33,123 nucleotides of DNA. It comes from Abditibacteriaceae bacterium. Lineage in GTDB: Bacteria; Armatimonadota; Abditibacteriia; Abditibacteriales; Abditibacteriaceae. The translations under genes were made by a program, and so were the position numbers. Within the stretch, counting starts at the first letter, position 1. Every line of letters starts with the position of its first letter. Of the stretch, positions 1 through 33,123 are shown one piece after another. The notes beneath the pieces are model-generated. The model had not been told where the DNA came from. It worked only from the letters and a program-made list of their open reading frames with translations, and made no database searches. The DNA is taken from positions 1 through 33,123 of the forward strand of contig JANMKN010000027.1 in NCBI GenBank assembly GCA_031372065.1, read 5' to 3'.

Positions 1-1
1 C

Positions 2-745
2 CCACGGCACGCGATTTACTGGCTCAAACGCTGTGCTATTGAAGCGGCGCATAACGCCGGACTCGCGCGGCACAAACGCGTTGGAGTCATCGCCACCTGC
101 CGTGATTGCGGCGGCGCGGGGCGCTATGTTGATAGTTACGGCGACGAGAAAAGCCATTGCTGGAAATGCGCCAACTCCGGCCAGTTGATTCTTTACTTTG
201 TGGAAACGGGCCTTTCGACGCTCGCCGAGTTATGGGCGTGGCCGGTCTGGACATGGCACACGCCCGAAAACCTGTGGCCGCGCGAGTGGCAGGTCTGGCT
301 GCCCAATGAATTTCCGCGCGCCACCTCTTGGAAAACAGAGGCAGAGGGCCTTGATTTATCACCAGCGGCGGCGGCAGGGCATTTGAACACGGCGGAACTG
401 TTTTTCACAGCGCGTCCGCCACTTCGCCGCATTGATTTTGATTATCAAAGCGAAATGCGCGATGACTTTGACTATCGGCTTTATGTTGGGCAGTTGGGGC
501 GGCATTGCGTGTTTTGCGGCGAAGATTCCAAAAAGACTGGGCGCGGCTATCATTCTTGCCGAGGCAACGTTGAATGGAATGCTCATGTTTGCACCGACTG
601 CGAGAGTCGCTATGCGCAGGGCGTAAGGCGCGCCGGTGAGCCGAGCATCTGGGAAGAGATTCCGTGGCCCGCTGCGCTCTTGCGCGATGAGGCGATTCGG
701 TTGTGGCTGGAGCGGCATCCGGCGAAAGAGAAGGTGATAACGTGA
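2..745 (+). CDS. Cys-rich zinc-finger protein, 5' truncated by the window edge
   Basis: The frame of ORF 185..745 is open back to base 2 and adds CRDCGGAG...CWKCANSG (DnaJ-type CxxCxGxG-like); further CVFC and CTDC pairs; stop overlaps the next start (GTGA). Confidence 0.7.
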   Translation, partial: PRHAIYWLKRCAIEAAHNAGLARHKRVGVIATCRDCGGAGRYVDSYGDEKSHCWKCANSGQLILYFVETGLSTLAELWAWPVWTWHTPENLWPREWQVWLPNEFPRATSWKTEAEGLDLSPAAAAGHLNTAELFFTARPPLRRIDFDYQSEMRDDFDYRLYVGQLGRHCVFCGEDSKKTGRGYHSCRGNVEWNAHVCTDCESRYAQGVRRAGEPSIWEEIPWPAALLRDEAIRLWLERHPAKEKVIT

Positions 746-1869
746 AAAGTCTATTCCCTGAGATTAAAACGCGCAGCGTTAGCACTACGCCAGAGATCGA
801 AAAAGCGCTGGCGAGTGGCTCTCCTATTGGAATTGGTGTCAGTGGCGGCAAGGATTCTTGTGCGGTTGCGTTTCGCACTAACGCTTATTTGAATGAGATT
901 GGACATAGAGGGCCTCGTTTGCTGATTCACAGCGATTTGGGTAGTGTTGAGTGGCGCGAATCGTTGCCAGTTTGCCGCCAGTTGGCTGATGTCACTGGCT
1001 TGGAGTTGGTTACAGTAAAGCGCGCCGCCGGTGGCTTAATGGAGCGCTGGCACACGCGCTGGCAAAACAATGTGCATCGTTATGCCAACATGGAATGTGT
1101 AAAGCTGATTTTGCCTTGGTCAACGCCTTCGATGCGCTTTTGCACGTCCGAATTAAAAACGGCCATCATCTGCCGCGAACTGACTCAACGTTTTTCCGGA
1201 CAAACGATTTTGAGTGTCACTGGGATACGTCGAGAGGAAAGTAGTCAGCGTGCAAAGTCTCCGATCTACAAGACACAAGCGCGCCTGACCCGTGCTTCGC
1301 GCGATCCGGCTGCCCACGGCACGCGCGGCTTTGACTGGCACCCGATTTTGGACTGGTCGAAGCAAGACGTGTTTGATTATTTGGCGGAATGTGACTTTCC
1401 TTTGCACGAGGCTTATACGACTTATGGAAGCTCGCGCGTCTCTTGTTGTTTTTGCATCTTGGGTGCAAAGGCTGATTTAAAAGCCGCTACGCGCTGCGAT
1501 GATAATGAGAACATTTACCGCGAAATGGTTGAATTAGAAATCTCGTCAACTTTTTCCTTTCAAGATTCCCAATGGCTGGGCGACATCGCACCTGATATTC
1601 TCGGCTCGAACCAGCGGGAACGGTTGGAAGATGCCAAGCGCCGCGCGTGCCTTCGTGAAGGGGCAGAGGCGCGCATTCCTAAGCATCTGCTTTACACAAA
1701 AGGCTGGCCAACGTGCATTCCAACCCTCGCTGAAGCTGAAATGCTTTGTGAGGTGCGGGCGGCGGTGGCAGGCTCCGTTGGCCTAACAATCAGCTATGAC
1801 ACACCAGATGCGCTAATTGCGCGCTATGAGGAATTGATGGCACAGAACAATTTAAGGAAGGTGGCATGA
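742..1869 (+). CDS. PAPS reductase / CysH / DndC-like family protein
   Basis: PP-loop GVSGGKDS, RFCTSELK, GIRREESSQRA, PILDWS, SRVSCCFC; GTG at 742 follows AAGGTGA and overlaps the upstream stop (ORF track starts at 703). Confidence 0.88.
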   Translation: MKSLFPEIKTRSVSTTPEIEKALASGSPIGIGVSGGKDSCAVAFRTNAYLNEIGHRGPRLLIHSDLGSVEWRESLPVCRQLADVTGLELVTVKRAAGGLMERWHTRWQNNVHRYANMECVKLILPWSTPSMRFCTSELKTAIICRELTQRFSGQTILSVTGIRREESSQRAKSPIYKTQARLTRASRDPAAHGTRGFDWHPILDWSKQDVFDYLAECDFPLHEAYTTYGSSRVSCCFCILGAKADLKAATRCDDNENIYREMVELEISSTFSFQDSQWLGDIAPDILGSNQRERLEDAKRRACLREGAEARIPKHLLYTKGWPTCIPTLAEAEMLCEVRAAVAGSVGLTISYDTPDALIARYEELMAQNNLRKVA

Positions 1870-2654
1870 ACCAAGTTTTTACCTGTGGCTACAGCGGCCA
1901 CACTGTAGCGCAACTCAAACAAGCGGCTGAGGCATGGAATGCGCGTGTGCTGGACATTCGCCTTTCGCCCAAATCTATGCGGCCAGAATGGAATGAAGAG
2001 GCGCTCAAGCAATTGCTGGGCTGGCGTTATTATCATCTCGGCGCGCTGGGCAACGACAACTATAAAAATGACGGGCCTATCAAAATCCATAATCCGAAAC
2101 TGGGCATTGATATTGTCGAGCAACTGCTTTGCACGAAGTCGCTGATTCTGCTTTGTGGCTGCGCGGATTACCATTCGTGCCATCGCGCTGTGGTCAGCCA
2201 GATGCTCAGGGCGCGTCGTATCATCACGCAAGAATTGGCATGGCCCGAAGTCGAAACGGTCGGCGCGATAAAGGCATTGAGTATCAAACAACCGTGGGCA
2301 CACTTAATCGTCAGCGGCAAAAAGGACATCGAAAACCGTAGCTGGGCCACTAACTATCGTGGGCGCGTCCTCATTCACGCCAGCAAGGGCATGACGCATG
2401 ACGATTATGATTCATGCCTTGCCCTTTGCGATGTGCTGCAAGTCGAAATACCACCAATGGAAAATTTAGAGCGCGGCGGCATCGTGGGTGAAGCGACTTT
2501 GGTGGATTGTGTCACCGAGTCGAAATCGCCGTGGTTTTTCGGCGAATACGGTTTTGTGCTTGCCAACGCGAAACCGTTGCCCTTTGTCCCTTATCGCGGC
2601 GCGCTCGGCTTTTTCAATGTGCCTGTGGATATTTTGAAAGCTGATGCCAATTAA
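1866..2654 (+). CDS. DUF488-like domain fused to ASCH domain
   Basis: N-half: FTCGYS, VLDIRLSPKS, HLGALGN, LLCGC...SCHR (DUF488 pattern); C-half: ALSIKQPWAHLIVSGKKDIENRSW...GRVLIHASK (ASC-1-type ASCH GxKxxExR motif); ATGA overlap. Confidence 0.85.
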   Translation: MNQVFTCGYSGHTVAQLKQAAEAWNARVLDIRLSPKSMRPEWNEEALKQLLGWRYYHLGALGNDNYKNDGPIKIHNPKLGIDIVEQLLCTKSLILLCGCADYHSCHRAVVSQMLRARRIITQELAWPEVETVGAIKALSIKQPWAHLIVSGKKDIENRSWATNYRGRVLIHASKGMTHDDYDSCLALCDVLQVEIPPMENLERGGIVGEATLVDCVTESKSPWFFGEYGFVLANAKPLPFVPYRGALGFFNVPVDILKADAN

Positions 2655-3114
2655 AACCCTTGACGCCCGCGATGTGCGCCATTTGTTTAACGAACCGGGC
2701 AAGACCCCGCGCGATTGCCCTACACCGTCGCCAGTGCGCGCTGCGTGTGCCTCAGCAACACCTGTAACCATCGGAGCTATGAACTTTGAAGATGGCGAAT
2801 CGGCGGCGCTGGCACGGCTCAATAAAACGGAGCGGCGTTACTATGAAATCCTCAAGGCGCGTGAACGGCGTAACGAGGTTGTTAAGGTGCGTGTTTTTCC
2901 AATCACGCTACGTCTTGCCGACAACACACGCTATACGCCGGATTTTTCGGCTGTGGTCAAAGGGCGCTTTGTTTTCTTCGAGATTAAAGGCGCTTTCATT
3001 CGAGAGGACGGATGGTTAAAGCTAAAAATGGCGGCGGCGGAATATCCTGAATTTGATTTTGTGATGGCGCAATGGGCCAAAGGCGAATGGATAGAAACGG
3101 AGGTCAAAAAGTGA
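2644..3114 (+). CDS. PD-(D/E)XK nuclease, DUF1064-like (possible resolvase)
   Basis: RYTPDF...FFEIKG catalytic motif and LKLKMAA C-terminal pattern. Confidence 0.75.
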   Translation: MPIKTLDARDVRHLFNEPGKTPRDCPTPSPVRAACASATPVTIGAMNFEDGESAALARLNKTERRYYEILKARERRNEVVKVRVFPITLRLADNTRYTPDFSAVVKGRFVFFEIKGAFIREDGWLKLKMAAAEYPEFDFVMAQWAKGEWIETEVKK

Positions 3115-3404
3115 ATAAAGCTACGGAAAGCAGGGATAAACAATGGTTTGATGTAAAAATGTTGGCAGCGGCGGCGGTGCTTTCTGTTGGCGCGATTCGC
3201 TACCACTGGCGTAATGCGGTTGATGAACTGGATTTGCCGCCCACGCCTGCAGGGTGGCTTGATAAAGAGCGGGCACAAAATCTTTTGGACTATATTCGCA
3301 AAGCGCAGGAAGCTGAAACCGAACGGCGGCACGAATCTGCTTTGCAGTGGAACAAGCAACGTTATCGGTTTTGCAAAAACGTCAATATTGTTGAATCAAC
3401 ATAA
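3111..3404 (+). CDS. Hypothetical HTH-like DNA-binding protein
   Basis: GGAGG at 3099-3103, GTG at 3111 overlapping the upstream stop; VKMLAAAAVLSVGAIRYHW resembles a helix-turn-helix. Confidence 0.55.
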   Translation: MNKATESRDKQWFDVKMLAAAAVLSVGAIRYHWRNAVDELDLPPTPAGWLDKERAQNLLDYIRKAQEAETERRHESALQWNKQRYRFCKNVNIVEST

Positions 3405-3452
3405 CACCTTGCGTGGCGCTTAAAATCGTATTAGCAGCGGCGCTTTCACCTC

Positions 3453-3474
3453 AAAAACAATTGCAATCGTTTTT
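3453..3474. promoter_or_regulatory. 22-bp near-perfect palindrome, candidate operator upstream of the lysis module
   Basis: AAAAACaATTGCAATcGTTTTT, one mismatched pair, in the intergenic gap. Confidence 0.4.
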
Positions 3475-3515
3475 CACTTCACACCTGCCGCCGGAACCGT
3501 CGCTGCTTTTTTGTT

Positions 3516-3839
3516 ATGCCTGATTCCCAAGTTCTTTCGCCTGCCGCACAATGGGCCGTTGTCAGTGGTTTTCTCATGCCGCTTGTAATTGCGTGCATTC
3601 AGCAGCCCCATTGGAAAACTGAATTTAAAACCGCGATAGGTTTTTTGGCTTGTGTGGTGTGCGCTGTTATTCAACTGAGTATCGAAGGCAAGTTGGATAC
3701 TCGAAATTTTTTCCCAACAGTGGTTTTGGTGCTGACGGTTTCGGTAGGCACATTTCATCATTTTTGGGAGAAATTGGGCATTACAAGCGCAATTGAAAAG
3801 GGCACCTCGCCTGATTCTGAGGCAGGAGAAGAAAAATAA
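3516..3839 (+). CDS. Holin-like membrane protein
   Basis: 107 aa, three hydrophobic segments, charged C-terminus, upstream of a cell-wall hydrolase. Confidence 0.65.
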   Translation: MPDSQVLSPAAQWAVVSGFLMPLVIACIQQPHWKTEFKTAIGFLACVVCAVIQLSIEGKLDTRNFFPTVVLVLTVSVGTFHHFWEKLGITSAIEKGTSPDSEAGEEK

Positions 3840-4057
3840 TGTGGTTTCAAAAAGTGGACGGCACACTGGCAAATCTTGACTATGCCTTGCGGATTCGCAT
3901 CGAGCCGTCACATGGCGATGTTCAAACATCGGTCGTGGCTGATATGACATCGGTGGCGAATTATCAAGACGTGCTGTTTGCGGGAACCGAGGCGCAGTGC
4001 GCCGATACGATGGCCGCCATCGCCAGTCGTTTGGCGCCGGTGACGGCGCAAGGTTAG
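3839..4057 (+). CDS. Hypothetical protein (72 aa)
   Basis: TAATG coupling to the holin gene, AGGAG upstream. Confidence 0.65.
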   Translation: MWFQKVDGTLANLDYALRIRIEPSHGDVQTSVVADMTSVANYQDVLFAGTEAQCADTMAAIASRLAPVTAQG

Positions 4058-4101
4058 ATGGAAATGTGCGCGGCGCAATGCCAGTTGATTTAGCAATAAA
4101 T

Positions 4102-4181
4102 TTCCTGCGCAAAGCGGCCATGAAAACTGATGAGCGGCGATAAGGTGAAAGCCCTAAAAGATTGCATGGCAGCCGCAGGGA
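4102..4181 (+). ncRNA. Candidate structured RNA element
   Basis: TTCCTGCG/CGCAGGGA and GCgGCCATG/CATGGCaGC nested stems enclosing AGG-TGAAAGC-CCT; intergenic. Confidence 0.35.
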
Positions 4182-4235
4182 GCAAGTTTGATTCTTGCCC
4201 CCGCAGCCAAAGCAGAACAGGGGGAGGTGATTAAA

Positions 4236-4484
4236 TTGAGAATTCAACATTTCGCACGCAGTGTATTTGCGTTGATTGCACTGCTGGTTGCAGCAGCGTT
4301 TTGGACGCTGGAACTGCCCAAACCGCAACCAACGCCGGAAGTGCCGCACGTTGCCGCTGTGCCCTCGTATTTCGCGCATGACGGCCCGTTTCCGTCCAAT
4401 CCGCTCAGGTGGTGTCAAGCGCAACCAAGCGGCCCGCCTGTGAGCGGCATTTGTGTTTCCAGCGAGAGGCGCCTTACGACTTGA
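4236..4484 (+). CDS. Small signal-anchored, Pro-rich protein
   Basis: GGAGGTGA-TTAAA-TTG start at 4236, in frame with ORF 4188..4484; hydrophobic SVFALIALLVAAAFW followed by a Pro-rich tail. Confidence 0.5.
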   Translation: MRIQHFARSVFALIALLVAAAFWTLELPKPQPTPEVPHVAAVPSYFAHDGPFPSNPLRWCQAQPSGPPVSGICVSSERRLTT

Positions 4485-4504
4485 AGGCGCAAAGGCTTTA
4501 CGCA

Positions 4505-4573
4505 AAAATCACCGGCGGCGCTTTGGGCATTTCAGGGTGCGACAGTTTCCACCAAAGTGTTGCCGGTGATTTT
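4505..4573 (+). promoter_or_regulatory. 22-bp RNA hairpin (processing site or translational control element)
   Basis: 4505-4526 pairs with 4552-4573; the three non-Watson-Crick positions are all G-U on the + strand. Confidence 0.6.
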
Positions 4574-4579
4574 AATCTG

Positions 4580-4738
4580 ATGACACCCGCAGAACTTTTT
4601 ATCGCCCTTGTCTCCACCATCGCGAGCCTATTGCTTGGCTTTCGTTTGTGGTGCTGGGCGATGCGGCGGTGCGATGAGGCGCAGGCGCAGCACGAGAATG
4701 AGTTAGCTAAACGGGACACAAAAAGTGAGAAATTATGA
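4580..4738 (+). CDS. Small single-TM membrane protein (52 aa)
   Basis: MTPAELFIALVSTIASLLLGFRLWCW hydrophobic helix then charged tail; ATGA overlap with the next gene. Confidence 0.55.
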   Translation: MTPAELFIALVSTIASLLLGFRLWCWAMRRCDEAQAQHENELAKRDTKSEKL

Positions 4739-5223
4739 TTCCAAAAATTGATTTAAGCGTGATTGAAAAATTGCACGCGCAGTGTGAGCGGCGCGGCGTC
4801 GGCTATGGTTTGGGTGCCAAGGCCGATCACTTGAGCGATGGGCCGGACAAGTTTTCGCACATTGACTGTTCGGGTTACATCCGAGTTTTGCTTTTTCACG
4901 CCACGAACGGCGCGCTCGTTATTCCTGATGGCAGTCAGAATCAGCGCGAGTGGGCCGAAAAAAATCTAAATCAGGTTGGTCGCTACGTGGATGCGGCCAG
5001 CTATATGACTGGCAATCGCTTGTTCATTTGCTTTATCAAGCCCCACGCTAACGGATGCGGTGCAGTGGGCCATGTTTGGCTCCTACGCGATGCGGACACT
5101 GGAATCGGTGTGCGCGCGGAAACGGTTGAATCTCACGGCGGACACGGCCCGAATAGCCGCGCATGGAACACGGGTGTTCTTATTCGTGAGGTTTATTCGG
5201 TCTTTGAATTGCCGACAGCCTAA
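4735..5223 (+). CDS. Endolysin-like NlpC/P60 (papain-like) peptidoglycan hydrolase
   Basis: YGLGAK...IDCSGYIR (catalytic Cys)...GHVWL (catalytic His)...VESHG; lysis-module context. Confidence 0.75.
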   Translation: MIPKIDLSVIEKLHAQCERRGVGYGLGAKADHLSDGPDKFSHIDCSGYIRVLLFHATNGALVIPDGSQNQREWAEKNLNQVGRYVDAASYMTGNRLFICFIKPHANGCGAVGHVWLLRDADTGIGVRAETVESHGGHGPNSRAWNTGVLIREVYSVFELPTA

Positions 5224-5229
5224 TCAGAT

Positions 5230-5317
5230 AACCGGCGCTTGGTTTGCTGCAAATTTGCCGTGAGTGAATGCACCGCGCAGCGTATTTAGTCGCAGGTGCG
5301 ACGGCCAAGCGCCGGTT
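5230..5317 (+). promoter_or_regulatory. Multi-stem RNA structure closed by a perfect 13-bp stem
   Basis: AACCGGCGCTTGG (5230-5242) / CCAAGCGCCGGTT (5305-5317); inner TGCTGC/GCAGCG and GTCGC/GCGAC stems. Confidence 0.55.
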
Positions 5318-5325
5318 TAAAAAAC

Positions 5326-5892
5326 ATGAGATTCTCGCTGCGCAATCGCTCCTTTTTTGTTGGCCCAACCCTTTTGCGCCATCATGAGCGCCGCCGCTAT
5401 TGGCGCGTTCTCGCCAACATTTTGATGCGCGGCAACACGGAACCAACAGAGTTGTTTTTGTGTGCGACGCTATTGCTAACCGGCATCACGCAATTGGTCT
5501 CACACCAAAAGGTTTATTTGCATTCGCCGTTTTGGGGTTGGTCTTATGTGCTCTTAGCCGTGGTGGGAATTTACGGTTTAGTAACGAGACGAAAAATAAT
5601 GCGAATGTGGTTTGGCTTTGGCACGTTTTACGTTCGCACATGGATAACAACATTGGCTTTTGCCGCGAATCCCGGTGACTTATTTTGGTGTGGCGGCTTA
5701 ATCGGCGCGCTGATGGGAGCGTGGATATTCCTGCGTTATTGGTGCGCTATCGCAGTGGCGCGCGAGCGCAACCGCCGTTTAAAAATCGAAGATGCGGAAC
5801 AATCGAAAATCCTCAATGATTTGCTTATGTTTCGCGTGTTGGAAATGAGGAGCGAAGGCATCCCGGCGGCGGCGATTATCGCCAAGGCGTGA
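5326..5892 (+). CDS. Multi-pass membrane protein
   Basis: About four hydrophobic segments; ATG at 5326 in frame with ORF 5296..5892. Confidence 0.65.
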   Translation: MRFSLRNRSFFVGPTLLRHHERRRYWRVLANILMRGNTEPTELFLCATLLLTGITQLVSHQKVYLHSPFWGWSYVLLAVVGIYGLVTRRKIMRMWFGFGTFYVRTWITTLAFAANPGDLFWCGGLIGALMGAWIFLRYWCAIAVARERNRRLKIEDAEQSKILNDLLMFRVLEMRSEGIPAAAIIAKA

Positions 5893-5905
5893 CTATGGAA
5901 CTAAA

Positions 5906-6247
5906 ATGGCAAACGATCAATGGTGGGTGCCCTTTGTTCCGCAGTTGGCAACCGGGCTTTTAGGTTATGCGGCGGCGCGGCTTGCACACCGCGCCAAAAA
6001 AGAGGAAATCAGCGAAACCTCTTCCTCTCAGGTGCAAATCGCACGCATTGAAGCTGGCACCGCTACAGAGGCCCATCTATGGGAATATTTGAAGGACGCG
6101 GAATCCCGGCACGAAAAAGACATCGAACGTTTAAACGAGTGCAACGATAAACGCCGCGTCGCTGAAAGTCAAATCGTTGTTTTGCGCAGTCGTTTGGCGA
6201 CTGCTCTAAAGCGGATTCGGGCGCTGGAAAAGAGCGAGTGCGGTTAG
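5906..6247 (+). CDS. Membrane-anchored coiled-coil protein (lysis accessory?)
   Basis: N-terminal hydrophobic segment then heptad-rich helix. Confidence 0.65.
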   Translation: MANDQWWVPFVPQLATGLLGYAAARLAHRAKKEEISETSSSQVQIARIEAGTATEAHLWEYLKDAESRHEKDIERLNECNDKRRVAESQIVVLRSRLATALKRIRALEKSECG

Positions 6248-6402
6248 AGACACAATACGCTCAACTTGAAAAAGAACTTCGCGAACTCAAAACGCGACTC
6301 AACCTCATTGACTGGATTGAACACGAACTGAAAGAACATCCTGATGCTTTGAAAGCCCTATTGGAGCAAATCGCTCAGACGAAGGATAAATCGGAAAACT
6401 AA
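6238..6402 (+). CDS. Small coiled-coil protein (54 aa), or -1 frameshift extension of the previous gene
   Basis: Hand translation from GTG 6238: VRLETQYAQLEKELRELKTRLNLIDWIEHELKEHPDALKALLEQIAQTKDKSEN; fills the gap to the ParB-like gene. Confidence 0.55.
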   Translation: MRLETQYAQLEKELRELKTRLNLIDWIEHELKEHPDALKALLEQIAQTKDKSEN

Positions 6403-6409
6403 ATTAACC

Positions 6410-7168
6410 ATGTCACGAAAGAAAACCGCTGTTCCAAGCGTTGCTCCAAGCGTTGCTCCAAGCGTTGCAGGGGCCGTAACGCCCGATCTGCTGCGTTTGG
6501 AATATGTGCCGCTGTCTACAGCCACGGCGTGGGAGAGGAACCCCAAACGCCACGATGTTGGCGCGATCTGGAAAAGTATCCAGCAACACGGCTTTCTTGA
6601 CCCGCCGAAATTTGATGTCAACCTGAATGGCGGGCGCGGTGGTATCGTCGAGGGCAACGGGCGCTCTCACGTTTTACAAGAAATGAAAGCCGCTGGCGAA
6701 GCCCCGCCCCGCGGCGTTATCGATGGTGAGGAGGATTGGCTAATTCCCGTTCTTTTTGGCGTGGACGCGGCCAGTGAGCGCGCCGCCGAAGCCTATGGCG
6801 TGGATCACAACAATTTGGTTTTAAGCGGCGGGGATTTTAGCGCCTTTGATGTCTCTAAACTTTGGGACGAGAACGCTTACGCGGCATTGCTCACCGATCT
6901 GGCGCAGTTTGAAACGCTGCCGGTCAGCGTTGACGGCGACGATGTGGACGCGCTCATTGCGCATCTGGCAAGCGGCGGCGAAAATGGCGGGCACACATCC
7001 TTCAAACAGCAACAGCAAATTGAAAAATCCTCGCCCGGCGCGCCTGCCGACGAGCGCTATAAAGAGCAATACGGCGTGATTGTGATGTGTAGTGACGAGG
7101 CGGAGCAAAAGAGCATATTTGAGCGCCTTCAGGAGGAAGGCTACGACTGTCGCGTAGTCGTTACTTAA
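6410..7168 (+). CDS. ParB/Sulfiredoxin-like N-terminal domain protein with small C-terminal domain
   Basis: VPLS...WERNPKRH...SIQQHGFLDPP...IVEGNGR...DHNNL matches phage ParB-N; C-terminal YGVIVMCSDEAEQKSIFERLQEEGYDCRVV module. Confidence 0.8.
   Translation: MSRKKTAVPSVAPSVAPSVAGAVTPDLLRLEYVPLSTATAWERNPKRHDVGAIWKSIQQHGFLDPPKFDVNLNGGRGGIVEGNGRSHVLQEMKAAGEAPPRGVIDGEEDWLIPVLFGVDAASERAAEAYGVDHNNLVLSGGDFSAFDVSKLWDENAYAALLTDLAQFETLPVSVDGDDVDALIAHLASGGENGGHTSFKQQQQIEKSSPGAPADERYKEQYGVIVMCSDEAEQKSIFERLQEEGYDCRVVVT
6435..6468 (+). repeat. 12-bp in-frame tandem repeat CCAAGCGTTGCT x~3 (PSVA)
   Basis: Directly visible. Confidence 0.9.
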
Positions 7169-7192
7169 ACGGCACTTGAAAGAAGTTGATGT

Positions 7193-8371
7193 ATGAAGTT
7201 AGAAGTTCACAACCATTGTGATGATTACAATTCGTATCGCGCGGCGCGGGTTAAATCCCTCTTCAATGCCGAGAGCGGCTGTAATTTCGATTTAACTGCC
7301 GAGTTGCCGATTGATGACAACGAGTGGAGCCTCGGTCTCATTGTTGGCCCGTCCGGTAGTGGCAAAACCAGTTTGGGCAAACAGATATTTGGCCCGTCGG
7401 CGTTGTATGGATCGGCTGGCTGGCCGCTTGATAAACCAATCGTCGAAGCCATTGCGCCGGAGAAACCATTTGACGACGTAACGGGCGCTTTAGCTGCTGT
7501 GGGACTTGGCACCGTCCCGGCGTGGCTGCGGCCCTATGCTGTGCTTTCCAACGGTGAGAAGTTCCGCGCTGACCTTGCCCGCGTCATCTGCGATGCACCG
7601 CAGCGCGTTGCAATTGATGAATTCACCAGCGTGGTAGACCGGCAAATCGCCAAATTCGGCGCGCACGCCTTTGCCAAATCGTGGCGGCGTGCGGCGAAAA
7701 GTAGCGGCGCTCAATGCGTTTTGCTCTCGTGCCACTATGACATCATTGAATGGGTAGAACCGGACTGGATATTTGATACCGCAACAGGCAAGTATTCAGG
7801 CCGGTCACTTTGGCGACGCCCACAATTTGAACTCGCCATTTGGCAGACGGATTGGCGTTACTGGCCTATGTTTGAGCCGCATCACTATTTGAAATTGCCG
7901 CGTATGATCGCCGCGCAGTGCTACGTTGGCGGCGTGGACGGCGAGCCGGTTTGTCATGTGGCATTTTCGACGCGGCCCGGATTAGTCGAAGCGCGGGCCT
8001 GTCGTTTAGTGGTCACACCGGAATGGCAGGGCGCCGGGGTTGGAATGCGCTTTTTAAACGCGGTGTGCGAGATGTGGCGGCTCGGTGAAAACCGTTATCA
8101 AAAGCCGATGCTAACGCTCTTTCATACTTCGCATCCGGGTTTATGCGCGGCGCTGCGGCGCGATCCGAACTGGGTGCAAGTGAGTGCGAATCTTTACGGC
8201 GGCAACAAGGCGCGTAGCCGGGCCAGCATGGAACGCAGTGATGCGCGCAACAATACGAAAAATGCCAAATCTGGTTTTGGCGGTCACTTTCGGGCGGTGC
8301 AGGGTTTTCGATATTTAGGAGCCGAGGCAGTTGCAGAATCTCGTGCGGCGGCGCGTGGTGAAAAACAATAA
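7193..8371 (+). CDS. ABC-type ATPase fused to GNAT acyltransferase (putative DNA-modification enzyme)
   Basis: Walker A GPSGSGKTS, signature LSNGEKFR, Walker B AIDEF, H-loop SCH; GNAT motif A RLVVTPEWQGAGVG; no permease gene nearby. Confidence 0.88.
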   Translation: MKLEVHNHCDDYNSYRAARVKSLFNAESGCNFDLTAELPIDDNEWSLGLIVGPSGSGKTSLGKQIFGPSALYGSAGWPLDKPIVEAIAPEKPFDDVTGALAAVGLGTVPAWLRPYAVLSNGEKFRADLARVICDAPQRVAIDEFTSVVDRQIAKFGAHAFAKSWRRAAKSSGAQCVLLSCHYDIIEWVEPDWIFDTATGKYSGRSLWRRPQFELAIWQTDWRYWPMFEPHHYLKLPRMIAAQCYVGGVDGEPVCHVAFSTRPGLVEARACRLVVTPEWQGAGVGMRFLNAVCEMWRLGENRYQKPMLTLFHTSHPGLCAALRRDPNWVQVSANLYGGNKARSRASMERSDARNNTKNAKSGFGGHFRAVQGFRYLGAEAVAESRAAARGEKQ

Positions 8372-9081
8372 TGCGGATTTACCTTTGCGGTCAAAAACTC
8401 TTTGGGAGGGAAACATTTCATCTTCTGCGCGAATTGGGGCATGAGATTGTCGGTGTTTCCGCACCGCCTGAAGGCCGCGATGGGCGCCCCGATAAATTAT
8501 GGCAACGGGCCGCGTTCGGCAACATTCCACGACTGCCAGCGGGCGAACTAAACGCGACGACACTGCCCGCTGATGTGGATTTGATTGTCTGCGCGCATAG
8601 TCATGATTTTATAGGGCGCGCCACGCGAGGAAAGGCCCGCTTTGGCGCGATAGGCTATCATCCGTCGCTCTTGCCGCTGCATCGGGGCCGCGATGCCATT
8701 CGCTGGACTTTGCGTGACGGCGACCGCGTGACCGGCGGCACGGTTTATTGGTTGAATGACACGGTGGACGGCGGGCCGGTGGCCGCGCAGGATTGGTGCT
8801 TCGTGCAGCCGAATGATACGCCGGAAACGCTGTGGCGCCGTGAACTGTTTCGTATGGGCCAGCGTCTTTTTCGGCAAGTGCTAACCGACATTCCGCGCGG
8901 AATGTTAGTGCAGATTCCACAGGATGAAAAGCTGGCGACGTGGGAGCCGAGTTTTAACCCGCCACCGCTCAGGCGGCCTGACCTGCCGATGTTGACCGAC
9001 GGGCGCGAATCTGGTTTTCGTGTGGTTGTCTCGCGGGACGATGCGCGCGAATTCGCTGGGGATTTTGTAGGGTCAGGGTGA
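8371..9081 (+). CDS. 10-formyl-THF-dependent formyltransferase family protein
   Basis: GYHPSLLPLHRG...AIRW...GGTVYWLNDTVDGG; TAATG coupling to the ATPase-GNAT gene. Confidence 0.9.
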   Translation: MRIYLCGQKLFGRETFHLLRELGHEIVGVSAPPEGRDGRPDKLWQRAAFGNIPRLPAGELNATTLPADVDLIVCAHSHDFIGRATRGKARFGAIGYHPSLLPLHRGRDAIRWTLRDGDRVTGGTVYWLNDTVDGGPVAAQDWCFVQPNDTPETLWRRELFRMGQRLFRQVLTDIPRGMLVQIPQDEKLATWEPSFNPPPLRRPDLPMLTDGRESGFRVVVSRDDAREFAGDFVGSG

Positions 9082-9087
9082 TAATGT

Positions 9088-9600
9088 GTGGCGCATCGAG
9101 AAACAGCCAAGCACCGAGAAGCATTTGAGGCATGGTATGCCGTCAACCGCGAATTTGGCAAAATTTGGCGAAAACTGGCAATCCCAGAGCGCACGTTGCG
9201 GAATTGGGCGAAGTGGTTTGAGTGGCACGAATTAGCCGACGCCCGCGATGTTGAAGCGCAGCGAATCGCCGACGAGGAGGCCGCGAAGGAGCGGGCAGAG
9301 CGTCAAAAGCGGCGGCGGCGCGCGGCGGAATTGCTGACGGCGCGCGGCGTCAAGTTTTTCAGCACGAATGAAATTGACACGCCGCGCGATGCGATTCAGG
9401 CTATCAAGGCCGGCTTGGAAAACGAACGTAAGGAAGACGGTGTGCCTGATTGGGTTTTGATGATTCTTAATGCCAAACCTGAAGACCTCGAAGCAATGGG
9501 AAGACTCTTTGGCTCATCTCTCGCCGACGCAGCGGAAACAAGCAGCGACGCTGATAGCTTATCGCTTGAAGCAGATGCCGAAGCAGAGGTCAGCGGATAA
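9088..9600 (+). CDS. Probable terminase small subunit
   Basis: N-terminal HTH (LAIPERTLRNWAKWFEW), helical middle, immediately upstream of and overlapping TerL. Confidence 0.72.
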   Translation: MAHRETAKHREAFEAWYAVNREFGKIWRKLAIPERTLRNWAKWFEWHELADARDVEAQRIADEEAAKERAERQKRRRRAAELLTARGVKFFSTNEIDTPRDAIQAIKAGLENERKEDGVPDWVLMILNAKPEDLEAMGRLFGSSLADAAETSSDADSLSLEADAEAEVSG

Positions 9601-11134
9601 TTCAAAATTGCAGCGCGCGGCTGCAGAGCGCGCCAGAAGTTATGATGATTTCAAGGCTAAATATCGCAGCGATCCTGAAGGCTTTGTTTTGGATTGCATC
9701 GCTTGGAAAGATGGCGACAGCCCAACGGATTACCAGCTTGAAATTTTGCGCGCCATCCCTGAGAAAAAGCGCGTCTGTGTGCGCGGCCCGCACGGTTTAG
9801 GTAAGACGGCGCTGTCTGCATGGCTGGTCCTATGGTTCGCCTTGACGCGCGATGGCGAAGATTGGAAGATGCCCACCACGGCAGGAGCGTGGCGCCAATT
9901 AACCAAGTTCCTGTGGCCGGAGATTCACAAATGGGCGCGTCGCCTCAAATGGGATGTTATCGGGCGAGTGCCTTTCGATGAGCGCCTTGAGCTGCAGACA
10001 CTGGGACTCAAATTATCAACAGGCGAAGCGTTTGCGGTGGCTTCGAACAAGCCGGACTTAATCGAAGGCGCTCATGCCGATTGTCTGTTTTATCTTTATG
10101 ACGAATCGAAGGCCATCGGCGATGACACATTTGATGCCGCCGAAGGCGCCTTTTCCAATGCGGGCGAGAACACAATGAATGAGGCATTTGCAGCGGCGTT
10201 TTCGACGCCGGGAGAGCCGCAGGGCCGCTTTTACGATATTCAATCGCGTAAAGCTGGCTTTGAAGACTGGTGGCCGCGCGCAGTCAGCTTGGAGGAAACC
10301 GTCGCAGCGGGCCGCGTGGCGCGTGATTGGGCCATGCAACGTGGGCGGCAGTGGGGCGCGGACTCAACACTTTATATTCGGCGTGTTCTGGGCAACTTCG
10401 CCAGCGATGATGAAAGCGGCGTGGTTCCCTTGTCGTGGGTTGAAGCCGCGCAGGAGCGGTGGCAAGATTGGGTTGAAGCTGGGAAAATCGGCGAACTGGA
10501 AGCATTAGGTATTGATGTAGGCGGCGGCGGCGATCCTTCTGTTTTGGCAAAGCTTTTTCGCATTAATGAGCCTGAGCGCTTGCCGGAAGTGAGGCGCGCC
10601 GTAGATGAATTGGAATATGATCGGAGTGGTGATCCGCTGGCGATCGGCTCGATTGCCTCGCGCACCTTGAATAAGTTCCCGGCGCTCCGCACCGTCGTGG
10701 ACGTGATCGGTTTAGGTGCGGGCACGGCCAGTGAGCTGCGGCGCTCCTTTTCGCGCATATTAGGCTTTGTTGCCGGAGGGAAAGTGCCGACGGACGCGCG
10801 CGGTAATGAATTGACTGACAAGAGCGGCGATATGCTCTTTGCCGACGCGCGTTCATGGGCGTGGTGGACGATGCGGGAGATGCTTGATCCGCAATATGCC
10901 GAGGGTTGGGCGCTGCCACCTGATGATCGCTTGACTGGCGACCTCACTGCCCCCAAGTGGCGCGAATGGGGCAAAGGGCGCGTCCGCGTTGAATCCAAGG
11001 AAGATATTCGCAAGCGCCTCAAGCGCTCCACGGACGCCGCCGACGCTGTGATTCAAATGTTATACGATGAACCGAAGGAAGAAGAAATTCCGGAGCGCCG
11101 GGTCGGCTCGTTTTCATTTCGCAATTTTGGATAG
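9470..11134 (+). CDS. terL: Terminase large subunit
   Basis: Walker A VRGPHGLGKT, Walker B LYDES, coupling motif STP, RNase H-like nuclease GIDVG...VVDVIGLG...STDAADA; start could be 9575. Confidence 0.93.
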   Translation: MPNLKTSKQWEDSLAHLSPTQRKQAATLIAYRLKQMPKQRSADNSKLQRAAAERARSYDDFKAKYRSDPEGFVLDCIAWKDGDSPTDYQLEILRAIPEKKRVCVRGPHGLGKTALSAWLVLWFALTRDGEDWKMPTTAGAWRQLTKFLWPEIHKWARRLKWDVIGRVPFDERLELQTLGLKLSTGEAFAVASNKPDLIEGAHADCLFYLYDESKAIGDDTFDAAEGAFSNAGENTMNEAFAAAFSTPGEPQGRFYDIQSRKAGFEDWWPRAVSLEETVAAGRVARDWAMQRGRQWGADSTLYIRRVLGNFASDDESGVVPLSWVEAAQERWQDWVEAGKIGELEALGIDVGGGGDPSVLAKLFRINEPERLPEVRRAVDELEYDRSGDPLAIGSIASRTLNKFPALRTVVDVIGLGAGTASELRRSFSRILGFVAGGKVPTDARGNELTDKSGDMLFADARSWAWWTMREMLDPQYAEGWALPPDDRLTGDLTAPKWREWGKGRVRVESKEDIRKRLKRSTDAADAVIQMLYDEPKEEEIPERRVGSFSFRNFG

Positions 11135-11142
11135 TCAATTTT

Positions 11143-12897
11143 ATGCTTAAACCGAATAAGCGCCCTCACCCTTTCTGGTCTTTGACCAGGCCGCAGGCCG
11201 GAGCGCTACTGTCTCTTGGCGATGCGCAGCGGCTGGCCGCAGGAATCAACCGCCGCTTTTACGATGGCGATCATTGGATGGATGCCGAGGGCTGGATCGG
11301 GCCAATTCCGACCAAAAGCGATAAAGCGTATCTCATTATTAAAGAAGAGATACGCCGTCTGTTTTGTTCGCGCAACGCCATCAAGGAAGTCGTCGATCAT
11401 CAGGTGGATGGCGCCCTGTCCAAACAGATGTCAAAGCGCATCACTTTGCGACGCGCCGTGACCGAGGAGCAGCCCATCACGCCGGATGAGCAAAAGCAAC
11501 TTGATGAATTCAATACTCTGGCGCTGGAGTGCTGGCGAAATCGCAAATTGCGCACCCTGCTCAAAGAAGCCTATGGTCGCAAGTTACTCGATGAGCGTAG
11601 CGTGGCGCGCGTTTACGTGCCGCGCGGACGGCTTGAAGTGGTGGACAGCGAAATCGGCCCACTCTTAAGAGTGCCGGACGGCTTGAATGTCGCCGAATAT
11701 CTGGACATGATTCACCCGGAAATCTGCGAACCGGGTAGTGCGGGCGTTGAAGTCGACGAAGAAACAAAAACACCCGGCGGCGTCGTCATTCAAAAGATCT
11801 GCAGCCGCGAAACTACCGAAATCATTTTTGTGGATCAGGGTAAAACATGGATTCGCACGTTAAGCGATGTGCAAAGCGATATCATCGAAATTGCGCGCGA
11901 TAGCGATGCGCAGGCACTGCGGGATAGCGATGCACAGACTTACGAGTTGAATTTAGGCGGGCGCATGACGGTTTACGAGCCGAGACTGCGCTCTGTCGTT
12001 TCGCAGCAGGTGCGCGAAAACCAGATGGCCTATAATCTGGCGCGCACCATGGAAAACAAAAACGTGGTGATGGGCGGCTTTTTAGAACGTGTCATTTTGG
12101 ACGCCATGCCGCCCGGCCAGTGGGTGCAAGATCCTGAATTTCCCGATGACCCGCAAAGGAAAATCTATAAAGTCGGTGACTTCCGGCTGGGCGCGGGCGA
12201 AGCCAGTTTCTTTTTTGCCGCCGAATACCGTGACCCGCAAACCAAAGAAACCAAATTTGGCAACCCGCGCGTTTACTGGAAAGATCCCGTGGCGCCGGAT
12301 ACTTTCATCACGGCGGCGCGCGATGCCTACCAGACGATTTTAGAAGAGGTTGGGCAAGCCCATATTCTTATCAGCGGCGACGCCACGGCCAGTGGCAAAT
12401 CGCGCGAGCAGGCCGAGCGCACGTATCGCCGTCAGTTGGAAGACGACGCCTCGGAAATCGAAGCCTTAGCCGAGTGGCTGCTCGAAGTGCAATTAGTTAT
12501 GGCACTGGATTTTGCGGGCCGCGCCGATGAATTTAAGGCATTCCGCGCGGAATGCCTTTGCTTTATCGAAACTGGCACCAGAGAGGCTCCGCAACGCGCC
12601 GAAGACCGCGCGCGGGTTGCCGCCGGGCACATGTCTCTTGAAGAAGCAATGCGACTTGACGGCATTGAAGACCCGGCGGCGGAAATGGAGCGCATCGCGC
12701 AGGAACAATGGCGGCTTATGACGCCCCAGTCGCGGGCAAACTTTGTCGAAACCATGACCCGCGCCGGAGCCGGAATTGCGGCGGCGGCCCGCGTGGCCGG
12801 TTTCGATGACGGGCAAATCACTCAACTTGAGCGCAGCGATTTTGATGAACCAAATCCCGGCGGCGATCCAAACAACGGAGGCGGCGGTGGCGAATAA
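11143..12897 (+). CDS. Portal protein
   Basis: 584 aa directly after TerL; RRFYDGDH near the N-terminus, ASGKSRE and MSLEEAM...EMERI near the C-terminus as in SPP1-like portals. Confidence 0.8.
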   Translation: MLKPNKRPHPFWSLTRPQAGALLSLGDAQRLAAGINRRFYDGDHWMDAEGWIGPIPTKSDKAYLIIKEEIRRLFCSRNAIKEVVDHQVDGALSKQMSKRITLRRAVTEEQPITPDEQKQLDEFNTLALECWRNRKLRTLLKEAYGRKLLDERSVARVYVPRGRLEVVDSEIGPLLRVPDGLNVAEYLDMIHPEICEPGSAGVEVDEETKTPGGVVIQKICSRETTEIIFVDQGKTWIRTLSDVQSDIIEIARDSDAQALRDSDAQTYELNLGGRMTVYEPRLRSVVSQQVRENQMAYNLARTMENKNVVMGGFLERVILDAMPPGQWVQDPEFPDDPQRKIYKVGDFRLGAGEASFFFAAEYRDPQTKETKFGNPRVYWKDPVAPDTFITAARDAYQTILEEVGQAHILISGDATASGKSREQAERTYRRQLEDDASEIEALAEWLLEVQLVMALDFAGRADEFKAFRAECLCFIETGTREAPQRAEDRARVAAGHMSLEEAMRLDGIEDPAAEMERIAQEQWRLMTPQSRANFVETMTRAGAGIAAAARVAGFDDGQITQLERSDFDEPNPGGDPNNGGGGGE

Positions 12898-13108
12898 AAG
12901 TGGCAAGCAAACTCCTAAAGGGCAAACCCCAAAGCAGGAAAAACAAAAGGTTGTGCCCCGTGGCAAGGCGCAGCGCCAAAGCAATGAACAATTGAACGAA
13001 GCTACCAGTGCGCGGACCATGCGCTCCAAAACCGATGCGGCCCTTGCGGATTGGAACAAAAACGCGCCTAAAGAATATCGGGACATTTTGGATGCGGAGG
13101 AATTGTGA
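12887..13108 (+). CDS. Hypothetical basic protein (73 aa)
   Basis: GGAGG at 12877-12881, GTG at 12887 in frame with ORF 12776..13108; GTGA overlap with the next gene. Confidence 0.6.
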   Translation: MANKSGKQTPKGQTPKQEKQKVVPRGKAQRQSNEQLNEATSARTMRSKTDAALADWNKNAPKEYRDILDAEEL

Positions 13109-13659
13109 GCCGAATAATAGAGAAGAAAGCACCGAAAACAACAGTTAAAACTGCGCCCAGTAAAGCAGACCGAGCCCTGACAAAAGCATGGGAGAGCGTC
13201 CAAAATCGCCCACTGGAATCGGCGGGCCGCTTTGAATACAGAGGCGATATTCCGCCTGATATCGGGCGAGAAATCTTTAAGGTCATCGAACCTTTGGAGT
13301 GGCTTATGCCGCCGTGGTGCTATACCTGCTTAGTGGGTTGGAATTCGGATGCCAACGATAAAGATGCGCAGGGCGGGGCCGCCGTCTCCTGTTCTGCGAG
13401 TTATGAATATCGTCATATGTGCCTGACTTTCTACCCCTCTTTTTTCGACGCTCGGCCACCAGAACGGCGCATGATGGTAATTCACGATCTGCTGCATTGC
13501 GTCACGAAGGTTTTCATGGATTATGCCCGCGAAGAAATTGAGCGTCTCTTGCCCGATGATGAAGCGCCTAAATACCGAGGCGCTGTTTTAGATGAATTAA
13601 CCCGACGACATGAGGCCATGACGCAGGACTTGGCTCGCCTGATAAATGAGCGCCTTTAA
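13105..13659 (+). CDS. Zincin-like (HExxH-variant) hypothetical protein
   Basis: MMVIHDLLHC followed by HEAMT; GGAGG upstream. Confidence 0.6.
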   Translation: MSRIIEKKAPKTTVKTAPSKADRALTKAWESVQNRPLESAGRFEYRGDIPPDIGREIFKVIEPLEWLMPPWCYTCLVGWNSDANDKDAQGGAAVSCSASYEYRHMCLTFYPSFFDARPPERRMMVIHDLLHCVTKVFMDYAREEIERLLPDDEAPKYRGAVLDELTRRHEAMTQDLARLINERL

Positions 13660-13685
13660 CGCGGTCAGAGTTACGTCACCCTTCC

Positions 13686-14300
13686 ATGGCGAAAAATATG
13701 AAGTTCACCTTCGAGAATGCAACCGGGCGCTATCGGAGCGGCAACGGGCAATTCGCGTCTCGCAATACAGTGCGCGGCGCTCTGGACAAATACCTTGAAG
13801 TCAAAACGCGCGAGGCCACGGCTTTAGCCATTCAACTGCGCAACCGCGAAATCACCATCGCCCAGTGGCAGGCCGCCATGCGCGAGGTGATTGCCGAATC
13901 GCACTTGAATGGTGCGATGTTAGCCAAAGGCGGTAAGTCGCGCATGACGCAGGCCGACTATGGCCGCGTGGGTGCTTTGGTTAAATTCGAGTATCGCCAA
14001 CTCGAAAAGCTGGCGGTGCAAGTTGGCGCGGGCTTGCCGCTCGACGGGCATTTCATGCAGCGCGTCGGCCAATATGTCAACGCCGGACGGCACGTTTATC
14101 ATGTGGTTGACAGATTAGAGCAACGAGGGCGCGGCTTTGAGTTCGAGAGGTCTATCCGTCATGCCAGTGATTCGTGCAATGGTTGTTTGAGCGCAGCAGC
14201 AGCGGGCCTTGTGCCAATCGGCACACTCCCCCTGCCCGGCGAACGCGATTGTTGCAGGAACTGCCGATGTCAAATGCAATACGAAAAGGCAAGGACATGA
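13686..14300 (+). CDS. Head morphogenesis / minor capsid protein (Mu gpF / SPP1 gp7-like)
   Basis: Position after portal; C-terminal CNGC...PLPG...CCRNCRC. Confidence 0.72.
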   Translation: MAKNMKFTFENATGRYRSGNGQFASRNTVRGALDKYLEVKTREATALAIQLRNREITIAQWQAAMREVIAESHLNGAMLAKGGKSRMTQADYGRVGALVKFEYRQLEKLAVQVGAGLPLDGHFMQRVGQYVNAGRHVYHVVDRLEQRGRGFEFERSIRHASDSCNGCLSAAAAGLVPIGTLPLPGERDCCRNCRCQMQYEKART

Positions 14301-14521
14301 CTCCTAAAACTCCCTATCGCACCCGCGATATCGCCCGCGCGGTAAATCAAACTCCTCAAAGCGTGCGTTCGTTTTTGCGCGCGAAATTTCCTGATGCTGA
14401 GGGATGGTATTCGTTCACGGCGGACGAATTTCAAACCATTGTGACGGAGATGCAAACCACAATTACAAAGCGTTATGCCAATCGCCGCCGCGCCTATTTT
14501 TTAGCAAAAAAACGACGATAG
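14297..14521 (+). CDS. Small HTH DNA-binding protein (74 aa)
   Basis: ATGA overlap at 14297; TRDIARAVNQTPQSVRSFLR helix-turn-helix pattern and basic tail. Confidence 0.6.
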   Translation: MTPKTPYRTRDIARAVNQTPQSVRSFLRAKFPDAEGWYSFTADEFQTIVTEMQTTITKRYANRRRAYFLAKKRR

Positions 14522-14534
14522 TTTTTTCTCTTTT

Positions 14535-14562
14535 TTGTGATTCTCGCGCTTTGTCTTACAAT
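14535..14562 (+). promoter_or_regulatory. Possible sigma70-like promoter for the capsid genes
   Basis: TTGTGA-N16-TACAAT preceded by a T-rich tract. Confidence 0.3.
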
Positions 14563-14592
14563 CAATCCTGTATTTTCCTCTGAGGATTCTTT

Positions 14593-15429
14593 ATGCGATT
14601 CGGGCGATTGCCGGGTGTGCCACACGGTGTGCAGTGGTGTTTTGAAGAGGCCGACAAGGGTGGCGGTTCCGGCGGGACTTCCGGCGGCGCTGGAGCCAGT
14701 GACAATCAGCGTCAGAATCCGGCGGATGTAGTAGCGCGTTATAACGGCGATGCCGTGCGCATGGCGAGCGACTTATCCCAAAGCGAGGGGCGCAATTACG
14801 ATCTGCGGGAAAAGAACCGCGATTTGAAAGCAGAAAATGAGGCTTTGAAAAAGCAGTTGCCCCCTGCTACGCATGGCGAGGGCGCCCTTGTGCTGACCAA
14901 AGAGCAGGCTGCCCTTTGGGAAGGTTTTCAGAAGCTGAATTTAAAACCTGAAGAAGTCACAGCGCAACTCGCCGCTGGAAGCGCTGCCCTTGCCGAAAAT
15001 ACCGGCTTTAAGCGCGTCGCCACGCTGGACGAAGCCGCCAAGGTTTTGAGTTTTAAGCCGGGTGTTTTGAAGCTCTTAGCCAAAGATTTAAACGTCGAGA
15101 TGCGCGAAATTGAAGTCACCGATGCCGAAGGCAAGGCGACTAAACAAAAGCGCCCCTTCATCGTCGCTAAAGAAGGCGACAAAGAAACGCTGACTGGCCT
15201 CAAAGAATACTTTACGGCGCAGGGCGAGGACGTGTTAGCAACGCTGGCCGATGACGGGCAGAATTTTTCGCAGAATTATTCTGCGTCCCATAACGGTTCC
15301 CATAACGGTTCCCATAACGGCCATCAAAATGGCGGCACGCCCTACCCAGCGCAAGGTGCGGGCGGCGGCGGCAAGCAAAACTATCAGCCACGCAATCGCT
15401 ACGCGCATAATTTGCCCAAAAGCGAATGA
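14593..15429 (+). CDS. Capsid scaffolding protein
   Basis: GAGGA RBS; coiled coil (YDLREKNRDLKAENEALK), Gly-rich flexible ends, upstream of capsid genes. Confidence 0.72.
   Translation: MRFGRLPGVPHGVQWCFEEADKGGGSGGTSGGAGASDNQRQNPADVVARYNGDAVRMASDLSQSEGRNYDLREKNRDLKAENEALKKQLPPATHGEGALVLTKEQAALWEGFQKLNLKPEEVTAQLAAGSAALAENTGFKRVATLDEAAKVLSFKPGVLKLLAKDLNVEMREIEVTDAEGKATKQKRPFIVAKEGDKETLTGLKEYFTAQGEDVLATLADDGQNFSQNYSASHNGSHNGSHNGHQNGGTPYPAQGAGGGGKQNYQPRNRYAHNLPKSE
15287..15320 (+). repeat. 12-bp in-frame tandem repeat TCCCATAACGGT x~3 (SHNG)
   Basis: Directly visible. Confidence 0.9.
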
Positions 15430-15536
15430 CATTCGGGTGAATGACAATCGCTAACTCCCTTTTTCTTCGGGGCGCGGTGCGCTCCCTTCCGGCAGCTTTA
15501 AGCTGTCTTCCAATCCGGCGGGCTGCGGCGCGGCCT
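15421..15536 (+). promoter_or_regulatory. Array of four RNA hairpins between scaffold and decoration genes
   Basis: 15421-15452 long hairpin with symmetric A-A mismatches; three 7-3-7 hairpins at 15469-15485, 15491-15507, 15520-15536. Confidence 0.5.
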
Positions 15537-15561
15537 ACCCCAATTCTTTTTGAGGTGAACT

Positions 15562-16230
15562 ATGTTGAATCCAACAACCGCTCCGTATCAACAGAACGGC
15601 GCGCCCAGCTTCATTGCTGACTTACTCACGCGCGAACACGTTTTGGCAGGCGGCGCGAAAATCAACGCTGCCGCATTCAATTCCGCCGATGCGGTGGTAG
15701 TCGTAGTCGGGGCCGCTGGTGCGGCTGCCAACGCATCCACAGTGCCGGTGGATGCCCTTCCTGCCGCTTTGCCCGATGGCGCCGTCTTGCGCTTTGGCGC
15801 GGCCAACTCCAAGAAATTCGCGGTGCTCAATGGCGCCGTCCTTGCCGGGGCTGCTTCGCTGACCACGCAGCCGATTCCAACCGCCCTGGTGGACAACGAT
15901 ACGGCCTATTACGATGCGCCGGGCGCGGCCAAGCGCATCGTAGCGGGCACGCTCGTCGGCTGCACCTTCGCCGAACTTGAAGCAGCGCCAGTTGTCACGA
16001 GTGGCGTGCCCGCTGGTCTTTTATGGGGGCCAGCCGCCGATGCCGATGACATCGTGTATTTCAGCGTTTACGACATCGAAGACGCGCAAGTTAAAAACGA
16101 TGTTGATCTGCTGCGCCACGGCACGGCGATTTTTGTCAATCACATTCCCAATTGGGCGACTTTGTCGGCCACGCTCAAAGGCAAAGTGCGCGCTGCCTAC
16201 GAAGTCGCTGTGGGTGCTACCGAAGTGTAA
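15562..16230 (+). CDS. Head decoration / capsid cement-like protein
   Basis: GAGGTG RBS; Ala/Gly/Val-rich with KRIVAGTLVG motif; between scaffold and major capsid. Confidence 0.62.
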   Translation: MLNPTTAPYQQNGAPSFIADLLTREHVLAGGAKINAAAFNSADAVVVVVGAAGAAANASTVPVDALPAALPDGAVLRFGAANSKKFAVLNGAVLAGAASLTTQPIPTALVDNDTAYYDAPGAAKRIVAGTLVGCTFAELEAAPVVTSGVPAGLLWGPAADADDIVYFSVYDIEDAQVKNDVDLLRHGTAIFVNHIPNWATLSATLKGKVRAAYEVAVGATEV

Positions 16231-16291
16231 GAGGCATGGGAAGCACTGAAAAATGCTTTGCCTCATTTTGATTTTTAAGGAGAACTAAACC

Positions 16292-17431
16292 ATGCCTCCC
16301 CGCGATTTAGCTTCGCTATTAGATTATTTAATTCGCAATCGTGTGATTGCTTCGATGGCCGGGAACCTGCTGGCCCAGTGGGGGCCGCCCGGACGCCGTT
16401 TGCTCGGCCCGACTTTCATGCCCCCGCGCCGCATGCCCGATGGTGAAAACATCGGCGAAATCGAGCGCGTCAACTACTACACCGTGGCCGCCAAAGACAA
16501 ATCGCGCCACTCGCCCGCACCTAAAGTGGACGGCGGGCAAATGTTCGGCACGGTGAGTTACAAGCTGGGCGATTCGGGCCTTATCCGCGAAATGACCGCC
16601 CGCGACTATGACTCCCTGATGCGCTACTTGCGCCAGAACGCTGGTATGAGCGCCATCGGTGTCGCCGAAGGCTTTGCCGACACGGCGGTCTTGCAGGCGC
16701 TTGTCGAGCGCGATGAATACAAGACGTGGGAACGCTTGACCAGCGGCGGCTACGGGCGCTTTGGCGATAACGGCTACGTTGAACTGGTGAGTGGCCCCGC
16801 TCTGGCCGGCCAATTCCTCGAAGTAACCGATGATTGGACTGACCCGGCCATCAATCCGTGGCCGACCATCTTCGCCCGCCTTAAGCGTCTCACCGATGCC
16901 GGTTACGAAAAAAGCGGCATCCGCATCGTCTTCACCGATCAGGTGCGCACGATACTGAAAAACAACCCGTTCACCGCGCTCAAAGCCGGGAAAAATGTCC
17001 TTGTCACCGATGGCAGCGGCGTTATTTCCATGACCACCATTGGCGACTTGGTGGACGATGCTGAACTGAATGCCATTTTCCGCGCCAATGGCCTGCAAGA
17101 GCCGGTTTCCTATGACCTGCGCGGCTTCACACCCGGCCATGTGCAAAAGCGCTTTTACCCCGAAGGCAATATGTCGTTTATTGCTTCGACGGGCGTCAGC
17201 GAAGAAGTGCGTTGGAATGAGGATAGCCCCTCCGACATTACCGTTGTGACCGACGTGGTGGGCTTCTTAGGGGTCGGCACACCCAACGGCCAGCAGACCG
17301 CCGGACGGCGCATCTGGATGCGCTCTTTCACCGAGCAAACCGACGCCCGGCTTGAAGGCGAAGGCGTCCAAACCAATGACCCGGTGATGATGATTCCCGA
17401 AGCTGTTTGCGGCTTGTATGGCATTGTTTAA
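16292..17431 (+). CDS. Major capsid protein
   Basis: 379 aa, strong AAGGAG RBS, C-ending codon bias, position in the head module. Confidence 0.82.
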   Translation: MPPRDLASLLDYLIRNRVIASMAGNLLAQWGPPGRRLLGPTFMPPRRMPDGENIGEIERVNYYTVAAKDKSRHSPAPKVDGGQMFGTVSYKLGDSGLIREMTARDYDSLMRYLRQNAGMSAIGVAEGFADTAVLQALVERDEYKTWERLTSGGYGRFGDNGYVELVSGPALAGQFLEVTDDWTDPAINPWPTIFARLKRLTDAGYEKSGIRIVFTDQVRTILKNNPFTALKAGKNVLVTDGSGVISMTTIGDLVDDAELNAIFRANGLQEPVSYDLRGFTPGHVQKRFYPEGNMSFIASTGVSEEVRWNEDSPSDITVVTDVVGFLGVGTPNGQQTAGRRIWMRSFTEQTDARLEGEGVQTNDPVMMIPEAVCGLYGIV

Positions 17432-17479
17432 AACGCGCTGGCGACAATTCTCGTCAGCGCGAATTGTCGAGGAGAACTT

Positions 17480-17917
17480 ATGAAAGTAACCGTGTTAAAA
17501 GGCTTCGCCAGCGGTGGACGTGAATATCTGCCCGGCGAGGCCGATGTGCCGAATAAGGACATTGAGCGTCTGGCACAGCGTGGCGTTATCGCCTTGCCGG
17601 ACGGCTTCACGCCAGAGAACAGCGAATCGAACGGGCAGAGCGATGGTGCCGATGCAGGCGGCGGTGACCAGAGCGGTGACCAAAGCGGTGACCAAAGCGG
17701 CGCTGTTGCTGATTTTCAAGCGCAATTGCAACATCAGGCGCGCACCTTCGACGCGGCGTGGGCCGAGGCGCAGCAAGAGATTGACGGCTTGAAAGCCCAG
17801 CGCGAAGAGGCCCTTGCGCATCGGGAACAGGCTGTTACCGAAAATGACAAGCTGAAAGCCGAATTGGACGCGTTGAAAGCCGAAAAAGCGGACGCAAAAG
17901 GCAAGGCTAAAAGCTAA
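17480..17917 (+). CDS. Capsid-associated / packaging accessory protein with C-terminal coiled coil
   Basis: AGGAG RBS; GREYLPGE...IERLAQRGVI N-terminal module typical of the small gene after MCP; GDQS x3 linker. Confidence 0.62.
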   Translation: MKVTVLKGFASGGREYLPGEADVPNKDIERLAQRGVIALPDGFTPENSESNGQSDGADAGGGDQSGDQSGDQSGAVADFQAQLQHQARTFDAAWAEAQQEIDGLKAQREEALAHREQAVTENDKLKAELDALKAEKADAKGKAKS

Positions 17918-17939
17918 GGGCTAAAAGCTAACTTAAATC

Positions 17940-18470
17940 ATGGCTCGTATTGAACCGCCCAGTGCCCGTGAAATCGCCGCCGAGTTAAATCTCTCGGCGG
18001 CGACATTGGGCAAAACCGACGATTCCGAAGTCCTAAAAAGCATCAATCAGGCCCTTCCAAATGTGGTCAGGCGAGTCAACGAGGCAATTGATCAGGCGTC
18101 GGCGCCGTATGATTTTCCGTTCACAGAGGAGATGCTGCGCGAAGCGTTTCCCACCAAAAGCGATACGGAGATCGCCGAAAAACTGGACGGTCAAAACGCC
18201 TCGGTGCAGGAGTGGATGAAGTTCGATGTGGTCATGCAGTTTTTGGGACGTCTGACTGGCCGCTCTGCGCCCGGTTCAGTCAATCCCTACAAAGACCGCT
18301 ATCAGTTCGCCAAAGAATTGCGCGACGAGAACCGTGATTTAACCTTGAATTTGATCGCCTATGTCGTCAGCCAATCGCCCGATGGTCAAGCCTCTGCCGA
18401 AGAAGAAGTTGCTACTGCAACAGACAAAATACCGGTTTCCATGTCCGTTCGCGTGCGGCGCACTTGGTAG
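17940..18470 (+). CDS. Putative head-tail adaptor
   Basis: Helical 176-aa protein in the adaptor position (synteny only). Confidence 0.5.
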   Translation: MARIEPPSAREIAAELNLSAATLGKTDDSEVLKSINQALPNVVRRVNEAIDQASAPYDFPFTEEMLREAFPTKSDTEIAEKLDGQNASVQEWMKFDVVMQFLGRLTGRSAPGSVNPYKDRYQFAKELRDENRDLTLNLIAYVVSQSPDGQASAEEEVATATDKIPVSMSVRVRRTW

Positions 18471-18500
18471 AAGTTCCTTGGTAGAGGTTCCTTGGTAGAA
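18463..18500 (+). repeat. 14-bp tandem repeat CTTGGTAGARGTTC x~3
   Basis: CTTGGTAG at 18463, 18477, 18491; first copy contains the upstream stop codon. Confidence 0.9.
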
Positions 18501-18530
18501 AGACTTGATCGCCAAAACAGGAGACATTAA

Positions 18531-19307
18531 ATGTCATTTACACAAGCCCGCTCACTTGCCATAGCCGATGGCATTGCAGCGACTTACAACATTATCAACA
18601 CGGCTTTAGTGGCCTCAGCGGCGCGCATTGCCACTTTGCGCGGCGTTGTGGACGCTTACAACGAAGCTAAGACCTTTCAAGGCACCATTGACGGCTCCAT
18701 TGATGCGGAGGCCAAGAATGTGATTGGTGACCGGGCCAGCCTGCTCTTAGCCGATTTGCTTAATGGCTACGATGATGACTGCGCCAAATATGGCGAGGAA
18801 AGCTCTATCGCCAGCATCAAGGACGCGAAAAGTTTTGCGCAGTATTTTCAATATGGTGTTGGTGGCCCGTGGGGTCATTTTTGGGCACCAGATTTCGCGT
18901 TGGCGTTCCAAGATGTGTTTGGCGCCTATCCCGGCGCGAAATTGGTTTACTCGCCGGCTGTTGCCGATATGGGCCATAAAGCGTCTGGCGGTGCTTTTGT
19001 TGCTGGCACCGATGTGGATACTTCGCTTTACGCTGGCGCGGCTATTCCGAAGCTGTTGGCTGCTGGCCTCACCGGCACCGGCATGGCGACGGTGGTAGGC
19101 AATGGCTACAGCAGCGACGGCTTGCCTCAGCAAGGTCGCTCGTGGAGTGTCAATGTGACGGGCAACGGCACTTTTACCCTCGTTCCGGGCGTGGCCGGCG
19201 ACATCCTCACCAAGGTCACAGCGATCAATGTTCCCGCTGGCATTACCGCAGGCACTTTGACGGTGCAGGCTGATATTCCAGCGGGCCGATCAAACCCGCC
19301 TTCGTAA
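18531..19307 (+). CDS. Hypothetical virion structural protein
   Basis: AGGAG RBS; helical N-half, Gly/Thr/Val beta-rich C-half. Confidence 0.65.
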   Translation: MSFTQARSLAIADGIAATYNIINTALVASAARIATLRGVVDAYNEAKTFQGTIDGSIDAEAKNVIGDRASLLLADLLNGYDDDCAKYGEESSIASIKDAKSFAQYFQYGVGGPWGHFWAPDFALAFQDVFGAYPGAKLVYSPAVADMGHKASGGAFVAGTDVDTSLYAGAAIPKLLAAGLTGTGMATVVGNGYSSDGLPQQGRSWSVNVTGNGTFTLVPGVAGDILTKVTAINVPAGITAGTLTVQADIPAGRSNPPS

Positions 19308-19366
19308 TCACAATAGCGCAGCGTTCCAACAGCGTTCTTTCTTCATCCTCTTCTTCACTGACAATC

Positions 19367-19756
19367 ATGGCTCGTCCCATCGCTACTAAATACCAGCGTC
19401 GCATCGCATCGCTTAAGCGCGAGACGCATCGGCTGCGCGGCGACGTTGGTCATGTTTTACACGAGGAAATGATTAATGCTGTTGACGAGCAAAAATACGA
19501 TCGCACTCCACTACCCGTAACAGGGAATTTGCGTCGGTCTGTTAGATTGTTCATGCAAGGAAATAATCAAGCGGCCATAGGCTTTGATGGCAGCGTTGCA
19601 CCTTACGCCGCTATCGTCGTGAATATGCACGGCATCTCGAAAACTGGCGGTCATTTGCTGGATATGCGTTTAGGTGATGCGTTGCGTAAAAAAGCTGATC
19701 CCCGAATTCGCCGACTCGCAAAGATGGCCCAGCGCCGCGTGCTGGAGGCTAAATAA
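19367..19756 (+). CDS. HK97 gp10-like head-tail joining / tail completion protein
   Basis: PVTGNLRRSV and APYA motifs; basic; position. Confidence 0.65.
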   Translation: MARPIATKYQRRIASLKRETHRLRGDVGHVLHEEMINAVDEQKYDRTPLPVTGNLRRSVRLFMQGNNQAAIGFDGSVAPYAAIVVNMHGISKTGGHLLDMRLGDALRKKADPRIRRLAKMAQRRVLEAK

Positions 19757-19759
19757 ACA

Positions 19760-20293
19760 ATGCCGTGGTCGAAAGCTGATAATGCACAAAACAATCTGGA
19801 AACAGGGCTAAAAAGGCTGCTTTCGGAAGAAACGGAACGTCCTGAAACCCGTAGGCTGATTGCGCGCTATTTACCGCCTGGTGTTGAAAGTTTCAAGTGG
19901 ATTGTTGAAGGAGAAGATGAACCTCCCTCTCCTTATGGCCTGCTTAAAAAAGCTTCTCAGTCTCGCTTTAATCAAGGCCAGTTAGTCACCCGGCGTGATG
20001 GAGAAACCGGTCTGCGTTTTCGGGAACAATGGTGGAGAATTTCCATTGAACTGCACAACGACGGCGATGTTCTAACGGAACGCCAAGCCGATTATCCGCC
20101 CTTGGGGGCGATATTGAATCAAATGTTAGATGATTTGTTTATGACAATGGAAGGCCGTGCTGCGTTGGCCGAAATTGGCGTTTACAACATCAAATTAACA
20201 GACGAGGGAGACAAAGATGCCGGAGGTCTTTTCTCCTTCGACTGTTCAACCGACCGATTTATTGAGGAAGCGGAATTGTTACTGATTCAGTGA
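19760..20293 (+). CDS. Putative tail terminator
   Basis: Acidic 177-aa protein between gp10-like and tail tube-like genes (synteny only). Confidence 0.45.
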   Translation: MPWSKADNAQNNLETGLKRLLSEETERPETRRLIARYLPPGVESFKWIVEGEDEPPSPYGLLKKASQSRFNQGQLVTRRDGETGLRFREQWWRISIELHNDGDVLTERQADYPPLGAILNQMLDDLFMTMEGRAALAEIGVYNIKLTDEGDKDAGGLFSFDCSTDRFIEEAELLLIQ

Positions 20294-20309
20294 CAAAGAG
20301 AGGAACATC

Positions 20310-20723
20310 ATGCCACAATATCAATCCGGCGTCGAAATCGAAGGCGCCTATTCGTTTGAAATCACCCCGCGCGGCTCCAATGCGCCGGTAAAAATTGTGT
20401 TTCAAAAACACAGCTACAAAGCGGGCAAGCGCGACAGTAAAGAGTTTTCCGTGGGTGCCAATAAACTCAAACAGCCGATGCAGCGCGGCGCTGGATCGCA
20501 TGAATTGGAAGGCATGATTTTATCTGCCAATGCCGCAGCGTATCGGGACTTGTTCGACACCGTGAACATCATTGATGATGCCGTGATGCCGGACTGGAAC
20601 GCGGCGCGCGGTCCGCATTTCGTTGAAGATTATTCGATTGAAGATGGCATTGAAGATATGAGTTCGCTCAAAATTACCATCTCCGAAAGCAATGGCGCGA
20701 TTGCGGTATCCTCGAATGACTAA
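20310..20723 (+). CDS. Putative tail tube protein
   Basis: GAGGA RBS; beta-strand pattern; position before chaperone and tape measure. Confidence 0.5.
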   Translation: MPQYQSGVEIEGAYSFEITPRGSNAPVKIVFQKHSYKAGKRDSKEFSVGANKLKQPMQRGAGSHELEGMILSANAAAYRDLFDTVNIIDDAVMPDWNAARGPHFVEDYSIEDGIEDMSSLKITISESNGAIAVSSND

Positions 20724-21525
20724 CGAAACCAACGAAAAAGCGGCGGCACGGCGTCAGTTGCGTGGTGCTGGATTAATGCAAAGCCACACGCCGCCTGCTT
20801 CACAGCCTTTTAATTTGCCGCCTGATGCCATTGGCGTTTCTTCCGTTGATGAAATCTTAGAACGTGCCCGCGCGATGCGCCGTGTTTATGAAGGCACTGC
20901 TGATGAAACAACGCTGAAAAGGGCGCGCGGCGAGTTTTGGGATCATCCAATCTGGGGCCGCTTGTTCATTGGCCCGATGGCGGCGATTGGCTACGCGGAA
21001 ATTGAGCGTGCCGTTGGCATCCGCGCTAAAGAAATTGCGGATTTGGTTTATTTGCAACGTGGCATTCTCGCCCCACAGTTTGAAGCTGCGCAAGTAAAAG
21101 AACTCTACGAAGCGGGTGACGGCCCCGCGACTCAAGAATTGATTGCAGCCATCAAACGCTGGAATCCAACCTTTGAGGAAAAAACTTCGTGGGTCGAGGC
21201 GTGTGTCGGCTCAGATCGTTTACTGCTGATGTTTCTGACTTGTGCAATTAATTGCAACTTGTGGCCCGAACTCACTTTACTCTTGGAGGAAGAAGCGGAA
21301 GGGGCGCTGAGTGAGGAAAATCGGGCGCGGCGCTTAATGTTTCAATCGCTGCTACGCTATTTGCCTTATTATGGTGTTGTGATGGATATTCAGCGTTTAT
21401 CTGACGAATTAAACATTCCCATCACAATGGCGGGCGCGCGGGCGGCATTAGAAGCTCAGGAGAAATTGACTGAAGCGGAGATCAAAAACGATATCCTTCC
21501 GACGCCTGAGATTCCACCAATTTAG
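20716..21525 (+). CDS. Putative tail assembly chaperone
   Basis: ATG 20716 overlaps the tube gene stop; position between tube and tape measure genes. Confidence 0.45.
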   Translation: MTNETNEKAAARRQLRGAGLMQSHTPPASQPFNLPPDAIGVSSVDEILERARAMRRVYEGTADETTLKRARGEFWDHPIWGRLFIGPMAAIGYAEIERAVGIRAKEIADLVYLQRGILAPQFEAAQVKELYEAGDGPATQELIAAIKRWNPTFEEKTSWVEACVGSDRLLLMFLTCAINCNLWPELTLLLEEEAEGALSEENRARRLMFQSLLRYLPYYGVVMDIQRLSDELNIPITMAGARAALEAQEKLTEAEIKNDILPTPEIPPI

Positions 21526-21533
21526 TGAGTAGG

Positions 21534-21860
21534 TCATCCGCTAAATTCGCCCCAAACCTTGTTGCGACCATTTGGGCCATCTTCATAAACAGTGACGACG
21601 TTGCCGTTCTTTATGTAAAAAAGAAGGTTTTTGCCTGAATCGAAGTCAACTTTTTGTCGTGGCCCTTGTGCCCAATCATCAATGGTTTGCGTCCCGGTTG
21701 GTTTGCCAAATTCAGGATGCTGGCCGAGAAAAGTCGAAATTTCAGGCCGCAGGTCGGAATGCGGTGAGCCGGAGCCACAACCCATCAAAGAAGAAAGCAG
21801 CAAGCAGGCCAAAACTGGGAGGGTAGCAAGGCGGCAAGTTTTGTTTTTTAGGTTGAGCAT
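21534..21860 (-). CDS. Lipoprotein (moron; superinfection-exclusion candidate)
   Basis: Basic N-region, hydrophobic core, lipobox-like LMG-C followed by GSGS; antisense to the tail operon. Confidence 0.72.
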   Translation of the reverse strand: MLNLKNKTCRLATLPVLACLLLSSLMGCGSGSPHSDLRPEISTFLGQHPEFGKPTGTQTIDDWAQGPRQKVDFDSGKNLLFYIKNGNVVTVYEDGPNGRNKVWGEFSG

Positions 21861-21872
21861 GATGTGACAAGG

Positions 21873-21959
21873 TTAAAGGCGATCCGCAATCTTTTTGCAG
21901 ACAATAACAAAAAGCGCAAGACCCGCGATTCCAATAATGATTCCCAAAAATGTATTCAT
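21873..21959 (-). CDS. 28-aa single-TM peptide MNTFLGIIIGIAGLALFVIVCKKIADRL
   Basis: Hand-translated; TGAGG RBS at 21971-21975 and TATAAT upstream; not in the ORF track (<60 aa). Confidence 0.6.
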   Translation of the reverse strand: MNTFLGIIIGIAGLALFVIVCKKIADRL

Positions 21960-21982
21960 TTTTTGTTTGACCTCAAAATAGG

Positions 21983-22011
21983 ATTATAACCACAACCCAA
22001 GAAGATATAAA
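21983..22011 (-). promoter_or_regulatory. Sigma70-like promoter for the peptide and lipoprotein moron
   Basis: TTTATA-N17-TATAAT on the - strand (perfect -10 at 21983-21988). Confidence 0.5.
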
Positions 22012-22494
22012 ATGGCAGTTGATTACATTGACACAATTTGGCGAACATTTGGGAGCGATCAGACTCTCCGCACGATGGCCCAGATGGGCAATGGTGCCGA
22101 CACGGTAGAGAATCGCCTCTCGAAGGTTCATAGTGTTGTTGGCAATGCTTTTACTGGTGCTGGCGCTGCGGGTGCGGCCCTTTTTGCATCCTCACTTAAA
22201 AAGGGCATGGATGCCATCGAAACCGATAACCTTGTTAATGTTACTTTTGGCGATGACTCCATGCCTGACATCACGAAATGGAGCAAGGATTTACGTAAAG
22301 ATTTGAGCCTGAATGAATATTCGCTACGCCGCAATGCGGCCTCTTTCGCCAACCTTTTTCAACAAACAGGTGCCGGTCAGGGCGAAGTCATCGGAATGTC
22401 GAAAAACGTCACTGAGCTATCACGCGATTTGGCGAGCTTTTATAACACATCAAATGATGACGCCGTTCGCGCTTTGCAGGGTGCTCTTGTAGGC
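22012..22494 (+). pseudogene. Truncated tape measure protein gene (first 161 codons)
   Basis: TMP-like motifs (NVTFG, LSRDLASFYNTSNDDAVRALQGALVG); N-terminus homologous to the 25841 TMP; from 22495 the frame is only the antisense of the HNH gene, to a stop at 22710. Confidence 0.8.
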
Positions 22495-23388
22495 TTACGC
22501 TTTACGATAGTCAATTGTCTTTGCATTTTTGCGGCTATTGCAAGGCCCGCAAAGTGGCTGGATATTATTAATTGTATTGTCTCCTCCACGCGAAATCGGC
22601 ACAATATGGTCAACTGTCAAAGGTGCTACTTTTCCGCAGCACAGACAACAATTTTCGTAAAAGCTGCAAAGAGCCTCCCATTCGTCAGAGGTAAAGCTGC
22701 CCTGTGCTAACGCCTCACGTTGTTTCCGAATGAGCTTATAGGTGATGCGCTTTGCCTTGTTCTTTTTCCACCACTCTTTAATTCTTTCAGCGTTCTCAAT
22801 CCGATAATTTTCCCCATATTGGCGCACATGGTCTTGGTTCTTCTCGCGCCACTCAGCAGTGCGGCGTTGCACCTCTTGCTTGTTCCTTGCTCTGGATTGT
22901 TTGCTTACTTCCTTCGCTTTTTCGAGATTCTCTCGCCTCCATTTTTGGGCAACCTCCCTGAAATATTCGGGGTTTTGGGCATATTCTTCGCGGCGCTTTT
23001 CCCTTCGCTCAGGAGCATACTTTTCACGCCATTGTTTTGTTTGCTCAGGCGTATATCGTTTTTGGGCGGCTTTAACCTTTTCGGGATTGCTCTTTCTGTA
23101 TTCGGCGGCGCGCTGGCGATTTGCTTCCTGAAATTCGGCGTTGTTTTTATAATGGCGCGCATAAGTGCCCCGCAAAGATTCCTTGTGTTTCTCAGGGTTA
23201 TTTTTACGCCACTGGCGGGAGCGTTCCTGCAACTTTTCCTTGTTTGCTGTGTAGCGTTCGCGTGCCTCTTTTGCCACACACTCTTTACACCTGCTTCCGT
23301 AGCCCAATGTCATTTTTTTATTAGGACTAAAACAATCGAATGGCTTCCACTGTTTGCACTTGGAGCAAATTTTGCCTTGTTCATTCAT
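22495..23388 (-). CDS. HNH homing-type endonuclease with N-terminal zinc finger and helical repeats
   Basis: CSKC...CKEC; repeated WR/YR-x-x-NPE/NxE helices; CLCCG...TVDHIVPISRGGDNTINNIQPLCGPCNSRK; GGAGG RBS at 23396-23400. Confidence 0.92.
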   Translation of the reverse strand: MNEQGKICSKCKQWKPFDCFSPNKKMTLGYGSRCKECVAKEARERYTANKEKLQERSRQWRKNNPEKHKESLRGTYARHYKNNAEFQEANRQRAAEYRKSNPEKVKAAQKRYTPEQTKQWREKYAPERREKRREEYAQNPEYFREVAQKWRRENLEKAKEVSKQSRARNKQEVQRRTAEWREKNQDHVRQYGENYRIENAERIKEWWKKNKAKRITYKLIRKQREALAQGSFTSDEWEALCSFYENCCLCCGKVAPLTVDHIVPISRGGDNTINNIQPLCGPCNSRKNAKTIDYRKA

Positions 23389-23390
23389 TG

Positions 23391-23485
23391 TCTTACCTCC
23401 AAATTAAAATAATCCGGCGGCGTGCATCCCCACCGCCGGATTATTACTGCCCCTGCCTCTCCTCGCTTCCAAATTTGAGGTAAGA
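23391..23485 (-). promoter_or_regulatory. Structured leader of the HNH gene: RBS-sequestering stem plus terminator-like hairpin
   Basis: 23391-23405 is complementary to 23472-23485 (one bulge) and covers GGAGG; perfect 13-bp hairpin 23408-23420/23433-23445. Confidence 0.6.
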
Positions 23486-23493
23486 GCGGTCTG

Positions 23494-23721
23494 TTATTGT
23501 GCCGCTGTCCAATTAGTCATTTTGTCCAGTGGTGCGGCGGTCTGAATAATCCATTGCACCTTGGGGTCAAAAATGCCGGTGATGCTCGTCTTGTAACCAA
23601 GCGCCGAGAGTGTTTTGCCGAAATGTTCGGCGGCGGCGCGGGTCTGAAAGGCGACTTCCCATTTGGCCCAGTCCGAAACTTTTTGTGAACTGCTTTTTGT
23701 TTTTGTCGTAACATTTTTCAT
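23494..23721 (-). CDS. Hypothetical protein (75 aa)
   Basis: Co-oriented with neighbours and fills the gap; no recognised motif. Confidence 0.55.
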   Translation of the reverse strand: MKNVTTKTKSSSQKVSDWAKWEVAFQTRAAAEHFGKTLSALGYKTSITGIFDPKVQWIIQTAAPLDKMTNWTAAQ

Positions 23722-23756
23722 AAGGTGATTGGCTGCCCTTTACAGCCGATTGCCCA

Positions 23757-23798
23757 GAGGCCAGCGGGTGCTACTAACACCCGCTGGCTTCGTCTTTT
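23757..23798 (+). terminator. 14-bp hairpin with T-rich tail; candidate terminator of + strand read-through
   Basis: GAGGCCAGCGGGTG-CTACTAA-CACCCGCTGGCTTC-GTCTTTT. Confidence 0.5.
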
Positions 23799-24192
23799 AC
23801 CAGAACAATTTCCCCAGTCGCACCGCGTTGGTGCAGAACGCCCATTCTTGACCGGTTAATTCACTACGGCTTTCAAGGCGACGGCCTAAAAACATTCCAA
23901 TGGCGCCACGAGCGCGGTCTTTGTCGGCCATGCTCAAACCATATTCGCGCGCTGTGGCTGCAAACTCACGAATCGTTTTGTAGTGCGGACAGCGGCCTGT
24001 TTTGGGTTGCGCTTTAGCGGCTTCGATGGCCGCTGCTTTGGCGGCAATGGCTTCAAGCGTGGTGCCGGTCTTGTCGGCGTTCTTGACAGCAGCGCGCATG
24101 AACCAGTCGGCGCTACTTTGGTCTTTGGCTTCAGCGGCTTTCTTGGCAAAGCCTAAAGCTGTCTTTTCGGTGTTGGTCAATTCGTTTTGCAT
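23797..24192 (-). CDS. Hypothetical protein (131 aa)
   Basis: GAGAGG RBS; Ala/Lys-rich N-half; C-terminal LGRRLESRSELTGQE helical module. Confidence 0.7.
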   Translation of the reverse strand: MQNELTNTEKTALGFAKKAAEAKDQSSADWFMRAAVKNADKTGTTLEAIAAKAAAIEAAKAQPKTGRCPHYKTIREFAATAREYGLSMADKDRARGAIGMFLGRRLESRSELTGQEWAFCTNAVRLGKLFW

Positions 24193-24210
24193 GATGTTTT
24201 GAACCTCTCT

Positions 24211-24347
24211 AATTACACGGCGTCAACCGTGTGAACTGATATAAATTATACGGTAGATACCGTGTAATTTAATAGGGGTTTTAGTTATCAATTGCTCGCC
24301 GATTACTGTAGAAAATCTTATCAATTACACGGTTAAAACCGTGTAAT
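24211..24347. promoter_or_regulatory. Three palindromic operator-like sites ATTACACGG-N6-CCGTGTAAT in a divergent promoter region
   Basis: Copies at 24211-24236, 24243-24270, 24324-24347 (last one perfect); AT-rich gap between divergent genes. Confidence 0.8.
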
Positions 24348-24408
24348 AATTTAAAACACAAAGATGTAAAAACACATTTGTGTTTTTGTGCTTTTGAAGT
24401 GATGAAAC

Positions 24409-24597
24409 ATGGCATTAGTAAATCGAACCATCCAATTAGCAAAATGCAATCTTTGCGGCCATGAGTGGCTACCGCGCAAAGAAGGCCGTCCGGCGCGTTG
24501 CCCTAACTGTGAGTCCGCGCGGTGGGACAAAGAGCGCAAGCGTCCGCCTATTGCAGAGCAGCGTAAAGCAGCGCAGAAAAGGCAGCAAAAGAAGTAA
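24409..24597 (+). CDS. Small zinc-ribbon protein (62 aa), probable nucleic-acid binder
   Basis: CNLCGHEWLPR...PARCPNCESARW with basic tail. Confidence 0.75.
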   Translation: MALVNRTIQLAKCNLCGHEWLPRKEGRPARCPNCESARWDKERKRPPIAEQRKAAQKRQQKK

Positions 24598-24661
24598 TGT
24601 TTTTTGCACCAACAGGTAATGCAATCAACTAAACTTGAATGACCATTGGGAGGTAAAAAGC

Positions 24662-24859
24662 ATGGCAACGAAAACAACAAAAAAAACAACGGGCAAGGAC
24701 AATAAGATGGCTTCCACAGGGGCACAAAATGGCCGCACGGCTCCGAAAACAAGTCCAAAAGCCAAGAAGCCGCTGACCAACGTTCAGAAGGGTAATCAGG
24801 CTTTATTGAAGGCTTGGAAACGCATTGCAAAGCAGAACGGCGAAGGTTACGAAAGCTGA
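24662..24859 (+). CDS. Putative antitoxin of the PIN toxin (65 aa)
   Basis: GGAGG RBS at 24649-24653; TGATG overlap with the PIN gene; Lys/Thr-rich, no classic VapB DNA-binding fold recognised. Confidence 0.6.
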   Translation: MATKTTKKTTGKDNKMASTGAQNGRTAPKTSPKAKKPLTNVQKGNQALLKAWKRIAKQNGEGYES

Positions 24860-25305
24860 TGCCGAGCGTCACTTTCGATACCAACATCATTATTGCGCGC
24901 AAGCCACCTTTGGATGAATTGCCGGAAAGTTTTTATATGTCCGTTGTCGTGCTTCAGGAGTTAGTCGTAGGAGCGCAAGACGAAACGGCTATTAAACTAC
25001 TGAACACGGCCCGATCTGCTTACGAAAAAGATGGCAGGTTATTGGTGCCAGATGCAAGCGACTGGTGGGAAGTTGGCAAAATCATCAATCGGCTGCAAAG
25101 GCAGCGCAAAGCGCAAAGTGGTGGTTCTACACCTCGTTTGGCCGCTGATGAGAAATACCGCATCACCAACGACGTGTTAATTGCCCGCACTTGCAAGCGC
25201 GCCGGAGTGACGCTTATCACCGACAACAACAAAGACTTTGCCCTGATTAAAGCCTATTGCAACGTGCGCACTATTAGCGGCGATGAGTATTTCGGGACAC
25301 TGTGA
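24859..25305 (+). CDS. vapC: PIN-domain ribonuclease (VapC-like toxin)
   Basis: FDTNII, SVVVLQEL, NDVLIA, LITDNNKDF conserved acidic residues; ATG at 24859. Confidence 0.9.
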   Translation: MPSVTFDTNIIIARKPPLDELPESFYMSVVVLQELVVGAQDETAIKLLNTARSAYEKDGRLLVPDASDWWEVGKIINRLQRQRKAQSGGSTPRLAADEKYRITNDVLIARTCKRAGVTLITDNNKDFALIKAYCNVRTISGDEYFGTL

Positions 25306-25332
25306 GTCGAAGAATAGCAAGATTTAGCTGAT

Positions 25333-25527
25333 ATGCCGCAAGTCGAAACTGTCTCGGAGTGGGTAGAAAAGCGCGATGCCAAAGGCCGTCTGCTTTTCCT
25401 TTATTCGCCCTTGCGCGACGCCATACGGCTTAGAACCAAAGACGGTGAAACCGAAGTCAATTTAAGTGAATTGCGCGTGCAAAGTTTTTACGCAATTTTG
25501 CGTGACGTGGCGGCGACAAAGCGGTAA
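25333..25527 (+). CDS. Com-like RNA-binding regulator lacking the Zn-ligand cysteines (64 aa)
   Basis: EKRDAKGRLLFLY...IRLRTK parallels Mu Com IRCKNCNKLLFK...IEIRCPRC; followed by Com-box-like repeats. Confidence 0.5.
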   Translation: MPQVETVSEWVEKRDAKGRLLFLYSPLRDAIRLRTKDGETEVNLSELRVQSFYAILRDVAATKR

Positions 25528-25530
25528 AAT
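25502..25530 (+). promoter_or_regulatory. Sigma70-like promoter overlapping the end of the Com-like gene
   Basis: GTGACG-N17-TAAAAT. Confidence 0.5.
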
Positions 25531-25536
25531 AGAAAG

Positions 25537-25678
25537 CACAACAAGGCACGTCCAGAGCGCCACCCGATAGGGTCTTGTGAGCGCCCGTGACACGCGAAAG
25601 CAAGTGCCGCAATAACGAGCGTGAGCGTCCCGAACGCCAGAGCATCCGAAAGGAATTGTTCTGGCGTTTTTTGTTTTT
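25537..25678 (+). ncRNA. Structured leader / small RNA with GA(G/A)C(G/A)(C/T)C repeats
   Basis: Boxes at 25555, 25579, 25617, 25623, 25632, 25640; hairpins ACCC-GATA-GGGT, CACGC-GAAA-GCaaGTG, TCC-GAAA-GGA. Confidence 0.55.
25633..25678 (+). terminator. Intrinsic terminator upstream of the intact tape measure gene
   Basis: AACGCCAGAGCA/TGTTCTGGCGTT 12-bp stem capped by a GAAA tetraloop, then TTTTGTTTTT. Confidence 0.7.
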
Positions 25679-25840
25679 AGGTCAGCAGGAGATAGACCCA
25701 GTAAAGCACTAAAAGGCCAATAGGCAAGACTAAGCAGCCACAAAAACAGCCCGTTGAGCCAACAGCGAATTTGATTATTTTATCCCACAAGTCGGGTTTT
25801 TCTTCCATGAATTTTGAGCATATCACAAGAGGTGAACTGA

Positions 25841-27607
25841 ATGACTGATGTTATCCAAACAATTTGGTCACAAAGCGGCGATGATGCCTTGTTGCGCACT
25901 TTGAAGTTAATGGGCGGTGGCTTCAATGATGTTGAAAGAAAAGCCGAGAAAATGCAGTTTATTAGTGGCGGCTTGAGTTTATTTGGCGCGGCAAGCGCTG
26001 CTGCGCTTGCAGGTATCGGCACAGCATCGTTAAAAGCATCTGGTGATATGGAATCCATCGAAACTGGAATGCTTGGCGCTCTGGGCAGCATGGATAAAGT
26101 CAATGCGAAAATGGCTGAGTTAGAAGGGATGGATAAGAAATCAAGTTTCAATATTGATGAAATAAGCCGTGTCTATTTGATGCTTCAAGGTGCGCAAGCA
26201 GAAGCATCAAAAATTGTCCCTTTGATGAAGGCCATCGGCAATGGCATCGGCCAAGCGGGACGCGGCTCGGAGGCTTGGGTGTCGGCTATGACAGCCATTC
26301 AGCAAACCATCGGCACCGGCAAGTTAGAAAAGGGAGAATTGAACCAGTTAGTTACTGCTGGCCTTTCGCCGCGCGCTATCTTGATGCAAGAGTTGGGTAT
26401 GTCTCAGCAGCAATTAAATGAGGCTTTAGAACAGGGAACTATCAGCGCGGAGCAATTCGTTAATGCCTTAATATCTGGTTATAACAAGGGCCAATTTGCA
26501 GGAGCAATGGAACGTCAAGCCGAAATTTTAAACGGCAAACTTTCGACCCTTGATAGTAGCTTTATCAAGCTGAAAGCTACCATTGGCGATGTTTTTAATG
26601 AGGATGCAACTAAATTAATTGGTGGTCTTACTGGTCTGATAGATAAGACACAGGAATTTTCAAAAGAGCATCCTAATATTGTTAAAACAGTCGCTGCGGT
26701 TACGGCGATAGGTAGTCTTGGTGCTTTGGGTGTTGGCGGCGTTACTAAAATAGCAGGAGCATTTAACGAACTCTCTGCCGCCAAAGAAAAATTAACAGGG
26801 AAGGCAAAGGGTGCATTGGGAGGCCTTCCCAATCTCGGTGGCGGTGCTCCCCAATGGGATCCAAAGGCCCAGCGCTGGCGCGGTGCGGGTGGCCGGTTCG
26901 TAGCTGACGATGTAGCTCAACAATTACTGGGTGGCATGGGCGGTGGGACAATGACCGTTAATGCCAACGTGGTTTATGTGAATGGCAGCACAAGTGGAAG
27001 CGGGCCTTTAGGCGCTGATCCTACAGGTTTGGCAGATGATGCCGTTGCGGCCACGGCCTCAAAAATGTCTGGCTTCTTAACGCCAAAGGTGACAGCTTTT
27101 GGCGCAAGTTTGGAAGGCGCAGCCGCTTTAGGTGTGGGCGCAGCCGCTGTCGGGGTCACATTGTTAGCCGTGAATGACATGATGAATAGCGCTAAAGATA
27201 TGCATCTGTCCGATGAAGACTACGCTAAAAAACGCGGCGTGCGCGGCGGCATCGAGTTGGACGCAGCGCGCGGCGCTTCCGATAACAGTCTGGCTAAGTG
27301 GTGGCGCGGCGATAATGCGGCCAGCGATAAAGAAGCTTTGGCGCTGGCGATTGATGCTGACCATCGCGCCAAATACAAGGCAATGGGCTTGAAACCGGGC
27401 GCTGGCGACTATGGCAATGGCAGTAGCGGCTACCCGACACGAATTGTATCGAATCCTGCGCCTCCTGCGGTTACAGCGCGCCAAGAACGCGCCCGCAATG
27501 CGCGTAATCAAACCGTGGTTTCCGTGAGCGTGGCGAATCCCTACACCGGCGCCGATTACGAACATGATGACCGCAGCGCCACAAGTTTGTATGGCTACGA
27601 TGGGTAA
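25841..27607 (+). CDS. Tape measure protein (588 aa)
   Basis: GAGGTG RBS; tape-measure N-terminal domain motifs (SSFNIDEI, GKLEKGELNQL, GAMERQAEILNGKLSTLDS); Ala/Gly-rich. Confidence 0.9.
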   Translation: MTDVIQTIWSQSGDDALLRTLKLMGGGFNDVERKAEKMQFISGGLSLFGAASAAALAGIGTASLKASGDMESIETGMLGALGSMDKVNAKMAELEGMDKKSSFNIDEISRVYLMLQGAQAEASKIVPLMKAIGNGIGQAGRGSEAWVSAMTAIQQTIGTGKLEKGELNQLVTAGLSPRAILMQELGMSQQQLNEALEQGTISAEQFVNALISGYNKGQFAGAMERQAEILNGKLSTLDSSFIKLKATIGDVFNEDATKLIGGLTGLIDKTQEFSKEHPNIVKTVAAVTAIGSLGALGVGGVTKIAGAFNELSAAKEKLTGKAKGALGGLPNLGGGAPQWDPKAQRWRGAGGRFVADDVAQQLLGGMGGGTMTVNANVVYVNGSTSGSGPLGADPTGLADDAVAATASKMSGFLTPKVTAFGASLEGAAALGVGAAAVGVTLLAVNDMMNSAKDMHLSDEDYAKKRGVRGGIELDAARGASDNSLAKWWRGDNAASDKEALALAIDADHRAKYKAMGLKPGAGDYGNGSSGYPTRIVSNPAPPAVTARQERARNARNQTVVSVSVANPYTGADYEHDDRSATSLYGYDG

Positions 27608-27626
27608 TTGAAATGGGTAATTAAAA

Positions 27627-30227
27627 ATGAACATTCAATTTTGGCGGCCCAAAAACATTCGGGTGCTGATTCATTCTCATTTCGGCGAGCCAGTCACGCC
27701 CGCCGTAGCCCGCGATCTGCTCTCCCAAGCGCTATGGGACAGCGCTGCCAAAGAACCGGGCGCACGGGGCGATGTGCGCCAAATCTGGCTGGATAACTAT
27801 ACCGAACCGGAAAACGATAGATTGGCGGCAGGTAAATTTCCCGCGCTCGGCCCCGGTTGGCGGCGCGAGTCCATTGATAACGATCCGGCGGATTGGGAGA
27901 GTTTTTCCGGCCCCGATGAACAAAGACGAATCAGCGAGACCATTGCGCTTTACCGAGACGAATTAGCGGAATTGGACGATGAAGAAACGCGCAGCGAAGC
28001 GGATGTGGCACGCCAAGCCGAACTCGAAGAGCTAATCAACAACCTGCAAGCCTTTGGCGCACTCAAAGCCGTGCCAGCGACTCATAATTTCGGTGATGAC
28101 AAGAACGCCATTTATCGCGCGCTCAATGCCCCAAACTTCGCTTTTCGCTATCGCAGCAAATTCGTGCTGATTCAGGGGCGTCCTTTTACCTTGTGGCTGC
28201 GTCGTTTCCGGCCCGCCGAAGGGCAACTGAATCATTACTTGCAACTGGGCATTGGGCGCAATTTGCGTATTTTGTTTGAAAAAGACAAAGCGATGCTTTA
28301 TCGCGTCAATCGCCTGCGTCCCGAAGCGGACTGGATTGCCAAGGACGCGCGCCGCGACGAACTGATTATCAAGAAAAACGGCACCAGAGAGCAACACGAG
28401 CGAATTACCGCATGGCGCGATGCTATCGAGCAGGTCAAAGCGGACTATAAAGGCCACAAGCCCAGTGACGAACAAAAAGCCCAAATCAAAGACCTCAATC
28501 GGCAAATTAAAGAATTGCAAGACATCTTCAAATTAACCGAAGCGGAAGAAGGTGAAATTCACGAACTCGAAAAGTATTTATTTACGCAGCGAGAATCGGT
28601 TGACCTTGACCAAACCAGTGATTCTCTCGTTGGCGAAGCATTCTCACTTACTTTTTTCGATTTTGGGTTTGGCATTATGCAAATCGTCTGTGATATTGGC
28701 CGTAATAAGTGGATATTTCAGGACAAAGAAATCTTGCGCAGTCAACAGTGGCAGTGGCTTTGGGGCAGCCATCCTGACCGGCGCAATCGTGCCTACGATG
28801 GCGCAGAACGCCTTGAAATCGCGGGCAACGGCGGCGCGCTTCTTTGGCGTTTTGGCTATGTGAAGACCAATCAGACAGACACACTTTTAGGCGCGCCGAT
28901 TTATTTGGGACGCAGCGATTTGGATGTATCGCAGGGTCTGATTGTCAACGGCCAGTGGACGCCGAACCTGCCCGCAGGCAACCAAACACAGTTTCTTTTT
29001 GACCCGGTTCCCTTGCGGCCCGGCTGGTATCAAATGGGCGTGCGCTTTGTGACCGATGGTCAATACTATCCCATTGTTACGCGCGCTTCTATGCAAGTGC
29101 CCGCCGGTGCCATTCCGCCAAGATTCACGGTGTGGGACTCTGCGGCGCATCCTGAAGTCGCCATTGAGTTAAAACCCAAATACAGCGAAAAGCGTGGTGT
29201 GATTTGGGATGTCATCATTCATAACAAAGAAGGCATCAAACTTAATTTGCCGGATCGTTTGTATGAGCGCTGTTGCAGTATTATCGTCGAAGATTTACCC
29301 GTGATGTCTTTTGGTTTGATTGCCGAGCAAACACATGATGATTTAGAGCGCCTGACCCCGCACACCGAGGGTGCCGTTTTGCAGAATTGGAGTGAAGTTT
29401 TGTTCAGCGCCGCCGATAAATTGCGCATCGCACGGCATAAGCGTTTTCCTGCCGATTTCACTTTCGATGGAATGTTTGATAACGACGTGGTGCGCGTCGC
29501 CTTGCAAAGCATCGGCTTCAACGCTGAGGAATTGTCACTTATCGAAGCGGGCACAGGCTACCGGATGCCAGAAACTGCACCGGGCGAGTCGCCCCTACTC
29601 AAGCCCGACAAAAACGTGCGAGTTTTGGATTTTCTGGAGAATGAGATCATTGAAAAAGTCGGATTGGATAAACAGATTTTCGTGGATAGCGATGGCTATG
29701 TGCGCTACGAAGATCCTGCTTTGCGCGTGCGCAGCGAAATACCGTATGCTCATGCGGCGAATGCCAGTAATACCCAGCGGCCTTACTTTGCGGGCAGCGG
29801 CAAAACCATTCAGCGCATTTGGAACACAGACGGTTATTTCACGCAGCTCTTTGTCGAGGGCGATACCAATCCCGAAACCAAAAAGCCTTACAGCGCCAGC
29901 CACACCATCCGCGAAGCTGTTGATCCGGCCTTTGGCCCTGATGGGAGCAACGACCCGCGTTTCATTGGGCATCACAAGCCTAAAGAAACGATGAAAGAGC
30001 AAACGCTCAATTCACAAGCGGCTGTCGAACGTGCCCTTGCCACGCAGATTAAAAAATATGGCTATCCCAAACCCGAATGGCGTCTCAGTGCGCCGTTCGA
30101 TGCTGATGTGTTGCCCGGTGACAGGCTTATGATTGAAAACAGGGTTTTTACTTTGATTGGCATTCCCAGTCCCGAACTTGAGCACGACGAAATGGAGTTT
30201 GCCTTGGAAGAGGTGATTGGAAACTGA
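27627..30227 (+). CDS. Large tail tip / hub protein (866 aa)
   Basis: Directly after TMP; C-terminal IFVDSDGYVRY and DVLPGDRLMI patterns typical of tail hub proteins. Confidence 0.68.
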   Translation: MNIQFWRPKNIRVLIHSHFGEPVTPAVARDLLSQALWDSAAKEPGARGDVRQIWLDNYTEPENDRLAAGKFPALGPGWRRESIDNDPADWESFSGPDEQRRISETIALYRDELAELDDEETRSEADVARQAELEELINNLQAFGALKAVPATHNFGDDKNAIYRALNAPNFAFRYRSKFVLIQGRPFTLWLRRFRPAEGQLNHYLQLGIGRNLRILFEKDKAMLYRVNRLRPEADWIAKDARRDELIIKKNGTREQHERITAWRDAIEQVKADYKGHKPSDEQKAQIKDLNRQIKELQDIFKLTEAEEGEIHELEKYLFTQRESVDLDQTSDSLVGEAFSLTFFDFGFGIMQIVCDIGRNKWIFQDKEILRSQQWQWLWGSHPDRRNRAYDGAERLEIAGNGGALLWRFGYVKTNQTDTLLGAPIYLGRSDLDVSQGLIVNGQWTPNLPAGNQTQFLFDPVPLRPGWYQMGVRFVTDGQYYPIVTRASMQVPAGAIPPRFTVWDSAAHPEVAIELKPKYSEKRGVIWDVIIHNKEGIKLNLPDRLYERCCSIIVEDLPVMSFGLIAEQTHDDLERLTPHTEGAVLQNWSEVLFSAADKLRIARHKRFPADFTFDGMFDNDVVRVALQSIGFNAEELSLIEAGTGYRMPETAPGESPLLKPDKNVRVLDFLENEIIEKVGLDKQIFVDSDGYVRYEDPALRVRSEIPYAHAANASNTQRPYFAGSGKTIQRIWNTDGYFTQLFVEGDTNPETKKPYSASHTIREAVDPAFGPDGSNDPRFIGHHKPKETMKEQTLNSQAAVERALATQIKKYGYPKPEWRLSAPFDADVLPGDRLMIENRVFTLIGIPSPELEHDEMEFALEEVIGN

Positions 30228-30240
30228 GGAGGTTGGAACA

Positions 30241-30534
30241 ATGTTGCAACGTGCACAGAGAGCCGGGTCGCGCCTTTCACAACAAGAATCCCAGCGCATC
30301 AAAGAAGATCTGCGCCCCAATACGGTGCGCGGCGGCGGCGAGGCGCAAAGCACGCCGGAACTCACTGAATGGTTCGACGGCGAAAAAACACGAGCGATCT
30401 TCATCGCCAGCGTCACGCCGCCAACCGATGATTACTATCTGCCGCCGCCAGTTCGTCCTCCGGGAGTAAGCGACGCCGATTTCGTGAAGGGCTTGAAGGA
30501 GAAATTGAAACGGAAAATTCGCCAAATACGATGA
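30241..30534 (+). CDS. Small tail-module hypothetical protein
   Basis: GAGGAGG RBS before ATG 30241. Confidence 0.65.
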   Translation: MLQRAQRAGSRLSQQESQRIKEDLRPNTVRGGGEAQSTPELTEWFDGEKTRAIFIASVTPPTDDYYLPPPVRPPGVSDADFVKGLKEKLKRKIRQIR

Positions 30535-30570
30535 AGCTTTTATTCGTGCGTTTTTTTGATTTCAAGTAAA

Positions 30571-31833
30571 ATGGCAGCACCTCAGATTGATGACTACTCA
30601 CCATTTGAAACAATTAATGTCGAGGATTTTGGCGATGGCAGACACCTTGGCGTTTTGGAGCCGACTGCCAGCGCGCAGGGCTTCCGTTATTCAAAAGATG
30701 TGTTTTTTCTTGTGCCGTTTGCGGCCATTCCTGAAGGCGGCGCCACCGTCACGGTCAGGCCGGAGTGGACGGTGCAAATTCGTGATTCCATTGACCCAGC
30801 TTCACGCAAAGCCTTCGAGCAGACGGTTATTTTGCCGGTGCAAATCATCGCGCAGATTTTGGGCGGCGATATCGGTTTTATTTTTTGGAGTCCGGTCACT
30901 GAACAAATCAAAGTCGAAACGACTATCATTGAAGGCACTGATGTCCCACTTGGCCCGTATCCGGGTTCAACTGACCCCAGCGACCCGCAAGATCATCATC
31001 AGGGCTGGCAATTTGTTGACTTTAGCAACCCCACGCAATACAGCGAACAAGGCTTGCCGGACTTTGATTTCGCCGATACGGGTGCTTTTACCGCTGGCGG
31101 CATTCTGGTCAAGATCACCTACTACAGCGCACCGTATAAGGTCAACATTGCGCCGGGTGCCATTTTCGATGCCGTGCGCGACACGGCGGGCATCGGCCAG
31201 TTGGACAAAGAGGCGACTTACAAGATTTCTTACAAGTTGCAAGTTGGCATCGGGCGCTGGCTGGACTCCAATTCGCTTTTGCATCTGGCGATTCCCGGCA
31301 CTGTGGGCGGCGCATCCGGCGTGCAAATCTTTGAGCGCACCACGCGGCGCGCTACTCATTCAAAACTCGATCCGTTGCGCGGCAAGGCGTTTATTCCGGC
31401 GATTTCGCAGCCGCATCTTTGCAAAACGAGTGATGGCACGCTATGGCTTTTGGCACAGGACAGAGGGCGCGGCGGAGTGCTTTATCAAAGTGATGACGAC
31501 GGCCTAACCTTCAGGCGCAGCGCCTTTAAAAGCGAGGGAAGAGCAAGCGAGGTTATTGTGTTTGGCACCGGTTTTACAATGCTTGATCAGCAGCCCAATC
31601 CGGCGGGCGGAATGTATCAATTGGCCGTGAGCGAGGGTGTGCTCTTTTTGCAGCGCTTCCCGCAGCCGTTTGCCCAAAATCGCAAAATTGGCGTAGCGCG
31701 TAGCGGGCAAATTTATCGTTTGGGTGTGCCTGAAGGCAAAACCGCGCAAGGCACGATTTATGTCACCAGCGCGGCGCACCAGTTTGTCTCAGACGATGAA
31801 TTCGATTCGCCGCCGGTTGAACGTGAGGATTGA
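30571..31833 (+). CDS. Tail protein with Asp-box (BNR) motif, possible receptor-binding protein
   Basis: YQSDDDGLTF Asp-box, beta-rich; tail module position. Confidence 0.65.
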   Translation: MAAPQIDDYSPFETINVEDFGDGRHLGVLEPTASAQGFRYSKDVFFLVPFAAIPEGGATVTVRPEWTVQIRDSIDPASRKAFEQTVILPVQIIAQILGGDIGFIFWSPVTEQIKVETTIIEGTDVPLGPYPGSTDPSDPQDHHQGWQFVDFSNPTQYSEQGLPDFDFADTGAFTAGGILVKITYYSAPYKVNIAPGAIFDAVRDTAGIGQLDKEATYKISYKLQVGIGRWLDSNSLLHLAIPGTVGGASGVQIFERTTRRATHSKLDPLRGKAFIPAISQPHLCKTSDGTLWLLAQDRGRGGVLYQSDDDGLTFRRSAFKSEGRASEVIVFGTGFTMLDQQPNPAGGMYQLAVSEGVLFLQRFPQPFAQNRKIGVARSGQIYRLGVPEGKTAQGTIYVTSAAHQFVSDDEFDSPPVERED

Positions 31834-31848
31834 AGATGAGGATTTATA

Positions 31849-32892
31849 GTGGCTGAATATTTTGAACCTATCGCGGCCCCAACCGGGCCAGAAAGCGCAC
31901 AGCAGTTTGCCAATCGCATTGATACGCAATTCAATGAGGCTGTGGCGCGCGATAATTTGCTGGCTGATGATGCGGCAATGGATCGGCGCGTCATCGCCGG
32001 TGCAGGGCGTCTTGAAAACGAAGGGGCTGAGGTTTCGGTTGTCTCCGGCGTGGCGCGAGTCTCTAATGGTTTTTTCTACGCGGGGCCGGGCGCAAACGAA
32101 GATGATGAAAGCCATTTTGAAGGCTTGCGCTTAAAACAAATTGCCAGCGAGTTGGGCTATTTGGAATTGTTAGATAGCGACGCGCCGCCCTTGAGCAAAC
32201 CCGGCGGCGCGTTTGGCTATATGAGTTGGTATGGCGATGTGCTTTGGTTCGACACGCGTCAGACTTCGCCCACGCAAATTGAAGAACTTTATGGCCGCTG
32301 GTGCCTTGGCAAAGTCGTGACCGATGGCGTTGGCGCGGTTTCGGTGGACACAGTTTACACCGATTCAATTCCCAATTTAGCGACCATGAAGGCGCTCATT
32401 GACGCGCTGACAACGCGCGTCGAAATGCTTGAATCCGCCGGTGGCGGCGAAGGTGGCGGTGGTGGCGGTGGTGGCGGTGGTGGCTTTGCTTATGCGGGTG
32501 TGGCGCCGTGGTTGCCCGACCCAGCCGATGATCGCCAGACCTACATCGTCATTGCGGCGATGCTGGCAGCATTGCGCGCTGAACTAATGGCGCTCATTCG
32601 CGATGGCGGCGTGCGGCCCCAGCAAACCGATCTGGCAAAGCTGATTGGCGAAAATGCCATCATGCGTCAGGAAATCGCCAAGTGTCAGTTGTTTCTGCGG
32701 AAGATTTCCGGTTTGCTCGATTTGGATTTGATGGTCGAGTTGGGCCTTGAGCGAAGCCAATCAGCGAACATCGTCGGCATCCCCGGCGGCACGGAGATTT
32801 ACGGTGCCGGTGGCAGCGTGGGCGCCACGTTCCCCGACCATTTGGGTGCTTCGACGCTGACCATGAACGATGATGGCACGGTAGAGCCGTAA
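31849..32892 (+). CDS. Tail fibre-like / tail-associated protein with poly-Gly hinge
   Basis: GAGGA RBS; short coiled coil then GGGEGGGGGGGGGGG linker. Confidence 0.65.
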   Translation: MAEYFEPIAAPTGPESAQQFANRIDTQFNEAVARDNLLADDAAMDRRVIAGAGRLENEGAEVSVVSGVARVSNGFFYAGPGANEDDESHFEGLRLKQIASELGYLELLDSDAPPLSKPGGAFGYMSWYGDVLWFDTRQTSPTQIEELYGRWCLGKVVTDGVGAVSVDTVYTDSIPNLATMKALIDALTTRVEMLESAGGGEGGGGGGGGGGGFAYAGVAPWLPDPADDRQTYIVIAAMLAALRAELMALIRDGGVRPQQTDLAKLIGENAIMRQEIAKCQLFLRKISGLLDLDLMVELGLERSQSANIVGIPGGTEIYGAGGSVGATFPDHLGASTLTMNDDGTVEP

Positions 32893-32977
32893 AAACAGCC
32901 GTAAAAAGCAAGCAAGTTGGCAACATCGGGCGATGCCTTGGCTTTGACCCGTTTGCATATTTTTGGAGGAAAGAACA

Positions 32978-33123
32978 ATGGAAATGGAAGAAAACACGAT
33001 CAATGCACTTGATTATCTGGCCCCACAACAAGGCCAAAGCGAAATGTCACAGTTCGTGCTGGAAGAGTCGAGGGCGCTCTTGCGCTTGACTCATGGCAAG
33101 CGGCAACTGGACGCAAAGTTGAA
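32978..33123 (+). CDS. Hypothetical protein, 3' truncated by the window edge
   Basis: GGAGGA RBS at 32965-32970; frame open to the end of the window (MEMEENTINALDYLAPQ...). Confidence 0.6.
   Translation, partial: MEMEENTINALDYLAPQQGQSEMSQFVLEESRALLRLTHGKRQLDAKL

Follow-up and report, generated by a model that had tools for sequence, protein, structure and literature searches.

Organisation of the locus

The window analysed here, 33,123 bp in length, is an entire contig of phage genes belonging to a 6.1-Mb assembly. It carries three plus-strand open reading frames of 252, 392 (7193–8371) and 236 aa (Table 1), referred to below as genes 1 to 3. Genes 1 and 2 are separated by a gap of 24 nt, the TAA of gene 2 and the ATG of gene 3 overlap by 1 nt, and gene 3 ends 6 nt before the GTG start (9088) of the terminase small subunit gene. 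The reading frames, the gaps and the PHROG matches confirm the initial annotation, which had described three tightly linked genes in this position relative to TerS. Counts of promoters and terminators did not differ from chance. The host encodes its own separate Fmt and PurN, both with the N-x-H motif. A search of 30 further genomes of the class to which the host belongs, several of them incomplete, did not find the cassette, which marks it as phage-borne. A TerL relative in the host's class sits at a contig end.

Table 1 Coordinates of the cassette features and the adjacent terminase genes in the 33,123-bp window.
Feature	Position	Strand	Support
Gene 1: ParB/Srx-like N-terminal domain and tail domain	6410..7168	+	phrog_620, phrog_498, ParB HMM
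Tail domain of gene 1 (~37 aa)	7055..7165	+	phrog_28816, E = 2.9e-10
Gene 2: compact ABC-ATPase domain	7193..7816	+	ABC motifs
Gene 2: GNAT domain	7817..8371	+	Pfam, E = 2e-4; motifs
Gene 3: predicted ALDH1L1-N/HypX-type formyltransferase domain	8371..9081	+	Profile scores, PDB matches, motifs
TerS, terminase small subunit (context, outside the cassette)	9088..9600	+	phrog_6299, E = 6.7e-11
TerL, terminase large subunit (context)	9470..11134	+	phrog_2, E = 2.4e-24

Gene 1 matched the ParB-like families phrog_620 (E = 1.6e-11) and phrog_498 (E = 1.5e-11), as well as a ParB HMM built from related loci (E = 3.9e-10), and has GNGR at aa 82–85 of its ParB/Srx-like N-terminal domain. Residues 216–250, missed by the initial annotation, match a separate small family (phrog_28816), and the pattern of this tail domain suggests a strand–helix–strand arrangement.

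An ABC-ATPase fused to an acyl-CoA-type GNAT

The ABC motifs of gene 2 are intact, and are invariant or almost so across 105 rows: Walker A at aa 52–59 (K58), the signature LSNGE (118), Walker B D142/E143, D149 and H181. Over its whole length the gene matched phrog_11143 (E = 2.6e-150), while all NCBIfam ABC scores lay far below cut-off, and, compared with the best transporter match, ~32 residues are missing between Walker A and the signature. No recurring permease family was present among the neighbours of ~195 related loci (95 representatives scanned), in agreement with the earlier view of an ATPase that has no permease partner and is instead fused to a GNAT. On these grounds, the nucleotide-binding domain of an ABC transporter was rejected as an identity for the N-terminal half.

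The GNAT domain carries W224, F227, HHYL (230–233), R271 and motif A QGAGVG (279–284), with a basic insertion after aa 331. In GNATs, the Q/R-x-x-G-x-G/A loop binds the CoA pyrophosphate. The pattern R-x-V-x-x-P-x-x-Q-G-x-G-x-G/A was kept in 75 of 77 GNAT rows, as would be expected of the acyl-CoA-type donor proposed earlier, and the loop occurred in none of 17 Mom rows. H231–Y232 and R271 are near-invariant among the cassette GNATs, the comparison covering Mom and TmcA only. Members of the formyltransferase-bearing clade have private invariant GNAT residues, such as H255, F310(-H311) and GGHFRAVQG; H255 was found in 36/36 rows of this clade and replaced by F, M or L in 52/53 others. Profile searches of the GNAT against the PDB returned generic matches only (NAT10 at E = 0.13), family searches only generic acetyltransferase families, and the ESM Atlas only unnamed or same-family clusters.

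Gene 3 resembles the formyl-transfer domain of ALDH1L1

Gene 3 carries G95-Y96-H97, with Gly standing where the N-x-H motif has Asn, exactly as first read, and none of 106 gene 3-type rows keeps the Asn. According to passages of PMC4388273, Fmt, ArnA and GART depend crucially on this Asn, whose place is taken by Ile104 in vertebrate ALDH1L1. The Asn, two places before the His, is retained by five of the nine ALDH1L-type proteins compared, so its loss is not in itself diagnostic of the ALDH1L1 type.

Other evidence separates gene 3 from the canonical families. Its six best PDB matches are all 10-formyl-THF dehydrogenase N-terminal domains (E = 4e-30 to 2e-28), against E = 8e-12 for the best Fmt, and the 106-row gene 3 profile scored 160 bits with ALDH1L1-N, 101 with Fmt, 72 with ArnA, 65 with PurN and 53 with HypX. 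The invariant residues H97, S99 and D133 correspond to ALDH1L1 His106, Ser108 and Asp142 (passages of PMC6802093). Nine positions are shared with ALDH1L and one with Fmt. With the relatives' genes labelled by length and tree position, a one-residue helix insertion was present in 25/25 cassette, 9/9 cellular, 9/9 ALDH1L, 1/1 formyltransferase-FTHFS and 1/1 HypX rows, and in 0/34 others (22 Fmt, 6 ArnA and 6 further rows). Scores against the Fmt and PurN families were 63.5 of a cut-off of 201.5 and 48.1 of 150.1, respectively, and the C-terminal (Formyl_trans_C) subdomain is missing. The profile scores and the shared insertion uphold the likeness to ALDH1L1-N, rather than Fmt or PurN, that had been recognised from the letters of the sequence.

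The trees support this grouping in part. A first quick tree of 77 rows, long branches kept, did not resolve the cassette–ALDH1L grouping; after removal of four long branches and redundant rows, a 54-row tree grouped the cassette, cellular and ALDH1L forms with support 98/90. Two sequences were kept out of the trees: P0273, apparently joined by a frameshift, and P0282, apparently joined to a transposase. The phylogenetic comparison with Fmt, PurN, ArnA and ALDH1L1-N proposed at the outset therefore favours ALDH1L, but under an AU test placement of the long cassette clade with Fmt was not rejected (p = 0.267). Fmt itself was rejected as an identity because of the missing N-x-H and C-terminal domain, the sub-cut-off score and a placement outside the Fmt clade, the AU test allowing a sister position; PurN and ArnA were rejected for the missing N-x-H motif and low family scores. 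Sequence comparison thus classes gene 3 as an ALDH1L1/HypX-type formyltransferase, with the Fmt grouping left standing by the AU test.

In cells, members of the gene 3 clade are free-standing or carry ACT domains, so the enzyme can act without a GNAT; some adjoin formate genes (formate-THF ligase, FdhD, molybdopterin oxidoreductase). P0121 and P0279 are in-frame ABC-GNAT-formyltransferase fusions. The available passages describe ALDH1L1-N as moving formyl onto a phosphopantetheine arm (PMC8748788; PMC6802093) and HypX-N as proposed, without direct proof, to form formyl-CoA (PMC6802093), and the isolated ALDH1L1 domain as also a hydrolase that releases formate from 10-formyl-THF (PMC4388273). 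A free-standing enzyme of this type that lies beside, and is sometimes fused to, an acyl-CoA-type GNAT would most simply be a source of formyl-CoA.

A mobile cassette with a constant tail-domain partner

ABC-GNAT matches were found in 75 GenBank phage records; of the 60 matches listed, 22 had 53–65% identity and the others 38% or less. The formyltransferase (44–49% identity) was present in 14 records, always directly behind the ABC-GNAT. Gordonia phage NHagos carries ParB, ABC-GNAT, formyltransferase and terminase in this order; downstream of the tail genes of phiE255, Komp_PAO1_1 and a Porphyromonas phage lie a 42–54-aa ORF, the ABC-GNAT and the formyltransferase. A total of 543 protein clusters (50% identity) reached E = 1e-30. 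The close query matched 385 viral stretches, of which the best 80 form the close set; the distant set is the best 80 of 262. Many of the close loci are near-copies.

Among the close loci (best 80 of 385), the formyltransferase was present in 54 of the 58 that extend 600 nt or more downstream (22 shorter ones were dropped), which matches the expectation that the trio would recur in other phages; the remaining four lack gene 3 beside an unchanged GNAT. Among the distant loci (best 80 of 262) it was present in 0/76 (4 dropped). In a FastTree phylogeny of 96 rows, the formyltransferase-bearing forms fell on one branch, with three members lacking the gene.

The tail domain was far more constant. 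It lies upstream of the ABC-GNAT in 78/78 close loci (2 dropped; best 80 of 385) and in 74/76 distant loci (4 dropped; best 80 of 262). It occurs as a stand-alone peptide in 66/78 close loci (best 80 of 385) and fused to ParB in 12/78 of the same set, which contains many near-copies, in 25 of 27 formyltransferase-found loci and in 74/77 distant loci (best 80 of 262). The constant partner of the ABC-GNAT is therefore the ~37-residue tail domain rather than ParB or terminase; ParB is optional to the cassette. The initial annotation had tied the trio to ParB and terminase, and this tie did not hold up as stated: in Mu-like phages the cassettes follow tail genes, and a peptide of 40–60 aa replaces ParB. 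An ASCH domain, considered as a fixed partner, was rejected (2/80 distant loci, best 80 of 262). The tail domain probably serves the ABC-GNAT as an obligate subunit or as an activator. With the tail domain constant and gene 3 confined to one branch, the core consists of tail domain and ABC-GNAT, to which one clade added gene 3. The cassette is found in unrelated phages whose terminases are unrelated or not nearby, and the three genes of the window are one copy of a widespread mobile phage cassette.

Exchange with Mom and methylases in one slot

In gut Mu-like phages the cassette is preceded by an 80-aa gene (phrog_17790), which we used as an anchor to examine the best 80 of 314 loci; the anchor was picked from a cassette locus, and the slot loci are near-copies of one phage group. 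Behind it, 34/80 loci carried the cassette (33 with ABC-GNAT and formyltransferase, one with an ABC-GNAT cut by the contig end), 44/80 a thymidylate-synthase-like gene (43 with a D12 adenine methylase, one cut short) and 2/80 a genuine Mom, which matched Pfam Mom at E = 1.3e-58 and Mu Mom at 32%. Two modules together were seen in 0/80 loci. On a tree of 48 distinct anchor rows, the cassette and the thymidylate-synthase–methylase module must have replaced one another at least twice. Conversely, of 73 Mom loci, 23 had the same anchor and none had cassette genes within 1.5 kb. The earlier idea of a DNA substrate is backed by this position, in which the cassette swaps with Mom and with an adenine methylase.

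Two viral relatives of the window's TerL were found; one (67%) has a ParB–N6/N4 methylase gene before TerS, and the sequence of the other is cut off. In phage B3, Com and a methylase lie elsewhere in the late operon, and the position that the cassette takes in phiE255, after the tail fibre, holds an O-acetyltransferase in BcepMu. Because of these contents the BcepMu-type right-end slot is not reserved for DNA modification, and the argument from the position in phiE255 is correspondingly weaker.

Proposed mechanism and alternative explanations

The substrate is probably DNA; the support is positional, and it is the swapping with Mom and methylases in the same slot that favours DNA. Given such a substrate, a formyl thioester is a reasonably likely donor for the GNAT. 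As the best reading of the whole, held tentatively, we propose a path from formyl-THF through formyl-CoA to an N-formylated DNA base. Gene 3 would move the formyl group from host 10-formyl-THF to CoA; from there the gene 2 GNAT would place it on an exocyclic base amine, in dA or dC, and the ABC domain would likely supply ATP-driven engagement of the DNA. We infer late expression and an anti-restriction effect: the modification would be made after replication, late in infection, and would mark the phage's own DNA against restriction. We lean slightly towards adenine N6 as the target, which position favours since both slot-mates target adenine N6, whereas chemistry and the ATPase-plus-GNAT layout favour cytosine N4. 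Where gene 3 is missing from a clade, the donor would be a host acyl-CoA, probably acetyl-CoA. More specifically, the cassette may, though this is rather uncertain, be a third and chemically new Mom alternative, in which a free-standing enzyme supplies formyl-CoA and the ATP-driven ABC-GNAT, with its 37-residue cofactor, puts N-formyl-dA or N-formyl-dC into DNA, sister clades writing acetyl. If true, both the enzymatic N-formylation of a DNA base and the use of formyl-CoA by a GNAT would be new chemistry to our knowledge. Formyl-CoA and N-formyl amidines are labile. Lability is the main worry for the N-formylation reading, because acyl groups on adenine N6 are described as unstable in PMC13219725.

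Alternatively, the ABC-GNAT could acylate DNA with host acyl-CoA (acetyl) in every clade, gene 3 having a separate role, either hydrolysis of 10-formyl-THF that tunes folate or formate, or a later formyl step. This is rather unlikely in our view. It accords with the core occurring without gene 3 (76/76 distant loci, best 80 of 262, and 4/58 close loci, best 80 of 385), with the formate-THF ligase, FdhD and molybdopterin oxidoreductase genes beside cellular relatives, and with the hydrolysis of 10-formyl-THF by ALDH1L1-N (passages of PMC4388273), but it leaves aside that gene 3 is kept in 54/58 close loci (best 80 of 385), overlaps the stop codon of gene 2 and is sometimes fused to it. The GNAT residues peculiar to the gene 3 clade (H255, 36/36) also argue against it, although they come from a single clade and are not independent evidence. 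Late acylation or formylation of a protein or RNA, such as host RNA polymerase, tRNA, terminase or capsid, is unlikely. Slot swaps with Mom and DNA methylases, the ParB fusion, the basic C-terminal insertion and the presence in unrelated phages with unrelated or no nearby terminases all speak for DNA, set against generic acetyltransferase matches of the GNAT in families and PDB entries, the action of the known ATPase-plus-GNAT enzymes TmcA/NAT10 on RNA, and phage GNATs known to modify host proteins (PMC7824862, Rac; passages).

We consider it improbable that the GNAT, like Mom, moves an amino acid from a charged tRNA to DNA and that gene 3 formyl-caps its amine. The slot swap, the common HY and Arg residues and the use of Gly-tRNA by Mom (passages of PMC13219725) would suit such a scheme, but the acyl-CoA loop so widely kept in cassette GNATs is missing from all 17 Mom rows, profile matches are not significant, and the Asn of amine-formylating enzymes is missing from gene 3 in 106/106 rows. 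Database labels would make the genes unlinked auxiliary functions, a canonical Fmt or PurN and an orphan transporter ATPase; given the low Fmt and PurN scores, the missing Formyl_trans_C domain and Asn, the host's own Fmt and PurN, the conserved linkage and the lack of a permease, this is highly improbable.

Comparison with known systems

In 2013 Iyer, Zhang, Burroughs and Aravind predicted that a GNAT coupled to an ABC ATPase acylates a DNA nucleobase; passages of PMC7824862 report this, and also the occurrence of the predicted acyl-modification system in phage pT24. The domain pair is the same, and pT24 encodes a gene 2 homologue (31.5%, E = 1e-39). The passage concerned names no formyltransferase, tail domain or donor, which the 2013 paper may list. 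Literature searches for a bench test or an account of the trio found only PMC7824862 relevant, and the available part of the LE3/LE4 paper holds no modification data. The system had been called uncharacterised; this stands in that the searches found no bench test in the library covered, but not for the ABC-plus-GNAT core, already predicted in 2013 according to those passages. New here are the slot alternation, the ALDH1L1/HypX type of gene 3, the acyl-CoA loop of the GNAT and the tail-domain partner. As carriers include culturable phages (10 Gordonia records and Pseudomonas phage Komp_PAO1_1), the 2013 prediction is open to direct LC-MS, where formyl (+28 Da) and acetyl (+42 Da) would be told apart. 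The free-standing gene 3 enzyme is also relevant to how the ALDH1L1 formyl-transfer domain arose.

Like phage Mu Mom, the cassette GNAT has a GNAT fold, an HY pair with a beta-4 Arg, a basic insertion and the same Mu-like slot; unlike it, Mom uses Gly-tRNA as donor, requires H58, Y59 and R111, and lacks the acyl-CoA loop, the ATPase and the formyltransferase (passages of PMC13219725). Pfam Mom did not match the window GNAT and reached 2/77 rows at E = 0.01, and hhalign gave probabilities of 0.05 and 0.75 (E = 0.075), not significant. The analogy to Mom drawn initially thus holds for position but not for chemistry or detectable profile homology. With TmcA/NAT10 the gene shares the ATPase–GNAT fusion, a similar motif A, an upstream HY pair and an equivalent Arg; those enzymes have a helicase-type rather than an ABC ATPase, a tRNA-binding domain, an RNA substrate and an HY-to-Arg spacing of 83 residues against 40. 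The TmcA profile gave a probability of 2 (E = 0.025, motif A only), and PF13718 was matched weakly by 4/77 GNAT rows. By these comparisons the gene 2 GNAT is assigned to neither the Mom nor the TmcA family. For gene 3, the closest solved relative is ALDH1L1-N/HypX-N, with which it shares the triad H97/S99/D133, R105 (Arg114), the one-residue insertion and the aromatic-His-Pro-Ser motif of ALDH1L1-N-like formyltransferases; it differs from ALDH1L1-N (~37% identity) in Trp191, which replaces Tyr200, and from ALDH1L1 and HypX in having no C-terminal subdomain, carrier domain, or ALDH or decarbonylase domain.

Alternative occupants of the mom slot

Behind the phrog_17790 anchor gene of gut Mu-like phages, a thymidylate-synthase-like gene (214 aa) coupled to a D12 adenine methylase was found in the mom slot of 43 of the 80 loci considered (the best 80 of 314). 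A true Mom homologue also occurs there, with 73 related viral loci. In 21 loci from gut phages, the cassette slot is immediately preceded by a reverse transcriptase.

Features of the window and of the mom slot
Feature	Coordinates	Position
PAPS-reductase-like gene	window 703-1869	~4 kb upstream of cassette
DUF488-ASCH fusion	window 1866-2654	~4 kb upstream of cassette
Thymidylate-synthase-like gene + D12 adenine methylase	L315:2893-3534, L291:4053-4904 (phage loci)	mom slot, gut Mu-like phages
Mom homologue	L322:3404-4138 (phage locus)	mom slot, gut Mu-like phages
Reverse transcriptase	L034:670-1968 (phage locus)	directly upstream of cassette slot

Genomic surroundings of the cassette

The PAPS-reductase-like gene and the DUF488-ASCH fusion possibly form a second modification or reader module. 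The genes at 4735-6402, which gave no noteworthy Pfam or PHROG match, are probably lysis genes; the stretch 4735-5223 carries a DCSG...H pattern resembling that of NlpC/P60 peptidases. Near the beginning of gene 1, a 12-nt tandem repeat (6431-6470) yields VPSVAPSVAPSVA. Because both window ends (1-1500 and 31624-33123) match parts of contigs C370, C74, C185, C186 and C37, the assembly appears to contain related prophage pieces.

Relatives of genes 2 and 3

One ABC-GNAT relative (P0202) contains Hint and LAGLIDADG domains, an intein-like insertion. For gene 3, Betaproteobacteria-type formyltransferase-ACT-ACT proteins (loci L120-L129) were placed within the phage formyltransferase clade; two of their genes adjoin FdhD or a molybdopterin oxidoreductase, and the proteins may be regulated 10-formyl-THF hydrolases. 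Two further cases are P0275 and L116:4001-7116: an ALDH1L1-N-like domain is fused to formate-THF ligase, with the fusion's branch adjoining ALDH1L, and a second, free copy of the domain has a formate-THF ligase two genes away.
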